64,000 bases of DNA, taken from IMG/VR virus record IMGVR_UViG_3300016476_001378; one strand, 5' to 3'. The notes beneath the pieces were generated by a model, which saw only the letters and a list, made by a program, of their open reading frames with translations, searched no databases and had not been told where the DNA came from. Shown in pieces: positions 1 to 64,000 of the stretch. Each line of letters begins with the position of its first letter. The first letter of the stretch is position 1. The stretch is from a virus. Taxonomy: Duplodnaviria; Caudoviricetes. The translations under genes and the position numbers were made by a program.

Positions 1-4
1 CACC

Positions 5-36
5 AGATGCTACAAAGTGTTATCTTTGTAGCATCT
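5..36. repeat. Perfect inverted repeat AGATGCTACAAAG-TGTTAT-CTTTGTAGCATCT
   Basis: 13-bp arms just past the stop of gene 41..787; same core and loop recur at 6257-6288. Confidence 0.8.
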
Positions 37-40
37 CTGA

Positions 41-787
41 TTACATTGTAGCACATTTAGCAGTGTTTTGCACAACTGGTAGCACTTTTAAGGCGTTTTT
101 AATCCGCTTTGATGTAGAACCATCAGGTGCAAACAGAATAACAAGTTTATTATCCCGTAAAGCCTTATCATTCCAACAAAGTTTACACTTTGCACAACTT
201 TCCTGTTTACCAGTCTGTTGCGGGCAGGGAACACCACGGAAACCATTGCCTAAGTCATAAGCCCGATGCGTTTTATGAGGTTCTGGAACCACTAGAACAC
301 AAGCGTAACCCCGATTATGTTCGTGTTCGATTTCTGCAACATTCTCACAAGAACGTAGAACCGAAACAGCACCCCAGATGCTACGTGGTACGTTTGGTGC
401 ATGGGTATACGTCCAAACTGGCTTATTATAAGTCTTTATGTATTGATTAGCGGCTTTAGATACAATCCTAGCGGATTTTTGTGTACGACAATCACCCAGA
501 ATGTGCAATCGAAGCGGACGCTTGCCCGACAAAGTAGAAATAGCCTGAGCCTCAAACTTTGCAAGTTGCTCTGGATTGTACTTGCCAAGTTCCTGAGCAG
601 AGTTCAGACGCATTGTCGTAACATTAGCCTTGCCATGTTCACCATAGCAACCATTCTTGTAAAAAGAACAGGTCTTAGGGCAGGAACCTTGGGAAACCCA
701 AGTGGCACTAATGGAACCGTCTTTGGACAACTTGGTGTCACCAGAACGCTCAACAGCGATTGCAGGAAGTGGGGTGTTTGTAATCAT
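41..787 (-). CDS. Cys-rich phage protein (mycobacteriophage gp88-like, possibly Fe-S)
   Basis: SCPKTC...GCY, LRLHILGD, WTYTH and CP...CAKCKLC motifs; start set at ATG 787, directly after the promoter motif. Confidence 0.55.
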   Translation of the reverse strand: MITNTPLPAIAVERSGDTKLSKDGSISATWVSQGSCPKTCSFYKNGCYGEHGKANVTTMRLNSAQELGKYNPEQLAKFEAQAISTLSGKRPLRLHILGDCRTQKSARIVSKAANQYIKTYNKPVWTYTHAPNVPRSIWGAVSVLRSCENVAEIEHEHNRGYACVLVVPEPHKTHRAYDLGNGFRGVPCPQQTGKQESCAKCKLCWNDKALRDNKLVILFAPDGSTSKRIKNALKVLPVVQNTAKCATM

Positions 788-821
788 ACTATTATAGTAT
801 ACCACACTCGGTTTTTAAGAT
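785..821 (-). promoter_or_regulatory. Phage promoter motif TCTTAA-N17-CTATAATAGT-ATG (representative of about 30 copies)
   Basis: Same bipartite motif and spacing at about 1385, 2028, 3726, 4674, 6203, 6966, 7474, 7590, 8508, 9087, 10289, 11152, 11513, 11990, 12238, 13838, 14361, 15020, 16350, 18725, 18788, 20247, 26390, 30982, 34843, 46321, 48177, 56496 and 60506 (minus), and 38063 and 41266 (plus). Confidence 0.85.
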
Positions 822-907
822 AAAACTTAGGGCCCCTTTTAAGTCTTTGTAAATCCTGGGGCCAGCGGCGAATAATCTACAAATACAATGTAGATTATTT
901 ATTTCCC

Positions 908-1375
908 CTAATAGGTCAAGTTTCTAGGAAGAAACTCATAATCCTCAGCCGATACGCTATAAGCAGGAAGAAAAGAGGCTACCAAGTCCCAGCCCTCATT
1001 GTCGTAGGTGTTTTTTACAAACCATCGACCAGCGGAGAATAGATAGATGTAATCTATGCAACTAATATTTTGATGCCACTCATCCAGCGTGAAAACTCTC
1101 GCCTCGGTATTCTGTTCGCCACGGTCGCGACCATAGAACACAGTTACACCATTTTCTGGATTATCGAAAGTATGATAATCGCCCGATGGATTAATCTCAA
1201 GAGCAAGGTAACTCATGTCACCGAAAGACAACAACTCACTCACACGCTCAGGAGTGTTATAAGATTCTAGCAGAATCTCACCAACACCATCAGGATAGCC
1301 ATCGTAATGACAATAAACAACCTTTATGTTACCGTCTGGGAGCATCATACCAATATTACTTCGTGTAGCCATCAT
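908..1375 (-). CDS. Conserved phage hypothetical protein (YCHYDGY motif)
   Basis: MATRSNIG...VYCHYDGYP..VG..L motif; GAGGT SD and promoter motif upstream. Confidence 0.75.
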   Translation of the reverse strand: MMATRSNIGMMLPDGNIKVVYCHYDGYPDGVGEILLESYNTPERVSELLSFGDMSYLALEINPSGDYHTFDNPENGVTVFYGRDRGEQNTEARVFTLDEWHQNISCIDYIYLFSAGRWFVKNTYDNEGWDLVASFLPAYSVSAEDYEFLPRNLTY

Positions 1376-1450
1376 TATTACCTCACTACTATAGAATCTG
1401 ATTAATAGTTTTTAAGATAAAAAGGGGCACGAGCCAGATTCTACAAAGCC

Positions 1451-1777
1451 TTAACTCTGTTGAATCTTTTTGACAAACTTGCTGACAAACTTATCTAAAA
1501 CAGACTCATTACCGTCAACAAAATCTGTAATGGTTAACACAAGACCAAAGAAGTAGAATGCTAACCCCATACACAACTCTACAGCCCCGTATTTGAGCAT
1601 TATAAGAGTTCCATTAAGTATGTACTCAAAAACGCTCCCAATGACCGTTATTAAGCCCAATAACACTGATAAAACACCAACGAGAGCAATAGACTTACCA
1701 ACTAACTTGATAAAAGCCCATGTGCCTATCAAGGGCAAAGCAACGTAATACAAAACCTCTAAAACTCTACTTGTCAT
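1451..1777 (-). CDS. Small multi-pass membrane protein
   Basis: Three hydrophobic segments; GGAG SD before ATG 1777. Confidence 0.6.
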   Translation of the reverse strand: MTSRVLEVLYYVALPLIGTWAFIKLVGKSIALVGVLSVLLGLITVIGSVFEYILNGTLIMLKYGAVELCMGLAFYFFGLVLTITDFVDGNESVLDKFVSKFVKKIQQS

Positions 1778-2030
1778 AAGGGTCTCCACCAAACAAAGTG
1801 TACGCCATTAGATTTGCTTGAACCATTTCTTCTTCTTTCTTATTCTCCTCTTCAGTCAAGGGGAAAATCTTATCTACGATAGCAGAAGCAGGCTCTACAG
1901 GCAAACCAGCCAAACAACACAACTCTAGCACTGTTACAACTCTTTCATAGCCGTACTTTTCACAAGTAAAAGGCATAACATCACGGGCGAGATTGTAGAA
2001 CGGGTTGCTCAAAAGGTCTTTGTTTTCCAT
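1767..2030 (-). CDS. Hypothetical protein
   Basis: ATG 2030 immediately follows the promoter motif. Confidence 0.6.
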   Translation of the reverse strand: MENKDLLSNPFYNLARDVMPFTCEKYGYERVVTVLELCCLAGLPVEPASAIVDKIFPLTEEENKKEEEMVQANLMAYTLFGGDPYDK

Positions 2031-2180
2031 ACTACTATAGAAATACAATGGGGGATTTTAAGATAGATTTAATCCTTTGTACATTTTGGGGCCAAGCTAA
2101 TATAGATATCTATATATATACTATAATATACCTCTATATAGGGGTTCAAAAAACTGAAAAGATAAATCAGAAATAAATAA

Positions 2181-2210
2181 AAGGGGCTGTCATTAAGACA
2201 ACCCCTTTTT
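2181..2210. terminator. Intrinsic terminator after the tRNA run
   Basis: AAGGGG..GTC/GAC..CCCCTT stem flanked by A and T tracts. Confidence 0.55.
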
Positions 2211-2211
2211 A

Positions 2212-2283
2212 AGCGGGAGACGAGATTCGAACTCGCGACTTTCACCTTGGCAAGGTGACACTCTACCACTGAGTTACTCCCGC
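2212..2283 (-). tRNA. tRNA-Gly(GCC)
   Basis: Cloverleaf GCGGGAG...CTCCCGC, anticodon loop TTGCCAA, TTCGAAT T-loop; no encoded CCA. Confidence 0.95.
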
Positions 2284-2287
2284 TTAA

Positions 2288-2360
2288 TGGACAGTAGCGG
2301 GATCGAACCGCTGACCTATGGATTGCAAAACCATCGCTCTCCCAGCTGAGCTAACCGCCC
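2288..2360 (-). tRNA. tRNA-Ala(TGC)
   Basis: GGGCGGT...ACTGTCC-A with G3:U70, anticodon loop TTTGCAA. Confidence 0.93.
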
Positions 2361-2363
2361 TTA

Positions 2364-2431
2364 GGTGGCTTTGGCAGATTAATAAAAAACTAACGTAACA
2401 ATTATGTAATAAAAGTTCTGCCAAAACCACC
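2364..2431 (-). ncRNA. Candidate 68-nt hairpin RNA between tRNA-Thr and tRNA-Ala
   Basis: 15-bp terminal stem GGTGGTTTTGGCAGA/TCTGCCAAAGCCACC around a U-rich loop. Confidence 0.4.
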
Positions 2432-2432
2432 A

Positions 2433-2504
2433 AGCCAGATGCAGGAATCGAACCCGCCACATACGGTTTACAAAACCGTCGTTCTACCGATGAACTAATC
2501 TGGC
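2433..2504 (-). tRNA. tRNA-Thr(TGT)
   Basis: GCCAGAT...ATCTGGC, anticodon arm ACGGT-TTTGTAA-ACCGT. Confidence 0.93.
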
Positions 2505-2537
2505 ATAATTTAATTATACAGTCTTTTTATTTTAATA

Positions 2538-2610
2538 CTGGCCAGGATGGACTCGAACCATCAACCTCAAAGTTAACAGCTTTTTGCACCGCCGATTGTG
2601 CTACTGGCCA
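2538..2610 (-). tRNA. tRNA-Asn(GTT)
   Basis: TGGCCAG...CTGGCCA-G, loop CTGTTAA. Confidence 0.9.
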
Positions 2611-2616
2611 ACATTA

Positions 2617-2687
2617 GTGCGGGAAAGGTTGAACCCTCGGCTTTTGATTATGAGCCAAACGAGCTACCAGACTGCTTCTGCCCCGCG
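2617..2687 (-). pseudogene. Degenerate initiator-type tRNA-Met(CAT)
   Basis: 5' CGCGGGG and C1xA72 mismatch as in tRNA-fMet, loop CTCATAA; lacks the three G-C anticodon-stem pairs and has a shortened T-arm. Confidence 0.6.
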
Positions 2688-2799
2688 ACATTTATTAAAA
2701 TATTATACATTATTATGTGATTAAAATTTAAAAAAATATACATTGAGCTTAAAGGATAATAAATTATTATTGTATAATTTAAGCTATAGGAGATACAAA

Positions 2800-3327
2800 A
2801 TGAAAAAATGTTTGAAATGCAATAATGATTTGCCAAACTTTATAAAAATAGATGGCAAATCCCATAACATAAGTAATAGAAAATTCTGTTTAGAATGCTC
2901 ACCATTTAAAATGCATAATACCAAAAATTTATTAAATCAAGAACTGATACAAACTAAAAAAATATGCCCTAAATGTAAAATTGAAAAACCAATAGAAGAA
3001 TTTTATCGCCGACGGAATAATACGAATTGTTCAGTATATTGTAAATTATGCACAACAACTACAACAACCGAAAGACAACAAAATATAAAACAAAAAGCAG
3101 TTGACTATTTAGGCGGAAAGTGTTCTGTTTGTGACTATAATAAATGTTTAGGTGCTTTAGAATTTCACCATGTAAATCCAGAAGAAAAAGATTTTAATAT
3201 AGCAGAATTAAAACTATCTTCATTTGATAGAATGAAAACAGAATTAAATAAATGTATTTTAGTTTGTGCAAATTGCCATAGAGAAATACATGGAGGCTTG
3301 ATTAAAATATCCCCCAACAAAAGCTAG
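2800..3327 (+). CDS. HNH homing endonuclease with zinc fingers
   Basis: Several CxxC pairs; LEFHHVNP...KC.LVCANCHREIH; AGGAG SD; inserted in the tRNA cluster in the opposite orientation. Confidence 0.88.
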   Translation: MKKCLKCNNDLPNFIKIDGKSHNISNRKFCLECSPFKMHNTKNLLNQELIQTKKICPKCKIEKPIEEFYRRRNNTNCSVYCKLCTTTTTTERQQNIKQKAVDYLGGKCSVCDYNKCLGALEFHHVNPEEKDFNIAELKLSSFDRMKTELNKCILVCANCHREIHGGLIKISPNKS

Positions 3328-3339
3328 GGGATATTTTTA

Positions 3340-3413
3340 CACTCCGAGAGGGATTCGAACCCCCGACAAACAGGGTAGAAACCTGCTACTCTAATCCACT
3401 GAGCTATCGGAGC
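3340..3413 (-). tRNA. tRNA-Arg(TCT)
   Basis: GCTCCGA...TCGGAGT-G, loop TTTCTAC. Confidence 0.92.
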
Positions 3414-3437
3414 AAACATTATTATTTATACAACATA

Positions 3438-3728
3438 TTATGGTGTGATTATCTCCCAAATCGGAAATGTCATCCAACCATTTTTTACAGATATTGTTGT
3501 CTGTTTGAACAGACCTGAAGCCAATGCGTCTTCAGCAATCTCTGCATTCTCAGAGTATGTTTTTGCAAAGAACTGGTTTTCAGCCAACTCAATGTCACAG
3601 TCTAGACTAGTAGAAAGTTTAGTGAGCGGATAGCCATACTCATCTTTTAACAGCACAGCAAGGTTACCATTGCTGTATCGGGCAGTTTCAACATGAGCGA
3701 CACCGTGAGAAGTAGTTTGCATTTTCAT
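3438..3728 (-). CDS. Hypothetical protein (DUF4313-like)
   Basis: YSNGNLAVLL...G.P...LST.L pattern; ATG abuts the promoter motif. Confidence 0.6.
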   Translation of the reverse strand: MKMQTTSHGVAHVETARYSNGNLAVLLKDEYGYPLTKLSTSLDCDIELAENQFFAKTYSENAEIAEDALASGLFKQTTISVKNGWMTFPIWEIITP

Positions 3729-3814
3729 ACTACTATAGAACCACTTGCATACTTTTTAAGAAGAAAACTAATCCTTTGTAGATTTTGGGGGCTCCCCAAA
3801 ATTTTATGGGCCCG
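3676..3814. repeat. About 139-bp direct repeat, copy 1 (copy 2 at 4624-4762)
   Basis: Near-identical segments containing the promoter, the first 17 codons of gene 3438..3728 and the last 8 nt of tRNA-Tyr. Confidence 0.92.
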
Positions 3815-3884
3815 GAGCCGAAGCCCCGCCCGAACGTCCTAAGCCTCGACGGCTTCCTCGTCCAGTTCCCACTCCCAGAAGGAC

Positions 3885-4556
3885 TTAGCGGAAGTCGGTC
3901 TCCTGGGAGAGGCAGACGCTACCGTCGATGCCGTCGAAGGTGACGTGGAAGTCGCAGCCTGGCTCGCCCGTGTCAAGGGTGAAGGCGAGGTCGGGGTAGC
4001 GTGCCACCACGGTGCGGAACCACTGTTCAGGGGAACACCATGCGGTCTCGAAGTCGATGATGAGTTCGCCCTCGTCGATGCGGGAGTCAAAGATGTCGGG
4101 TCTGGAGCAGTCCCACTTCGTACCCCAGTTGGCACACGCCCAGTCGAACCAGTTGGAGTATCCCGTGGCTTCTTTGGCGAGCCAGTTGCCCTCAATGCCC
4201 TGAGCGTAGTCCAGAATCCAGTGGGCGGTTCCGCCCAGTGCCTTGTAGGCTTCGATAATCGCCTTTGCTTGAACCACACCCTCTGCCGACACGTCGGTGG
4301 TGGCGGGCATATCGGGGAACGTGGACTCGCCCTTCTCGCCGTTCAGCATCTGGAGGGCGGTGAGACCCTGCGACTGCACCATGCGGAGCAGTTGCCCCGA
4401 GGTGCGGGAGGGGGAGATGGTGCCATCGAGAACGTCTGGCATCGGGACGAGAGCGTGGAAGGAGAACCCTTCATCTGTCTTGTTGTCGGCGAGAAAAGAG
4501 CGGAGAGCATCAGGCTCTCCCTTAACAACGAGTTTGTTCAGTGCCCAGTTTGGCAT
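3885..4556 (-). CDS. DUF1281/YubB-like ferredoxin-fold protein, GC-rich
   Basis: MPNW..N, NWFDWACANWGTKWD and F.TAWCSP motifs; GC content visibly far above the flanks. Confidence 0.8.
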   Translation of the reverse strand: MPNWALNKLVVKGEPDALRSFLADNKTDEGFSFHALVPMPDVLDGTISPSRTSGQLLRMVQSQGLTALQMLNGEKGESTFPDMPATTDVSAEGVVQAKAIIEAYKALGGTAHWILDYAQGIEGNWLAKEATGYSNWFDWACANWGTKWDCSRPDIFDSRIDEGELIIDFETAWCSPEQWFRTVVARYPDLAFTLDTGEPGCDFHVTFDGIDGSVCLSQETDFR

Positions 4557-4623
4557 GGCTTTGTTTCCTCATGGGAGTGGACTCCCGATACTCTATCCGA
4601 CTTTTGATTTCTTCTGCTTCTTC

Positions 4624-4762
4624 TATCGGGTAGTTTCAACATTAGCGACACCGTAAGAAGTAGTTTGCATATTCATACTACTATAGAACCGCTTGCACAC
4701 TTTTTAAGAAGAAAACTAATCCTTTGTAGATTTTGGGGCCTCCCCCAAAAATTATGGGCCCG
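4624..4762. repeat. About 139-bp direct repeat, copy 2
   Basis: Matches 3676-3814; encodes truncated MNMQTTSYGVANVETTR-stop. Confidence 0.92.
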
Positions 4763-4837
4763 ACAAGATTCGAACTTGTGTAGGCTTACGCCGACGATTT
4801 TACAGACCGCCTCCTTTAGCCACTCGGACACAGACCC
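4755..4837 (-). tRNA. tRNA-Tyr(GTA)
   Basis: GGGTCTG...CGGGCCC-A, loop CTGTAAA, long variable arm. Confidence 0.92.
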
Positions 4838-4846
4838 ATATTTAAA

Positions 4847-4920
4847 CGACCCAGACGGGACTTGAACCCGCGACCTCTGCCGTGACAGGGCAGTGCTCTA
4901 ACCAATTGAGCTACTGAGCC
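4847..4920 (-). tRNA. tRNA-Asp(GTC)
   Basis: Anticodon arm CTGCC-CTGTCAC-GGCAG, G73. Confidence 0.94.
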
Positions 4921-5201
4921 AAAAACTTTAAATTACCATGTTCTTCTTGATATGCTTGTACTGCTTCAAAACCCCATATCACGCCATTCAATTTATCCAT
5001 AACTTGAAGATAACTGTGAATCATACCAAAAAGAGTCAACCATTCATTTTCGGTGTAATTGTAAACTATAGAAACAAACCAGTTACCATCATCATGAGGA
5101 TGTCCACTTGGATACATATTAAATGTAAGTTTGATAGGAGCATAATGTCTATTCATATACTCTATCCTACTTTTGATTTCTTCTGCTTCTTCTATAGTCA
5201 T
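4911..5201 (-). CDS. Hypothetical protein
   Basis: 96-aa ORF with AGGT SD; its stop lies inside the 5' end of tRNA-Asp. Confidence 0.6.
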   Translation of the reverse strand: MTIEEAEEIKSRIEYMNRHYAPIKLTFNMYPSGHPHDDGNWFVSIVYNYTENEWLTLFGMIHSYLQVMDKLNGVIWGFEAVQAYQEEHGNLKFLAQ

Positions 5202-5216
5202 AATTTTAACCTAAAA

Positions 5217-5302
5217 AGGAAAGTGAGAGATTCGAACTCTCGGATGCTTTTGACATCAATTGTTTTCAAGACAATCGCATTAGACCACTCTGCCAACTTT
5301 CC
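5217..5302 (-). tRNA. tRNA-Ser(TGA)
   Basis: GGAAAGT...ACTTTCC, loop CTTGAAA, long variable arm. Confidence 0.92.
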
Positions 5303-5306
5303 CCAG

Positions 5307-5378
5307 TGGGCGGTGAGGGATTCGAACCCCCGACCGATAGTGTGTAAAACTATAGCGCTACCGCTGCGCCAACCGCCC
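5307..5378 (-). tRNA. tRNA-Val(TAC)
   Basis: Anticodon arm ATAGT-TTTACAC-ACTAT. Confidence 0.93.
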
Positions 5379-5599
5379 TAAGCAATCACCCAATCATCTG
5401 CTAAAAAATCTTCAGCATTAAGGCGGAGTGTATCTTGCTCTGAATATTTGATGTCATACTTGACACCTTCGTGTTGATTATACTTAATCATCATGCCAAA
5501 CTTTTTAACATTAGAATCAAAGCAATAAGTAATGTTACAGTTAGCCCTTTTTACAACCTTATTATTTTTCATCTCAATCAGTGCTTCACTAAGTGTCAT
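5378..5599 (-). CDS. DUF2829/Tad2-like small protein
   Basis: MTLSEAL..MK.NK.VKR N-terminus and EDFLADDW C-terminus. Confidence 0.55.
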   Translation of the reverse strand: MTLSEALIEMKNNKVVKRANCNITYCFDSNVKKFGMMIKYNQHEGVKYDIKYSEQDTLRLNAEDFLADDWVIA

Positions 5600-5654
5600 T
5601 TCTACCTCAATATAATAGAATCAAGATTCGATTTTTAAGATGGAAAGTCAAAGA

Positions 5655-5725
5655 TTCTCCAGTAGAGATTCGAACTCCAATTAAAGGCACCAAAAACCTC
5701 TGTCCTACCATTGAACGACCGGAGA
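5655..5725 (-). tRNA. tRNA-Gln(TTG)
   Basis: TCTCCGG...CTGGAGA, loop TTTTGGT. Confidence 0.9.
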
Positions 5726-5798
5726 TAGCCTGTAGGGGTCTCGAACCCCTGGTCTCCTCCGTGAAAGGGAGGCATCTTAACCGCTCGACTAACAGGCC
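5726..5798 (-). tRNA. tRNA-Glu(TTC)
   Basis: Anticodon arm CCTCC-CTTTCAC-GGAGG; abuts tRNA-Gln with no spacer. Confidence 0.92.
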
Positions 5799-5840
5799 CC
5801 AAATTTATATTCGTATGAATATCAAAATATTTATACACTA

Positions 5841-6188
5841 TTAGAAACTAAAATCAAAATATTTACTTCTAGTTCCTATTGACCAATGTTGTCCATTTTT
5901 CATGCCTTGGCCTTTAGTAACCCAGCATCCATTCTTTCGCCTTGTTACAACGTATGTTGGATTTGTTGGATTTTGTGTAAACTCGTATTTTTGTGCATCT
6001 GACATACCATTGTTGTCTACTCGTTCATAGTCATCTGCTTGAAGGAGCAATGTATTCTTGTCAATGATATCAATAACGGTGAATGGATATCTATCGGTGA
6101 ACATTAGTTTTGTTGCTCCCATACCCACTTCGATTTCTGGAGTTTGAGTTTGAAGCATGATGTCGTTGATTAAAGAGCCAGTTTGCAT
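5841..6188 (-). CDS. Conserved phage hypothetical protein
   Basis: PEIEVGMGAT...TDRYPFTVI motif; AAGGA SD and promoter motif. Confidence 0.7.
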   Translation of the reverse strand: MQTGSLINDIMLQTQTPEIEVGMGATKLMFTDRYPFTVIDIIDKNTLLLQADDYERVDNNGMSDAQKYEFTQNPTNPTYVVTRRKNGCWVTKGQGMKNGQHWSIGTRSKYFDFSF

Positions 6189-6256
6189 TTTCGTTTCCTT
6201 ATTCTATTATAGGGAGTGTTTGTATTTTTTAAGATAAATTTTTGGGGGCCAGAGCC

Positions 6257-6288
6257 AGACTCTACAAAGTGTTATCTTTGTAGAGTCT
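6257..6288. repeat. Inverted repeat AGACTCTACAAAG-TGTTAT-CTTTGTAGAGTCT
   Basis: Same core and loop as 5-36, with compensatory changes in the outer arms. Confidence 0.8.
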
Positions 6289-6311
6289 CAATCCTAACAA
6301 CACCCCTGATG

Positions 6312-6968
6312 TTAGGATTCCAGCACATAAGACCAGTATCGGGAGTCTGTATGCCCTTGTTTTGCATCCCAGAACATACAGCGGGCGATATAAGGTGCTG
6401 TATTGATGTTTTTAGAGCGATTAATCCAATCTTGCTCGTTATTTTCATAAACTTTCTTCAAAGTACCGCTATTGCGAACCTCTTTCATGCCGTATAACTG
6501 CATCATGTGAGTATCAAGGCAGACTACCTCTGCTTCATTCGGAAAACACATTTCCAAAGTAAAGGAAACCTTGGTAATGCCGATACCCTTGAGGCGATTA
6601 TTCAAACGGTCACGGAAAGCCGTCCATGTTTCGTCTGCTCCACGATGGAAATCAGCGGTGTTGGACATAAAGTCCTGCATGAAGTTCCAGATGTATTCGG
6701 TGCGGACGTTGAACATACCGCAACGAGCGTCAATGAGCAACTGGCGAAGGGTCTCTTTGTCTTCAGACCACTTGTCGAAATCCTTGATGGCATTGTAGCC
6801 ACGGACGTTGCCTTCCCACGTAGTGTGGATGGAAGTGTATGCGAATAGCCAGCGTCGAAAAATGTCCTCATCGGTTTCTGGCTTGATGCTATTCCAGTAA
6901 TCGGAATAGGTATCAATCTGGCTGGTCGTCATGGAAGAGAAGATGTTTTCAATAAGAGGGGTGTTCAT
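6312..6968 (-). CDS. HhH-GPD DNA glycosylase (Ogg2/8-oxoguanine glycosylase-like)
   Basis: HhH motif LKGIGITKVSF (catalytic-type Lys) followed by VCLDTH (Asp). Confidence 0.65.
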   Translation of the reverse strand: MNTPLIENIFSSMTTSQIDTYSDYWNSIKPETDEDIFRRWLFAYTSIHTTWEGNVRGYNAIKDFDKWSEDKETLRQLLIDARCGMFNVRTEYIWNFMQDFMSNTADFHRGADETWTAFRDRLNNRLKGIGITKVSFTLEMCFPNEAEVVCLDTHMMQLYGMKEVRNSGTLKKVYENNEQDWINRSKNINTAPYIARCMFWDAKQGHTDSRYWSYVLES

Positions 6969-7069
6969 ACTATTATAGAACATCCTGCCCCTTTTTAAGA
7001 TAGATTTTAACCCTTTGTAAATTTTGGGGGGAGGCTCGAAAAAAGGGGCGAGAAACTCACCCCTCTTTT

Positions 7070-7459
7070 TTAGATTTGAATCTTCTGATTGCTCAAGCGT
7101 GTAGGCTTCTTTGTTGAAACCATTGGCTTGTTCGAAAGCGTAGGTGCAACCCGTGGTGCTTTGCTCGAAACCTTAGGGGTCGCCTTGGCAGTTGCCTTAG
7201 CACTGGTCTTCGATTGGACACTGACCGTCTTTGGCTCATCTACACGGACACCGTTGCTGATGTCAAGCAACTGGTGGAGCATCTTGCCCTTGGAGCGGGA
7301 AGTGATGAGAGAAACAACATCGGCAACGCCCGCCTCATCAAGAGAATAACGATACGTTGAACCGCTCTTGCGGAATGTAACATCTACAGTGTTGTCCTGT
7401 GTGTTGACCTGAACACGGGAGGTCATCGTCGAATCGAAATCACTAAAAATAGCCGTCAT
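7070..7459 (-). CDS. KTSC-like domain protein with Lys/Ala/Pro-rich tail
   Basis: ST.TSRV...V.V.F..SG..Y.Y...SKG pattern; histone H1-like basic tail; AGGAG SD. Confidence 0.55.
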   Translation of the reverse strand: MTAIFSDFDSTMTSRVQVNTQDNTVDVTFRKSGSTYRYSLDEAGVADVVSLITSRSKGKMLHQLLDISNGVRVDEPKTVSVQSKTSAKATAKATPKVSSKAPRVAPTLSNKPMVSTKKPTRLSNQKIQI

Positions 7460-7510
7460 TTATTTTCTCCTTACACTATTATAGCAAGTGCATGCTCTTT
7501 TTTAAGATGG

Positions 7511-7589
7511 AAGAGGGTGACAAAGGCAACGCTCGGAGAGCATTTTTTATTATCGGTTTGGGTCTCTGCGGTGTGTCCATCACCCTCTT
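7511..7589 (-). ncRNA. Candidate 79-nt small RNA with its own promoter
   Basis: Starts right after the promoter motif at 7590-7625; AAGAGGGTGA/TCACCCTCTT terminal stem. Confidence 0.45.
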
Positions 7590-7656
7590 ATACTATTATA
7601 GGGGCCCCTTTTAATTTTTAAGATAGAATAGCCGCGCCCCCAGAAATCACAAAGGC

Positions 7657-7809
7657 TTATTTCCCCTCTGCGATTTTCTGAACAAAGTTTTTAATCGTTT
7701 GTGCAGACTTTGCTTTAAAGATAACATTGCCTTGTTCATCTTCTACCCAATAAAACTCTGAATCTTTGTATTGAAACAAACCATGCGACATTGATAAGAA
7801 TTTTCTCAT
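7657..7809 (-). CDS. Small hypothetical protein (50 aa, below the ORF-track cutoff)
   Basis: MRKFLSMSHGLFQYKDSEFYWVEDEQGNV...; AGGAGA SD. Confidence 0.55.
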   Translation of the reverse strand: MRKFLSMSHGLFQYKDSEFYWVEDEQGNVIFKAKSAQTIKNFVQKIAEGK

Positions 7810-7820
7810 GTTAATCTCCT

Positions 7821-8510
7821 TTATGCGGTGATTGCACGGGAACCGTGCAATCCAACCTTCCCACCAGCGGAATAACCTGCACTATAAGCAGATGAACCAG
7901 TGTTTACGCCTAGTGTTTTGCCTGTAGTCAATCTAAACTGACTATAAGCATACCTATCGTTCTCTTTTCTAGCCAAGTCGTAAGGGTTTACAACGATAAG
8001 GGCATTACCTTGTTGTTCACGTACAATCTCTTGTTGTTTTTCAACAAAGCGTTGTTCCAATCGCTTTACCATTCCATTTCGAAATGCATTACCATAAGTT
8101 TTACCTTGGCTACGGTCAAAGTTATTGGACTTTAGATATTCTTTGGTCTCAAAGTCAATCACATTGCAAAGGTAAGTGAACATCATCTTTGCAGTTTCAC
8201 GGTTGGTTTCTTTACCTACAATAATGTAGGTTCCAGTGCCGGGTCGCAGAATGAGATTGCAAAAGTGGGACTTGCAAAGAGCGTGGAGTAGGATAGTCTT
8301 CCAAGTGGGGAATGAACGTCCACCGGGCTTGAAATCTTCATGCGACACATCTTCTTGTTCCGTTGCAACAATCTCAGACATAGACAGATTGTACTTAGCC
8401 AGTAAATCCATTGCCATGCGTGTAGCATTGGTTGCTTCGTTCTCATTCGGGTTATTCCCGCCAAGAGCCAACAGTTTCTGAATCTTTTCAATAATGTTTT
8501 TGCTTACCAT
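7821..8510 (-). CDS. DUF2786-domain protein
   Basis: IIEKIQKLLALG..N.NENEA..A...A..LLAKYNLS. Confidence 0.8.
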   Translation of the reverse strand: MVSKNIIEKIQKLLALGGNNPNENEATNATRMAMDLLAKYNLSMSEIVATEQEDVSHEDFKPGGRSFPTWKTILLHALCKSHFCNLILRPGTGTYIIVGKETNRETAKMMFTYLCNVIDFETKEYLKSNNFDRSQGKTYGNAFRNGMVKRLEQRFVEKQQEIVREQQGNALIVVNPYDLARKENDRYAYSQFRLTTGKTLGVNTGSSAYSAGYSAGGKVGLHGSRAITA

Positions 8511-8563
8511 ACTACTATAGAAAAGACAGATTGTTTTTAAGATAAAAAGGGGGCGGATCTATT

Positions 8564-8606
8564 TTTACGTGCGGTTACGTGCGATTTACGAGCGATTTAC
8601 GTGCGG
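8564..8606. repeat. Four tandem copies of about 11 bp, TTTACGTGCGA
   Basis: tttacgtgcgg ttacgtgcga tttacgagcga tttacgtgcgg, upstream of a promoter motif. Confidence 0.85.
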
Positions 8607-8648
8607 CCCCTTCCCCCCAGAATTTACAAAGGACTAAAAAAGCATGGT

Positions 8649-9089
8649 CTATGCGACCATGCCTTCGTAATAACCGTATATTTCACCAGCGTTGCCAGAT
8701 TGAACCGTGGTGTAGTATCCGTTTACATTAATAAGATGCAAACCACAGACTATCTCACCTGAATCGTAGACACTCCAAATCTTTTCTGGGTTATCATTGG
8801 CAAACTTTGTAATAAAGTCCCAATTATCTGTGTCTTTCTCAATAAAACAGCCCTTGTTTCTATTCAACACATACTTGTCAAAAAATGAATCTTCAGTTGG
8901 AAAATCAATCTCGCCCTCGTCTTCAATCTCATACTTGTCAATGCGAGTGTTATACTCTTCTAGAATGTGAGCCTTGAAATACTTTTTGGCATCATTCTCA
9001 TTGTATGCATAAACATAAACTGAGTTGTCTTCGCCATGGAGGTCGATAAAGTCAAAATAATAACGATGAAGTTTTGCTGTAGTTTCCAT
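8649..9089 (-). CDS. Hypothetical protein
   Basis: 146-aa ORF; ATG abuts the promoter motif. Confidence 0.7.
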   Translation of the reverse strand: METTAKLHRYYFDFIDLHGEDNSVYVYAYNENDAKKYFKAHILEEYNTRIDKYEIEDEGEIDFPTEDSFFDKYVLNRNKGCFIEKDTDNWDFITKFANDNPEKIWSVYDSGEIVCGLHLINVNGYYTTVQSGNAGEIYGYYEGMVA

Positions 9090-9115
9090 ACTACTATAGA
9101 TGGACAGTTTTGTTT

Positions 9116-9421
9116 TTAAGATGGAACTTCTTCTGTGTCAGTGAAAAACAAGTTAATCTTTTGGTTGGTGTTTATAGCGTGTATATACAAACCCTCAAAT
9201 AATTCTGATGTAATTTCATAAAAAGCCCCTAGTAAATTACTACCAATGAATAACCAAATAAAACCAACAACGGGGCCGAAGAAAAAACCAAAGAAATTAA
9301 GTGCTAATAAGAATAAAGTAATTCCCGCAAGAATACACCATAAAATTGCTACATAAATACAAAAAATTGCTTTAATGATTAAGTAAACACTCCAGGCGAA
9401 AATTATTCTTATTGCTTCCAT
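9116..9421 (-). CDS. Membrane protein
   Basis: Long hydrophobic N-terminal two thirds. Confidence 0.55.
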   Translation of the reverse strand: MEAIRIIFAWSVYLIIKAIFCIYVAILWCILAGITLFLLALNFFGFFFGPVVGFIWLFIGSNLLGAFYEITSELFEGLYIHAINTNQKINLFFTDTEEVPS

Positions 9422-9544
9422 GATTTATTATCGGCCCCATTTAATTAAAATTGTATTAGACCTCTATAAGGGTCTATTATTTCTTCTTTTCTCTTTTTAT
9501 TAATAGTCTTAATTAAAATAAAAAAGGGGACTGCTGCGATGATA

Positions 9545-9889
9545 CTAAGTGCTACTACTAACTTCCCTTGTGTTGTCATTATTATTCTCCAGGAAAAATT
9601 TCTTTGTATCGTAGAAGAATTGTTTATCTAATACAATAGCAATCTTAGTGCCTTCAATATTCCCAAGAAAAGTACACGTCATTGTGTCTAACTTATTTTG
9701 AATAAGTACTTGCATTTCTTTATACTTATCCTTGAGATAAATGGAGTTTGTTTGTCTCCCACTACGAATGTCAAATAGAGTACAACTCTTGGCAAATTTT
9801 AGATAATCTACTAGGGTGTATGTAGAGGTGATTTCTTCTGCTGTAAGAGTGTTTAACTCTAGGTTTGGTTCTACGAGTGTTTCTAACAT
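9545..9889 (-). CDS. Hypothetical protein
   Basis: GGAG SD, 114 aa. Confidence 0.6.
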   Translation of the reverse strand: MLETLVEPNLELNTLTAEEITSTYTLVDYLKFAKSCTLFDIRSGRQTNSIYLKDKYKEMQVLIQNKLDTMTCTFLGNIEGTKIAIVLDKQFFYDTKKFFLENNNDNTREVSSST

Positions 9890-9970
9890 TTCACTACTCC
9901 AATGTAATTGTTGTCACTAATTACATAATTTATTATTATAACAGAAATACCTTTGAGAAATAAATAAAAA

Positions 9971-10043
9971 TGGGCGATACAGGATTCGAACCTGTAACCT
10001 TCAAATTATGAGTTTGCTACTCTTACCGTTGAGTTAATCGCCC
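9971..10043 (-). tRNA. tRNA with CAT anticodon (probably Ile2, lysidine type; elongator Met not excluded)
   Basis: GGGCGAT...ATCGCCC-A, loop CTCATAA, no initiator features. Confidence 0.85.
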
Positions 10044-10050
10044 CCCTTTT

Positions 10051-10263
10051 TTAATCGTCGCTGTGTGTTTTTTGTGGTTTGATTTCTACATGGTAAGCCA
10101 CTTTTTCTTCTTCAAAACAATATCTTAATGAATCTAAGAATTCTTTTCTATCATTATAATAAAGTCCCTGAAGCATTTTTACCATCTCTTCTTCTGAAAC
10201 TTCTGAATCTTCATCCGCAGTGATGTCAATATCAAAAGATAAATTTAGTCTGTACTTTGCCAT
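10051..10263 (-). CDS. Hypothetical protein
   Basis: 70 aa; promoter motif at 10289. Confidence 0.55.
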   Translation of the reverse strand: MAKYRLNLSFDIDITADEDSEVSEEEMVKMLQGLYYNDRKEFLDSLRYCFEEEKVAYHVEIKPQKTHSDD

Positions 10264-10404
10264 TTGCTTTTTCCGGAGTTAATAGTTGATACTATTATAG
10301 ACTCTAATGCTCGATTTTTAAGTTCGAATTTAGTCCTTTGTAAATGCTGGCCCTAAGGGGCTCGAAAACTGTTGAGTTATTCGAATTTTTAGAATAAGTG
10401 TTTA

Positions 10405-10477
<73 letters not shown>

Positions 10478-10480
10478 AAA

Positions 10481-10562
10481 TCCCCCAGACCAGACTTGAA
10501 CTGGTACTCCTTGCGGAATAGCATTTTAAGTGCTACGTGTCTGCCGATTTCACCACCGGGGG
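10481..10562 (-). tRNA. tRNA-Leu(TAA)
   Basis: Anticodon arm TAGCA-CTTAAAA-TGCTA, long variable arm. Confidence 0.92.
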
Positions 10563-10583
10563 TTATTTATTTATGGTATTATT

Positions 10584-11027
10584 TCAAATATTTTTGTGAA
10601 TATTTTTCCCTTTATAATTGTCGGTATAACTATGACAATTAGGGCATAATAATTGAAGATTATTTATTGAATTATTATTTCTATTTCCATCAATATGGTG
10701 TAATTCTAATTTCAAAGGCTTGTCTAACCAAACTGACAATTTACAAACTTCACATTTGTTTTCTTTAATTCCATCATTTAATAATCTTTTTCTTAATTTA
10801 TTTGATTGATATTGAGGATGTTTCCCATTTATTATATCATCCAATTCAAATCTGTGGGCAAATTTTTTATTTATACCTTTGCCTGATTGATTTGTAGAAT
10901 AACATCCCAACTTAATTGCACGTCTTTTAAAAGTACTGAATTGCATACCAATCTTAGCACAAGCTGATGCCATAGAAATTGATTCATTGCAAATCTTAAT
11001 AAATTCTTCGTCGTTTATTTTTTCCAT
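10584..11027 (-). CDS. HNH homing endonuclease
   Basis: CEVC...LELHHIDGNRNNN...NLQLLCPNCHS; adjacent to tRNA-Leu. Confidence 0.9.
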   Translation of the reverse strand: MEKINDEEFIKICNESISMASACAKIGMQFSTFKRRAIKLGCYSTNQSGKGINKKFAHRFELDDIINGKHPQYQSNKLRKRLLNDGIKENKCEVCKLSVWLDKPLKLELHHIDGNRNNNSINNLQLLCPNCHSYTDNYKGKNIHKNI

Positions 11028-11188
11028 AATAAGTATATTCTTATTTAAATAAGATTATACCTACACTTTAAATACTCTATCCGACTGTGTGCCACAATAG
11101 TATTCTCATCATAATGATTGCAATTGCTATCTACACATAAATATTATCTTACATTATTATAGAAAAGAGTATTTAGTTTTTAAGATGT

Positions 11189-11515
11189 TTAGTGAAATCT
11201 TTCGATAAAATTTTTTCTCTGCTCGGTGACATTATCAGGATTCAAGTTAATAGATTGCATAATCTTATAGTCTCTTGTGTTGAGTTGCCCCATTAATATT
11301 TTATCGTAGTTGGCATCAATGTAGATACCTTGGGCGATGGTTTCGAGTTGGTTGATTTTATAAGCACCAGCGGACACTAAGACCAAAGTCAAGAAGCACA
11401 CAAAGCCCATCAAGATTTCTATTTCATGCTTTGCAATAAAGGCATTCCAGTCTTTCTTTACAGGAGCATTAACAACGACACCGCCAACGCCACTTAGATT
11501 AGAGTTTGTATTCAT
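11189..11515 (-). CDS. Single-pass membrane protein
   Basis: One hydrophobic helix; ATG abuts the promoter motif. Confidence 0.6.
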   Translation of the reverse strand: MNTNSNLSGVGGVVVNAPVKKDWNAFIAKHEIEILMGFVCFLTLVLVSAGAYKINQLETIAQGIYIDANYDKILMGQLNTRDYKIMQSINLNPDNVTEQRKNFIERFH

Positions 11516-11541
11516 ACTATTATAGAATCCTTTTTCGATTT

Positions 11542-11802
11542 TTAAGACAGAATCTGATACCTACCACCAGTTTGTTCATTGGCGATTTCTTTTATTCTGT
11601 CGAGGGTTTCTTCATGCCCGATGTATCTCTGAAGAGTCTTCGAAATCTTTTCCCAATTACGACCAGCCTCTTCACTTACGAAAACCGCAAGAGAATTGGT
11701 ATCAGCCTTCTTGGCGTATTTACCATTTAATGGATTGACAAACAACCAATAAGTTTGGTTGAGGCTTGTGTCAACTGGCGATAAAAGAGGTGATTCGTTC
11801 AT
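11542..11802 (-). CDS. Hypothetical protein
   Basis: 86 aa; GAGG SD. Confidence 0.55.
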   Translation of the reverse strand: MNESPLLSPVDTSLNQTYWLFVNPLNGKYAKKADTNSLAVFVSEEAGRNWEKISKTLQRYIGHEETLDRIKEIANEQTGGRYQILS

Positions 11803-11992
11803 CTATGTCCAAAACCTCAACAGGGGAAGCAAGTTCTCCACACTCTGAGCAATAGTCTTCATCTTCTTCTGCACCATGTCCGAAAGCCTCTAGGAAAGAA
11901 TCAACCGAATCTGGTTCGATGTCAGAGATGGAGTTTACAACTTCGGAGTTGTCACAATGCTGATTCATGCATTTTAGAATAATAGTAGTCAT
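11771..11992 (-). CDS. Small zinc-ribbon-like protein
   Basis: CxxxxC ... CSEC; promoter motif directly upstream. Confidence 0.55.
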   Translation of the reverse strand: MTTIILKCMNQHCDNSEVVNSISDIEPDSVDSFLEAFGHGAEEDEDYCSECGELASPVEVLDIDERITSFIAS

Positions 11993-12035
11993 GTTATTAT
12001 AGAAATCCTTTATTAGTTTTTAAGATAGAAACCCC

Positions 12036-12215
12036 TTAGTCAATAAATGACTCCAGAATTTCCCAGCCACGCTGAATCATCAATTCTAACATCTGCTCTT
12101 CATTGCCAGCAAGAAAGTCTTCAGCCTCTTTATCAGTCCATTCTGGGCGAAGTTGTTTAACATCTGTGATGTCCCATGAAGTGTTGCAATAACGTGTTGG
12201 TTCTTGATTTTCCAT
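12036..12215 (-). CDS. Small hypothetical protein (59 aa, not in ORF track)
   Basis: MENQEPTRYCNTSWDITDVKQLRPEWTDKEAEDFL...; promoter motif at 12238. Confidence 0.6.
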   Translation of the reverse strand: MENQEPTRYCNTSWDITDVKQLRPEWTDKEAEDFLAGNEEQMLELMIQRGWEILESFID

Positions 12216-12420
12216 AATGTTTAATCCCTTTGCTTGATACTATTATAGGCCCCAATTTTATTTTTTAAGATGTAATTTAAGCCTTTGTAAATTTTGGGGC
12301 GAGGCAAAAATTGAACACAGAAAACTTATGTGTTTAATTCTGTGTTCAATTCTGTGTTTAATTATGGTATGTTCCAAAATGGAACATACCACTCTGAACT
12401 GTTTCCATTTAGGAAAGAGT

Positions 12421-12678
12421 TCAATCCATTGCTTGGCTTACTACATCCAAGACTTTATCCCAGTAAGTACCTTGTTGACAATCGTATGAATCATAAAGAT
12501 TCTTTACAACCTCTTTGCAGAATTTAGTTTCATCTGCTGTGCTTATTCCATCTGCTAAAGATAAAATATCTCGTCTTGTCCAAGTTTCAACATAGAAATC
12601 AGGATACTTATCTCGAAATTCTTTCAGTTCAAATTGAAATTGGCTTTCTCGATTATTTGTTTCAAAACTATTTTCCAT
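12421..12678 (-). CDS. Hypothetical protein
   Basis: ATG 12678 with AAGGA SD, just after the ligase stop. Confidence 0.6.
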   Translation of the reverse strand: MENSFETNNRESQFQFELKEFRDKYPDFYVETWTRRDILSLADGISTADETKFCKEVVKNLYDSYDCQQGTYWDKVLDVVSQAMD

Positions 12679-12682
12679 TGTC

Positions 12683-13840
12683 TTATCCTTGTAAATCTGC
12701 TTCACGTTGATTGATTGCACGACCAAACTGTGGAATGTTGTCCTTAGTGTATGCTTGGAATCTTACAGTCCAGTATGTTCCAATTAAAGAGTCTTTCTTT
12801 TGGTACAGTTCACGGCGGTATTCCATTGTGCCGACAGGTGATGTTTCGAAAACTCTACCTTCAGGTGTCTCTAGTAGGAAGATTGCGGCTCCTACAAATT
12901 TACCTTTGCCATCAATGACATCTACTACCTTAAACTCTTCTTCTAAGAAGTCTTTAAGTTTCAGCAATTGGTTTGTACGTTGACCAATCTTATAACCTAC
13001 ACCATGTAGTCTCAGCATGGTTCCTTCCCAACCTTCTTTAACAAACTGTTCATGCAGAGGATAGATTTCCTCTTGTGTTTCGATTGTATGGGAAGGTGCA
13101 AGGACAACCTGTGGGTTGTTAGTATCTTCTACTATCTGCTTACAAATCTTGTAGCGTTCTGTGTAGCACAAGTCTGGTGCTATGACATCATAAATGCGAT
13201 ACAAGAGTTTGGTGGACAATTCTCGGTATTTCTTTACAGCGGAAACTGTATCTTGTAGTGGGTAGCCTTCTGGAAGAATAAGTTCACCATCAACAACATA
13301 GTCTCCACACTTTACACCAAAGAGATGACCGACAATTTTCTTGTCGAATTCTTTGCCTCTGCGTGACCACATTTTATCGCCATTCGAAAGACATCGAACA
13401 CCATCGAATTTTGGTTGAACAGTAAGAGGGAATTCAATTGTATGAATCTTATCGCCCAGAGGATAAGCAAGCATTGGGAGGACAAGAGAATCTTCGGGCG
13501 ATTCGCCAATCTCGCAATAGCCCTTGTCCTTCTGGGTCTTAAAGGTAGAATTGATTTCGAAAATTGCTTGGTCTTTAGGGGTAGTCTCATTGGAACGACC
13601 AATGTTTTTACCAACAATGGTAACCAAAGCAGATGTAGTAATCTTTGAAATACCCGACCCCTCAAGAGCCTTCAAGTCATCAGCAGATTGAATGTTATTT
13701 GTGTTCTTGCCGATACTTTGGCAATAGGTAGTATAGGTGAAATAATCTGTACCATCGGTGGATACATGACCCTGCCAATACTTAGTCTTGCCAGTGGAGG
13801 TTGATGCTTGAAGAAGAGGAGTAGAGTAAATTGTATTCAT
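12683..13840 (-). CDS. lig: ATP-dependent DNA ligase
   Basis: Motif I QPKFDGVR, DGEL, YDV, EGTMLR, LLKLK; C-terminal OB fold. Confidence 0.93.
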   Translation of the reverse strand: MNTIYSTPLLQASTSTGKTKYWQGHVSTDGTDYFTYTTYCQSIGKNTNNIQSADDLKALEGSGISKITTSALVTIVGKNIGRSNETTPKDQAIFEINSTFKTQKDKGYCEIGESPEDSLVLPMLAYPLGDKIHTIEFPLTVQPKFDGVRCLSNGDKMWSRRGKEFDKKIVGHLFGVKCGDYVVDGELILPEGYPLQDTVSAVKKYRELSTKLLYRIYDVIAPDLCYTERYKICKQIVEDTNNPQVVLAPSHTIETQEEIYPLHEQFVKEGWEGTMLRLHGVGYKIGQRTNQLLKLKDFLEEEFKVVDVIDGKGKFVGAAIFLLETPEGRVFETSPVGTMEYRRELYQKKDSLIGTYWTVRFQAYTKDNIPQFGRAINQREADLQG

Positions 13841-13877
13841 ACTATTATAGAAGCCCCTTTATTTTTTTATGATAGAA

Positions 13878-14336
13878 TTATTCTTCGTCTTCGATACATT
13901 CACAATCAGATTTATGTTCGCAACAGACATCACAATAGTCTGCGTCCTCGTCTTCTAATTCTTCATCATCATAACCTAAGAGCCACCCTGGGAGTCCATC
14001 GGTGTTCTGCTCTTCTTCGCAATCATCATCGCCCTCATAACGATTAAATTGATGTATCCATCGCATTGAACACTCATCGCCATCTTCGTCGATATAATCA
14101 ATTTCTTCTGCGAATTCCTCATTCAAGGAATACTCAATGCCGTCAGCCTTCATTCGCTCACAGAAAATACCCATGTCGCAATCTTCTTCAAGATAAACGA
14201 TACCAGCATTGTGGTCAACATAAGAGTAGCCTGAAATAAGTTTCGAGATTCTTAAATCACGAAGATACTCAAGAGGCACAGCACAATAACAATGACCACC
14301 ATCATCATAGACAGTAAAAGTTTTAACTTCAGACAT
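13878..14336 (-). CDS. Hypothetical protein with acidic Cys-containing tail
   Basis: D.GH...VP...L..L.I...IS.YSY...YLEEDCD pattern. Confidence 0.7.
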   Translation of the reverse strand: MSEVKTFTVYDDGGHCYCAVPLEYLRDLRISKLISGYSYVDHNAGIVYLEEDCDMGIFCERMKADGIEYSLNEEFAEEIDYIDEDGDECSMRWIHQFNRYEGDDDCEEEQNTDGLPGWLLGYDDEELEDEDADYCDVCCEHKSDCECIEDEE

Positions 14337-14417
14337 CGAATAATTCCTTTAATTGGTTTTCTATTATAGAAAAGACTTATAAGATTTTAAGACAGAAGGG
14401 GAATAAATCCCCCACTA

Positions 14418-14999
14418 TCAGACAATAACAGCGACAGGAACCAAGACAATCTTGCCACCAGTAACACTAATCTTATAATTAGCATTTAAAGGGGCTTTGA
14501 AAAGCAGGTTGTTGTAACGGTCACTGGTGTACCACTTGCTATTCTTTGTAGACTTATTGCTAATAGTAATCTTGTTATTAGCAACGCTTACAGATGCACT
14601 CTCGCCTGGAGCAGTAACAGGATTCATGTATTTAACAGGGATGCGAATTCGCCCACGAGAATCTGGCTTGACAATAGAATCATCAGACTTTACTGTGCCA
14701 TTCTTATCTGTGACATTCTTATGCTCAACTTCGTTACGGAAGACATTCTTAATCGATGATTGGGAAGCACTAGCGGGATGATACACCGCTTGGTCAGAAA
14801 CAAAAGTGCGGCTGAAATCACCCATGCAATCTGTGAAATACATCTTAGTAACGTACTTCTCTACTAAGTCCATGTCAATTACAACATTGGTCGGAACACT
14901 GATGGTCTTCAAAACCTGAACCAATGAAAATGGTTGGGAAGCAGAGATGAGTGTGGCAACAGCCTTTGATGTTGCGTTCTTAAGAATCGTATTGGACAT
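14418..14999 (-). CDS. Hypothetical protein, possible AbrB-like C-terminal domain
   Basis: DSRGRIRIP motif; GAGGAG SD. Confidence 0.6.
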   Translation of the reverse strand: MSNTILKNATSKAVATLISASQPFSLVQVLKTISVPTNVVIDMDLVEKYVTKMYFTDCMGDFSRTFVSDQAVYHPASASQSSIKNVFRNEVEHKNVTDKNGTVKSDDSIVKPDSRGRIRIPVKYMNPVTAPGESASVSVANNKITISNKSTKNSKWYTSDRYNNLLFKAPLNANYKISVTGGKIVLVPVAVIV

Positions 15000-15174
15000 T
15001 TAGTCTCCTCAATTGTTTGATACTACTATAGATACCACATTCGAAATTTAAGATAGAATTTAAGCCTTTGTAAAACCTGGGGCGGGGCCCGGGCGACTCG
15101 AATTTTAAGAAGTTTTAATCCCGTCGAAATCCACAGGTTTAAAATAAATAAAGGGGGCATAAGCCCCCTTTTGA

Positions 15175-16257
15175 TTAGAGTTCCTGTGCAATAGCCCTCA
15201 GGAAATCCAAATCATTCTCGACCTCGTAGACATCTTGCCAAACTACGATGTCCTTATCTGCAAACTTGCTCGAAAGTTGGAAAGCAAGTTCATCATAGTC
15301 GTTCTGGTACAACCACTTGATAAGGGAGCGGACATTAACCTCTTGGTCAAGGAAATCATCCTCTTCCTCTTCGTCATCCCAGTCACACTCACACTCTTCG
15401 CAGTCACAGTCCTCACAATCATCCCACTCATCCTCATCCCAATCATCATTCTCTGTTGAGAAGCGGGAGTCGTAGACCGGGAGGTCAAGACGTTGGGTAC
15501 AAATGTCAACCACCTTGTACCGTGCAGTGCGGAGTTTCTGGCACTCGCAGTCGTGAGGAACACTCACAACATCAGCAGGGTCAATCTCAACGATGACAAG
15601 AGTGCCGTTGGTTCCACCAAAGCCCTGTGCATACTCAAGAGTACCTGCGTGGAGACCGACAGAACAACCACGGTTGGCATCATCATCAACGTAGTTACGA
15701 TAGACCTGAATCTCTTCGCCGACACCGTTGAAGATGCGACCCTTGCCGTCATCCTTACCCTTGAGCAACTGAGCGTTGCCAGCAGTGATTGAATAGAAAT
15801 CACTTGTCACTGCTTTGTAAGCAAGGAAGTTACCATTGGTCGTAACCGTAAGGTTGTTACGCTCAAGGAAGCGATACAACTCTTCGACAGAACGACGGGA
15901 TGGGTTCTTCTGCAACTTGGACAAGAAGCGGAGAAGAGGCATCGGGCTGAAGCCAGAATCACAGAACTGAAGGATGCGGTCAACGCAGAGAGAGTGGACA
16001 GACGAGCCACCGAAGTAGACTGCACCATTCTCGACCTTGATGTCTTCGTACTCGAAGAGATACTGGCGAACTGCCTTCTCTGGGGAAAGGAAGTTAACAA
16101 GGGACTCCCAGTCCTCCTTGCGATAAGCCTCTACTGCTTGACCAAAGAGAGGATTGTCATTACGCATGGTGTACTGCTTGGAATCAATGACAACGGAAAG
16201 GGAACCACCGTGTTCCTCGGAAAGTGACAAGATAGCGGACTGGACGTTAACACTCAT
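15175..16257 (-). CDS. rIIB: RIIB-like lysis inhibitor protein
   Basis: GNFLAYKAV, VDDD.N..CS.GLH, PADVVSVP.D motifs; follows rIIA. Confidence 0.88.
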   Translation of the reverse strand: MSVNVQSAILSLSEEHGGSLSVVIDSKQYTMRNDNPLFGQAVEAYRKEDWESLVNFLSPEKAVRQYLFEYEDIKVENGAVYFGGSSVHSLCVDRILQFCDSGFSPMPLLRFLSKLQKNPSRRSVEELYRFLERNNLTVTTNGNFLAYKAVTSDFYSITAGNAQLLKGKDDGKGRIFNGVGEEIQVYRNYVDDDANRGCSVGLHAGTLEYAQGFGGTNGTLVIVEIDPADVVSVPHDCECQKLRTARYKVVDICTQRLDLPVYDSRFSTENDDWDEDEWDDCEDCDCEECECDWDDEEEEDDFLDQEVNVRSLIKWLYQNDYDELAFQLSSKFADKDIVVWQDVYEVENDLDFLRAIAQEL

Positions 16258-16546
16258 TTTATTTTCTCCTGTGTAGATGCGACTACACTAATATAGAACA
16301 CAATAAAGATTTTTATGACAGAATGCACAACACTTGCTTTGCATTCCTGATACTACTATAGAGACCAAACTCATTTTTTAAGATAGAAAATAAGGCTTTG
16401 TAGATGCTGGCGCCCCGCCCGCCTAAGCCCCCTTATATTATCGTATTCTACAGTAAAGAACGGTATTACTAGTTAAATAATAAAACAAGAGGCCCCTTTT
16501 ATTGTGTTTGTGAAGGTTGAAAGGTATTGGGGGCCTCTTGTTTTAT

Positions 16547-18706
16547 TTAGTTTGTGCGATTGTCAATCAACCGCACATAATCATACACTGCGTTTGCGTG
16601 TTTCTCATTGAGGTCACTGCTTTGGAGTAGTTCAAGCATTGGATACGTTTGTAGAATCTGCTCGTAGTCTTTTCTCCAGTCTGTTTCCACCAGTGTGATT
16701 TTGAATCCACGGGAGTAGAGTGTGTAAGCAAGTGTGGTTGCACGTTCTATTTTGGCACGATTCCTGTTCTGTGCTTTGAGTACAAACTTTTTGACTATGC
16801 CCTCTGGTGCTTTGTCAAGCAACATCCAATCAAAAGCACTACCTGTCTTTTCGTGACCTGCTCCGAATCGTGAGTAGGTAGCCAATGGCTCTCTTACTGA
16901 GATTGGGCAGTGACCTGCATAATCATTTAGTTGTTGTTGCAGATTGTGGCTCGAAATGTGATTATTCACCTCTGTTTCCATCCACTCTCTCAGTGTTTTC
17001 CATCCTGCACCGATTTCGGTTACGCTATCACGGATACCGTAGACTGTTGGCATTGTAATGCCTGCTTCTGCAAGCAATCTGCGGTATTCTACGATGTATT
17101 CCATCTTTAGTGTGGAGTCTATTGATTCAAACGCATTGATGCGGACATAGACACCGCTACCGTTTTTAATCTCATCGTTGTCGCAGATAGTCCAGTTATC
17201 GGATTTGGTGTTTTCAAGAACCCCAGTGGTGAGAGTAAAGATTTTGCACTTTTGCTTGTCTGTATTGCGAACGGTCACAGGCGTGGCTTTACCGCTAGTC
17301 CACTTGAGGTTTGTATAGTCTTCAAGTTTGACCATTGTCGCACCAACGAATGGTGATGATTTAATGAAATCGTCCATCAGCGTTTCGTCGTTGAAGGTTA
17401 CCAGTTGAATCTTCATGCCGGGGTGCTTTGCGTTTACACCTCTGATTTTCTGATTTACATCGGCTTGTGCAACCTTCTTAGGTGCAAGAAGGACAAAGAG
17501 AATATCATCTGCTGGTACAAGGGCTGTTAGTTTGTATCCAGTGATTCTGGCACTCTGAAACCAGTTATAGGTTTTGAAAGTACAGTTATACTTGGCAGAG
17601 ATTTTATCAAAGCCATTGATGTTCCATGTATTGTAGATGGGGGCAACGTGGTCACACGTAAACTTGTTCAGATGGACTTTACCAAGTTTGGAGGTAAGAC
17701 CTGTAAGGTTATTTGCAACCTTGATTGCTTCCCAGACATTGGGGGAGTTGTCAATCTTGTCTTGTGCATCCTTGACAAGGGTGCTGGCGATTTCATTGGT
17801 CTTGTTGATAATCCAAGTGATGGTACGCTTGTCGTATTCCAACGCTTCACGGGATGCGGTGATTGACAGGGAGCCAATAGGGGCTTCGATGACCACATTG
17901 TGTGAGCGGTAGTAAGACGTACCAAAGATTTCAAAAGCAGAGTCCTTGTTAGGAATGCTATTAAGGTCGATAGGATAAGCAACATTGCCCATGATAATGA
18001 CATTGTTCTCTGTTCGCCCGTTGTTGTAAATCGACCAGTCTGTACCGGAGAATGTAGCAACACGGTTGTGATGTGCAACGATTGCTTCTGCTACTCCCGT
18101 GTTGTTGAGAATCTCAGGGCAAGGCTGAAAGTTCTTGTAGAACTCTAGAGCGGTTTCATTGAACTGGCGAATGTCATTGTGCTTGACAGCAACAACAATC
18201 TCAACACCATTCTCTTCGGTTGTTGGTTCGGAATAAATCTTGCGAATCTTGCCGATGTTGGATTCATCAAGGTAAGCGGTATACATGGTACGCATACCGT
18301 CAAAGTAAGAAATGATATCGAAGGCGTTACCGTATGCAAAAGCAGACTTGGAGCCAAGACCGAACGTACCGTTGAAATCGTTGGAGGTGTCCTTGGTGGA
18401 CGTGCCGTATGACGTGTAGATGTTCATAACGGAATCTTCAGACAGACCTACCCCAAAGTCACGAACACGAAACTCTGTTGCAAGTGATGTAGGAAGGGTG
18501 ATACGCAAAGAGCGGTCTGGAGTGCCTGCGAGAATGTGACCGTCCCAGCCATTGGTGGAATACTCACGGATGACAGCAAGCATCTTGTTGGAGTAGATGT
18601 TGGAACGCAAGATGCTGAAAATCTTAGCGGAATCCTGAATGGTGTAAGAGGCTTCGACAGCGTTGCCGAGGGTGGAGACGGTGCGGGTTGCAGTTGCAGT
18701 AATCAT
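16547..18706 (-). CDS. rIIA: RIIA-like protein (GHKL ATPase N-terminus)
   Basis: IYSNK..AVIREYSTN..D, VRDFGVGLS, STK..SND..G.FGLGSKS. Confidence 0.9.
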   Translation of the reverse strand: MITATATRTVSTLGNAVEASYTIQDSAKIFSILRSNIYSNKMLAVIREYSTNGWDGHILAGTPDRSLRITLPTSLATEFRVRDFGVGLSEDSVMNIYTSYGTSTKDTSNDFNGTFGLGSKSAFAYGNAFDIISYFDGMRTMYTAYLDESNIGKIRKIYSEPTTEENGVEIVVAVKHNDIRQFNETALEFYKNFQPCPEILNNTGVAEAIVAHHNRVATFSGTDWSIYNNGRTENNVIIMGNVAYPIDLNSIPNKDSAFEIFGTSYYRSHNVVIEAPIGSLSITASREALEYDKRTITWIINKTNEIASTLVKDAQDKIDNSPNVWEAIKVANNLTGLTSKLGKVHLNKFTCDHVAPIYNTWNINGFDKISAKYNCTFKTYNWFQSARITGYKLTALVPADDILFVLLAPKKVAQADVNQKIRGVNAKHPGMKIQLVTFNDETLMDDFIKSSPFVGATMVKLEDYTNLKWTSGKATPVTVRNTDKQKCKIFTLTTGVLENTKSDNWTICDNDEIKNGSGVYVRINAFESIDSTLKMEYIVEYRRLLAEAGITMPTVYGIRDSVTEIGAGWKTLREWMETEVNNHISSHNLQQQLNDYAGHCPISVREPLATYSRFGAGHEKTGSAFDWMLLDKAPEGIVKKFVLKAQNRNRAKIERATTLAYTLYSRGFKITLVETDWRKDYEQILQTYPMLELLQSSDLNEKHANAVYDYVRLIDNRTN

Positions 18707-18901
18707 TTGTTCAATACCTTTCAATACTATAGAAGAGACCCCTTTATTTTTATGATGGAATCACTTCGGTCGGCCTTCACACCAACCATACTAGTATAGA
18801 TTATGGTATCAAAATTTAAGATAGAATATCATGCATGCAAACTAAAAGGGGCCCCTTAAAATAAGACTTTGTAATCTCCGCCAAGTGCCCGGAAGATACA
18901 A

Positions 18902-19022
18902 GGTGGGAGAATCTGAGATATGGCGCCCCTCTCCCACCCCTACCAAACTTCAGGCCTTAGGAGCCCATCTCTATAGAGACTGCCGCTTCTGCGACCAAAG
19001 GATGTTCCTGCACACGTTTGGT
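18902..19022 (-). ncRNA. Candidate structured RNA (GC-rich intergenic island)
   Basis: ACCAAAC/GTTTGGT closing stem with internal hairpins, followed by a GGTGGGAGA/TCTCCCACC hairpin. Confidence 0.3.
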
Positions 19023-19049
19023 TATCTTATAATAAATACTTAGGGCCCC

Positions 19050-19364
19050 CTATTTAATTATCCTTTTGCTGTTTGTGCAAATTTTGCCTTCCCAGCATCC
19101 GCAGTTACACTTCATGACTCCAACACCGCCTAGGCGACCAAAGGGTATGTATGAGCCACTGGGGGCCTCCTGGGGTTCTTCTTCAACCGTTGGAGGATCT
19201 GCAGGATCGTGCTCTTCTACGTCTAAATTATTGGGCCCCCTTAAAAATGACATTGCCACTCCTATAACAGAATTGGGATCATACTGATCCCCTAAATTAA
19301 AGGTGCCCTTTAATACATCATTTTTAATTTTATCTTCTAGGTCTATTAAGCGTTTATCTTTCAT
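19050..19364 (-). CDS. Hypothetical protein
   Basis: 104 aa; ATGA overlap with the upstream gene. Confidence 0.55.
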   Translation of the reverse strand: MKDKRLIDLEDKIKNDVLKGTFNLGDQYDPNSVIGVAMSFLRGPNNLDVEEHDPADPPTVEEEPQEAPSGSYIPFGRLGGVGVMKCNCGCWEGKICTNSKRIIK

Positions 19365-19588
19365 AGGTGGCTTTCTATGTCATCATCATAAAGATCCCAA
19401 TTGAATAAGTGTTTATAGAGGCCCCCATTATTTTTTAGGAATAATGAATAATCTTCTGACCACAGGTTATTGTGTGAGTCATAAATTTGGGGGCCCTTTA
19501 AATAAATGTAATAATCTTCGGGCCAATTCTTTAATCTAATTTTGAGGCCCTTATTCATCAACTTAAAAGCTGTTTCAAAGTTATACAT
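19361..19588 (-). CDS. DUF2829/Tad2-like small protein (second copy)
   Basis: NFETAFKLMNKGLKIRLKNW...YIYL ... W.LY. Confidence 0.45.
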   Translation of the reverse strand: MYNFETAFKLMNKGLKIRLKNWPEDYYIYLKGPQIYDSHNNLWSEDYSLFLKNNGGLYKHLFNWDLYDDDIESHL

Positions 19589-19843
19589 TTATTTATCTCT
19601 ATCCGATAGCGCATCAAATGATGGATTAATACCCCAGTTCCAATTCTTTTTATTAATTAAATTTTTAGGGGCCTCAGGTTTATTTTCCAGATCATCTAAT
19701 TTAAATTTAATATAATCTAAATTGTATTTAACGTAATCTAAATCTCTCTTATTTTCCATACATAACGTTATAAGCGCCTTTAAGTGCTCATTAAGTTCTT
19801 TTAAAATAAGTTCATCGATTTCAGCGCCATTGTATTGTTTCAA
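19589..19843 (-). CDS. Hypothetical coiled-coil protein
   Basis: 84 aa; tightly coupled to neighbours. Confidence 0.55.
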   Translation of the reverse strand: MKQYNGAEIDELILKELNEHLKALITLCMENKRDLDYVKYNLDYIKFKLDDLENKPEAPKNLINKKNWNWGINPSFDALSDRDK

Positions 19844-20100
19844 TTAGAAAAGAGTCCCTGTGCGAAACCCCATGCAAAAGATCCAACAAATAAACACCAA
19901 CCAATTGTATTGCCTCTATTAAGCAATTGTACTTTCTTATCTTCAGCCATGTCTTTTTCATTTGGTAAGAACGCCATAACGACGAGCGAAATTAACGATC
20001 CACCTAAACACCATGGCCAAAAATTGTAGCCCTTCTTAGTGGCGAACCATCCAGATAAGCCAGCTATAGCTAGTACTACAATCCAACTAATAATTTCCAT
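19840..20100 (-). CDS. Small membrane protein
   Basis: A.KKGY.FW.W.L.G...SL..MAFLP motif, three TM segments; GGAGG SD. Confidence 0.7.
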   Translation of the reverse strand: MEIISWIVVLAIAGLSGWFATKKGYNFWPWCLGGSLISLVVMAFLPNEKDMAEDKKVQLLNRGNTIGWCLFVGSFAWGFAQGLFSN

Positions 20101-20119
20101 AGTTATCCTCCATTAAAGG

Positions 20120-20208
20120 CGGGCAGTCAGGGATTCGAACCCTGGGTGGCATTTAAAAACCACACTCACTTAGCAGGCGAGCGCTTTAGACCTCTCAGCC
20201 AACTACCC
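20120..20208 (-). tRNA. tRNA-Ser(GCT)
   Basis: GGGTAGT...ACTGCCC-G, loop CTGCTAA, long variable arm. Confidence 0.92.
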
Positions 20209-20416
20209 TTACATTATTATCGTGTTATTTGTTCGCCGCAAGAACAACTATAATAGAGGCCCCAATTTTTATTTAAGATAAATAATGGGGCCCAAAAGCC
20301 CATTCTAGAATAAGCCTTTGTAAGCCCCGTATAACGCGATTGCAGCTGCAGATAGATCACAGCAGGCCAGACGCGATCCTGGCCTCTCTCTGGGGCCCTA
20401 AGGGCCCCAGAGGCAC

Positions 20417-20959
20417 TTACCAGACTATAGCTTCTTCATCAGAGGGAAGGTACCATCTCCAAACACTATTAGAGGCCCCATAAATATATTTAAAGCCTAA
20501 TGATGTATTGTAAATTGGAGCTTTGGGAATTTTATTTAAAATGAGGCCACTCTTATCAAGCGGCTTATCGCTCTTCTTACTATTACATTTTTTGCAACAT
20601 GTAACAAGATTTTCCCAGGTATCTTTTCCACCTAATCTTTTAGGGACCACATGATCTAATGTAAGATCGCTCGGGCTCCCACAATATTGACACTTGTAAT
20701 TATCACGCGCGTAAATGCCACGCCTGCTAACACGAGCAATAATTCGGGGCCTCTTTATTTGAAACCTTAACCTGATAACAAGAGGAACAGGATGATCTAT
20801 ACCACTAGCGTCATAAACACACTCAACGTTGGAATCTTCCTCGCCAAGATAATGCAAAATATCAGCCTTGTCCTTATAGACCAATTTGATGGCACGGTGA
20901 AGATGACAAATGTTTAAAGGTTCATAGTCACTATTTAAAACTAAAACTTCTCTAGCCAT
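20417..20959 (-). CDS. HNH endonuclease (McrA-like)
   Basis: VLVLN.DYEPL, RDNYKCQYCG, LTLDHVVP..LGG..TWENLVTCCKKCN. Confidence 0.92.
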   Translation of the reverse strand: MAREVLVLNSDYEPLNICHLHRAIKLVYKDKADILHYLGEEDSNVECVYDASGIDHPVPLVIRLRFQIKRPRIIARVSRRGIYARDNYKCQYCGSPSDLTLDHVVPKRLGGKDTWENLVTCCKKCNSKKSDKPLDKSGLILNKIPKAPIYNTSLGFKYIYGASNSVWRWYLPSDEEAIVW

Positions 20960-21103
20960 GATCGTTTCCTCTACAATTAAATTATCGTGCGATAAAAGAA
21001 TTCACCACACACTATAATAGTTAATTTAATAAAAAAGAGGCCCTTCCTATAAAAACAAAAAAGGGGCCGCAAAGCAGGCCCCCTTTCATTTTAAAACAAG
21101 AAA

Positions 21104-21526
21104 CTAAAACTTCTTGCTAAGTCCCAAAAGAACGCCGCCCTTAGCACTTGTGCGAACAGCATCTGGACCTGTAAGAGGTGCAGTCCATGCCCAACCAGCA
21201 TTTACATCTACACCCAATAAAGAAGTTACACGGGTGGAGAAACCAGCAACAAGGCCAGCCTGGTCATTTGGATAACGACCTGATGTAACACCAGCAACAA
21301 CCTTAACCTCACGACCGCCAACCTTAGGGAACTTTACAGTATCCAAAGGAAGAACAGCAGCAAACTGAGTGGTGTTCTGAGCTGGAACATAAACAGTGCC
21401 AAACTGAACACGCTTCATAACATTGTAGGTAGGCTTGTCCATAGGAACGCGAACATCCAATACATCAGCATTGACAGAACCTGAAACAGCCGCGACAGCA
21501 GCCAAACCAAAAAGAATATTCTTCAT
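21104..21526 (-). CDS. Secreted, possibly outer-membrane beta-rich protein
   Basis: Signal peptide (VNA-D), alternating beta pattern, terminal Phe. Confidence 0.65.
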   Translation of the reverse strand: MKNILFGLAAVAAVSGSVNADVLDVRVPMDKPTYNVMKRVQFGTVYVPAQNTTQFAAVLPLDTVKFPKVGGREVKVVAGVTSGRYPNDQAGLVAGFSTRVTSLLGVDVNAGWAWTAPLTGPDAVRTSAKGGVLLGLSKKF

Positions 21527-22001
21527 TTTATTTTTTCCTTATTCTTAATTCTATTAAATAGAAAAGTCTTAATCGTTACACCGGGAAGTAAGGCCCCTTT
21601 AAATTAAAGAGGCCCTAATCCTATAGAAAGCAATAACTATTATTTTTAATTTTCATCACTCTCTAAATTAGGTTACTAAATAATTATCTCTCTTTTGAGA
21701 ACGAATAGATACAATAAAATAAATTTTATTTTTTCCAATCTTATAATAACTACTCTAACCCAATGTTGGATGTTCAGTAAAGATCTTACATAGAGTACCC
21801 GATACTCTATAGTGACAAGATAAAGAACCTTACCGTTCCCTAGCAACCAACACTATATTATTGTACATAAACAATTCAACGCACACAGAATAAAATTCGA
21901 AATTCAAAAAAATAATTCATGCTCTAACCAGGTGCCAAATAGTATTCGAATTTCGAAATTTAAAAAGAGGCCCCTTAAACTCGAAATTTAAAATGGGGCC
22001 T

Positions 22002-22268
22002 CTAATCATACAAATGATAAGTAACACTAGAGGGATCGTCCTCTACTCGAAAAACCTTAAAGCCAAAAACACTTGCTCGAAATTTGGCCTCCTCTAATGT
22101 ATTATAATAACCCAAATCATAAATACATAATACATCATGACAATGCAGTAGATGCCAACCGCGAGATTCCTCTCTTCTTATAACAATCTTATTCATCTCT
22201 AATCTACTCTCTACTCGAAATTTAAATAACACCAAGCTAATAATAGAATAAAGAAAATAATGTTCCAA
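22002..22268 (-). CDS. Hypothetical protein (true start possibly MNKIV at 22196)
   Basis: C-terminal part looks protein-like (LGYYNTLEEAK..A). Confidence 0.4.
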   Translation of the reverse strand: MEHYFLYSIISLVLFKFRVESRLEMNKIVIRREESRGWHLLHCHDVLCIYDLGYYNTLEEAKFRASVFGFKVFRVEDDPSSVTYHLYD

Positions 22269-23366
22269 TTAAATAATACCTTTTTCGAAATTCTAATACC
22301 ATAATAAAGTAAGAGAAGAGAGGACACTCTCTAATGGCCCCAATATTTATTTTTTATTAGTGTGATATTATCAAACAATGCGCGCGATAATATAATAACA
22401 AATAAAAAGGGGCCCTCTAATAATACTAGTGGAGACCCAGTGGAGAGTGAGTGGGGACAACTTTAATAAAAAAGGGCCCCTTTAATACATTTATTCGAAA
22501 AACAAGAAAAGTGAGGCTAAATGAGGTAACACTCAGAGGCCAACTGAACACATAACATACATGAGCATTTAGCCTCAGATTTTAATTTAAATTGAAAAAT
22601 CAATTTAAAAAGGGGCCTCTTATGCTCGAATTTTAAGATTGCAAAGAATTATTCTTTGTCTCGACCAAAGGTCGCACGATACTTTTCTAATTACCACTGA
22701 GTCTCCACTAGCCCCCATTTATTTATTTTCAACCATTTTCAACTAATTTAACACTCTATTAAGCCCCCTTTTTTATTAATTAAAGAGGGCCTCTTTTAAT
22801 GCCCAAATACTTTTCAGACTGTAGAGAAATGTTTTTCACACTTGTGGATTATTTAAAAATTTTTGTATTTTTCTCTCGTAAAGGCAGGTATTTTGGGTGT
22901 TTTTGCATAACTATTCTATTTGCATATTGATAACAAAAAGTGTTCTTATCTTATAGTGTATGAGTGCCCCTTTTTAATTACCTTATGCTTTTTGTAAAGA
23001 TGTTCTTTAGCTCTGTAGAATAAAAAATTCCTGCAACTGTTGAGTATTAAAGAATAATTTTTTGAATAATTTTTTTGTTTCAAAAATCATCTTTTCCCTT
23101 TATCTTCTTCTTATGTCTTCCTCTTTAAGAGTATCTCTTTTCAGACATTTTTCACACTAGAAGAAATTATTCCATTTTGTTAGAAAAAAGTTTTTATTTT
23201 TTCTCTCTCATGTGTTTTCTTTCTTTTCTTTTATGTGTTAGAGAGTTGGGGTTTTGAATTTTCTCTATTGTAATTTTTCTATTAATTGGGGCCTCTAATT
23301 AATTAATTTATTAATTACTCTAATGGGTCACTCTAATGGATTAATTTATTTACTCTAATAGTATTT

Positions 23367-23742
23367 CTCTCTATTCGAAATTCTCTATTCGAAATTCTCT
23401 AAGTGTTATTTTTCTTCTATTCGAAATTCTCTCTATTCGAAATTCTCTAATAGAGTATTTTATTATTCTATTCCTTTTAGAGCTTTGTTCTTTTATGTGT
23501 TGCTCTAATGTGTTATTTATGTTTGCTCGAAATACTTTATTGTGTTATTGGAGATTCTGTTTACTCGAAATTCTTTGGCCTCTTTAATTGTTATTGTGTT
23601 ATTGTTTTTTTGGATCGATTGTATTTGAGTTCGTTCGAAATTCTCTAATAGAGTATTTTCTTTTATTGTGTTATTTGTTTTATTCGAAATTCTCTAATAG
23701 TATTTGTCTCTAATGTTCGAAATTCTTTGTTTTCGAAATTCA
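23367..23742. repeat. Iteron-like repeats (CTA)TTCGAAATTCTCT
   Basis: About ten copies of TCGAAAT(T), including two tandem pairs at 23370-23450. Confidence 0.8.
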
Positions 23743-23978
23743 TTCTTTTATGTGTTTTCTCTAATAGTAAAAAAGCGAGGTGAGTTTGATTTCACTTCGC
23801 TTTTGTTTTATCATTGTTTTCTATTATGTTTTATTTTATTGTATTGTTCATTTAGTGTATCTGCTTGACTCTTTTTATTCATTTCGTTTATTAGATACCA
23901 TGCAGCTCCACCTACGAATATTGGGAGAATTATTGCGTATCCTTCCCATCCTGTCCAGTATGCTATAGTCATTTTATT

Positions 23979-24293
23979 TTAAACCTTATGTGATACAATT
24001 TCTCCGAATTCGTCTACGAACACTAATAGTCTTTCTTCTTTTTGTGTTATAGCTAGTATGAGCCATGGTATTGCCCAAAGGAAGAGTACTCCGCAGGTTA
24101 AAATTCCTCCTACTACTGTTACGAGTGCGTGTACTGTATGGTTACATTTTTCTCCTGAGTATAGTGTTGCATTGAATTCATTTTGTGATTCAATTTTCCA
24201 TTGTCTTACAGCTGCGAATCTTAGGTATTCTGCTAGTTTCTTTTTTCTTTCTATGTCTGACAGAATTATTTGTTCTAAGTTATTTTGTTCCAT
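23979..24293 (-). CDS. Membrane protein
   Basis: NH..HA..T...G.LT.G..LW..PW..LAI motif. Confidence 0.7.
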   Translation of the reverse strand: MEQNNLEQIILSDIERKKKLAEYLRFAAVRQWKIESQNEFNATLYSGEKCNHTVHALVTVVGGILTCGVLFLWAIPWLILAITQKEERLLVFVDEFGEIVSHKV

Positions 24294-24378
24294 GTTATTA
24301 TTCTCTGTTGTTGGGGCAATTGTTATTTTGTCGGGCGAATTTTGGGGCCCCTCTTTTTTATTATTCTCGAAATCCTAA

Positions 24379-24732
24379 TTATTTTCTTATATAAGTTAAG
24401 ATTGACATCAAAATACCTAAAATTGCTAGAGCGCCAGGTATCAGGTAATAAAAAAATGTTTCATTATCTAAATATTCTGACGTGGATGCTTTTCGTCTTT
24501 CGGTATTATTAAATGCATCTGTAATCAAAATAAACAAGAATAAAATCAGGAAAACTGGTATAAGCGAAAGAACAATCAGAAATTCTATGAAATTTAATTT
24601 TCCATTTATAAAATCAGAAGAAATAAATACAAGCTTTCTTGCACCAAATGATAATGAATTGAATGCCTTTACATCAAGGTTTCCATTTTTCTTTCGAAGG
24701 TCGGCTATCTTTCGTTCATAACCAGTCCTCAT
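24379..24732 (-). CDS. Membrane protein
   Basis: Two hydrophobic helices. Confidence 0.55.
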   Translation of the reverse strand: MRTGYERKIADLRKKNGNLDVKAFNSLSFGARKLVFISSDFINGKLNFIEFLIVLSLIPVFLILFLFILITDAFNNTERRKASTSEYLDNETFFYYLIPGALAILGILMSILTYIRK

Positions 24733-24903
24733 CTTTTTCTCATTTGTCCCATTTTATTATTTTCTTCTTGGTATAGTAAGTTATTAATTATTTTGATTGT
24801 TGTTTGTTTTTCTTTTAGGGCGACAAAAGCGATTATGATAAGTGTTATTAATAAGAGGTAGGGTTTAAGATTTTTCATTTGGGGCCTCGAATTTTGTTAT
24901 CTT

Positions 24904-25359
24904 TTATGTTGGTGGCAGGAGGTATTTATTTGGTGTTATTGTTTGTTCTGCCATAACATTTAGTTTCTCATAGAATTCTTTATTCTCTATACATTTGTCA
25001 TCCCAATAGGTTGAGATTAGTGTATAGTTTTGGTCTTTGTATTCTTGTGCGATTTTTAGTTCATGTGCGCCGATGAAGGGTGTGATTGGGTTAAATGTAT
25101 GTGTTGGTAGAGTATTATAAATTAGATAGAGAAATTCTTTTATTTTATTATTATCTACAATAAAGATACAATAGGGCAAAGATTTTGCATTTTGTTGGTG
25201 GTGATGTCCTTGGCAGGAGTAGATTGTGTAGACCCAATTTGATTTATTAATAGTTTTAATAAAGAATGTTATTTCTTCATCTAGTTCTATCTCCTCGAAA
25301 TTTATTGTTCTTGGGTCTCTTAAATTTGTTGTATTGCAAAACTTTGTTAGGTTGTCCAT
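24904..25359 (-). CDS. Hypothetical protein with TYW3-like T..SCQGH motif
   Basis: LDEEI...I..IN...VYTIYSCQGH. Confidence 0.55.
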   Translation of the reverse strand: MDNLTKFCNTTNLRDPRTINFEEIELDEEITFFIKTINKSNWVYTIYSCQGHHHQQNAKSLPYCIFIVDNNKIKEFLYLIYNTLPTHTFNPITPFIGAHELKIAQEYKDQNYTLISTYWDDKCIENKEFYEKLNVMAEQTITPNKYLLPPT

Positions 25360-25712
25360 TAGATTCTTGTGTATCCGATTATTCTATTTATTTTATAATC
25401 GTTATCCCATTCGATTGTAAAGATTTTGTGATTGTATCTTTTGTCTTGTTTAAATGTTATTTCTGCAAATGTTACATTAGTTGGTGAATATTCTTTATCA
25501 TGTTTTCCTATCGTTTTGATAATCACCTCGAAATTTGTTTCTGCGTTGGTGATGATATGTTTATTAGCTTTTATGATATCATCCATTCCAATATATGTTT
25601 GTGTCCAGTTAAGATATTGTGTATGGTCTTTTAGGAATGTTGCCATTTTGTCGTAGTCTTGTGTTTTGAATGTTGTGAAGTATTCTATTGTTAGTTCGAT
25701 GTATTTATCCAT
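25359..25712 (-). CDS. SnoaL/NTF2-like protein
   Basis: YF..F...D.......L.D......W....G...I pattern; GAGGA SD. Confidence 0.55.
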   Translation of the reverse strand: MDKYIELTIEYFTTFKTQDYDKMATFLKDHTQYLNWTQTYIGMDDIIKANKHIITNAETNFEVIIKTIGKHDKEYSPTNVTFAEITFKQDKRYNHKIFTIEWDNDYKINRIIGYTRI

Positions 25713-25785
25713 TTTATTTTCCTCTTATTAATTATCTGTTATTGTTGGGGGAATTGTTATTTTGCTGGGCGAATTTTTGCCCCCT

Positions 25786-26373
25786 TTAATTAGTGTATCC
25801 AATATTTAATCTTCTTACCAAATGAACAAATTTATGGCTATTTACAAGGTGGTATAGGAAATAGGCTCTTCTTCCTAATGAGAAGGCTCGAAATTCTGTT
25901 TCGTTTTTAAACACCTGTGTTCCATCTTCGTATTGTGTAGGTATTTTGATTCCATCTTTTGCCCATTCTTTTTGTTTGATGAATTTCTGTTCAATAATAG
26001 AAAGGAGCCATTGGAATTCTTCTTGTGTGTATCTTTTATCTTTTGGTTCTAGGAATTCATCAAATTCAATCTTCTTATGTGAGAATGAGCTTTTATGAAT
26101 TACAACATAAACCTCTTGTTTATTTGCTTTTTCTACAGGTGGTAATTCAAGAGACCATCCTACATATTTAGAAACACAATATTCTGGAGCTGAGTGATTT
26201 TTCACTCTCATTTGTCCTGTTTCTAAATCAACAAGATGATCAATACAATAATGGTCATGAAATTCGGGAACAGCATCAGATTCTGTTTCGATAGATTCTA
26301 CAAATTTAAATTCTGATTTGTATTTATCTGTGCTTGGTATGTATCTCCAAAATGAGTGTTTGTATTTTGCCAT
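25786..26373 (-). CDS. Hypothetical protein
   Basis: 195 aa; GAGGA SD; promoter motif at 26390. Confidence 0.7.
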   Translation of the reverse strand: MAKYKHSFWRYIPSTDKYKSEFKFVESIETESDAVPEFHDHYCIDHLVDLETGQMRVKNHSAPEYCVSKYVGWSLELPPVEKANKQEVYVVIHKSSFSHKKIEFDEFLEPKDKRYTQEEFQWLLSIIEQKFIKQKEWAKDGIKIPTQYEDGTQVFKNETEFRAFSLGRRAYFLYHLVNSHKFVHLVRRLNIGYTN

Positions 26374-26483
26374 TTTTGTTTCCTCTAATTGTTATAGGCC
26401 CCTTTATTTATTTTTAAGATAAATTGTTATTTTGCGGGGCGAAATTTAGGACATTTAATTTTAGATTTATAATAACAATAACT

Positions 26484-27209
26484 ATGTGGTATAGATATTC
26501 TCAAACATCAAAAGACCTTTATTACAACGCTGTAAATGATAAAGTTCGTGAAGTCAGCGAGCGAAATAATTGGCCAATTCCTGTTGGCTTAAGAACACCA
26601 GACCCTGGCTTTGACCCTTCATCTAGAACAGAATTTGCAGACCAGCTCGAAAATCAATTTAGTGAGTTGCATGATAAACACGGTGGGCCTGAAGGTGCTA
26701 AGGGTGCGATGGTTGATTGGTTAAAGAATCGTGGTGAGGAAGTAAAGAAATTAAATCCACATTCTGTTACACCGGGAAATCCTGAATTCTCTAGAGCGTT
26801 TTATTTATTACCTGACGGTTCTGTTACAGCTGCTGCTGGAAGTCATCGTATGTTAGATAGGGATTTACTATCTGAGTTTAATATTAATCCTCATTTCGTA
26901 GAAGACGGCGACAGAGTTATTTCAAATCTTGTTGGTGCAGTTTCTTTATTACTTGATGGGCCTGGCAGATTTGAAGCTATTGTTAGATACAGTCCTACAC
27001 CAGCACAAAGTAGTTGGTTATCTCAACACATGAAGCCTGGAGCTGAACCATTTGTTAGTGGAATAACAAGTTTAAATGCTGTAGATAAAAAATTTGAAAC
27101 TTATAATAAAGTTCCACAGTTATTGAACAACATGCATAAGATGATGCCACAAAGTGATGCTAACCCATCATTGAAATCTATCAGGCCAGGTTTGTATCAA
27201 TCTGCTTGA
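26484..27209 (+). CDS. Hypothetical protein beginning MWYRYSQ
   Basis: ATG 26484 follows TATAAT; N-terminus shared with 59198..59926. Confidence 0.7.
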   Translation: MWYRYSQTSKDLYYNAVNDKVREVSERNNWPIPVGLRTPDPGFDPSSRTEFADQLENQFSELHDKHGGPEGAKGAMVDWLKNRGEEVKKLNPHSVTPGNPEFSRAFYLLPDGSVTAAAGSHRMLDRDLLSEFNINPHFVEDGDRVISNLVGAVSLLLDGPGRFEAIVRYSPTPAQSSWLSQHMKPGAEPFVSGITSLNAVDKKFETYNKVPQLLNNMHKMMPQSDANPSLKSIRPGLYQSA

Positions 27210-27388
27210 ACAACAATAAGGCTGTTTGGGTCTTCGCCATCTGCTATGCAGTCTTCTATTGATTCATAAACAACACAAAAACCTGTGGCGGTTGTTTTGG
27301 GCTCTTTTATTTTATATTCTTTATTAAGAATTGAAATTCCAATATCTTCCCATGTTTTAATTTTCATTAGTATGTAATAGTATTTCAT
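27197..27388 (-). CDS. Hypothetical protein
   Basis: 63 aa. Confidence 0.45.
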   Translation of the reverse strand: MKYYYILMKIKTWEDIGISILNKEYKIKEPKTTATGFCVVYESIEDCIADGEDPNSLIVVQAD

Positions 27389-27433
27389 AATATTATTATG
27401 GTATAAAAAAGGGGGCTTTTGGGCCCCCTTTTA

Positions 27434-29488
27434 TTATTTTAGTAGTAAATCTAATTCGCTTATTTTTATTCTATGTAAGAATTTATAAATTGAATTTCTT
27501 AGCATCGGTTCGAATCCGCCTTTTTTAGGTGCTTCTCTTGTCAATGATACTCCAAGTCCTGTTAGTGCATTATTACAAATTGCTGCTACCTTTTTCCCAA
27601 TAGAAGCATTTGATTCTGGCATTGGGTCTTTATTATTTTCTAGCATGTTTTCTAATGTATCTAAGTCTTGTAATCTTGCTAAATAATCTGGGTCTGATTG
27701 CAATGACATTTCATGTTGTGATTTAAGTTCATTAATTTTATCATTTTGTACATAGAGGTTTCTGATTTGCACATTAATGATTCTTAATTCGTCCATGAGT
27801 TCGTCTAATGATTTTCCTTCGGGCGAAAGTTTTGAGCTTTGTGTTTTCCAGCTCCACTTATCATCAATTGCGATTTTGGATCTGTGTTGAATAGCTCTAA
27901 TTTGTTTATTTAAATCATCTGCTTGTGCTTTAAGAATTCTGTATTGTTCAAAAATGCTTTTTGATAATTGTTGGAATTCTGGGTTTGTTTCATCTGCATA
28001 CTTTTGGTAGAAGTTTTTAAGTTCTCCAAATTTAAATTGCAATTGTAGTTTAGTAGTTCTTACAATAGATTGTTCTGGTGTAAGCTTTTCCACTCGATTT
28101 TCAATATTATTAACTTGTTCAGGTGTGAATTTACCAGAGGTTTTATGTTCGCTGAGCCATTTATCTACTTGTTCTTTAGCTGTGCCGCCTTTATAGATAA
28201 TTCCCTTGGCCTCTAATTGATTGATAAGTTTAAGTGGGTTTCCACCTTTTTCGAAATCTGTTTTTGTAATGAAGATAACATCGTTTCCTGTAAGAACAGC
28301 TTGGAACGGTTCAAGTTCTTCTTTCATAGAAGTTTTATCTTCATAGTCTTTGCCATACCATCCAAAGTATTCTCCTACAAATACAACTTGTGATTGAATA
28401 TTAGGGGAGCCATCTTGGTTCCATCCTTTTAATACCTCACAGGGCAATAGGAAGTCGCACATAAATTCTGTGTTGACATTTGCTGTGCCTTTTTTAACTT
28501 TTGTAGAAGGCATTTTAATTTCAGCTGGAATTGGTTGTAAGTTAACAGACCTAAAGATTGATAAGATTTGTCTTTCTGCTTCTGATCTTGTATCAAGTCC
28601 GTAGTCTTTGAAGACTTCATCTACTTTAACTTCGGCCCCTTGTTTTTTAATTGCTTTAATATCTCTATAGTTTAATTCTTTAGTAGAATAATTTTTAAAG
28701 AATTCTGCAACATTTGGGTATCCAGCAAGTTTGATTAAGTTTTGGAAATTTTCTCTTCCTGCTTGCTCGAAATATGAATTAAATAATTCTCTTAATGGTG
28801 TAGGAGTTTTATCGCTAACAATTTCAAATAATTTATCTGTGCCTTCTTGGTCATCTGTAATATTTTCAGCTTCTAATGCTTCTTGTACTTTATGAATTAA
28901 GATTGGTAAGTTTTTATCTTCTTCAACAGATTTGGAATGTGAATCTTTGCTTCTTGCATAAGGTAATAAGTTTTGTCCCATAACTCCTGGTGGTAATTGT
29001 TCTACACCAATTTCCTGCCATGTGATGGGTGTTATTCCTTTTGGCAATGTTGCCATTCCTGGGAATTGTTCTGTAAGATGTTTATTTGCTGCTCTTGCTG
29101 TTGTTGTTAATGTTTTAATAAGAGCTTCGTATTTTTGTTGTTCTGTTAATTCTGTATTATTTGCCAGCTCTTCTACTTTTTCATCTTTAAGTGCTATAAG
29201 AGCTTGTAATTCTTGTTCTCTTAATTTGAGTGCTGGTTCTAAGTCGATTGTTTCAGCGGGCGGGATTTGCGGAGCTGGCATTTCTGCGGGCGCTGGTGCT
29301 GGAATAGGTGCAGGAGTTGGAGTAGCAGAGACTGGTTCTGGGGTTGCTACCGCTGGGGCTGTATCTTGTGGAGGAGTTTGACCTGGCTCTTCTTGTATTA
29401 GACTTTGGGTTAGTAATTCTTGTGGTGTTGCCTTGTACTGCTTAACACCATGATGTTTTTCTTTTCTTCTAATTCTGAACCAGGTCAT
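27434..29488 (-). CDS. Large protein with Pro/Ala linker, possible PD-(D/E)XK-like domain and coiled coils
   Basis: RSEAERQI..IF ... CDFLLP ... VGEYFG....Y..K...K. Confidence 0.75.
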   Translation of the reverse strand: MTWFRIRRKEKHHGVKQYKATPQELLTQSLIQEEPGQTPPQDTAPAVATPEPVSATPTPAPIPAPAPAEMPAPQIPPAETIDLEPALKLREQELQALIALKDEKVEELANNTELTEQQKYEALIKTLTTTARAANKHLTEQFPGMATLPKGITPITWQEIGVEQLPPGVMGQNLLPYARSKDSHSKSVEEDKNLPILIHKVQEALEAENITDDQEGTDKLFEIVSDKTPTPLRELFNSYFEQAGRENFQNLIKLAGYPNVAEFFKNYSTKELNYRDIKAIKKQGAEVKVDEVFKDYGLDTRSEAERQILSIFRSVNLQPIPAEIKMPSTKVKKGTANVNTEFMCDFLLPCEVLKGWNQDGSPNIQSQVVFVGEYFGWYGKDYEDKTSMKEELEPFQAVLTGNDVIFITKTDFEKGGNPLKLINQLEAKGIIYKGGTAKEQVDKWLSEHKTSGKFTPEQVNNIENRVEKLTPEQSIVRTTKLQLQFKFGELKNFYQKYADETNPEFQQLSKSIFEQYRILKAQADDLNKQIRAIQHRSKIAIDDKWSWKTQSSKLSPEGKSLDELMDELRIINVQIRNLYVQNDKINELKSQHEMSLQSDPDYLARLQDLDTLENMLENNKDPMPESNASIGKKVAAICNNALTGLGVSLTREAPKKGGFEPMLRNSIYKFLHRIKISELDLLLK

Positions 29489-29536
29489 TGTATGTCATCC
29501 TATTTTAAAGATTTGGTATTATAATTTTTATTTCAA

Positions 29537-30019
29537 TTAATTATTATTGCCTTTAAATACATTGAAAATCTTATTCAAAGGATTTGTAGGCTGGTTATTT
29601 TCAGCTGTTTGAGGCTCTTCTGGGGTAGTTTCTTCAATTGGTTCAGAAACCTCTGTATTTGGGGCTTCTGGGGCCTCTTGAATTGTTTCTTCTAGGGGCG
29701 CAGGTTCTTCTGCTGGAGTTTCTGGCGCTGTTTCTTCTACAGCATGAATCTCTTCTGGCTGTGTAGGCTGTTGTGGTGCTTCTTGTTGTGCGATTTTATT
29801 GATGTAATCGTCTTCAAAAGCTTTGCCAAGTTGGTGTCCTGTATCTCGGTCATGGCAGACAAAGATGATAGAGTTACGGTATCTTGCTTTCATTCCAATT
29901 ACTTGGTCATTGACACCGATGAGCGATTTAATGTAAGCTTCGAATTGATCTGCGGCTTCTGGTGAGTGGAAATTTGCAATGTATTTGTACGCTGAAATTT
30001 CCATGGAGGTGATGTACAT
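29537..30019 (-). CDS. Hypothetical protein with Pro/Glu-rich tail
   Basis: 160 aa; AAGGA SD. Confidence 0.65.
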   Translation of the reverse strand: MYITSMEISAYKYIANFHSPEAADQFEAYIKSLIGVNDQVIGMKARYRNSIIFVCHDRDTGHQLGKAFEDDYINKIAQQEAPQQPTQPEEIHAVEETAPETPAEEPAPLEETIQEAPEAPNTEVSEPIEETTPEEPQTAENNQPTNPLNKIFNVFKGNNN

Positions 30020-30112
30020 TTTTTATTTTTCCTTTGTAGGGGTTTTGTTTTTATTATACATTTAAGTATTTCTAGAGAATAAAATAAGGGGCCTTTTGGG
30101 CCCCTTATTATT

Positions 30113-30913
30113 TTAAGCTGTCATTGTTCGCTTATGATTATCAATGATTCTTTTGATTCCTCGATTTGCAGAAATCACCTTGCCCATAGTGGTGTTAAGT
30201 GCATCTGCTGTTTCTGGGATTGTGCATTCCATTTCCCAGACCATCTTGAATACATTCTTCTGCATTGGGTTGAGTTGATTTTTGATTCTATCAATCTCTA
30301 CCAAGTAAGACAATGAGTCTTGTGTTGGTGCGGTAATATCTTCGTATTCCTGAAGTCTTGAAGTTTCTTCGCCGAGTGAGTTATAATAGGGGTCACACAG
30401 TGTAAGGAATGTTGGGAGGAGTGATTCTACTTCTCTCTTCTTGTCTGCGATTTCTTCTGGGCTATTCAGATTGTGCTTAGCCTCGAAATTGGCTTTCTTT
30501 ACAGGGTCATTGTCGTATCCGCCCATGAAATAAACACGGAATTCACGCATTTGCGAAGGGCACTTGACAAATGATTCTTGGTCTGCTTGTGTAAGCATTT
30601 CGAATTTGACAGTGGTATACACGTAAGTTGATAGCTTTGCTTTTTGGTTATCAAAGTTAAATCTATCGTATGCGATTTTTGCAGAGATTCTTGCAATAGA
30701 AAGGCAGTCTTCTACAGAATTCATGTAGGGTCTTTTTGCAAGGAGTTTGGTTGCAAGTGTCCTCAGCATGTTGTCGTGTCTATTGTAGAGTTCTGCGAGG
30801 AGTTCGTCACCGTAGCGGGTGTCTTTGTTGGAGCGGTAAGCCTTAAGGATTTCGATGTCGTTAGCGGCTTTGATAGCGTTGTGAGACATTCGTCTCTTAG
30901 TAGATGTAAGCAT
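30113..30913 (-). CDS. Sigma-70 family RNA polymerase sigma factor
   Basis: Region 2-like EDCLSIARI....AYDRFN....AKLSTYVY..V; region 4 HTH LNPMQKNVF.......TIPETADALNTT. Confidence 0.78.
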   Translation of the reverse strand: MLTSTKRRMSHNAIKAANDIEILKAYRSNKDTRYGDELLAELYNRHDNMLRTLATKLLAKRPYMNSVEDCLSIARISAKIAYDRFNFDNQKAKLSTYVYTTVKFEMLTQADQESFVKCPSQMREFRVYFMGGYDNDPVKKANFEAKHNLNSPEEIADKKREVESLLPTFLTLCDPYYNSLGEETSRLQEYEDITAPTQDSLSYLVEIDRIKNQLNPMQKNVFKMVWEMECTIPETADALNTTMGKVISANRGIKRIIDNHKRTMTA

Positions 30914-31018
30914 AATATAAGTCCTTCTTGTGCTTGGTTTAGATTGCGTCTCTTATCAAATGAGACTTTGTTGTTGCACACTTGTATAGGTTGTGGGTTT
31001 GCTTTTTTAAGATAGTTT

Positions 31019-31651
31019 TTACTTTATCTCTAAGCCTTTTATTCGGAAAAACTCCCTGTCAATCCTTGGGAATCCTGTGATTTGAATAAGGCCATTTTGT
31101 TCATCAAGGTGGATTTCCACCTCTTGGTCTATTTCAATTAGGTGTCTTGGGATTAGGGTTTCTCCTCTATTATTTATACAATTGAAGTGAAAGTTTTGGT
31201 TTGAGGAGCCTGATAAATGGTGGTTATTTTTCAGTGCTTCTTCGTATCTTCCATCTATTAAGAGGTCAATTAGTGGTAGGCATTCTTTCATTGATTCTTC
31301 GGGCGAATTTTGTATTTCGTCCATTGTGAAACCTGTGAAAACGATAATGCCATGTGTTAGTTTTGGCAAAAGATTTGAATTGATTTTTTGAAGTAAATCT
31401 AATAGGGGCGCTGATTGTTCTAAGGGATCACCCCCTGTAAATGTTATTCCGGTATTTGTCTCGGACATTTGTTCTATTAGATTGTATAGTTGTTCGGTTG
31501 TGTATTCTTTGCCCTTGGTTGGGTTCCAGGTTTCTGGATTAAAGCAGCCTTTGCAAGCTTTAGAACAGCCCTGGGTCCAGATTACTATTCTTTCGCCAGG
31601 GCCATTTACTTTTGAATTAGATAGAACAGAATGAATTCTTATTTTATCCAT
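31019..31651 (-). CDS. Radical SAM protein, NrdG-like activase
   Basis: NGPG.R..IW.QGCSKACKGCFNPETW, GITFTGGDP, LIDGRY, GSSNQ. Confidence 0.88.
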   Translation of the reverse strand: MDKIRIHSVLSNSKVNGPGERIVIWTQGCSKACKGCFNPETWNPTKGKEYTTEQLYNLIEQMSETNTGITFTGGDPLEQSAPLLDLLQKINSNLLPKLTHGIIVFTGFTMDEIQNSPEESMKECLPLIDLLIDGRYEEALKNNHHLSGSSNQNFHFNCINNRGETLIPRHLIEIDQEVEIHLDEQNGLIQITGFPRIDREFFRIKGLEIK

Positions 31652-31973
31652 TGTTTCGATTCAACAAATTTTTAACACTATCAAACTTTGAATTGAATTG
31701 TGCGATTTCATCTCTAATTCTATTTGCTTGTGGGTGCAAATTATTTAGATCTTGTCCAATAGTACCATCGACTAAGCGATTAACATTTTCGCCAATCCTG
31801 TCAATGTTTCTTAATGTTAAGAGGAGCTCTGCTTCATAGCCTGAGGCTCTTGAAGCTTTTCTAATCTGTATAGCTTTTTTCAGGTTTTCATGATTTTTCA
31901 TAAAGGTTCTGAGTCCGTTTGGTTCTCTCAGAGTGGGGTGTTCTGAAATATGATATACACTAATTTTTGCCAT
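31644..31973 (-). CDS. Hypothetical protein
   Basis: 109 aa; coupled to neighbours. Confidence 0.6.
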   Translation of the reverse strand: MAKISVYHISEHPTLREPNGLRTFMKNHENLKKAIQIRKASRASGYEAELLLTLRNIDRIGENVNRLVDGTIGQDLNNLHPQANRIRDEIAQFNSKFDSVKNLLNRNNG

Positions 31974-33059
31974 TTACTTCCTCCTTGGTGGCAATGAGTT
32001 CTCCTTAATTTCAAAGTATCCGTTGTAGACAAAGTCCTTAAGCGAACTATAGCCACTATAGCTTACCGCAGATGAAATTCCGCCCCAAAGGTCTGAAGTT
32101 AATCTTTCAAGAGAAAGAATAGGATCTTCAATTTTGAATTCTTTTCCTTCAGAGTGTCTGGTTGCTTTACCTTGGGCGATTAATTGTTGCTTTTCAGAAG
32201 CGCCGCCCCAATAGGTGCCATCTCCTGCGAGATTTGTTTCTGCTTCTTCGGCCCTTACAAAATAACCGCCCATCATAACAGCGTCAGCACCAGCACCGAA
32301 AGCCTTTGCAGCGTATCCACTATTCTTTATACCGCCATCTGCCACAATTCTAACATCACATTCAACAACTTTTTTAATAAGTTGTGGTGCAATATTGTGG
32401 GAGCCAGTTTCAGCAAGCCAATCTGCACATTCATTAATTTCGGTAATTTGGCCCCTATTGTAACCTGTTGAATCATTTGTGGAACAAGGTGAACCACCAG
32501 CGATTCCTACACGAATGTAAATAGGACAATCCAAGAAAGAAAGTTCATTTACAAGATTAAAAACACCATGTGCGGTATGAACATTACCAATCATAAGATT
32601 GTCAATCTTGGCAATTTCAGCAATCTTTCTTACCGCATTCCCAATAGCCTTATGCATGTAACCATTAGCCATATCAATAAGCCAATTAGTAACACCTGCT
32701 TTGGCCAATTCTGCCACACGGTCAAAATCATTAAGACCAACAGAAACAAAGACATTGGAGGTGTCTTGAAGAGATTTGAAAATTTGAATTTGTCCATTTG
32801 TGGAACCCCAATCTCTATCTGTAGGAACAGATGAAGGGAAGCGATGCAAACACAGCCCTAAGCCCAATTCATTTGCCTTTTTGGCAAAATCTAAACCAAT
32901 GATGGCTTGCATAGGGCTTACATACACTCGATTTAATTCAACAGGGATGTTCTTTCTAGAAAGGGCCCCTAAAGTATTATTCTCATCTATCGCAGTTGGT
33001 CTGGCGAGCAGATTGACATCATTATAGTAAATAGATTTCTTTTTTGTGAATTTTGGCAT
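31974..33059 (-). CDS. guaC: GMP reductase / IMPDH-family enzyme (GuaC-like)
   Basis: IDMANG, VGIAGGSPCST (catalytic Cys loop), IVADGGI, AFGAGADAVMMG, YWGGAS...EGK; no CBS domain. Confidence 0.75.
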   Translation of the reverse strand: MPKFTKKKSIYYNDVNLLARPTAIDENNTLGALSRKNIPVELNRVYVSPMQAIIGLDFAKKANELGLGLCLHRFPSSVPTDRDWGSTNGQIQIFKSLQDTSNVFVSVGLNDFDRVAELAKAGVTNWLIDMANGYMHKAIGNAVRKIAEIAKIDNLMIGNVHTAHGVFNLVNELSFLDCPIYIRVGIAGGSPCSTNDSTGYNRGQITEINECADWLAETGSHNIAPQLIKKVVECDVRIVADGGIKNSGYAAKAFGAGADAVMMGGYFVRAEEAETNLAGDGTYWGGASEKQQLIAQGKATRHSEGKEFKIEDPILSLERLTSDLWGGISSAVSYSGYSSLKDFVYNGYFEIKENSLPPRRK

Positions 33060-33072
33060 TTAATTTTCCTTT

Positions 33073-34509
33073 TTATCGAACGACAACACTTCCAATAATC
33101 TTTTTATCGTTTGTGCTTGAGATAACCACACTAAACATCTCAGAGATATTATTGTCTCTTTCAAGCAAGCCAGCTAAATCTTTAATCTTTTTATCTACTG
33201 TAATTTCAGCAAAAAGTGTCTGTCCTGAAAAGTCAATGATTTCTGATTTGATGATAGAGGTATTCTTCTTTAACAAAGCAAGGAATCTATTAGCAGAGCT
33301 TAGGCTTTGGAAACCAGAAATGTTCATTACATAAGTTTGGTCTTCAGATGCTTCATCTTCAATCTTGCTTAATGATGTAGCTATTTTGGAAATAGCCCTA
33401 TTAATTAGTTTTTGTGAAGCTTCTTTGACAGCTCTATCATGCCCAGCCTTATTAGAAACATCAATTACAGCAGCTTGTGTACTATCTGTGTAAATAATCT
33501 CAAAAGGTGAAAGATTTACTGCTCTTACGCTCATGGAAACTCTTGTAGAGTTTTGATTAATGTTAGTTGAATCAATTACACCATAAATAAATAGTTTTGC
33601 GCCAGAAGTTCGTGCGAGATTTCTACAATACTCTGCAAAGAATTCATTATTTTGGGCCCTATTTTTATCAAATGTTCCACCAATGATTACTTTTGCATTT
33701 GAATCTGATAAAGCATTAATAAATACCTCTTCTGCGACCATTGAATCTGGGAATGACACCACTGTGCGAATTTTATTCAAGTTATAAGTGGTGTTATTTT
33801 CAATAGCAGTGGTTTTAGTTGGTTCTTCAATATTTAATCTTTTAATCTGCTTAGATAAATCTTTTAATGCAGCATCTAGGGCAGCACTTGAGGCATTGGA
33901 AACAGCATCTGATTCAAACCCCTTTGTGCTTTGCGAAAAGATTCCAATAACTCTGTTCTTTACCAAAGCTCCTGCACCAGCGGTGCTTGAAATTTGTCCA
34001 TCTTTAGAAGCTTTGCCTGTAGATGATGCTATTACAGTACCATCTCTGGCGATCATTTCGATTACTACTTCAACAGAAGCTTGCACTTGCTTTACCTCTT
34101 GTCCTGCGACAACACCAACAATTGCAAGGGCCCCATTTTTCTTTTGACCTTCCTCGAATTGTCGAATTGTACCAATGATCCTATAATCTGCAGACTTTAG
34201 CTTTACAGTGCCTTCATCATCTGATGCTCCCGTTTGTCCTAATTGATTTTCTTGCATCAGTGTGTCGATGTTTTTTCGTGTTACAACTGTGAAGCCTTCT
34301 TTACGAAGTTTATCTGTGAATAGAGCTGCAAAAGAATCGCCCAATGGTGCTATACTTTGTGGATAGTGTGAGCTAACAAAAGCCTGTGTTTTAGGACTTA
34401 CAGCCTGCAGCTTAAATGATTCAACAGCGATTGTTCCTTTAATCTTTTGTGAGAATGATGGCAAAGTTAAAGTTGCGATTAAAAATAGTGTATAGATGAT
34501 TTTTTTCAT
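33073..34509 (-). CDS. Secreted CsgG/HfaB-like protein with FlgT-like domains
   Basis: Signal peptide; FTVVTR.NID.L..E..LG..G ... ADY.I.G.I..F. Confidence 0.7.
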   Translation of the reverse strand: MKKIIYTLFLIATLTLPSFSQKIKGTIAVESFKLQAVSPKTQAFVSSHYPQSIAPLGDSFAALFTDKLRKEGFTVVTRKNIDTLMQENQLGQTGASDDEGTVKLKSADYRIIGTIRQFEEGQKKNGALAIVGVVAGQEVKQVQASVEVVIEMIARDGTVIASSTGKASKDGQISSTAGAGALVKNRVIGIFSQSTKGFESDAVSNASSAALDAALKDLSKQIKRLNIEEPTKTTAIENNTTYNLNKIRTVVSFPDSMVAEEVFINALSDSNAKVIIGGTFDKNRAQNNEFFAEYCRNLARTSGAKLFIYGVIDSTNINQNSTRVSMSVRAVNLSPFEIIYTDSTQAAVIDVSNKAGHDRAVKEASQKLINRAISKIATSLSKIEDEASEDQTYVMNISGFQSLSSANRFLALLKKNTSIIKSEIIDFSGQTLFAEITVDKKIKDLAGLLERDNNISEMFSVVISSTNDKKIIGSVVVR

Positions 34510-34525
34510 TTTATTTTCCTATAGA

Positions 34526-34822
34526 TTATGTGGTTTGTGTTGCCATAAGGGCATCAAAGTAGCAGGTGAGAAGAGCAATTATTAAGTTGTGACTTTCTGC
34601 ATAGCTTTCATCCATTTCGTTATAGAAGATTGAAACAAAGTATTTGTTGTCTCCTGAGCGAATATTCCAATTCCATTTATTGCTTTCTATCTCTTTGAGA
34701 TAAAACATGAGGCCTTCGGGCGAATTTACATAACCAATAAGTTTACCTGTAAGCTGTCCAATCTCTGATTGGAGATTGTCAATGGTGATTGTATCATTGT
34801 CGGGCTGAATCCAAAATTGCAT
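34526..34822 (-). CDS. Hypothetical protein
   Basis: GAGGA SD and promoter motif at 34843. Confidence 0.6.
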   Translation of the reverse strand: MQFWIQPDNDTITIDNLQSEIGQLTGKLIGYVNSPEGLMFYLKEIESNKWNWNIRSGDNKYFVSIFYNEMDESYAESHNLIIALLTCYFDALMATQTT

Positions 34823-34885
34823 AATAAAAAATCCTCTCTATGCTACTATAGAGAGGATTGATTGTTTTTAAGATGATTTTTTTAA

Positions 34886-35188
34886 CTAAGGTGTGTAAGG
34901 TGGCACACTAGTAAATGGAATTATTAATATTGTGCCAGGATAAAGGGTACTGCTTGTTAATTTATTGTAATCATAGATAAGAGAAGCAGAAGTCCCATAA
35001 CCCTTTTTAATCCAATAATTTGCGATGGATGACAAAGAATCTCCTGATGACACTTTCCATTTTGTGGTAGAGATAATAACCTGAAAATTATTGCTCTGTA
35101 CTGATTCTTTTGGAGAATCTTGAGGAGCTGCGAAAGATGGAGCAGAAACTAAACAAAGCAAACTTAAAGCTAAAATGATCTTGTGCAT
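34886..35188 (-). CDS. Secreted LysM-domain protein
   Basis: Signal peptide (SFA-A); WKVSSGDSLSSIA...YN.L....LYPG..L.IP. Confidence 0.85.
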   Translation of the reverse strand: MHKIILALSLLCLVSAPSFAAPQDSPKESVQSNNFQVIISTTKWKVSSGDSLSSIANYWIKKGYGTSASLIYDYNKLTSSTLYPGTILIIPFTSVPPYTP

Positions 35189-35259
35189 TTTGAGCCCCCT
35201 TTTAATTTGTATTTCAACTATTATAGGGGCCACATTATTTAACCTGTATAATAAATACT

Positions 35260-35988
35260 ATGGAAATCATAAGAAAAATCAATGTTATAATACCAATGGC
35301 GGGGCGGGGCAAAAGATTTGAGGACGAAGGTTTCTCAGTCCCAAAGCCTCTGATTAGTGTTAATGGCAAACGAATTATAGAAAGAGTTGTAGAGAATTTA
35401 AATTTATCTGCAAATTACATTTTTGTTGTTCAAGAATCACATAGAAAAATTTATGATTTAGACAAAGTGTTAAAAGACATTGCTCCTGATTGCAAAATAA
35501 TCAGCACAGACGAAGTCACAGAAGGTACAGCCTGTTCAGTTTTACTTGCAAAGAATTTAATCAATAATGACAATCCTCTTTTAATTTGTAATAGCGACCA
35601 GGTTTTAGAATGGGATGCCAAACATTTCGTCTCTTCTGTAATGAAAGAAGGAATCGACGGTGGGATTGTTACTTTTAAATCTAGTGGAAATCAATGGTCT
35701 TTCGCTCAGGTGTTAAATGGTGTTGTCACCAGAGTTGCGGAGAAAAACCCTATTAGCGATAATGCTACAGCTGGTGTTTATTGGTGGGACAGAGGTTCTG
35801 ATTTTGTTATTTTAGCAGAACAGATGATTCGTTTAAATGATAGAACCAATGGTGAATTCTATGTTTGTCCTGTTTATAATTATGCTATAAATGATGGCCT
35901 CAAAATTGTTAATTACGAGATAGAAAAGTTCTGGAATCTCGGAACCCCAAAGGATTTGGAAGTTTATCTTTTAAATCATAATGTATGA
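35260..35988 (+). CDS. Sugar-phosphate nucleotidyltransferase-like protein
   Basis: IPMAGRGKRF..EGF..PKPLI, AEK.PIS..AT.G.Y.W, GEFYV.PVYN, LGTP.DL. Confidence 0.88.
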   Translation: MEIIRKINVIIPMAGRGKRFEDEGFSVPKPLISVNGKRIIERVVENLNLSANYIFVVQESHRKIYDLDKVLKDIAPDCKIISTDEVTEGTACSVLLAKNLINNDNPLLICNSDQVLEWDAKHFVSSVMKEGIDGGIVTFKSSGNQWSFAQVLNGVVTRVAEKNPISDNATAGVYWWDRGSDFVILAEQMIRLNDRTNGEFYVCPVYNYAINDGLKIVNYEIEKFWNLGTPKDLEVYLLNHNV

Positions 35989-36680
35989 GTGACAAAATTC
36001 GGGTTGGAATAGTTCTCACGGGCATTTCGCACGATTTAAGTGGTAGTATTTTAAGTGGCTGGGGCCAATCTGTCAAAAGAACTTTTAGAACTTATTATCA
36101 TAACTTCTTTGATTACATTTATAACCCAATAAAAGAGACATGTGATGTTTCTATTTATTTGACAACATACAATAATGGGGTCGAGGACGAATTATTAAGA
36201 GTCTATAAGCCTGACAATTATGTATTTTTAAATCCCGAAAACAGTAAAATGAGAAAAACTTATTTAATAAGTATTTTTTCTGTTATGCAATTTGCAAAAG
36301 ATGTAGATATTTTTGTATTTACAAGATTCGATGTTGAATTTTATAAAAAATTTACAGAATTAGATGTGGATTTAAATAAAATTAATTTTTTATTTAAAGA
36401 AATTTGGTCATCACCAGAGAATACAGAAACCAGTGACGTGTTATTTGTTGTTCCGAGGCCATTAATTGTAGAATTTTTGGCTGGTGTTCAAAAATGTGAT
36501 GAAGAGCCTAGAAGACTTGACTGCAATGGTGATTTGCATGATTTGTATGACAAATTATCACAGATGATAGGGGAAGATAAATTACATATTATTTCAAAAG
36601 TCCCACAGCATAGTGGAATTAGAAATGTTTATTTTGATTTGGCTAAAAATCAACAACCAAGGGAGATAATAAAACAATGA
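35985..36680 (+). CDS. Putative glycosyltransferase-associated protein
   Basis: D..VFTRFD motif; overlaps the nucleotidyltransferase stop. Confidence 0.6.
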   Translation: MSDKIRVGIVLTGISHDLSGSILSGWGQSVKRTFRTYYHNFFDYIYNPIKETCDVSIYLTTYNNGVEDELLRVYKPDNYVFLNPENSKMRKTYLISIFSVMQFAKDVDIFVFTRFDVEFYKKFTELDVDLNKINFLFKEIWSSPENTETSDVLFVVPRPLIVEFLAGVQKCDEEPRRLDCNGDLHDLYDKLSQMIGEDKLHIISKVPQHSGIRNVYFDLAKNQQPREIIKQ

Positions 36681-37195
36681 TGTTTAAATTATTAGCAACA
36701 ATAGTGTGCTTATCTTTGTGTAGCGTTTCGATGGCTCAGATTAAAGTATCTGTTGACGAAAGAACAAATACTTTAATTGTCAAAGCTCCACCCGAAATTC
36801 AAAAACAAATTGAAGCAATGATTAAGGAACTAGACAACCCAAGCAATGGTTCTAAAGACATAAAGGTAATCCCGCTTGCTTACGCCTATGCTTCTGATTT
36901 AGCTCCAGCTTTGCAAAATGTTATGAATGTCTATAAACCAATTAGAATAAATACTGCTAATTTAGCTATTGGTTCTACTAATTGGGATTCTAATTTAAAT
37001 GGACTTGTTTTGGCTGACACCAGAACTAATCAATTAATTATTATCAGTGACAAAAATGCAATTAGCAGTGTAGAGAAGATTGCAAAACAGCTTGATAAAA
37101 AACCTAATGAGGCTAATAGTGCTTTTTTAATTAAACTTAAAAATGCTAAAGCCGATAATGTTTCTACTATTTTAAATGATATATCTAAAAGATAA
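36677..37195 (+). CDS. Secretin N-domain (NolW-like) protein without the beta-barrel
   Basis: Signal peptide; two repeats DERTNTLIV.A......IE.MIKELD and DTRTNQLII.......VEKIAKQLD; L.YA.A / LKNAKA motifs. Confidence 0.82.
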   Translation: MMFKLLATIVCLSLCSVSMAQIKVSVDERTNTLIVKAPPEIQKQIEAMIKELDNPSNGSKDIKVIPLAYAYASDLAPALQNVMNVYKPIRINTANLAIGSTNWDSNLNGLVLADTRTNQLIIISDKNAISSVEKIAKQLDKKPNEANSAFLIKLKNAKADNVSTILNDISKR

Positions 37196-37208
37196 AAAGG
37201 AAAATTAA

Positions 37209-37601
37209 ATGCTTGAATGTCCTATTGAATTAACAGATGGTGCTATAGAGTTTATCTCAGACTTATTATCTCAACAAGAAGACCCACAAGATCTTTATCT
37301 TAGAGTTTATGTGTCTGGTGGTGGTTGCTCGGGGCTTCAATACGGCATGGCACTCGATACAGTTCTTGACCCTGATGATACCACTTATAAGTTTAAAGAC
37401 ATTCAGATTGTCTTGGGCGCTATGGATGTTAAATATTTAAATGGGGCGATTATCGATTACATTGACCAGCCAATGGGCGGCGGTTTTAAAGTTACAAATC
37501 CAAACGCAGTAAAATCTTGCGGGTGTGGTAGTTCTTTTTCTGTAGAGGACGATGAATCTGGTAAAACTTTAACAGGTGGATGCGGTAGTTGTTCAAGATA
37601 G
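37209..37601 (+). CDS. erpA: A-type Fe-S carrier (IscA/ErpA/HesB)
   Basis: LRVYVSGGGCSGLQY, NPNA.KSCGCGSSF. Confidence 0.9.
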   Translation: MLECPIELTDGAIEFISDLLSQQEDPQDLYLRVYVSGGGCSGLQYGMALDTVLDPDDTTYKFKDIQIVLGAMDVKYLNGAIIDYIDQPMGGGFKVTNPNAVKSCGCGSSFSVEDDESGKTLTGGCGSCSR

Positions 37602-37726
37602 TTGTATAATTAATAATTGAATCGTATCTCCGACTAATAACCTAATGATTTTTATTCATTAGGTTATTTTTTGTAGGGCCCCATTATTTATTTAATGTAA
37701 TATTATCTTGGAGTGAATAACTAATT

Positions 37727-38026
37727 ATGGAATGCAAGTGTGAGCTTGTTGAAATCCAAAACGGTGAATGGTTTGTTGCATTCAGCGAATGTATTAGGGG
37801 CTACCAACTCTTTGGCCCTTTTAAATCCAAAATGGAAGCAAGCTATTATGTTCAGGAATATTTCCCACGCTTTACAAAGATGTACAGCGTGATTGATTTT
37901 GAACACCCCATGCATAGAGAAAAAGTTATTTCGATAAAGGGGCCGCCTTTTAGGGAGCGGCTTTGGGATTTTGAAGATTACAAAGCCATGGCCTGGCGCA
38001 ACGCAGGCTTCAGATCAAGAAAATGA
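37727..38026 (+). CDS. Hypothetical protein
   Basis: 99 aa. Confidence 0.5.
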   Translation: MECKCELVEIQNGEWFVAFSECIRGYQLFGPFKSKMEASYYVQEYFPRFTKMYSVIDFEHPMHREKVISIKGPPFRERLWDFEDYKAMAWRNAGFRSRK

Positions 38027-38062
38027 TCAACAGATTCAATGGGGAATCTAGTTGATTTTTTT

Positions 38063-38095
38063 ATCTTAAAAACCATTCTTTAGTTCTATAAGAGT
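38063..38095 (+). promoter_or_regulatory. Plus-strand copy of the phage promoter motif upstream of purA
   Basis: TATCTTAAAAACCATTCTTTAGTTCTATAAGAGT. Confidence 0.65.
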
Positions 38096-38203
38096 GTAAG
38101 ATTTTCTGTTTTTTGGACCCCCATATAGAGGTATATTATAGTATATCTTAATATCAATTAGGGATTTGGAAACGATAATCTATTAGAACTAAAAAGAAGG
38201 TCT

Positions 38204-39223
38204 ATGATGAATACAATTGATGTTGTTTTGGGTTTGCAGTATGGTGATGAAGGCAAGGGTAAGATTACCAATCAGATGGCTCGCACAGGAGACTATGATT
38301 ATGTTCTTCGCTATAACGGTGGTAGTAATGCTGGCCATACAATTTATGTTGATGGTCAAAAAGTTGTAACACATTTGGTCCCTTGTGGTATTTTTCATAA
38401 CACACCTTCTGTAATTGGTTCTGGTTGTGTTGTCCATGTTGGTAAGTTGTTAGCTGAACTTGATTATCTTGAAAACCTTGGTTTTGATACTAATCTAGTC
38501 AAAGTTGCACACAATGCTCACATTGTAACAGATGAGCACATTGAAGAAGATTCTAAGGATACTACAATTGGCACTACACGCACTGGAAATGGCCCCTGTT
38601 ATAAAGATAAGGTAATGCGTGTTGGTAAGCGAGCAGAGGACGTAGAAGAGCTTAAAAACAGGCTTATAGACATTTCTTCTTATGGTAATAACTATAAGAT
38701 TTTGGCTGAAGGGGCCCAGGGTTATTGGTTAGACATTGATTCTGGTGATTATCCTTATGTCACAAGTAGTTCTTGTGGCATTGGTGCTGTTATCAATAAT
38801 GGTTTTTCGCATAAGGAAATCAATAAGGTTGTAGGTGTTGCCAAGGCTTATTCTACTTATGTTGGAGCTAAGTCTTATGGGAGGGATCCTTTGAACTTAA
38901 ATGACAACACTGATAAGTTTGAAGCCATTCGTGAGATAGGTCAAGAATTTGGGGCCACTACTGGTCGCCCAAGACAAATTGATTGGCTTGATGTAGATGA
39001 AGTTTGTATTTCTTGTTTAAGAAATGGTGTAGATACATTGATTATTAATAAGTTGGATGTATTGAAGCAAATTCCTGGCGCTTGGAATGTTTATGATTCA
39101 AATGTAAGTTTTACTAGACTTATTAATTTTGAGAATGAAGAAGACTTTAAGACTTACATTGTAAATCAGATTTCTTCTTGTATTAAGGGAATTAAAATAG
39201 AGTTTCAGGATTCACCACTATAA
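38204..39223 (+). CDS. purA: Adenylosuccinate synthetase (short form)
   Basis: GLQYGDEGKGK, GG.NAGHT, IGTT..G.GP.Y.DK, EGAQG..LD.D.G.YPYVTSS, EFGATTGRPR. Confidence 0.95.
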   Translation: MMNTIDVVLGLQYGDEGKGKITNQMARTGDYDYVLRYNGGSNAGHTIYVDGQKVVTHLVPCGIFHNTPSVIGSGCVVHVGKLLAELDYLENLGFDTNLVKVAHNAHIVTDEHIEEDSKDTTIGTTRTGNGPCYKDKVMRVGKRAEDVEELKNRLIDISSYGNNYKILAEGAQGYWLDIDSGDYPYVTSSSCGIGAVINNGFSHKEINKVVGVAKAYSTYVGAKSYGRDPLNLNDNTDKFEAIREIGQEFGATTGRPRQIDWLDVDEVCISCLRNGVDTLIINKLDVLKQIPGAWNVYDSNVSFTRLINFENEEDFKTYIVNQISSCIKGIKIEFQDSPL

Positions 39224-39846
39224 TGTTTGATTTAACTTTATTCTTAAAAGATGCATTAAGTTTGTTAGCAATTGTAGAACCACTGGGCGCAATCCCAGTG
39301 TTTCTCACACTAACATCTTCCTTTGGTCCCGTTAAGCAAATCAGAACAGCTAAAAGAGCTGCTATGGCTGGCTTCTTAATTTTGTTGTCAGCTCTTGTAT
39401 TTGGTAAATGGTTATTGCAGATTTTTGGTATCTCTTTATCTTCTATTAGAGTTGCTGGTGGCCTCATGTTTATTGTCATGGGTATGCAGCTTGTTATTTC
39501 TGAGCCTGTTAAGATTACAGAAAGTGAAATAGAAGAGGCAGAATCCCATTCTGATGTAGCTGTTGTGCCCTTGGCTTTACCAATTCTTTCGGGGCCTGGT
39601 GCAATGGGAGCTGTTATTCTTTTAGGAAGTAAAGGGGCCCCTTTTATTCAAATACCAAAAGTTGGTTTGATTATCGGCATTGTAATGTTTGTTTCTTACA
39701 TCTGTTTTAGATTAGCCAGGCCCATAGGAAAAAAGCTAGGAGTCACAGGCTTAAACATTTTAAATAGAATAAGCGGTCTGATCGTCCTAGCTATTGGCGT
39801 AGAGTTTATTTTAGCTGGTGTGCATGAAATTTGGAAGGGACTTTAG
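39223..39846 (+). CDS. marC: MarC family membrane protein
   Basis: P.G.IP.F, VAVVPLALP...GPGA, G...LNRI.GL. Confidence 0.9.
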   Translation: MFDLTLFLKDALSLLAIVEPLGAIPVFLTLTSSFGPVKQIRTAKRAAMAGFLILLSALVFGKWLLQIFGISLSSIRVAGGLMFIVMGMQLVISEPVKITESEIEEAESHSDVAVVPLALPILSGPGAMGAVILLGSKGAPFIQIPKVGLIIGIVMFVSYICFRLARPIGKKLGVTGLNILNRISGLIVLAIGVEFILAGVHEIWKGL

Positions 39847-39856
39847 TCCCTTCTTT

Positions 39857-40312
39857 TTATTTGCGAGGAATTGATATCTGTGTATACAATTCTAATTTTT
39901 TATTGTTATTAAGTTGTCTAAGTGCTTGCTCTGAAACATTATACATTTTAGCAATCTTTGCATAATCAGCTGGAACAGTTTCGCCTCTCCAGTTTTTAGA
40001 CAAACCAACCTCAACAACCATTGGAGGTGTTACTTTTGCTTTAACACCCATTGGTAAATTAAGCTTAAGACCACCATAAATTTGTCCAGATCTTAAAGCA
40101 TTGGCTGCTTGTGGGTTTGCTGCAATCAAAGCATCTAATGTGATGTTATAATCTTGTGCAATACGAGACGGACTCTCGCCTGTTGATACTGTGTGAACAT
40201 TAGCTTGGGCTAATCTTACAAAAATATCATTTAAAGATGCTGCTTCTTTTTCAAAGCCTTTATCTTCAAGTTCGTTAACAATTGCATTAATTTCTGCTAA
40301 AATAGTTCTCAT
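39857..40312 (-). CDS. LysM-repeat protein with N-terminal helical tag
   Basis: HTVSTGES..RIAQDYNITLDALIAANP and KIAKMYNVS.QALRQLN. Confidence 0.8.
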   Translation of the reverse strand: MRTILAEINAIVNELEDKGFEKEAASLNDIFVRLAQANVHTVSTGESPSRIAQDYNITLDALIAANPQAANALRSGQIYGGLKLNLPMGVKAKVTPPMVVEVGLSKNWRGETVPADYAKIAKMYNVSEQALRQLNNNKKLELYTQISIPRK

Positions 40313-40313
40313 T

Positions 40314-41216
40314 TTACTTTCCTTTAGGTTTTGTAGCCTTGGAATACGCTGGTGTATCCCCACGCATCATTTTAATTATGCGTTGTATATCTAATAAGCC
40401 ACTTCTTAACTGTAAATTTTCAGGTATTGTTGGGTCGTTTAAATTTTTAAATTTATTATTTCTGTCATATTTTTTCACATAAGGCATGAAGAAATCTAAA
40501 CCGCCTAAAATTTTTGGTAATTTAGAAGCATTGCCTTGTGCATTAGGATTACTGAATCCAATGCCTAATTCTTTAATAATTGAATCTATAATAAATTTTG
40601 CATCAGGATCGGTTATTTTATCTATATTGTTCAGATCAAATGTGCTTATTTTATGCATTTGCTCTTCACCACCCGGCATTCCACCTTGCCCATAACCCCA
40701 TGTTTTAGCTTTTCCGAGTGCAAATTTTTCCCCACTAGCTAAACCAAGAAATATCAAACCCCAAGGTTTTAAGGCTGGAATCATGTCATCCAATAAAAAG
40801 CAAACATTTTGAAGTGCAGTTAAAATTTCAATTGCTATCTCTTGTCCTGATGTATCTTCACCAGAGAAAAAAGTATCCCAGTTAAATCTTGAAGCTAAAC
40901 TAGAAGCCTTAATTAAGTTGTCCAACGCATCATAAGCGAACGAAATTTGGAAAGCTTTACTGACATTTGCAGATATTACGGGAGGTATTTTGATAGCACT
41001 CAAGAAATTACTAAATCCTGCTGCTTTTAAAAATGGGCTCAAAGCTTCAACTCTTTGAATAATAAGCTTTAATAATTCTTGCAGACCCTTGGCTTGTGAA
41101 AGCCTAACCATAATATTATGAGCTTTATCAGCTTGCACGTATAAACCTTTATTTTCAAGATTTATAGCAATTTCAAATAATGAATTAATTTCAGTGTTGC
41201 CCATAATTTGCTCCAT
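40314..41216 (-). CDS. Hypothetical protein with N-terminal helical tag
   Basis: LFEIAINLENKGLYVQADKAHNIMVRLSQ resembles the neighbour's N-terminus. Confidence 0.7.
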   Translation of the reverse strand: MEQIMGNTEINSLFEIAINLENKGLYVQADKAHNIMVRLSQAKGLQELLKLIIQRVEALSPFLKAAGFSNFLSAIKIPPVISANVSKAFQISFAYDALDNLIKASSLASRFNWDTFFSGEDTSGQEIAIEILTALQNVCFLLDDMIPALKPWGLIFLGLASGEKFALGKAKTWGYGQGGMPGGEEQMHKISTFDLNNIDKITDPDAKFIIDSIIKELGIGFSNPNAQGNASKLPKILGGLDFFMPYVKKYDRNNKFKNLNDPTIPENLQLRSGLLDIQRIIKMMRGDTPAYSKATKPKGK

Positions 41217-41265
41217 AGTTCACTTATTAATTATAAATAAAAGATAGGGGCCCCTTGTAAAATTT

Positions 41266-41300
41266 TATCTTAAAATCGTGAAATAATGCTCTATAGTAGT
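41266..41300 (+). promoter_or_regulatory. Plus-strand copy of the phage promoter motif
   Basis: TATCTTAAAATCGTGAAATAATGCTCTATAGTAGT. Confidence 0.75.
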
Positions 41301-41328
41301 AAGTTTTAAGGTTGGGGAGATAAAATTT

Positions 41329-42771
41329 ATGGCTACTATTAAAATTTCACCAGATTTCTTCACAAAGGAAATTTTGAATTACAGTGATTGGCAAAGTGCT
41401 TTTTGGCGCGAGCTGTTTCAGAATTCTATTGATGCTGGCGCTAAGAACATTGAAATTCAAACAGAAGTTTCTCGCAACAATGTTATTGTCACATTTAAAG
41501 ATGATGGCAAGGGCATGGATAAAAAGACTTTGGAAGAAGTATTTTTCAGCCTTGGTTCGACTACAAAGACAAACCAAGATTCTGTTGGTGGCTTTGGTAA
41601 AGCTCGTATTATTTTATGTTTCGCCCAAACTGAATACATGATTAGAACTAATCAACTGTTTGTTCGTGGCTCTGGGGCAGACTATGAAATAGAAGAAGAT
41701 TACAAATATGTAAAAGGTTGTGAATTTTTAATTACAGTTCCAGTTAACAAATTTTATTCAAACCAAGATGCATTTGAAAATTCACTAAAAACTTTCTTAT
41801 CAAGATGTAATTTAAATTGCAAGGTAACAATTAATGGGACAGTCTGGAATAATTGGACAAAACAAAGAGGCAAGGTTCGACAGCTTGACTTTGCAAAAGC
41901 AATCGCTGTAAAAGATGGCGAAAAGAATAGAATTCTTTTCAGGGTAAATGGCTTGTGTATGTTTACAAGATACTCAAGCTACCCAAACTTAGTAATAGTT
42001 GAAATTAACCCCAGTGTATCTAGAAATGTTCTATTGTCAAATAGGGATTCTATTAATTATCATTATTCTGACCAAGTTGATGATTTTATAAATTGTTTAA
42101 ATAATGACAATTTGTCAGCCTTTAGAAATGATGAGGTAATTAATACTATCATCACTGGTAAATCAAGAACATTCAAATCAAAAAGAAAAGCAGTAATAGA
42201 AGCGAGTTATGAATGCGACACACAATCATTCCTTACTAGACCCCAGGGCGAAATTCATTATCAAGTAACAGACATCAATGAAGAAAATGAAGACGATGGC
42301 CTCATAATTGTTACCAAGACGAATGACGCAAAAATCAAGCGAGCCTCACGTTCTTTTAAGCCAGACAACATGGAAGATAAAAGCCGCAAGAAAAAGCTCT
42401 TAAATCAATGGATTATAGCCTGTGAGTACGCTTTAGAATCTTATTGCCACTTAACAGCCAAGGAAGAAATGAGTTGGAGGCCAGGTTTGGTCTTTGACAA
42501 AGATGTAGAGGCTTGCCACCAGAAGCAAGAAGATAATTCGCATGCTTTGATGTTAAATCCAATCTTTTGTTCTGGTGAAAATTTAGGAAAGATTAAATTT
42601 TCTTTAAATAATTTTGGCGACCATGTAAAGCTGTTAACTTTGGCTGCTCACGAGGTAGCACACTGCTCTAGAAGCTATCATGATGAGACTTATGCCAACT
42701 TATTCACTGATATAGTGGCTGATTTGATGCAGAATGTTAACAAAGTCAGCAAGGAAATGAAGCTGGCTTAG
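41329..42771 (+). CDS. GHKL (HSP90/MutL-like) ATPase with C-terminal HEXXH motif
   Basis: RELFQNSIDAGA, DDGKGM, GSTTK...GGFG; AHEVAH....H. Confidence 0.85.
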   Translation: MATIKISPDFFTKEILNYSDWQSAFWRELFQNSIDAGAKNIEIQTEVSRNNVIVTFKDDGKGMDKKTLEEVFFSLGSTTKTNQDSVGGFGKARIILCFAQTEYMIRTNQLFVRGSGADYEIEEDYKYVKGCEFLITVPVNKFYSNQDAFENSLKTFLSRCNLNCKVTINGTVWNNWTKQRGKVRQLDFAKAIAVKDGEKNRILFRVNGLCMFTRYSSYPNLVIVEINPSVSRNVLLSNRDSINYHYSDQVDDFINCLNNDNLSAFRNDEVINTIITGKSRTFKSKRKAVIEASYECDTQSFLTRPQGEIHYQVTDINEENEDDGLIIVTKTNDAKIKRASRSFKPDNMEDKSRKKKLLNQWIIACEYALESYCHLTAKEEMSWRPGLVFDKDVEACHQKQEDNSHALMLNPIFCSGENLGKIKFSLNNFGDHVKLLTLAAHEVAHCSRSYHDETYANLFTDIVADLMQNVNKVSKEMKLA

Positions 42772-42990
42772 TTGTAGAATATTATAATGTAAGAAGTCAT
42801 CGCCGATTTCTTGTTATTCACAGAAGAAAATCTATGAGAGGAGACTTGAGGCGATGAGATTTCTAGAAGATTTAGAAAGCATGCTTGAAGAAGTGCTTAG
42901 CAGCATTTTCAAATGGCAAATAGATTATTAATCGTCATCAGGTAGCATAGAAATATGCTACCTTTTTATTTGCGTGTTGGAGATGTGAAA

Positions 42991-43263
42991 ATGAATAGAG
43001 TTATAAGTTTAAAAGATACATTGTTGATAGCATTTTTATTCTTGTGTGGTATTGGTTTCGGTTTGTATGCAAGTGTTTTTATTTCTAAACCTGAGCCTAA
43101 AGTAGCAGCATCAAATAACGGATGCCAAAATGATTCTATGTTGAGAGCACAAGCAAAATACATCCATAAATTAAATGGGGAACTTTTAGAGTTAAAGTAC
43201 AACCCAAAGGATGCAGAAGGTTTAAGAAAACAAATTGCAATAGCCAGAATGATGAGAAATTAG
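42991..43263 (+). CDS. Single-pass membrane protein
   Basis: GGAG SD; N-terminal TM helix. Confidence 0.55.
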   Translation: MNRVISLKDTLLIAFLFLCGIGFGLYASVFISKPEPKVAASNNGCQNDSMLRAQAKYIHKLNGELLELKYNPKDAEGLRKQIAIARMMRN

Positions 43264-43354
43264 GATAATAGTTAATTTTAAATTAAAGATATATTTGTCA
43301 AAAAAATAATTGATAGACTCGTCGTGACTGATTCTCTTTGTGGAGGAAGTGCCT

Positions 43355-43774
43355 ATGGAAAAGTTCTATTCAATTATCGCATTGATCAAATCTATTTTAT
43401 TTTCTGGCTTGAACAAAGTTAAAAATTTAGATGGTGATTTGATTGCAGATAAAGTTACAAGTGCTTTAGGCAGTTGGAGATTTATTATTATCCAGTCTGT
43501 CATTTTAGCGTGTTGGATCTCTTTAAATGTATATCTTGTTTCAATCCATATAAAGGCTTTTGATCCTTATCCTTTTATTCTTTTAAATCTTATGTTAAGC
43601 TTCCAAGCTGCTTTTACTGGCCCCGTTGTTTTGATGAGTCAAAACAGACATTCCATCAGGGATAGCAAGGCTGTATTGGCAGATTTGGAATGTGACATCA
43701 GAGCAGAGAAGGATTTGAAGGAAATCAAATCAACTTTGCAAGAGATCCAGAAAATGATTGTAGATTTGTCTTAA
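43355..43774 (+). CDS. DUF1003 membrane protein
   Basis: GSW.FII.Q, FDPYPFILLNL.LS.QAA..GP...MSQNR. Confidence 0.9.
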   Translation: MEKFYSIIALIKSILFSGLNKVKNLDGDLIADKVTSALGSWRFIIIQSVILACWISLNVYLVSIHIKAFDPYPFILLNLMLSFQAAFTGPVVLMSQNRHSIRDSKAVLADLECDIRAEKDLKEIKSTLQEIQKMIVDLS

Positions 43775-43817
43775 CCGATAAGGTTGGTCCCCTATTGTTC
43801 AATAGGGGATTTTCTTT

Positions 43818-44402
43818 TTAGATAGAACTAAAGCCAACATTATAAACAACATGGTCTGAAAAATGGATATTTGCACAAGCTTGCTGTAATTCTTTTAATA
43901 AACGATAATCTTCTGTGCGACCATTTGTAAATCTCAAATTATGTATGTTTAAGAATCTTAATTTAACAGCAAATGAGATTCCAACCTGGCCCATCGCTAA
44001 TTCTTTCATGCCTTCTGGTGGTAAAACAACACCATTGGTAAATCTCATTTTAAAAATACAAACGTCCATGTTTGGATGTTTGTCTAATTCATTATAAAAA
44101 GCTTCTATGTAATTTGGCTGGAAAGAATCATCATCATCCAGAAAGCAAATCCAATTTGTCTCGGCTAGGTCTATAGCTTTATTTCTAACAGCTCCACCAC
44201 CATTAAAGCCATCACCAATCTTGGCAGAATTATAATAATGAATAATCCTGTTGTCAGAAATGGGTGGAGTTGGCAAATCTTCTTTGGTAATGCCATCAAA
44301 AGAAACAATGCAACGCCACATTGGGTTGGTTTGCTGCTTCAATGAAAGCAGGGCTGCATTTAAGCTATCACGGCCCTTACTAGGAATGATTACAGTTATC
44401 AT
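43818..44402 (-). CDS. Glycosyltransferase family 2
   Basis: ITVIIPS.GR, RN..I..A...WI.FLDDDD, ED. Confidence 0.85.
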   Translation of the reverse strand: MITVIIPSKGRDSLNAALLSLKQQTNPMWRCIVSFDGITKEDLPTPPISDNRIIHYYNSAKIGDGFNGGGAVRNKAIDLAETNWICFLDDDDSFQPNYIEAFYNELDKHPNMDVCIFKMRFTNGVVLPPEGMKELAMGQVGISFAVKLRFLNIHNLRFTNGRTEDYRLLKELQQACANIHFSDHVVYNVGFSSI

Positions 44403-44680
44403 TTTAGTCCTGATAAATCTTGCATGATTTCAACCAAAGCATCAGCATAAATGTGATGATTGGCAGCTTCAAGCTTTTTGGCATAAGTAAATAAACTAGC
44501 AGCTGTTCTCAATGATTCAACAGAAGCTGATTTCTTGCCTTTAGATTTGCCCTTTATTTTATTTAACTGTTTATAAGCTATTGCATAAGCGATTGCTTTT
44601 TGCTCTTTCTCACTCTTCTCAGGATAAAAGTCTTTTTTTGATAATAATTCTGATACTAAATCTTCAACAAATTTTGGCAT
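44399..44680 (-). CDS. Hypothetical protein
   Basis: AIAYAIA motif and a C-terminal copy of the A..LE......AD tag. Confidence 0.55.
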   Translation of the reverse strand: MPKFVEDLVSELLSKKDFYPEKSEKEQKAIAYAIAYKQLNKIKGKSKGKKSASVESLRTAASLFTYAKKLEAANHHIYADALVEIMQDLSGLK

Positions 44681-44785
44681 AATAATCACCTCTGATTTTA
44701 TATTTTTATTCAGTTGAGTTAATGACCTGCAAAAACAAAAGAGACCTGAAGTAACAGATCTCTTTTGTTTAAAATAAACTCTAAA

Positions 44786-45634
44786 TTAATAGAGGCCCCA
44801 GAAAGGCCAACTTCCATTATAAGCAGGAGTTGGGCTACCAGAACAGATGTTAAAGCCAGCAGCAGCGCCAGTATTTGTTCTAAATGTACAGGCTGGTACT
44901 GAATAATCTGCACTTGTTGGACAAAGCGCAAGAAATTGCTTTACATTCATCCATTTAGCATGGCCATCTGCATAGGCAAATGTCAATCCATCTGAGTGCG
45001 GGGCATTGTTCTTATCTGGTGTGCCATTTGGCATCAAATAAGTAGTCCAAGACTCACGCAAGGCGGCTGGCCAAAGCACACTACTGGAGCTAATGTACGA
45101 GAAGCTAACCTGATTACGAAGCTCCATCATTACCCATGTGTCAGCAGGAGTTTGAACGCCTGCGAGAGTGCCACCTAGGAAGCTAGGATTTTCGCCAGAA
45201 GGGTTAATTGGACGACCACTAAGGGAAAGGTTCATAGCGTAACCATCGCCCTTGTATTCGCCATTTACGTTCCATGCTTCAACATCACGGGTACGAGATG
45301 GACAGCGGAAAATGTTTGCATTCTTGGTATAAGGCAAAACCCAAGCTGGCCACTTATAATGGTTGATGCGTGTAGCAAAACCACCAGTCGCATTTGGGTT
45401 GAGAGGGGAAGATGATGCCCAGTAATCAGCACGAGGATAGTTCTCATCATAATCCTGTGCATACATAAGGAGGCCTAGACCGACCTGCTTCATGTTGGAA
45501 AGACAAGATGTTTGACGAGCCTTCTCACGGGCCTGAGCAAATACAGGGAAAAGAATAGCTGCGAGAATCGCAATGATAGCGATAACTACTAGAAGTTCGA
45601 TGAGTGTAAAAGCACTCTTCTTGGAATTTGTCAA
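44786..45634 (-). CDS. Prepilin-type N-terminal cleavage/methylation protein, DUF1559 / H-X9-DG family (copy 1)
   Basis: TTG start with AGGAGA SD; [36 protein letters not shown]; [16 protein letters not shown]. Confidence 0.95.
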
Positions 45635-45737
45635 TTTATTCTCCTAAATTTTTTAATTATTTATTAATAATTCCACACTGAATTATCGCTCTTAACACAA
45701 ACATATAATATTATAAATTAATTTATTAATATTAAAA

Positions 45738-46319
45738 TTAAATTAATTTTATCGTAGACACAATGCTTTCTATTTGCTTTTGTCTCTCAAGAAGTTTGAA
45801 ATAAAATAATAAAGTGTTTTTTGCATCATTATCAGCTCTATGTGGCTCGCCAATAAAAGATAATTTAAATCTTCCCATTGCTGAAGACAAACCGCCTTTG
45901 AATGACTTATTTTGAGCCTGCATTAAGAATATATAGAGTTGTTTAACATCTAATTCTCTTCTGCCAAAATAGGGGAAATGAATATTAGATTCCTTGAATT
46001 CTTTGATGAGACAAGTGATATCCCCAGCACCCCATGTGACCGGATTTACAAAGCACTGATATTTGTTTATGATTGTAGAAAGTTCACTAGCAACTACATC
46101 TAAGGAAACAGATTTCTCTTTAATGTCTGAATTTTTGATACCTGTAAGATCTGTTATGAAAGGATATATATATTCGCCAGGATCTATCAGCCATTCTTTG
46201 GTTAGGATAATGCCAGCATTCAAATTACCAACTGAAATGCCAACTTGAATAATTTTAGGGTTGGGAGTCGAATTATCTGAACTATTATTTAATTCAAGAT
46301 CAAGAGAAATGTAATTCAT
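45738..46319 (-). CDS. DEDDh 3'-5' exonuclease
   Basis: LDLE, WG.GD, HRADNDA. Confidence 0.88.
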   Translation of the reverse strand: MNYISLDLELNNSSDNSTPNPKIIQVGISVGNLNAGIILTKEWLIDPGEYIYPFITDLTGIKNSDIKEKSVSLDVVASELSTIINKYQCFVNPVTWGAGDITCLIKEFKESNIHFPYFGRRELDVKQLYIFLMQAQNKSFKGGLSSAMGRFKLSFIGEPHRADNDAKNTLLFYFKLLERQKQIESIVSTIKLI

Positions 46320-46367
46320 AATACTATTATAGTGTAATTAATTTATTTTTAAGACAAAAATGGGGCC

Positions 46368-47873
46368 TTATTGGGGCCCCATTTTATTTACCTCTTCTAG
46401 AAAGCTTAAAGCTGACCTGATTAAATCATACCTTTCGGTATAAACAGCTTGCTTCATGATGTCAATTGGTGAAATAACTTCGCCACTAAGAACCGCCTTC
46501 AAAATAGAAGGAGAGCAACCAGAAACAAGACAAGTGCCTGTATCATGAATTGTCATAGGAACATTTGCAGCTCCATTAACATTCCAGAAAATAAGATCTG
46601 GCATCTTGTAATTATACTTAGCATAATTCTTTTTGATTTGTTCAAAATTGGTTCTACTATTTGAATTACATGCTTGATCAAATTGCATATCAGAAACGAT
46701 AAAGATCTTTTCTGGCATGTCTTCTGGTGCAACACTATCAGCCTTTGCAGCCTTAAGAATGCTCTTGAATACAGCAACCAAGTTTGTATTATAACCCCAT
46801 TCAGCTTGTTTAAGATTATTGGTCTTATCTACAATTGTGTGACCAATAATGGTTTGCATTTCTGGAGCTTCAGAAAATGTAATAAATTTATTTTTCCATA
46901 CTCCAGAATTTTTCTCAGCTATATAAATTGCCAAAGAAATACTAACATCAATTGGCCTAACATTTCCATTGGCCAACATCATGGATCCAGATGTGTCCGC
47001 TACAACTAAACCTTTGAATGATTTACCTTCCATGTAATCTGGAAGATTCTGCCAAAGAGCTTGAAGAGCAAGTTCTTCTGTTGGATCAACACGGCCATAA
47101 GTTTCCCTTACCTTTTCTACAATTTCATAAGGATAAAGTGCAGAAGCATTAACTTTATTTTCAAGCTTTACAGCTGAAAGCATAAATTGATTATATCTCT
47201 CAAGATCATGTTTCATGAATGACTTGCGATACATCAGGCCAGCCTTGGAAGGGACCTTAGAATAATCAATTTCTGACCAATTATTTGAGCACATTTTATG
47301 CTCTACAAGGTCAATCTTCTTGCGAAGCTTGCTAAGCATTAAGCGGTATTCTTTTTCAGAAAGACCTAAGCGCTTTGCAAATTGTCTTCCAAGAGACTTG
47401 GTCGCTTTTGAAGAAGCATTGATAGACGGCATCCACTTGGCCAAAAGTGATGGATGCTCTGTTTCTGGGTCGTTGTCATGATTCAATTTTGATATAACAA
47501 AATCTACTACACGATTCCAGTCAATACAGCCATCAAGCACGAAGAGATCATCCCAGCGCCCATAAATAGGTACTAAAGGAATAATTGCTTGGCGAATTTC
47601 AAAAGGTGTGTTGAGAAGAAGATGGCGAAATACTTTTCGCTCACCCTGACCGCCACGAATGTCTCTGCTGTTAAACAGGATACGAAGTGCAGTTTCAGGA
47701 TCTTCTTCTAAAGCTCTAAGATAAAGAGCTGTAATGGCATCTGGATCTGTTCTAGATGCAGAAATCTTACCAAATAGATCTACATTAAGATCTAAAGTGG
47801 ATTTATAAGCTTTGGCCCCATTTGTAGTTTCAGTGGAATTAAGTTGTTTTTCCAAAGCATAAATAAAAGACAT
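46368..47873 (-). CDS. DUF2828 family protein (TROVE/Ro60-like helical region plus vWA domain)
   Basis: RDIRGGQGER, YGRWDDL, AKWMPS, VVADTSGSM (MIDAS), SDMQFD, FWNV. Confidence 0.88.
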   Translation of the reverse strand: MSFIYALEKQLNSTETTNGAKAYKSTLDLNVDLFGKISASRTDPDAITALYLRALEEDPETALRILFNSRDIRGGQGERKVFRHLLLNTPFEIRQAIIPLVPIYGRWDDLFVLDGCIDWNRVVDFVISKLNHDNDPETEHPSLLAKWMPSINASSKATKSLGRQFAKRLGLSEKEYRLMLSKLRKKIDLVEHKMCSNNWSEIDYSKVPSKAGLMYRKSFMKHDLERYNQFMLSAVKLENKVNASALYPYEIVEKVRETYGRVDPTEELALQALWQNLPDYMEGKSFKGLVVADTSGSMMLANGNVRPIDVSISLAIYIAEKNSGVWKNKFITFSEAPEMQTIIGHTIVDKTNNLKQAEWGYNTNLVAVFKSILKAAKADSVAPEDMPEKIFIVSDMQFDQACNSNSRTNFEQIKKNYAKYNYKMPDLIFWNVNGAANVPMTIHDTGTCLVSGCSPSILKAVLSGEVISPIDIMKQAVYTERYDLIRSALSFLEEVNKMGPQ

Positions 47874-47889
47874 TTTTGTTTTTCTTTCC

Positions 47890-48115
47890 AAGATGATTTT
47901 TGTTTAAATTTCAAGTTTAAAGTTTTATTTGCTGAATCATCTTTATTTGTTTTGGGTTTTGCTCGTTACTAGATAATTTTTAATTGTCCTTAGTAATTGT
48001 AATCGCTGAATTATCTTGAGCGGGGTGGTGCAGCTTTGCATTAAATTACGAGATGGGTTTTGCTCAGCTGCACCGATCTTTATTTATGTTTTATAAAGAG
48101 TTGCTGAACCATCTC
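47890..48115 (-). ncRNA. Three related hairpin units (AGATRRTT-CAGCRA) upstream of the DUF2828 gene
   Basis: Units 48050-48115, 47971-48016 and 47890-47943 have covarying closing stems, each followed by CAGC(A/G)A. Confidence 0.65.
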
Positions 48116-48261
48116 ACTATTATTATAGTACTAAAATTCTCATTTCAGCACTAAGCAATAATTAATTTCCTTACATTCTTATAGAATAAAGGGGCCTAAT
48201 TTTAAGACAAAAAAAGATGGCTGTATTTCAAGCCATCTTTTAGAAACGGTGCTAAAATTAA

Positions 48262-49170
48262 TTAGCGAACTGGGTTGCCAAACTGGTCAAGAACAGGCAT
48301 TCCACCAGCGGTGTATACAGACTTACCCCACATAAAGTTGTTTGGATTAACAGTCTGCTCAAACTTCATCCACTTTGAGTGGCCGTCAGAGAATGTATAG
48401 GTTGCACCACCTGCATGGCGATCTGGTTGCATGTAAGCAATCTGAAGAGCACCACCAGCGTAACCTGGAGCCTTACATGTAGCCCATGCTTGAGAAGCAA
48501 GCGCAGGTGTGACAGCATAAACAGCTGAAAGGCTAGGAGCAAACTGTGAAGAATCTTCACCCTTCCATGTTCCACCAGAAACACTGGTCATAAAAGCATT
48601 GGTTGATCTATGGCTCTTATTTACATAAGCTCCACCACTTGTTCCAGCATTTGATGTGTCATTGATACAAGCGAGTGTATTTGTCATCTCTGCGATAACA
48701 ATAGTGTCAGCTGGTGCGTCAAGAGCAGCAAGAGTGGTAACATTTGCTGGGTCGATAGAACGACGTTTGCGTGGGAGTACTGCTGCATTTGCAACATAAG
48801 AAATGCGTGGGGCTTGATTATCAAGGCCAGGATTTGTTGGAGGAACACCCTTGTTTGGGTCAGAAGGGCAAACGAACAAAGCAGTGTTCTTTACATAAGG
48901 CTGAATTAAGCCTGACCACTGATTGTAGCCATTAGCGCCATTGAGGTCATTTGCATACCAGTAAGCCTGTGGGTATGTTTCATCGTAGTCTTGTGCATAC
49001 ATGGTGATACCAAGGCCCATTTGCTTGGTGTTTGAAAGGCAGCTTGTTTGGCGAGCCTTGTCACGAGCCTGTGCGAAAACAGGGAAGAGGATAGCGGCAA
49101 GAATTGCAATGATTGCAATGACTACGAGAAGTTCGATGAGTGTAAATGCACTCTTCTTAGAATTGTTCAA
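48262..49170 (-). CDS. Prepilin-type DUF1559 / H-X9-DG protein (copy 2)
   Basis: TTG start at 49170 with AAGGA SD; [15 protein letters not shown]; [13 protein letters not shown]. Confidence 0.95.
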
Positions 49171-49252
49171 TTTTATTTTCCTTTTGTTTTGATTTAAAAT
49201 CAAATTATTATTGTGTTTATTTGATGAGTTAAGATTAAGTAAAAATTAAATC

Positions 49253-50089
49253 TTAAAGACAAGGGGCCTCTAATGGTGAATCTTGGAATGGAACAGGATA
49301 CCAATTTGCACCCCAAAGAAAATTATTAGGGTCTATAGTTTGCTCAACACGATACCACTTAGCATGACCATCAGCAAAGGTGTAATTGGCACCACCGGAA
49401 TGACGGTCCCATTTGACGCGAATCAATTCTGGCTTCTTGTCACTGGTGGCAGAAAGTCCAGTCACCATGTCACTCATGGTTGTAAGTCTATAAGAATCAC
49501 CAGGGCAGATTTGGCCAGAACCTAAAGTAGAACCACGGGACGTGCTAGTAGCATACAAGCCGCTTACACCCTTCCACTGCCCAATGGTTGCACCGCTATT
49601 TAATTTATTTCGACGCTCGCCAAGAACAATCAAATTTGCAGGAGTTTCAAAAGCAGCTTCTGTAGGTGGCAGCCAGTCATGGGCTGGAATTACATTGTAA
49701 TTATTCACATAAGAGAATTTTGGCACCTGAGCATCACAATTGACACCAATGATAGAGTTGCCTGTACATGGCAACTTTGGTGTCACAGGGGCCGGATCAG
49801 AAGGGCATACAAAGATGCCAACATTCTTAACATAAGGCTGAAGTACCCATGACCAGTGAATTTTTAAAATAGGGTCTTCAGAAGTGGTTTGCATCAATGT
49901 GCCATCGTAGTCTTGCTGATACATGTTAAAAGCAACACCCAACTGCTTCATGTTGGATAAGCAAGATGCGGCTCTAGCTTTATCTCTAGCTTGTGCAAAA
50001 ACAGGGAAAAGGATAGCTGCGAGTATTGCGATGATTGCAATAACTACAAGAAGTTCAATTAGCGTAAAAGCGCTCTTAGAGTTCTTCAA
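49253..50089 (-). CDS. Prepilin-type DUF1559 / H-X9-DG protein (copy 3)
   Basis: TTG start with AGGAGA SD; [15 protein letters not shown]; [13 protein letters not shown]. Confidence 0.95.
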
Positions 50090-50201
50090 TTAAATATCTC
50101 CTGGAATTGTAATTTAGTTTTATAATCTATTCCAATACAAATTATTCTATTTTTTATCATTAGAAATGTTAAGAGAAGATTAAATTTAAAGAAAGCTTTT
50201 A

Positions 50202-50456
50202 ATGATGTATAGTGCGAGAGTTATGTTGGTAGTTTCTTTGGGCCTCTTAAATAAAACAGATTACAGCTATTTTAGGAAGATAGATGAACCTGAAATTTAT
50301 TTTGGATTATTAGGAAAGAGGCCCCTTAGTTTTTGGAAAGAAGAATTTAAAGACTTGGGTCTTGTCATGGAAACAGAATTAATCCATGTAATTAATCTTG
50401 TTAAAAGAAATGAGCAAAATGAAGTCTTAATTGGAATAAGACTGGAAGACTATTAG
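50202..50456 (+). CDS. Hypothetical protein
   Basis: 84 aa. Confidence 0.4.
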   Translation: MMYSARVMLVVSLGLLNKTDYSYFRKIDEPEIYFGLLGKRPLSFWKEEFKDLGLVMETELIHVINLVKRNEQNEVLIGIRLEDY

Positions 50457-50460
50457 AACC

Positions 50461-50712
50461 TCAAATTGAGGCTCTAATAATTAATTCTTTAATCTGATTA
50501 TGTAAATCAGGGCTACTGATGAGTCTGTTGTCTACTAGTTTATTAAGAATGTTAAACATTTCTGGGGCTAGAGCAGCAAGTTTTACATTATTAAAATGTA
50601 TTTCTGGATCGTCCACAGCAAAATGATTATATTCAAGAATGGCTACTCCGTCACAATCTAAAACTTGAGAACCATGTTCTGAAAGCAACCAAGGCGAAGG
50701 TGAGATTTTCAT
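50461..50712 (-). CDS. Hypothetical phage protein (SP.PW...N..L.A.APEM)
   Basis: AGGAG SD; common phage motif. Confidence 0.65.
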   Translation of the reverse strand: MKISPSPWLLSEHGSQVLDCDGVAILEYNHFAVDDPEIHFNNVKLAALAPEMFNILNKLVDNRLISSPDLHNQIKELIIRASI

Positions 50713-50745
50713 AATTTTTACTCCTGGTTAATTATCGGATCAAAG

Positions 50746-51336
50746 TTATCTTAAACTGTATGAATGCAGCTTTCCCTTGTAAAACATTATCATTAATTTT
50801 TGTCCTGCTTCCCACAGATAAATGGCAAATCCACTATCTTTGTTTTCGCTGATAACATTTAGCTTTTTCTTTGGGGGCCCCAAAATTGCTACAGTGTCAA
50901 AATAAGACATACCAGCCTTTAATTTATCAGTGATCTTAGGAATGGGCTTATCAACTATAGGTTCGTCTGGCTCAGGTTCTGGATCGGGTTCTGGAGTTGG
51001 CTCAGCCGGGACTGTTTCTTCTTTTTTATCTAAGTTAATAACGCCTGATTTTAAGTTTGTTTTATCTCCGAGAGAAATTATAGCTTTATTATCTGTTCTA
51101 GGCGGAATAGTTCCAAAATACAAACCTGCCACAGAAACTTCGTTGCTTTTATTTTTTGAACCAGGCTTAAAAGTTATAAATAGCATGTAGATAAGCAAAA
51201 CAATAAAAGCGGCCCAAAAAAACTTTATCAAAAAGTTGGTTTTTAATTTTGGGGCAGGGGCTGTAGTGGGTATTACTTCAGCTATATCATCTGCTAATGC
51301 TGACACAAAATTATCTGTAAATTTGTTTGACATCAT
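50746..51336 (-). CDS. Membrane-anchored protein with Pro-rich linker and BLIP/BamE-like C-terminal domain
   Basis: TM helix, PEP repeats, LKAGMSY..TVAILGPP...Y.W. Confidence 0.6.
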   Translation of the reverse strand: MMSNKFTDNFVSALADDIAEVIPTTAPAPKLKTNFLIKFFWAAFIVLLIYMLFITFKPGSKNKSNEVSVAGLYFGTIPPRTDNKAIISLGDKTNLKSGVINLDKKEETVPAEPTPEPDPEPEPDEPIVDKPIPKITDKLKAGMSYFDTVAILGPPKKKLNVISENKDSGFAIYLWEAGQKLMIMFYKGKLHSYSLR

Positions 51337-51403
51337 GGATTTCTTTCATGTGATTTCATTTATTTTTGTACAATCATAATATAACAAAGGAGCTAGATTC
51401 AAA

Positions 51404-52141
51404 ATGAACTTTTCACTTGACACTAAAAAAATAAATTACAAGCCAAGTGTAGTTGTAGCTGTAGCGGGTCATTCCTATACACCTAACTTTGTCTTCAGTT
51501 GGAGTAAATTCACAGTTTCTGTGGCAAATACCCAGAAGATCAACATGACTTACACAAATGCTTATTCGCCAAACATTTACCACTGTAGAAACATTCTGCT
51601 TGGTGGTAACAATCTTGGTGGTACTTATCAGCCACCCTGGGGCGGTAAATTTAATTATGATTACATCATGTTTATTGATACCGACCAAGTCTTTGAGCCA
51701 GAAGATGCCTACCGCTTGATTGATACTATGGAATCCAATCCAAAGATTGATGTTCTTGCTGGTATGTATGTCATGGCTGACAATACTTTGTCTACAGTTA
51801 TTCTTGACTGGGATGAAGAGTTCTTTTCAGAGCATGGACGTTTTGATTTCAAGACACCACGTCAAATGCAGGAACTCGGCAAGGCATCACCAAACGGCTT
51901 GGTAAAGGCTTTCTATGGTGGTCTTGGCTTCTCCATTTTCCGCAAGGGAGTATTTGATAAGTTGGAGTATCCATGGTTTGAGCCTATTACTCACAAGGTT
52001 GGTCGTGGGACAGACCTCATGGGCGAAGATGTTTCGCTATTCTGGAAGCTTAATCAAAAGGGCGTAGATTTCTGGGTAGATCCATTTATCTACGTTGGAC
52101 ATGAGAAGCATCAGATTCTCAAGCCACCAGCTCTCGTTTAA
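51404..52141 (+). CDS. GT-A fold glycosyltransferase-like protein
   Basis: RN, DYIMFIDTD, G.GF..FRKGVF.KL.YPWF, GED..F, VGHEK. Confidence 0.8.
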   Translation: MNFSLDTKKINYKPSVVVAVAGHSYTPNFVFSWSKFTVSVANTQKINMTYTNAYSPNIYHCRNILLGGNNLGGTYQPPWGGKFNYDYIMFIDTDQVFEPEDAYRLIDTMESNPKIDVLAGMYVMADNTLSTVILDWDEEFFSEHGRFDFKTPRQMQELGKASPNGLVKAFYGGLGFSIFRKGVFDKLEYPWFEPITHKVGRGTDLMGEDVSLFWKLNQKGVDFWVDPFIYVGHEKHQILKPPALV

Positions 52142-52172
52142 TCGAAGAAAATAAAACCGCCTTTCGGCGGTT

Positions 52173-52304
52173 TTATTTTTTATGTGAATCAAAGCATTTT
52201 TCAGCTTCAGATTTAAGCAAGTATTGCTTGCCACACTCTTTACAAGCGTAATTCATCACCTGGAGCCAACCCATGCTGTTCTTCTGTACTGTTTTTGTTT
52301 CCAT
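52173..52304 (-). CDS. Small zinc-finger-like protein (43 aa, not in ORF track)
   Basis: YACKECGKQY....EAEKCFDSH. Confidence 0.55.
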   Translation of the reverse strand: METKTVQKNSMGWLQVMNYACKECGKQYLLKSEAEKCFDSHKK

Positions 52305-52321
52305 GATAACTAATTATACAG

Positions 52322-52352
52322 AAAGCCCCCTTAAATTAATAAGGGGGCTTTT
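52322..52352. terminator. Intrinsic terminator
   Basis: AAAGCCCCCTTA-AATTAA-TAAGGGGGCTTT. Confidence 0.7.
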
Positions 52353-52379
52353 ATTTCTGAAGCCTGCGCGACTTCACTC

Positions 52380-52533
52380 AACCAACCGTTTCAACACCCT
52401 CCTCAAGGCCCCATCTCTCCTTGATAGCAAGCGAAATAGCTTAAAATACTTGCCTTAGAGTTTGTTAAAATAACCTCGGTGTAATAAGGAGTCTCGCAAT
52501 AAGAGGGTGGCAAGACTCAACCGACAATTGGTT
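52380..52533 (-). ncRNA. Candidate pseudoknotted multi-stem RNA
   Basis: Closing stem AACCAATTG/CGGTTGGTT; hairpin GAGTCTTGC/GCGAGACTC whose loop CACCCTCTT pairs with distal AGGAGGGTG; G-U pairs valid only on the minus strand. Confidence 0.6.
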
Positions 52534-52597
52534 CTTTCTGTTTGCTATTGTACTCATTCAAGAATATTACAAGTTTTTTTGAAAAAACCTGCTTATC

Positions 52598-53200
52598 TTA
52601 CTCGCTAATTTTTCTTTCAGGTGGAGTAACGATATTATCAATGACTCCATAAGCTTTAGCTTCTGTAGCACTCATCCAATAATCTCTCTCACAGTCTCTT
52701 TTGACTTTCTTTTTATCTTGCTTTGTATGCTTCGACAGAATGTCTAAAAGTTGGTCATAGAGCTTGTTTGTTTCTGCAACTTGAATGTTGATGTCTGCAG
52801 CAGTGCCTTGGAATCCACTAGAAACTTGGTGAATCATGACTCTTGAATGCTGTAGGCAGCTCCTTGTTCCAGTGCCTCCAGCGAGTAGAACAGCTCCCAT
52901 AGATGCCGCAGATGCAAGGCAGGTTGTATTTACAGGAGAATCCATGAGTTGCATGACATCGTAGATGCCAAGTCCAGCACTAACACTACCTCCAGGACTA
53001 TTGATATAGAATTCAATTGGGAGACCCTTGGAACCCTTATCATGGTCAAGAAATAGGAATTGGGCGATGATCACACCTGCGGTCTGATCATTTACTTCAT
53101 CGTTAAGAATAACGATTCTGTCTTTAAGCAAACGGGAGAAGAGGTCATAAGAACGCTCTCCTCCCAATGGTGATTGTTCAACAACGTATGGTATTAACAT
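52598..53200 (-). CDS. clpP: ATP-dependent Clp protease proteolytic subunit
   Basis: YDLFSRLLKDRI, YINSPGGSV, AASMG (Ser), MIHQ (His), RDYWMSA.EA..YG.ID. Confidence 0.96.
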   Translation of the reverse strand: MLIPYVVEQSPLGGERSYDLFSRLLKDRIVILNDEVNDQTAGVIIAQFLFLDHDKGSKGLPIEFYINSPGGSVSAGLGIYDVMQLMDSPVNTTCLASAASMGAVLLAGGTGTRSCLQHSRVMIHQVSSGFQGTAADINIQVAETNKLYDQLLDILSKHTKQDKKKVKRDCERDYWMSATEAKAYGVIDNIVTPPERKISE

Positions 53201-53206
53201 ACCATA

Positions 53207-53503
53207 TTATTGTTGATTAATTTGGTTTTCCGCAATGAAATTTTCTAAATTAGATTTAGCTGTGTTTAAATTTTCCATCATGCTAGAAACTTCAGGCATG
53301 TCAGGCTTCATCTGCAGAATGTTTAAATTCAATTCAACAGCCCTCTTTAAATTTATGGCAGCGTCTATACCACCTTGAGGGTTGGAAAGAAATTTATTAA
53401 CTGCATCCAGAGTTTGAGTAAAATCTTTAATAGAATCCGCTTCTGCGTATCTTTGATTTTTCTCAAGCGCTGAAATAACTTTTGACAATTTAATTAAACT
53501 CAT
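53207..53503 (-). CDS. Hypothetical protein with N-terminal helical tag
   Basis: LIKLSKVISALEKNQRYAEADSI. Confidence 0.6.
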   Translation of the reverse strand: MSLIKLSKVISALEKNQRYAEADSIKDFTQTLDAVNKFLSNPQGGIDAAINLKRAVELNLNILQMKPDMPEVSSMMENLNTAKSNLENFIAENQINQQ

Positions 53504-53505
53504 AA

Positions 53506-54633
53506 TTAACCCTTGACCCAGAATTCAATAACATTATTGTCTATACCATAAGTATCTGCAATAGTTACACTTATTATACTGGTAAATGTTGATGCACCTG
53601 TAGATGTAATGTCAAAAAGTGTATCTTGCAATGTGTCAACTGGCATAGAGATAGTAGAAGAATAAGTTGTTCCATCAGCTCTACCTAAGACCAAAGTTAC
53701 AGGGAAAGTGGTAATGCCAGAAGGCATAGAGCCAGATGTAACATCAAATTTGTTCTTCATTACTAAAGCAGAATTTAATGAGATGGTCTTGTCTGCTACA
53801 AAAGAGCCCCATGCTCCAGAGGTTTTAGTAACAGAACCTAATTTGACAACTAATTCTTCATTCATAGATGAACGCCAAAGTGTTCTAAAGTTTTCTGACC
53901 ATACTGTGCTTACCAATGCATAAGCATCTTTAAAATAGGTTTTGAAACTTGCTCCGTACTGGGCGCTATAAAATGTATTCAAACCACTACAAACACTACC
54001 AAAGCTTGAATTTAATGTAATAGGAAGATTGATTTCAAGAGCTCTAGCTGTATTAATAAGAGTTTTAGCATTGTCAAATTCAGATTCAGTTTTCAAATCA
54101 TCAAAGCCTTTTCTAAATTCCTTAAGAAGGAATGAAGAAGTAGAACCTGATGGATACTCGCTAAATACGAGAGGTGTACTGCCAAGAGTTGGGTTTCCAC
54201 CTGACTGCAAGAAGAATACTTTATTCTCATTGACGGAACCCGACATTACTCTGACCTTAGAGAAATCTAAAATCTCAGAAGATGTGTCAAAATCAGATGC
54301 TCTTGTCAAAACATAAGGTGTGATAGTTGTAAGGATGTAGATGCCATTTTCATAACCATTGCTTTGATTCTTGACAAGAATTCTCTTACCAATGTCGAGT
54401 GACTGATTTAAAATGATGGTATCAACTGTTAAGTAACTTGCGCCAGTGATTGTTTTTGCACTGTTGTTATAAGTGCCTGTAAGCGCAGCGGTAGTAGCAA
54501 GTACAACGTCGTCAAGGTCGTATGTTGTAACATCTTCTGTCTGTGAGCGCAAAAGATTGTCAGCATCGCCAAGATAAGTTGTTAATGTGATGATTTGATT
54601 AAGATCTGCAGCAGAAGCATTACTGAATGACAT
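53506..54633 (-). CDS. Probable virion structural / tail-fibre-related protein
   Basis: V..ATTA.L ... RILVKNQS...ENGIY......LTRASDFD module; Ser/Thr-rich. Confidence 0.7.
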   Translation of the reverse strand: MSFSNASAADLNQIITLTTYLGDADNLLRSQTEDVTTYDLDDVVLATTAALTGTYNNSAKTITGASYLTVDTIILNQSLDIGKRILVKNQSNGYENGIYILTTITPYVLTRASDFDTSSEILDFSKVRVMSGSVNENKVFFLQSGGNPTLGSTPLVFSEYPSGSTSSFLLKEFRKGFDDLKTESEFDNAKTLINTARALEINLPITLNSSFGSVCSGLNTFYSAQYGASFKTYFKDAYALVSTVWSENFRTLWRSSMNEELVVKLGSVTKTSGAWGSFVADKTISLNSALVMKNKFDVTSGSMPSGITTFPVTLVLGRADGTTYSSTISMPVDTLQDTLFDITSTGASTFTSIISVTIADTYGIDNNVIEFWVKG

Positions 54634-54738
54634 ATTTTTAAACTCCGAAAGTTTCTCTTAGTTATTAGATTATAAGAATTGTTATTTTTTACCTACAAAA
54701 TAAAAGGGGGCCCCTTTTTAAATAGAGGTCCCCTTTTA

Positions 54739-55290
54739 TTAATTAAATTTGCTTTTTAAATCATTTAGCGCGTCAGGTGGAACTCCTGACAAACTAACAT
54801 TTGTTATTCTTCCATCTGGAGCCTTTAAAACAAGATTATTCTCTGTGAGAGAATCTACCATAAGATAAGGTATGTTCTCATCATTTGTGGGAATTAAAGC
54901 GCCAGGTGAAACATAATTATGCAAAACCTTATCGCCCATGCGAGTTTCCAACACTGCACTAACAGTTCCATTAAACATAATTCCAGTTAGGCCATAATTA
55001 AAGCTTGGCAAGGGAATCTCTGCTTGTTGTCGGGGAGTTAATTTAGTTTCTGGAAAAGTAACCGAACTTCTTTTGGCTGAAATTTCAGTTAATTCTAGTT
55101 TGGGCTTTGCTTCAAAAGGATCGCTGCGCCAATCTTTTGCTTCTACCCTTAATGGTTCGAAAGCTTTTTTGCTCGGTTGAACTACTTGCGGGTCTGATGT
55201 AGTGGTTACTACAGGTGGATTATAAAAACAGCCACCTAGAAGAAATAAGAAGAGCGTAGCGTATTTTTTAAAAATTTCGCCCGCCACCAA
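54739..55290 (-). CDS. PilP/GspC-like lipoprotein
   Basis: Lipobox-like LLGGC; RSDPF; LTGIM.....SAVLE; start uncertain. Confidence 0.55.
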   Translation of the reverse strand: MVAGEIFKKYATLFLFLLGGCFYNPPVVTTTSDPQVVQPSKKAFEPLRVEAKDWRSDPFEAKPKLELTEISAKRSSVTFPETKLTPRQQAEIPLPSFNYGLTGIMFNGTVSAVLETRMGDKVLHNYVSPGALIPTNDENIPYLMVDSLTENNLVLKAPDGRITNVSLSGVPPDALNDLKSKFN

Positions 55291-55951
55291 AGCCTCCTAT
55301 ACCACCGTTCATTCCGCCGAAGGCTCCACCGCCACCGCCAAAGCCTCCCATTGCTCCTCCGCCCATTCCATTACCGTTGCCCATTCCAGCGCCTCCAAAA
55401 CCTCCCATAGAGCCACCCCCAAGGCCGCCAGCAGAACCGAAGCCACCACCGAAACCTCCATTGCCTATTCCTCCACCGCTAAATCTTGTAAATTGACTAA
55501 TGTTTAAAATGGGGCCTAATACAACTTGCAGATCAAATGGATCAATATAAACAAGAGGTATTCTTTCCCATGTAAGAGAGTTAATAGTCACAGATGGAAT
55601 TGGATCTGGTCCAGCAGTCTGTGGAACAGGAGTGATAACTCTTACCTTTACAATGTAAACATTGTTCTCTTTGGTATAGGTCAAAGGCTCAGTAGCTGCT
55701 CTCATGATTAGCTTTAAAGCATTTTCAAAAGGCTGGTCTGTAATTGTCATGGTAACAAAACCAGCAACATTGTTGTCAATAACAAAGTTATTAATGCCAG
55801 CTTGCTTGAAAGCCATCTCGAGAGTAGTTCTAATTGGAGCATCTTTCAGATCCAATGTAATACTAGGAGTGTTGGCACTCTGTGCAAATGTCGCCTTTGG
55901 CATAAGAACAAGAGAAAAACCAAATAATAAAACCAATAAAACTTTTTTCAT
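55268..55951 (-). CDS. Secretin/TonB short N-terminal (STN) domain protein with Gly-rich tail
   Basis: Signal peptide; ITLDLKDAPIR..LE..F...GI.N.VID.NV.G.VT....DQPFE.AL..I. Confidence 0.82.
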   Translation of the reverse strand: MKKVLLVLLFGFSLVLMPKATFAQSANTPSITLDLKDAPIRTTLEMAFKQAGINNFVIDNNVAGFVTMTITDQPFENALKLIMRAATEPLTYTKENNVYIVKVRVITPVPQTAGPDPIPSVTINSLTWERIPLVYIDPFDLQVVLGPILNISQFTRFSGGGIGNGGFGGGFGSAGGLGGGSMGGFGGAGMGNGNGMGGGAMGGFGGGGGAFGGMNGGIGGFGGGRNF

Positions 55952-56165
55952 TTTTTATTGTCTCCCTAAAAGATAATTAATTTTTACCTTCTATAGGCTA
56001 ATTAACCTATAAAATATTATGGTACTAAAAACAAAAGTCGCCCCAGGCCTTCGGAGCGACTTTTTAGAGAATTCTCTTTGTTTAGATACCTTTGATATCC
56101 AATTGCCTTTCACAACTTCGACCACAGCTTCGGCGTGGTGTCCCTACATCTTAGTTCATTATAAA

Positions 56166-56498
56166 TTATACAACTTTTTTCTTCTTGCCAACATTCTCTC
56201 GAGCTTCTTTTCTGAGCTTTGTCAGATTTTTCTTGGCCTCTTTAACAGATTTAGATTTTTCAATAATAAGTTCATCTATCACTTCATTCAAAGTATCACC
56301 GTAGTGCTCAAAAACCTGCTTATAAATATCTTCTTTGCCACCATAAGGGTAAAAGACTCTGGGCTTATCATCGCCATCATCTTTAACAAGGAATGTTTCG
56401 ACACCATTTACACAGATCTGTCCATTAAAAGCAAGCTTTTTTGTTTTGCTGTCAATGGTAGTTAAGTCAATTGTCATAAATCCACAAGATAATTTCAT
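56166..56498 (-). CDS. Hypothetical protein
   Basis: ATG abuts a promoter motif embedded in the end of the upstream gene. Confidence 0.65.
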   Translation of the reverse strand: MKLSCGFMTIDLTTIDSKTKKLAFNGQICVNGVETFLVKDDGDDKPRVFYPYGGKEDIYKQVFEHYGDTLNEVIDELIIEKSKSVKEAKKNLTKLRKEARENVGKKKKVV

Positions 56499-56502
56499 AC
56501 TA

Positions 56503-57150
56503 CTATAGTTGAACTTCTTGATTTTTTAAGATACAATATTTCTCTGCTTCGTCTATGTTGAATTTGCCATGGAACCCAAATTGCTTTTCTGGTTCAAATC
56601 TACCTCTGAGGGGATGGGGGTATTCGTAGGCAAAATTATTAGCGACGCTTAAAGGGGCATACTTTAAGCCATAATTTAAAGCTTCATAATATTTATTTAA
56701 GCATAAAAAGTTGTCTTCTGGGCAGCCTTCTGTTGTTTCAAATAATGAGCTAAATTCAAGAAACTTCTTACTTCTAAGAGAAAATCCACCATTGCCAACT
56801 CTTTGGCCAATAATGTATGTTTGATTCCAAGGGGCCCCTATGTAATCATAATTTAAGAAATCATTACTCCACATTTCAGGGTTGGTAATAAAACCATCGT
56901 TTTGTACAATTAAAACATAATCATTACTTAGGAATTTATTCAGCTGCAAACAAAAATCACTGTATTGTTCGGTCGATGAAATTTTATCTACTTTTATAAC
57001 TTCAAATCCATCTGGTTCTATGTCACTGTCTGTAAATAAGACAGTGCGACCAAATTGTATTTGTTGTGTACAAAGCTTTAAAACTTCTGCCGATCTTTCT
57101 GGCTCAACACAGTTTATGTTGACAATATCAATGTTACTTAGGTTTAGCAT
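56503..57150 (-). CDS. DUF5672 glycosyltransferase-like protein
   Basis: LIVQ.DG, DYDYIGAPW, VGNGGFSLRSK, ED, FGFH. Confidence 0.88.
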   Translation of the reverse strand: MLNLSNIDIVNINCVEPERSAEVLKLCTQQIQFGRTVLFTDSDIEPDGFEVIKVDKISSTEQYSDFCLQLNKFLSNDYVLIVQNDGFITNPEMWSNDFLNYDYIGAPWNQTYIIGQRVGNGGFSLRSKKFLEFSSLFETTEGCPEDNFLCLNKYYEALNYGLKYAPLSVANNFAYEYPHPLRGRFEPEKQFGFHGKFNIDEAEKYCILKNQEVQL

Positions 57151-57174
57151 AATGAATAAAATAAAATTAAAAAC

Positions 57175-57804
57175 ATGAAGACTCTATTATTTTGTACATC
57201 TTACATCAACAACAACCATTTGCGATATTATGGTTGGTATAATTACTATAGTGAAATTTATCCTGAGTTTGATTTTCTAATCTTAAATGACGGGCCTATA
57301 AATCCTGTGGATTTACAAATAATTATCGACCACACTGGTGGTAGATTAAAAAAAGAGAATTTCATGGAATTTGACACTGTTTTGGGTCGTAACTGGCACT
57401 TACACTGGGGCTGGTGGCGATCATTTTTAACAGCTTTAAAGTATGGCAAAGAAAATTACGACAGGATTATTCACATAGAGTCTGATGCTGTCTTGGCTTC
57501 TAAAAGAGTGCAAGAATATTTCAGGCACAGAAATGAGGGCTGGGTTGCTTTAGGCTCACCAAAGTATGGCTTCCCAGAATCTGCGATTCAAAGTATAAGT
57601 AAAAATGCTTTTCATTTAATTGATACTTTGCCTGAAGAGTTTGATTTTAATACAATCGTTGAAGTTATGTTGCCTTTTGTCAGAGAAAGATATTTTATAG
57701 GTGACAGGTATGGCGAAGAGGGCAAATTGCCTGGATACCCAATAGACTATGCTTGTCAGTGGGAGTGGCATTGGGCTATACCCGATGAATGGATTATTAA
57801 ATAA
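57175..57804 (+). CDS. Glycosyltransferase-like protein
   Basis: GWWRSF..A..Y.....YD.IIHIESDA. Confidence 0.6.
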   Translation: MKTLLFCTSYINNNHLRYYGWYNYYSEIYPEFDFLILNDGPINPVDLQIIIDHTGGRLKKENFMEFDTVLGRNWHLHWGWWRSFLTALKYGKENYDRIIHIESDAVLASKRVQEYFRHRNEGWVALGSPKYGFPESAIQSISKNAFHLIDTLPEEFDFNTIVEVMLPFVRERYFIGDRYGEEGKLPGYPIDYACQWEWHWAIPDEWIIK

Positions 57805-58448
57805 TGGAAATATTAGGCTGGCCTTCATTTGCAATAGAATCCGAATCTAGAGTTGCACCCTCTAGAGAACTTGTCGTTGCTGTTTATAAAGAGAATCTTT
57901 CTTGGCTTAAAGAAAGAAAATTTCCAGAAAAAATCTCAGCTTACAATAAAATGACAAGATTTGATTATAATTTTGCTGAAGAGCTTGAAAACATTGGCAG
58001 AGAATCGCATACCTATGTTTATCACATAGTAAAGCATTATGATAATTTAGCTGATTATACTACATTTGTTCAAGGCAGCCCACATCCACACTTCCATGAA
58101 GAGAATAACAACTACAATGTTGACATTTTCAATCATAAAATAGAGCCAACTAATGATTATCATCCTATGGGGATTTTTGTTATAACAGATCCTTTTGGCT
58201 CACCATTTTCTACTTGGGATTGTAATCTGTTTATTGTCTGGGAAGAGCTATTTTTGTCAGACCCTCCCCATCAATTTTTTGCAAACTATGGGGCCCAATT
58301 TACAGTTTCTAAAGAATTAATTAGAATGAGAAGCTTAACTTTTTGGAAAGAACTTTTGTTCTTGCATGAAAAGTATGGGCATCTGCCTTGGGCCCTAGAA
58401 ATTATGTGGTATTTTATTTTTGACCCTAGAATCAAATCTAAATTTTAA
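57804..58448 (+). CDS. DUF3431 family protein
   Basis: VVA.Y.E...W, N.GRE.HTY..HI..HYD.L.DYT.F.QG.P..H, AQF.VS...I. Confidence 0.85.
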   Translation: MEILGWPSFAIESESRVAPSRELVVAVYKENLSWLKERKFPEKISAYNKMTRFDYNFAEELENIGRESHTYVYHIVKHYDNLADYTTFVQGSPHPHFHEENNNYNVDIFNHKIEPTNDYHPMGIFVITDPFGSPFSTWDCNLFIVWEELFLSDPPHQFFANYGAQFTVSKELIRMRSLTFWKELLFLHEKYGHLPWALEIMWYFIFDPRIKSKF

Positions 58449-58750
58449 ATATCTTTAGATTCATATTTATTGGGGCCACAAAATTTCATAAATTTATCCC
58501 AAATAAAATCGCCTTGCTCTGTTGTCAATGGTATTTTGACTATTGTATCAAACATCTCGCAATTAAAGATGTACTTATCTTCTTTGTAAACCCAAAGAAT
58601 TCCACTTGTGCCGTCTCTGAATGTAAGTTTAATTCCAGCAACACCCCTGTATCTTTGACGGAAAACAATGTTATCTTCAAATAAACAATTAGTTGCAATT
58701 TTATTTGATAATGATTTAAATAATTTATTATTTTGAATTAAATTTAACAT
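58445..58750 (-). CDS. Hypothetical protein
   Basis: 101 aa. Confidence 0.5.
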   Translation of the reverse strand: MLNLIQNNKLFKSLSNKIATNCLFEDNIVFRQRYRGVAGIKLTFRDGTSGILWVYKEDKYIFNCEMFDTIVKIPLTTEQGDFIWDKFMKFCGPNKYESKDI

Positions 58751-58772
58751 TTTAGATTCACAAGATGGAATG

Positions 58773-59132
58773 TTACTTTTTTACTTTTACTTCGTAATAA
58801 GTTTTCTTCTCATCAGTTTCAAATTTAATGCTCATAAACTTCTCGAGTAAGAATTTGGTATCTTCAAAGTTCTTTTCAAAGATTTGAAACTTTTGCAACT
58901 TAATTTTATTAATTTCGTCTTTGTTGTAAGAGTATGTTGTAATTTTAGCAGCCCTAAAGAAATCATCAATGATTGTTGATGGCAGCACATACTTTGTGCT
59001 ATAAACTGTAAATACTTGTTCTTTTTTAGGCTTATCTTCAGATTGAACCAATGTTGGAACCTGTTGGCTGAAATCTTTAACAGGAGCTGTAAAAACACAA
59101 AGACAACCCACAATAGCGAATAACTTATCCAT
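58773..59132 (-). CDS. Secreted hypothetical protein (weakly STN-like)
   Basis: Signal-like N-terminus; AAGGA SD. Confidence 0.5.
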   Translation of the reverse strand: MDKLFAIVGCLCVFTAPVKDFSQQVPTLVQSEDKPKKEQVFTVYSTKYVLPSTIIDDFFRAAKITTYSYNKDEINKIKLQKFQIFEKNFEDTKFLLEKFMSIKFETDEKKTYYEVKVKK

Positions 59133-59197
59133 AATTAAAATCCTTTTTATTTTATAGGACTGTGGGCTAATTGCCCTTACGATATTATAGTACTATT

Positions 59198-59926
59198 TCA
59201 CACGTTTTGTGTAGAAAATAAGTTTTGTAATTCTGTTGTGATTTCTTTTTGAAGCTCAGATGTTTGCTTCGGTGGATTCTTAGAATACATTTGATCTATT
59301 TTTTGTTTTAAAGTATCCATTCTTGCTTTATACCCACCCATGTTCTTTTGGGCATCAAGATGTGCTTTTAATTCATTAAATAGAGTGATGGCAAGATCGT
59401 ATTCTGCTTTTTTATTACTAGCAACCTGTTGCACATTTTTAACAGTTTGATCGAGGACATTGCCAGTAACTTGTTGTGTAGGTACAAATTTTTTAACAGC
59501 TTCTTGTAAAGCTTTGGCCGCTATTGTTGTATTTCTTAATAGCCCCATTGTGGTTAACACATTTGCTACCATTGGTGGGAGTTTTTCTGCATTGAGCTTA
59601 GCCCAATAATTCCTGTGAAGTATCTGTCTAACTTCCTCACCAGAAATTTTTTGAACACTTTGTGTAGGCTGATTTTGGCTCTTTCTGAATAAATCGTATT
59701 CAGCCTGTGTGACACCTTTTTGTGTAGCACCGCCACGACCAGCAGACCATTGTTTAAAACCGCCCTCTCCAGCTGCTGGATTTTCAGGATGCAAATTTAA
59801 ATTTACCCAATCATTAAAATTAGTGCCGTATTGCTTTGGGTCTAAAATTACATTTTTAGTCCAAGGGGCCTTTTCTGGAGGCATGACAAATTTATAGCCT
59901 TTGTTTTGGGAAGTTCTGTACCACAT
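59198..59926 (-). CDS. Glycoside hydrolase family 108 (lysozyme-like) protein beginning MWYRTSQ
   Basis: EGG.......GGATQKGVTQ ... SV..I...EV..I....YW. Confidence 0.72.
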   Translation of the reverse strand: MWYRTSQNKGYKFVMPPEKAPWTKNVILDPKQYGTNFNDWVNLNLHPENPAAGEGGFKQWSAGRGGATQKGVTQAEYDLFRKSQNQPTQSVQKISGEEVRQILHRNYWAKLNAEKLPPMVANVLTTMGLLRNTTIAAKALQEAVKKFVPTQQVTGNVLDQTVKNVQQVASNKKAEYDLAITLFNELKAHLDAQKNMGGYKARMDTLKQKIDQMYSKNPPKQTSELQKEITTELQNLFSTQNV

Positions 59927-59998
59927 AGTTTTTATTTTAAAGTTTATTTATGAAAAACCTATAAAGAAACCCCAGAGTTAATCTGGGGTTTCTAAAAA

Positions 59999-60508
59999 TC
60001 AAAAATCAAAAGATAATTGTTGATTCTTTATGGTGCGTTTTGTAGTAATACCATGTTTTAAACACATCATAAAATCTTCAAATGAACTGTTTTCTGGCAA
60101 TTCTAAACCAAAATGTCTTAAAGCCAAAGCAGCATTATCACGCAAGTCTTCCGTCATAGTTATAGAATTATGAATTTCCATAAGACCACAATCCATACCC
60201 AAAGTGTAAGCTTCTGTGTCAAATTTGAATAAATTGTACAAAAGATGCCTATAACTTCCCTTATCAACAAATTCATTTACATAAATTTGATTACAAACAT
60301 AATACCAAATCTTAACTCTTTGTTCTTCTGGTAAAGAATTCCATTCTTGTTCGCACAAGGTTCTGAACCCTTGCTTAAATTTTTCTACAGCTTCTTCATA
60401 TTGTGCAGACAATTCAAACAACTCATTCGCATCAGATGGTTTAATTTTTTGTGCTTCCATTAAGCTTTCTATTTTCCTTTGTTTTAAGCTTTCAAAGTCT
60501 TCATTCAT
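59999..60508 (-). CDS. Hypothetical protein
   Basis: GSYR..LY..F.F...AY..GM..G motif; promoter motif upstream. Confidence 0.65.
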   Translation of the reverse strand: MNEDFESLKQRKIESLMEAQKIKPSDANELFELSAQYEEAVEKFKQGFRTLCEQEWNSLPEEQRVKIWYYVCNQIYVNEFVDKGSYRHLLYNLFKFDTEAYTLGMDCGLMEIHNSITMTEDLRDNAALALRHFGLELPENSSFEDFMMCLKHGITTKRTIKNQQLSFDF

Positions 60509-60532
60509 TAGTATAGGCCTCTTGTTTTATTT

Positions 60533-60994
60533 TTAAGATAATTTCTCGTATGTCTCATAGAATTCTTTTGCTGCAATTCGGTAAACTTCTTTTTCATCAG
60601 GTAGTGGAGTTACAATGTAATCTCCAGCTTTTAAAACCATGTTTCTGCCCCATTTTGCAACAAACTCCATGTCGGGGCCATAATAGATTACACCCTTAAC
60701 TTTGCCTATAGGCATGTAAACTGCACCGTCTTCAGACCAGTAAAAGAATTTATATCTATTAAAAAACATCTCTTCGGATACAATGTATTTTTCAAGAGCC
60801 TCTGTTTGAAGATTTTGAACGATAAAATCTCCTGGATTCGCATAGTTAGTAGTTTCGAGGCCGTCGGCTGTCCATGTTTCTATAAATTCGCCAGCCTTAG
60901 CTTTCACAGCATAAACCAAAGAACATTTATAGAACACATCACCGCTGCTTTCAATTACAGGGAAAAATAAATCGTAAGCTTGCTGTTGGTTCAT
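60533..60994 (-). CDS. PGDYG-like repeat protein
   Basis: Two repeats A.PGDFIV...E.Y.....F...Y and AGDYIV...EVY.I...EF..TY. Confidence 0.65.
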   Translation of the reverse strand: MNQQQAYDLFFPVIESSGDVFYKCSLVYAVKAKAGEFIETWTADGLETTNYANPGDFIVQNLQTEALEKYIVSEEMFFNRYKFFYWSEDGAVYMPIGKVKGVIYYGPDMEFVAKWGRNMVLKAGDYIVTPLPDEKEVYRIAAKEFYETYEKLS

Positions 60995-61017
60995 ACCTTA
61001 TTTATTATGCTGGCGAT

Positions 61018-61410
61018 TTATTCTTCCTCGTCTTCTTCAAGCTCTTCAATCTCATGATTTTTATCAACAAGAAATGAACATTTTGAATAATCCGAATAAA
61101 GAATCATTAAATCCATTAATTGTGCATAGCTTTTCTGACAAGTACAAAAGGGCGTATAGTAATCCAATACTCGTTCATGATCAACAACAAAAAAGGGGGT
61201 TCCATCAAGTTCGATTATGTAGTACTCATGAAGATTTTCCCGAACTTTATAAGCTTTGAATATTTTGCAAGAACTTTCAAAATATTCCCAATTTACATTT
61301 AAGCCTAGATGCATAGGAAAGAGTGTGTAACCAATTGTCCTTAAACTAAAAACTTCTTTTAAAGCAATAGAAGTTTTCTTACTCAAGCCATAAATGTCTA
61401 ATATTTTCAT
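61018..61410 (-). CDS. Hypothetical protein
   Basis: 130 aa. Confidence 0.55.
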   Translation of the reverse strand: MKILDIYGLSKKTSIALKEVFSLRTIGYTLFPMHLGLNVNWEYFESSCKIFKAYKVRENLHEYYIIELDGTPFFVVDHERVLDYYTPFCTCQKSYAQLMDLMILYSDYSKCSFLVDKNHEIEELEEDEEE

Positions 61411-61481
61411 ATTATATGATGGTACATAAAATTTAAAAAAATGAACTTGTAAGTAAAGCTTACAAGTTCATTTTGGTTCAA

Positions 61482-64000
61482 TTATAAGATTTTCACTTTA
61501 GGAAAATCTGTCAATACTTCAAATCCCATGTTGTCCCAATGCCTTTCATCAGCAAAAGGCCTGAAATTAATCCAGTAAGAGTTATCAGGATTCCAAGTCC
61601 TTTGTTCTCCAATCTCATTTAAAGTGTGATAAATTAAATGAGTGTAATTAACATTTATTTCGTCAAATGGAAAATCAACAGGCAATGGAGAGTCTGCAAC
61701 AAGATAGCCGTCTTCTGTGATTATCACTCTGTTTTTAGAAACATAAAGGTCAAATTGAACTCTTCTATCTAATCCCTGCCATGTTCTATTCAAAGGGAAA
61801 TTTTGTCGCTCGACACTAGGTCTAAAGAATATATCTCCCTCATATTTACCTGAAGCTGGATTCTTAACAGCGCGATAAATGATAGAACCAGAGCGAGTGG
61901 AGCAATAAGCATCCATCAATTTAGTTAATGAATCTTTAGATGTCTGTTTGATCCACCAATTGTCAGCAGAAAAATTAATATCATCTAATACTTTTAATGT
62001 ACTATCTGTTAATTCGTACTCTGCAGTATTACCAAATTCACCAAACTTTATCCAGCCTGATTTCATTGTCGCACCAGAATTTAGAATAAACACTGGGAAT
62101 TTATTTCCATCATTGAAGTTTGCAACCCATTTAGCATTAATTTCATTGCCATTTTGAGTCACAGAATCAACAGAGAATGTGCCCACTTTATATTCAGTTG
62201 AATAATCAACTCTTCTGTAAGGTTGTGGATAAGAAAAAATACTATTTCTGTCAGCATACTTTACTGGAATTGAATATGATTTTCTAGAACCGTCAGGATT
62301 GTAGCCAGTATCAACATTTAAAACATGGCTTCCTGAACCAATCGTCCACCTAAATAATTTACCAGAAACAGTATTCCTGTCTATCTTATCTGCTGCCTTG
62401 CCTGAATATACTACTTCATTTGCTGGCAATAATAAAATGTCACACCATCTTCTAGGACTAAAGTGAGGATCAACTTCAAATGTAACATGAAGAACTTTAT
62501 TACCTGTTATGTTTGCAGTTTTCTTGGGGCTCATTAACATGACACCATTACTTTGATGCGCCCAGCCTGGAACTGGCATGGTGGCACCATCATAAAGTGT
62601 ATCCATGAAGTGAGAACCCATTAAGAACACAGTGGAATGATTTGTGTCAAGGTCGTCCAGAAAGAAATTCCACTTATCATTTTCATACCATTTTAAAAAT
62701 AAATAACTTCTGTCCCACCATTGTGTACCAGGGCCCCCTAATCTATACTGAACAATCTCAGGTTTTTGAGGCAATTGAACTATAGGTTGGAAGTTTCTAA
62801 AATTATCAAAGAAAACTTGCTCTCCAGTTAATTTTCTTTCAATTGTAGTAACTCTATAAGGTGCTGATTTTGTAAGAACAATAGGGTTGTTTGAAGGATC
62901 GCCATGGCCGTTTACGCCAGCATGAATTTCCCCATTTAAGCCGCTGGCTCCAGGTCCGACCATACCATCTATTTTTTGGTAAGGCCCCATTTTGTCAAGA
63001 GCTTCAACAATCAGATCATAAGATTGATTAGAAATTAAACCATTCATTTCAACCATGTTGTGACCTGATGAATATTTGACTGAATTTGGATTATTAGCGA
63101 CATAGACACGATAATCTACAGCACCAGGAACAAGATCAAATTTAACTACTACACTATCATCATTAGGAATGTGACCTGTAATGTTGACAGGAGTAGAAAT
63201 GGATTGAGGCGGCCCAAATAAAGTAGTAACATCAATAGATGGCCCAAATGTTTCTTGTTCTGTAAATTTATTATGGTTTACAGAAGAAATAACGTATCTG
63301 TAAGTTTTGCCAGATAACACATTTGTATCTATGTAATATTGAGACCACAACCCAGCGGCGACTTTAACACCATCCCTGTATACATTATAGCTTTCTGGTG
63401 TATTTTGTCCATAAGACTGCTTGTCTTGCCATTTAATAAAGTTTCTGGGTCTACCATTGTTCCATTCACCCCTGGCAACATAATTGCCAGGAGTAGATGG
63501 GTAAGAAGAGAACCAAGAAAAGTTATAATTTGGCGCATACTGTCCAGCCGCCATTGTTAAATTAGAAGGGAGAGACTCAAGCCCGTATTTGTCAACTGCA
63601 GTGACAGTATAAGTCCAGCCCCCTTGCCAGATGTACTTATCAACAGTAAAAGAATTAGTTGTGCTAGAACCTATTTTTGTGTCGTATCTGTAAATGTTAT
63701 AAGACACTACGTTTGGGCTGGAATCCCAAGCTAAAATGTCATAAGCTCCATTGTCCCAAACTCCAAGAGTTCTAAGATTTTTAGGGGCCTCTGGATTCTT
63801 AGCAACAAATAGAGGAATCACAGCAGTTGAAACATTAGAAAACTGGAGATAGCCAGACGGCACAACTCCACAAACATAATAATCCCATTTTTGCTGATAC
63901 TTTACATTTCTATCAATAAAAATGTTTTCATTATTAGTTAATTTTGCGTAAGGTTTATTATAATTTGGTTTAACACCCTGGCCAACTCTGTATATATAAT
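61482..64000 (-). CDS. Large fibronectin type III-repeat protein, 5' end beyond the window
   Basis: FN3 motifs (W....V.SYNIYR, Y.YTVTAVD..G.ES); frame stays open from 63863 to the window edge (YIYRVGQG...WDYYVCGVVPSG). Confidence 0.8.
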   Translation of the reverse strand, partial: YIYRVGQGVKPNYNKPYAKLTNNENIFIDRNVKYQQKWDYYVCGVVPSGYLQFSNVSTAVIPLFVAKNPEAPKNLRTLGVWDNGAYDILAWDSSPNVVSYNIYRYDTKIGSSTTNSFTVDKYIWQGGWTYTVTAVDKYGLESLPSNLTMAAGQYAPNYNFSWFSSYPSTPGNYVARGEWNNGRPRNFIKWQDKQSYGQNTPESYNVYRDGVKVAAGLWSQYYIDTNVLSGKTYRYVISSVNHNKFTEQETFGPSIDVTTLFGPPQSISTPVNITGHIPNDDSVVVKFDLVPGAVDYRVYVANNPNSVKYSSGHNMVEMNGLISNQSYDLIVEALDKMGPYQKIDGMVGPGASGLNGEIHAGVNGHGDPSNNPIVLTKSAPYRVTTIERKLTGEQVFFDNFRNFQPIVQLPQKPEIVQYRLGGPGTQWWDRSYLFLKWYENDKWNFFLDDLDTNHSTVFLMGSHFMDTLYDGATMPVPGWAHQSNGVMLMSPKKTANITGNKVLHVTFEVDPHFSPRRWCDILLLPANEVVYSGKAADKIDRNTVSGKLFRWTIGSGSHVLNVDTGYNPDGSRKSYSIPVKYADRNSIFSYPQPYRRVDYSTEYKVGTFSVDSVTQNGNEINAKWVANFNDGNKFPVFILNSGATMKSGWIKFGEFGNTAEYELTDSTLKVLDDINFSADNWWIKQTSKDSLTKLMDAYCSTRSGSIIYRAVKNPASGKYEGDIFFRPSVERQNFPLNRTWQGLDRRVQFDLYVSKNRVIITEDGYLVADSPLPVDFPFDEINVNYTHLIYHTLNEIGEQRTWNPDNSYWINFRPFADERHWDNMGFEVLTDFPKVKIL

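Follow-up and report, generated by a model that had tools for sequence, protein, structure and literature searches.

The folded RNA downstream of clpP and its relatives

Which kind of element lies between a phage clpP gene and the short ORF that follows it is the question raised by the minus strand of the window, i.e., the whole 64,000-nucleotide stretch of viral DNA analyzed here. A preliminary description, made from the letters alone, placed at positions 52322-52560 a non-coding RNA with several helices, compact and strand-specific, that ends in a terminator. The coordinates and the strand are correct, and the multi-helix RNA is borne out by compensatory changes across ~9 clades of relatives. 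The comparisons reported below indicate that a conserved, intricately folded RNA of ~200-240 bases located after a phage clpP gene is real.

The RNA lies on the minus strand between clpP and a 43-residue zinc-ribbon ORF. The clpP gene (52598..53200, minus strand), which always precedes the RNA, encodes a 200-residue protein assigned to Pfam PF00574 (E = 7.6e-64). The zinc-ribbon ORF (52173..52304, minus strand; C-x2-C ... C-x3-H) is the downstream neighbor of the RNA in 8 of ~9 clades and is devoid of a Shine-Dalgarno sequence. Its product does not return any family above threshold in Pfam, nor any in PHROGs or the ESM Atlas, and its homologues of 43-45 residues (e.g., L031:3372-3506, L034:1841-1978, and L060:2380-2514) make it a conserved protein encoded behind the RNA by the majority of clades. 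Its gene is in turn followed, in clades E, F, and H, by a gene of 242-248 residues of no known family. Beyond the zinc-ribbon ORF of the window lies a convergent glycosyltransferase-like gene, and a second strong hairpin, AAAACCGCCGAAAGGCGGUUUU (52142-52180), which looks like a bidirectional terminator, is found between the two. On the other side of the RNA, a 375-residue gene (53506-54633, minus strand) is located two genes upstream of clpP, with a 98-residue ORF in between. A domain of its product matches PHROGs of head-decoration, tail-fiber, and virion proteins, and clpP and the RNA may therefore belong to a late/structural module; this ClpP could be a head-maturation protease.

ClpP relatives displaying 60-99% identity are numerous in the ENA, JGI, and Logan assemblies. 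In the contigs with a ClpP 79-99% identical to that of the window, a gap of 260-450 nt harboring the RNA directly follows clpP; a relative at 77% has a post-clpP gap of matching size. A two-motif scan of the JGI metagenome collection returned 15 further loci. The homologues total 22 distinct sequences, that of the window included, distributed in ~9 clades and all on the clpP strand. The 21 other sequences come from jumbo-phage contigs of lake metagenomes, in which the RNA is invariably located right after clpP. With R1, a covariance model based on three clades, all 22 sequences are recovered (58-210 bits), with matches confined to the clpP strand. Its match in the window covers helices P1 to P6 (52355..52536, minus strand; 77.9 bits, E = 1e-17) and is the sole one, and the model does not report a second copy in the window or in the relatives' loci examined.

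The distribution of the RNA appears to be narrow. The clpP clades at 64-70% identity (L027, L028, and L062) have an IMPDH or a convergent gene after clpP and are devoid of the RNA. The phage group with a ClpP in this identity range (L027, L028, L029, and L062) displays the gene order HSP20, clpP, IMPDH, DUF1599, and ECF-type sigma factor, with no RNA behind clpP. Among cultured phages, blastn does not return any close DNA relative; the nearest ClpP in the phage collection, uncultured records included, is <60% identical, and the best named cultured phage by ClpP is Staphylococcus phage SpP (49.5%). Exact-motif scans of IMG/VR returned nothing, or chance matches within coding regions, and the ClpP relatives found there, at most 51% identical, lack the RNA. 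In the GTDB genomes, the two-motif pattern returned only chance matches in GC-rich coding DNA, and a bacterial homologue is therefore not apparent at this stringency. Judging from these searches, the RNA family seems to be restricted to a single group of jumbo phages, uncultured and mostly from freshwater.

Several lines of evidence support the fold and its strand. The minus strand of segment 52322-52600 folds at -87.5 kcal/mol (z = -4.1), as compared with z = -2.6 for the plus strand, and the comparative structure of the window RNA reaches -74.4 kcal/mol versus -79.7 for the minimum free energy structure. Compensatory base changes are observed in P1, P1a, P2 (three clades), P3, P4, P6, and the terminator, and P5 and three loops are invariant across clades. 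The variable 5' arm was not alignable with MAFFT. As P1 was placed wrongly by the covariance model in three clades, a script served to tabulate P1, P6, and the terminator. In the model-based alignment of the core helices, 96% of the cells are paired versus 32-52% with the partners slid, and the covariation score observed for the core (P3 and P4) is reached by 0 of 500 shuffles. G.U pairs occur in P1, P3, P4, and P6, and the fold therefore works on the minus strand only, as proposed in the preliminary description on the basis of wobble pairs in four helices. The latter also reported no convincing ORF, and indeed no ORF is conserved among relatives. Furthermore, a 1-nt indel (GGG versus GGGG) is found in the invariant core, and the length of one RNA domain, the 5' arm, ranges from 13 nt to >60 nt, which argues that the RNA is not coding. 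Finally, the region had been described as GC-richer than other intergenic DNA: its GC content (0.40-0.45) equals that of the nearby coding DNA and exceeds that of the flanks (0.30-0.36) only modestly.

Helices, loops, and long-range pairings

Helix P1 joins the 5' strand AACCAAUUG (52525..52533, minus strand) to the 3' strand CGGUUGGUU (52380..52388). It forms a contiguous helix of 6-10 bp in 22/22 sequences, with compensatory changes in 4 columns, and the P1 initially proposed (52533-52525 with 52388-52380) is thus retained by both sequence and comparison. The ensuing 5' domain (52476..52524, minus strand) comprises P1a (UCGGU/ACCGA; 52524-52520 with 52480-52476), which encloses the hairpin P2 (GAGUCUUGC/GCGAGACUC; 52518-52510 with 52497-52489, loop 52509-52498). 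Between clades, P1a changes from GUCGG/CCGAC to GUUGA/UCAAC and P2 from GGAUAGC/GUUGUCC to GAAGCGG/CCGUUUC, both covarying among clades B, C, and D. P2, too, had been correctly drawn, and it covaries in three clades. This 5' arm is variable: it shrinks to a 13-nt loop in L064 and exceeds 60 nt in other clades.

The conserved core (52389..52470, minus strand) is a three-way junction in which P3 closes the hairpins P4 and P5. P3 pairs UUUUAACA..CUCU with GGAG..UGUUGAAA (52470-52463 and 52460-52457 with 52402-52399 and 52396-52389) and exhibits both-side changes in 8/10 pairs. The nucleotides of the junction are invariant, and its strands are just 0-3 nt long. A stem GAG-GUUA/UAAC-CUC, part of the preliminary description, is not conserved and gives way to P1a and to the covarying P3. 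P4 (GGCAAGU/GCUUGCU; 52426..52454, minus strand, with 52454-52448 paired to 52432-52426) carries the 15-nt loop L4 and displays both-side changes in 3/7 pairs; the 3' part of L4, GCUAUUUC, is nearly invariant, with two single-base variants. P5 (UCAAGG/CCUUGA; 52403..52424, minus strand, with 52424-52419 paired to 52408-52403) bears the loop L5, AGAGAUGGGG, and is near-invariant in all clades. No covariation is observed in P5, its changes keeping the pairing (G-C to G.U, U-A to U.G) or touching the terminal pair. P4 and P5 correspond to the stems first noted as GGCAAGT/GCTTGCT and TCAAGG/CCTTGA, both upheld by sequence and comparison. Between P1 and the terminator, the P6 hairpin GAAGUC-GCGCA-GGCUUC (52359..52375, minus strand) covaries in its stem, in which two columns switch between A-U and G-C, always with the loop GCGCA; the P6 segment AGUCGCGCAG is invariant except for one inserted C in L064.

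Regarding long-range contacts, a 9-bp pseudoknot had been proposed between CACCCUCUU (52501-52509), in the P2 loop, and AGGAGGGUG (52395..52403, minus strand). This pairing exists in the sequence and is strong (-13.6 kcal/mol), but it does not hold as a conserved feature. It is found only in the clade of the window, in which the sole relative, L051, is identical at the site, and AGGAGGGUG overlaps the inner 3' strand of P3. The chance of finding 9 contiguous pairs between one loop and ~150 nt is estimated at roughly 1 in 10. In a swap test on the other clades, cognate pairs of arm and P3 strand perform no better than non-cognate ones, i.e., no co-evolution is seen, and a duplex search with shuffles in these clades was uninformative. 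The CACCCUCUU/AGGAGGGUG pseudoknot may be a lineage-specific extra, and the comparison indicates that it is not a defining feature of the RNA family.

Another pairing, PK1, is more likely to be the long-range contact. It associates the leader AAUAGC (52544..52549, minus strand), as the proposed 5' strand, with the complementary 3' part of L4, GCUAUU. Both strands, AAUAGC(A) and (U)GCUAUU, are invariant: six pairs never change, and the seventh is CG in 15 sequences, UG in 1, and UA in 1. The variable pair lies within clade B, where the series C-G (L039), U.G (L008), and U-A (L011) is suggestive only; it amounts to a single compensatory event, which is equaled by 57 of 500 shuffles. The leader also overlaps a -10-like TACAAT, and it could instead be part of a -10 box, which would place it outside the RNA. 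Four clades have a 1-nt deletion inside the TACAAT hexamer with AAUAGCA still invariant, which fits an RNA pairing better than a promoter. L4 has an alternative partner in L5 (CUAUUUC/GAGAUGG, 7 bp, both strands invariant); this complementarity could be intramolecular, or be replaced by PK1. Weighing these sequence data, we give the formation of PK1 a somewhat better than even chance.

Ends of the transcription unit

Conservation begins at the clpP stop codon. The block that follows (52564..52592, minus strand) comprises GCAGG, a T6-C-A7 palindrome, and TAATAT; it is kept in all clades and occurs only once in the window. The block is a candidate promoter, with the pattern GCAGG-N17/18-(T/G)AAT; alternatively, it could form a hairpin or be a processing site at the RNA level. 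No enrichment is observed in the window for the looser motif CAGG-N17-19-KAAT (14 found versus 14.2 expected) or for the T4-late-type TATAAATA. From the clpP stop to the RNA, reading of the sequence reveals no hairpin resembling a terminator, and a simple terminator scan of 51900-53300 found none, the same scan having missed the RNA's own terminator. Without a terminator in between, the RNA should be at least co-transcribed with clpP.

At the other end, the intrinsic terminator AAGCCCCCUUA/UAAGGGGGCUU (52323..52350, minus strand) forms an 11-bp hairpin of ~ -20.8 kcal/mol followed by UUUCUGU. The terminators of the relatives range from -20 to -27 kcal/mol, comprise at least 6 different sequences, and are each followed by a U-rich tract; the strong terminator attributed to the RNA end is thus seen in the window and has counterparts in its relatives. 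Immediately downstream, a promoter-like box, TGTATAAT (52313..52320, minus strand), is located 8 nt before the ATG of the zinc-ribbon ORF. A TGTATAA(A/T) box is present 6-8 nt before the ATG in every clade with this ORF, and is absent in the clade without it. The same box is found a few to ~30 nt upstream of tRNA genes at 2513, 3425, and 5830 (minus strand), and probably represents the -10 element of a promoter class serving tRNAs and near-leaderless mRNAs, its overall enrichment being weak (12 found versus 9.3 expected). Having its own box, the zinc-ribbon ORF would be a separate, nearly leaderless unit. Furthermore, clade C (L012-L014) possesses a complete RNA and no downstream gene, which, together with the separate box of the ORF, argues against a cis-regulatory leader. 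TGTATAA(A/T) boxes are located at 2513-2520, 2702-2709, 3425-3432, 5830-5837, and 52313-52320, and the tRNA genes, numbering at least 15, are clustered at 2212-10562 and 20120-20208; these boxes and tRNA genes all belong to the minus strand.

Possible functions and likeness to known RNAs

The absence of a downstream gene in clade C and the ORF's own box point to a discrete RNA at the 3' end of the clpP unit. We give an even chance to the locus being the gene of a discrete, compactly folded non-coding RNA of a new family, and consider the proposal, drawn from sequence comparison, that it acts in trans by binding a protein to be about equally balanced between true and false. Its transcription would run in the same direction as that of clpP, the RNA forming the final portion of the clpP unit, and might in addition start at the conserved block upstream of the RNA; the transcript of ~200-240 nt would stop at the strong intrinsic terminator. 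In the predicted fold, P1 joins both ends of the body, the variable arm formed by P1a and P2 branches from P1, P3 closes the invariant three-way junction with P4 and P5, and P6, with its GCGCA loop, is a separate hairpin preceding the terminator. The leader AAUAGC would probably pair with GCUAUU of L4 and lock the core into a pseudoknot. Stems that covary freely, a dispensable arm, and fixed loops together with one fixed stem suggest an RNA presenting fixed surfaces to a partner. The folded RNA may thus act in trans, L5 (AGAGAUGGGG), L6 (GCGCA), and the P5 stem, all invariant, being presented to a partner that is probably a protein or an RNA, and most likely a phage or host protein. The 43-residue zinc-ribbon protein and ClpP are possible candidates. 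Complementary target sites for L5 or L6 are not found in the window outside the RNA gene itself. A Shine-Dalgarno mimicry of AAGGAGAGAUG (AAGGAG in P5) is unlikely, as most genes in the window do not have a Shine-Dalgarno sequence. L6 contains the palindromes CGCG and GCGC, through which two RNA molecules could kiss, although this is only an idea. A rather unlikely possibility is that the core is an RNA machine of a new class, either a self-cleaving or ligand-binding fold acting in the processing or control of the clpP transcript or a self-assembling RNA. In its self-assembling form, it could multimerize via the palindromic GCGC of L6 and the complementary L4 and L5, resembling the phi29 pRNA rings and the ROOL and GOLLD assemblies. 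If the core is indeed such a machine, the constant link with the phage ClpP protease would be functional and not accidental.

The arrangement of the locus, in which block, structured RNA, terminator, and ORF follow one another and the ORF is present in 8 of ~9 clades, recalls that of a cis-acting leader or attenuator. The fold, or P6 as a boxB-like protein site, would then control terminator read-through into the zinc-ribbon gene and, in some clades, as far as the 242-residue gene behind it. P6, with an invariant GNRNA-type pentaloop ~10 nt before the terminator, occupies a position relative to it that recalls that of boxB in the lambda nut site, and a role in cis would also be compatible with the strict linkage to clpP and with a location flanked by a possible promoter and a terminator. 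However, clade C keeps a complete RNA with no gene to control, the ORF is preceded, just behind the terminator, by a TGTATAAW box of its own, and no upstream segment is seen by eye to track the changing terminators, the sole match being a trivial GGGGC/GCCCC. We therefore regard this explanation as unlikely. The same observations weigh on a riboswitch-like aptamer, in which the P3/P4/P5 junction with docked loops would bind a ligand. Its tuning-fork-like shape, with two hairpins lying side by side, 7 bp of complementarity between their loops (CUAUUUC/GAGAUGG), and invariant junction nucleotides, is what makes it conceivable. Yet a pocket would have little space among junction strands of 0-3 nt, P1 is not overlapped by any expression platform, the terminator competes with no aptamer strand, and there is no consistent regulated gene, clade C having none at all. 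More generally, a terminating riboswitch or attenuator would have a competing anti-terminator strand evolving with the terminator and a consistent downstream gene, neither of which is found. An aptamer is accordingly a very unlikely reading.

The RNA might alternatively be a self-cleaving ribozyme or processing module that excises itself from the clpP transcript near the leader, giving the clpP mRNA a defined 3' end and freeing the RNA. An invariant core, a variable periphery, and a pseudoknot constitute the usual pattern of small ribozymes, and the RNA, which is located toward the 3' end of the clpP unit, is not separated from clpP by a terminator and shows conservation from the clpP stop onward. 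On the other hand, no Rfam ribozyme family is matched even at E = 10, no hammerhead-type core motif is seen, the ~110-nt core is larger than most self-cleaving classes, and no cleavage site is marked in the sequence; self-cleavage is thus quite improbable. Signals of the DNA type, namely the A/T palindrome next to clpP and the promoter-like boxes, are what would be expected from a DNA element involved in replication, packaging, or protein binding. This reading, together with that of a chance structure, is contradicted by compensatory changes in six helices, by G.U pairs that keep the helices and become A-C mismatches on the other strand, and by model matches on the clpP strand only. The strand-specific covariation appears to have largely refuted the DNA element, and we consider a locus other than an RNA gene to be extremely unlikely.

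Returning to the discrete RNA favored here, searches against known families indicate that it is a new one. Rfam 15 (4227 models) was applied to the window at gathering thresholds and to 52150-52750 permissively, at E <= 10. The former scan reports only tRNAs and DUF3800-VII, both elsewhere; the latter returns only sub-threshold noise driven by the terminator, the best score being 26.7 bits versus a 49-bit threshold. No family was thus matched, be it raiA, 6S, or self-cleaving ribozymes, for which a check had been suggested, or pRNA and Y RNA/YrlA. ARAGORN finds no tRNA or tmRNA in 52100-52700, and the initial statement that the RNA cannot be assigned to a known family stands with respect to Rfam 15, tRNA, and tmRNA. 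A literature search returned nothing on an RNA after phage clpP. A 2023 catalogue of phage structured RNAs that mined IMG/VR includes unnamed motifs (PMC10690425), among which an earlier listing of the RNA is conceivable. The RNA is probably new at the family level, and its kind of function may prove familiar.

Several phage and bacterial RNAs offer points of comparison. The phi29-type pRNA is also phage-encoded and of similar size, with paired ends, a three-way junction, and two complementary loops, and has a comparable late/structural gene neighborhood, given the 375-residue gene with head-decoration matches. In contrast, no Rfam pRNA match is obtained, the likeness is one of shape only, and no sign of ring formation or of a link with the packaging motor is seen. 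Moreover, pRNA is not known outside small phi29-like phages. CpxQ and SroC are bacterial small RNAs derived from 3'UTRs, which are short, weakly structured, Hfq-dependent, and act by seed pairing. Like them, the RNA shares its terminator with the upstream gene, has none of its own upstream, and may be released by processing; unlike them, it comprises ~200 nt, is highly structured and probably pseudoknotted, and has no target site in the window. The antitermination RNAs boxB of lambda nut and put of HK022 are elements of 15-70 nt without a 150-nt folded body. As with them, the element described here is a phage RNA upstream of a terminator, and its P6 carries, as does boxB, a conserved five-base G...A loop on a covarying stem. 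In contrast, one clade here has nothing downstream to antiterminate, and the downstream gene has a promoter-like box.

The lake giant phages are abundant and almost wholly uncultured, and their non-coding RNAs are largely uncharted. The RNA bears the marks of a working molecule: its stems change with pairing kept, three loops and one stem are fixed in ~9 clades, a peripheral arm is dispensable, and its place after the ClpP protease gene is constant. As a new family, it is a target for structure probing, cryo-EM, and partner hunting, and its study may shed light on protein turnover or late gene expression in these phages. The closest parallels in kind are the orphan structured RNA motifs, such as raiA and the DUF3800 RNAs (Weinberg et al. 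2017, PMC5737381; PMC10690425), which share the same covariation-based definition. These motifs also have an invariant core and a variable arm, and are phage-carried and terminator-bounded. The present RNA differs from them in having neither a sequence nor a structure match to Rfam 15 and in not being found in the IMG/VR copy searched. The DUF3800-VII RNA match of the window is located at 18937-19022 on the minus strand (53.7 bits versus a gathering score of 36.2).
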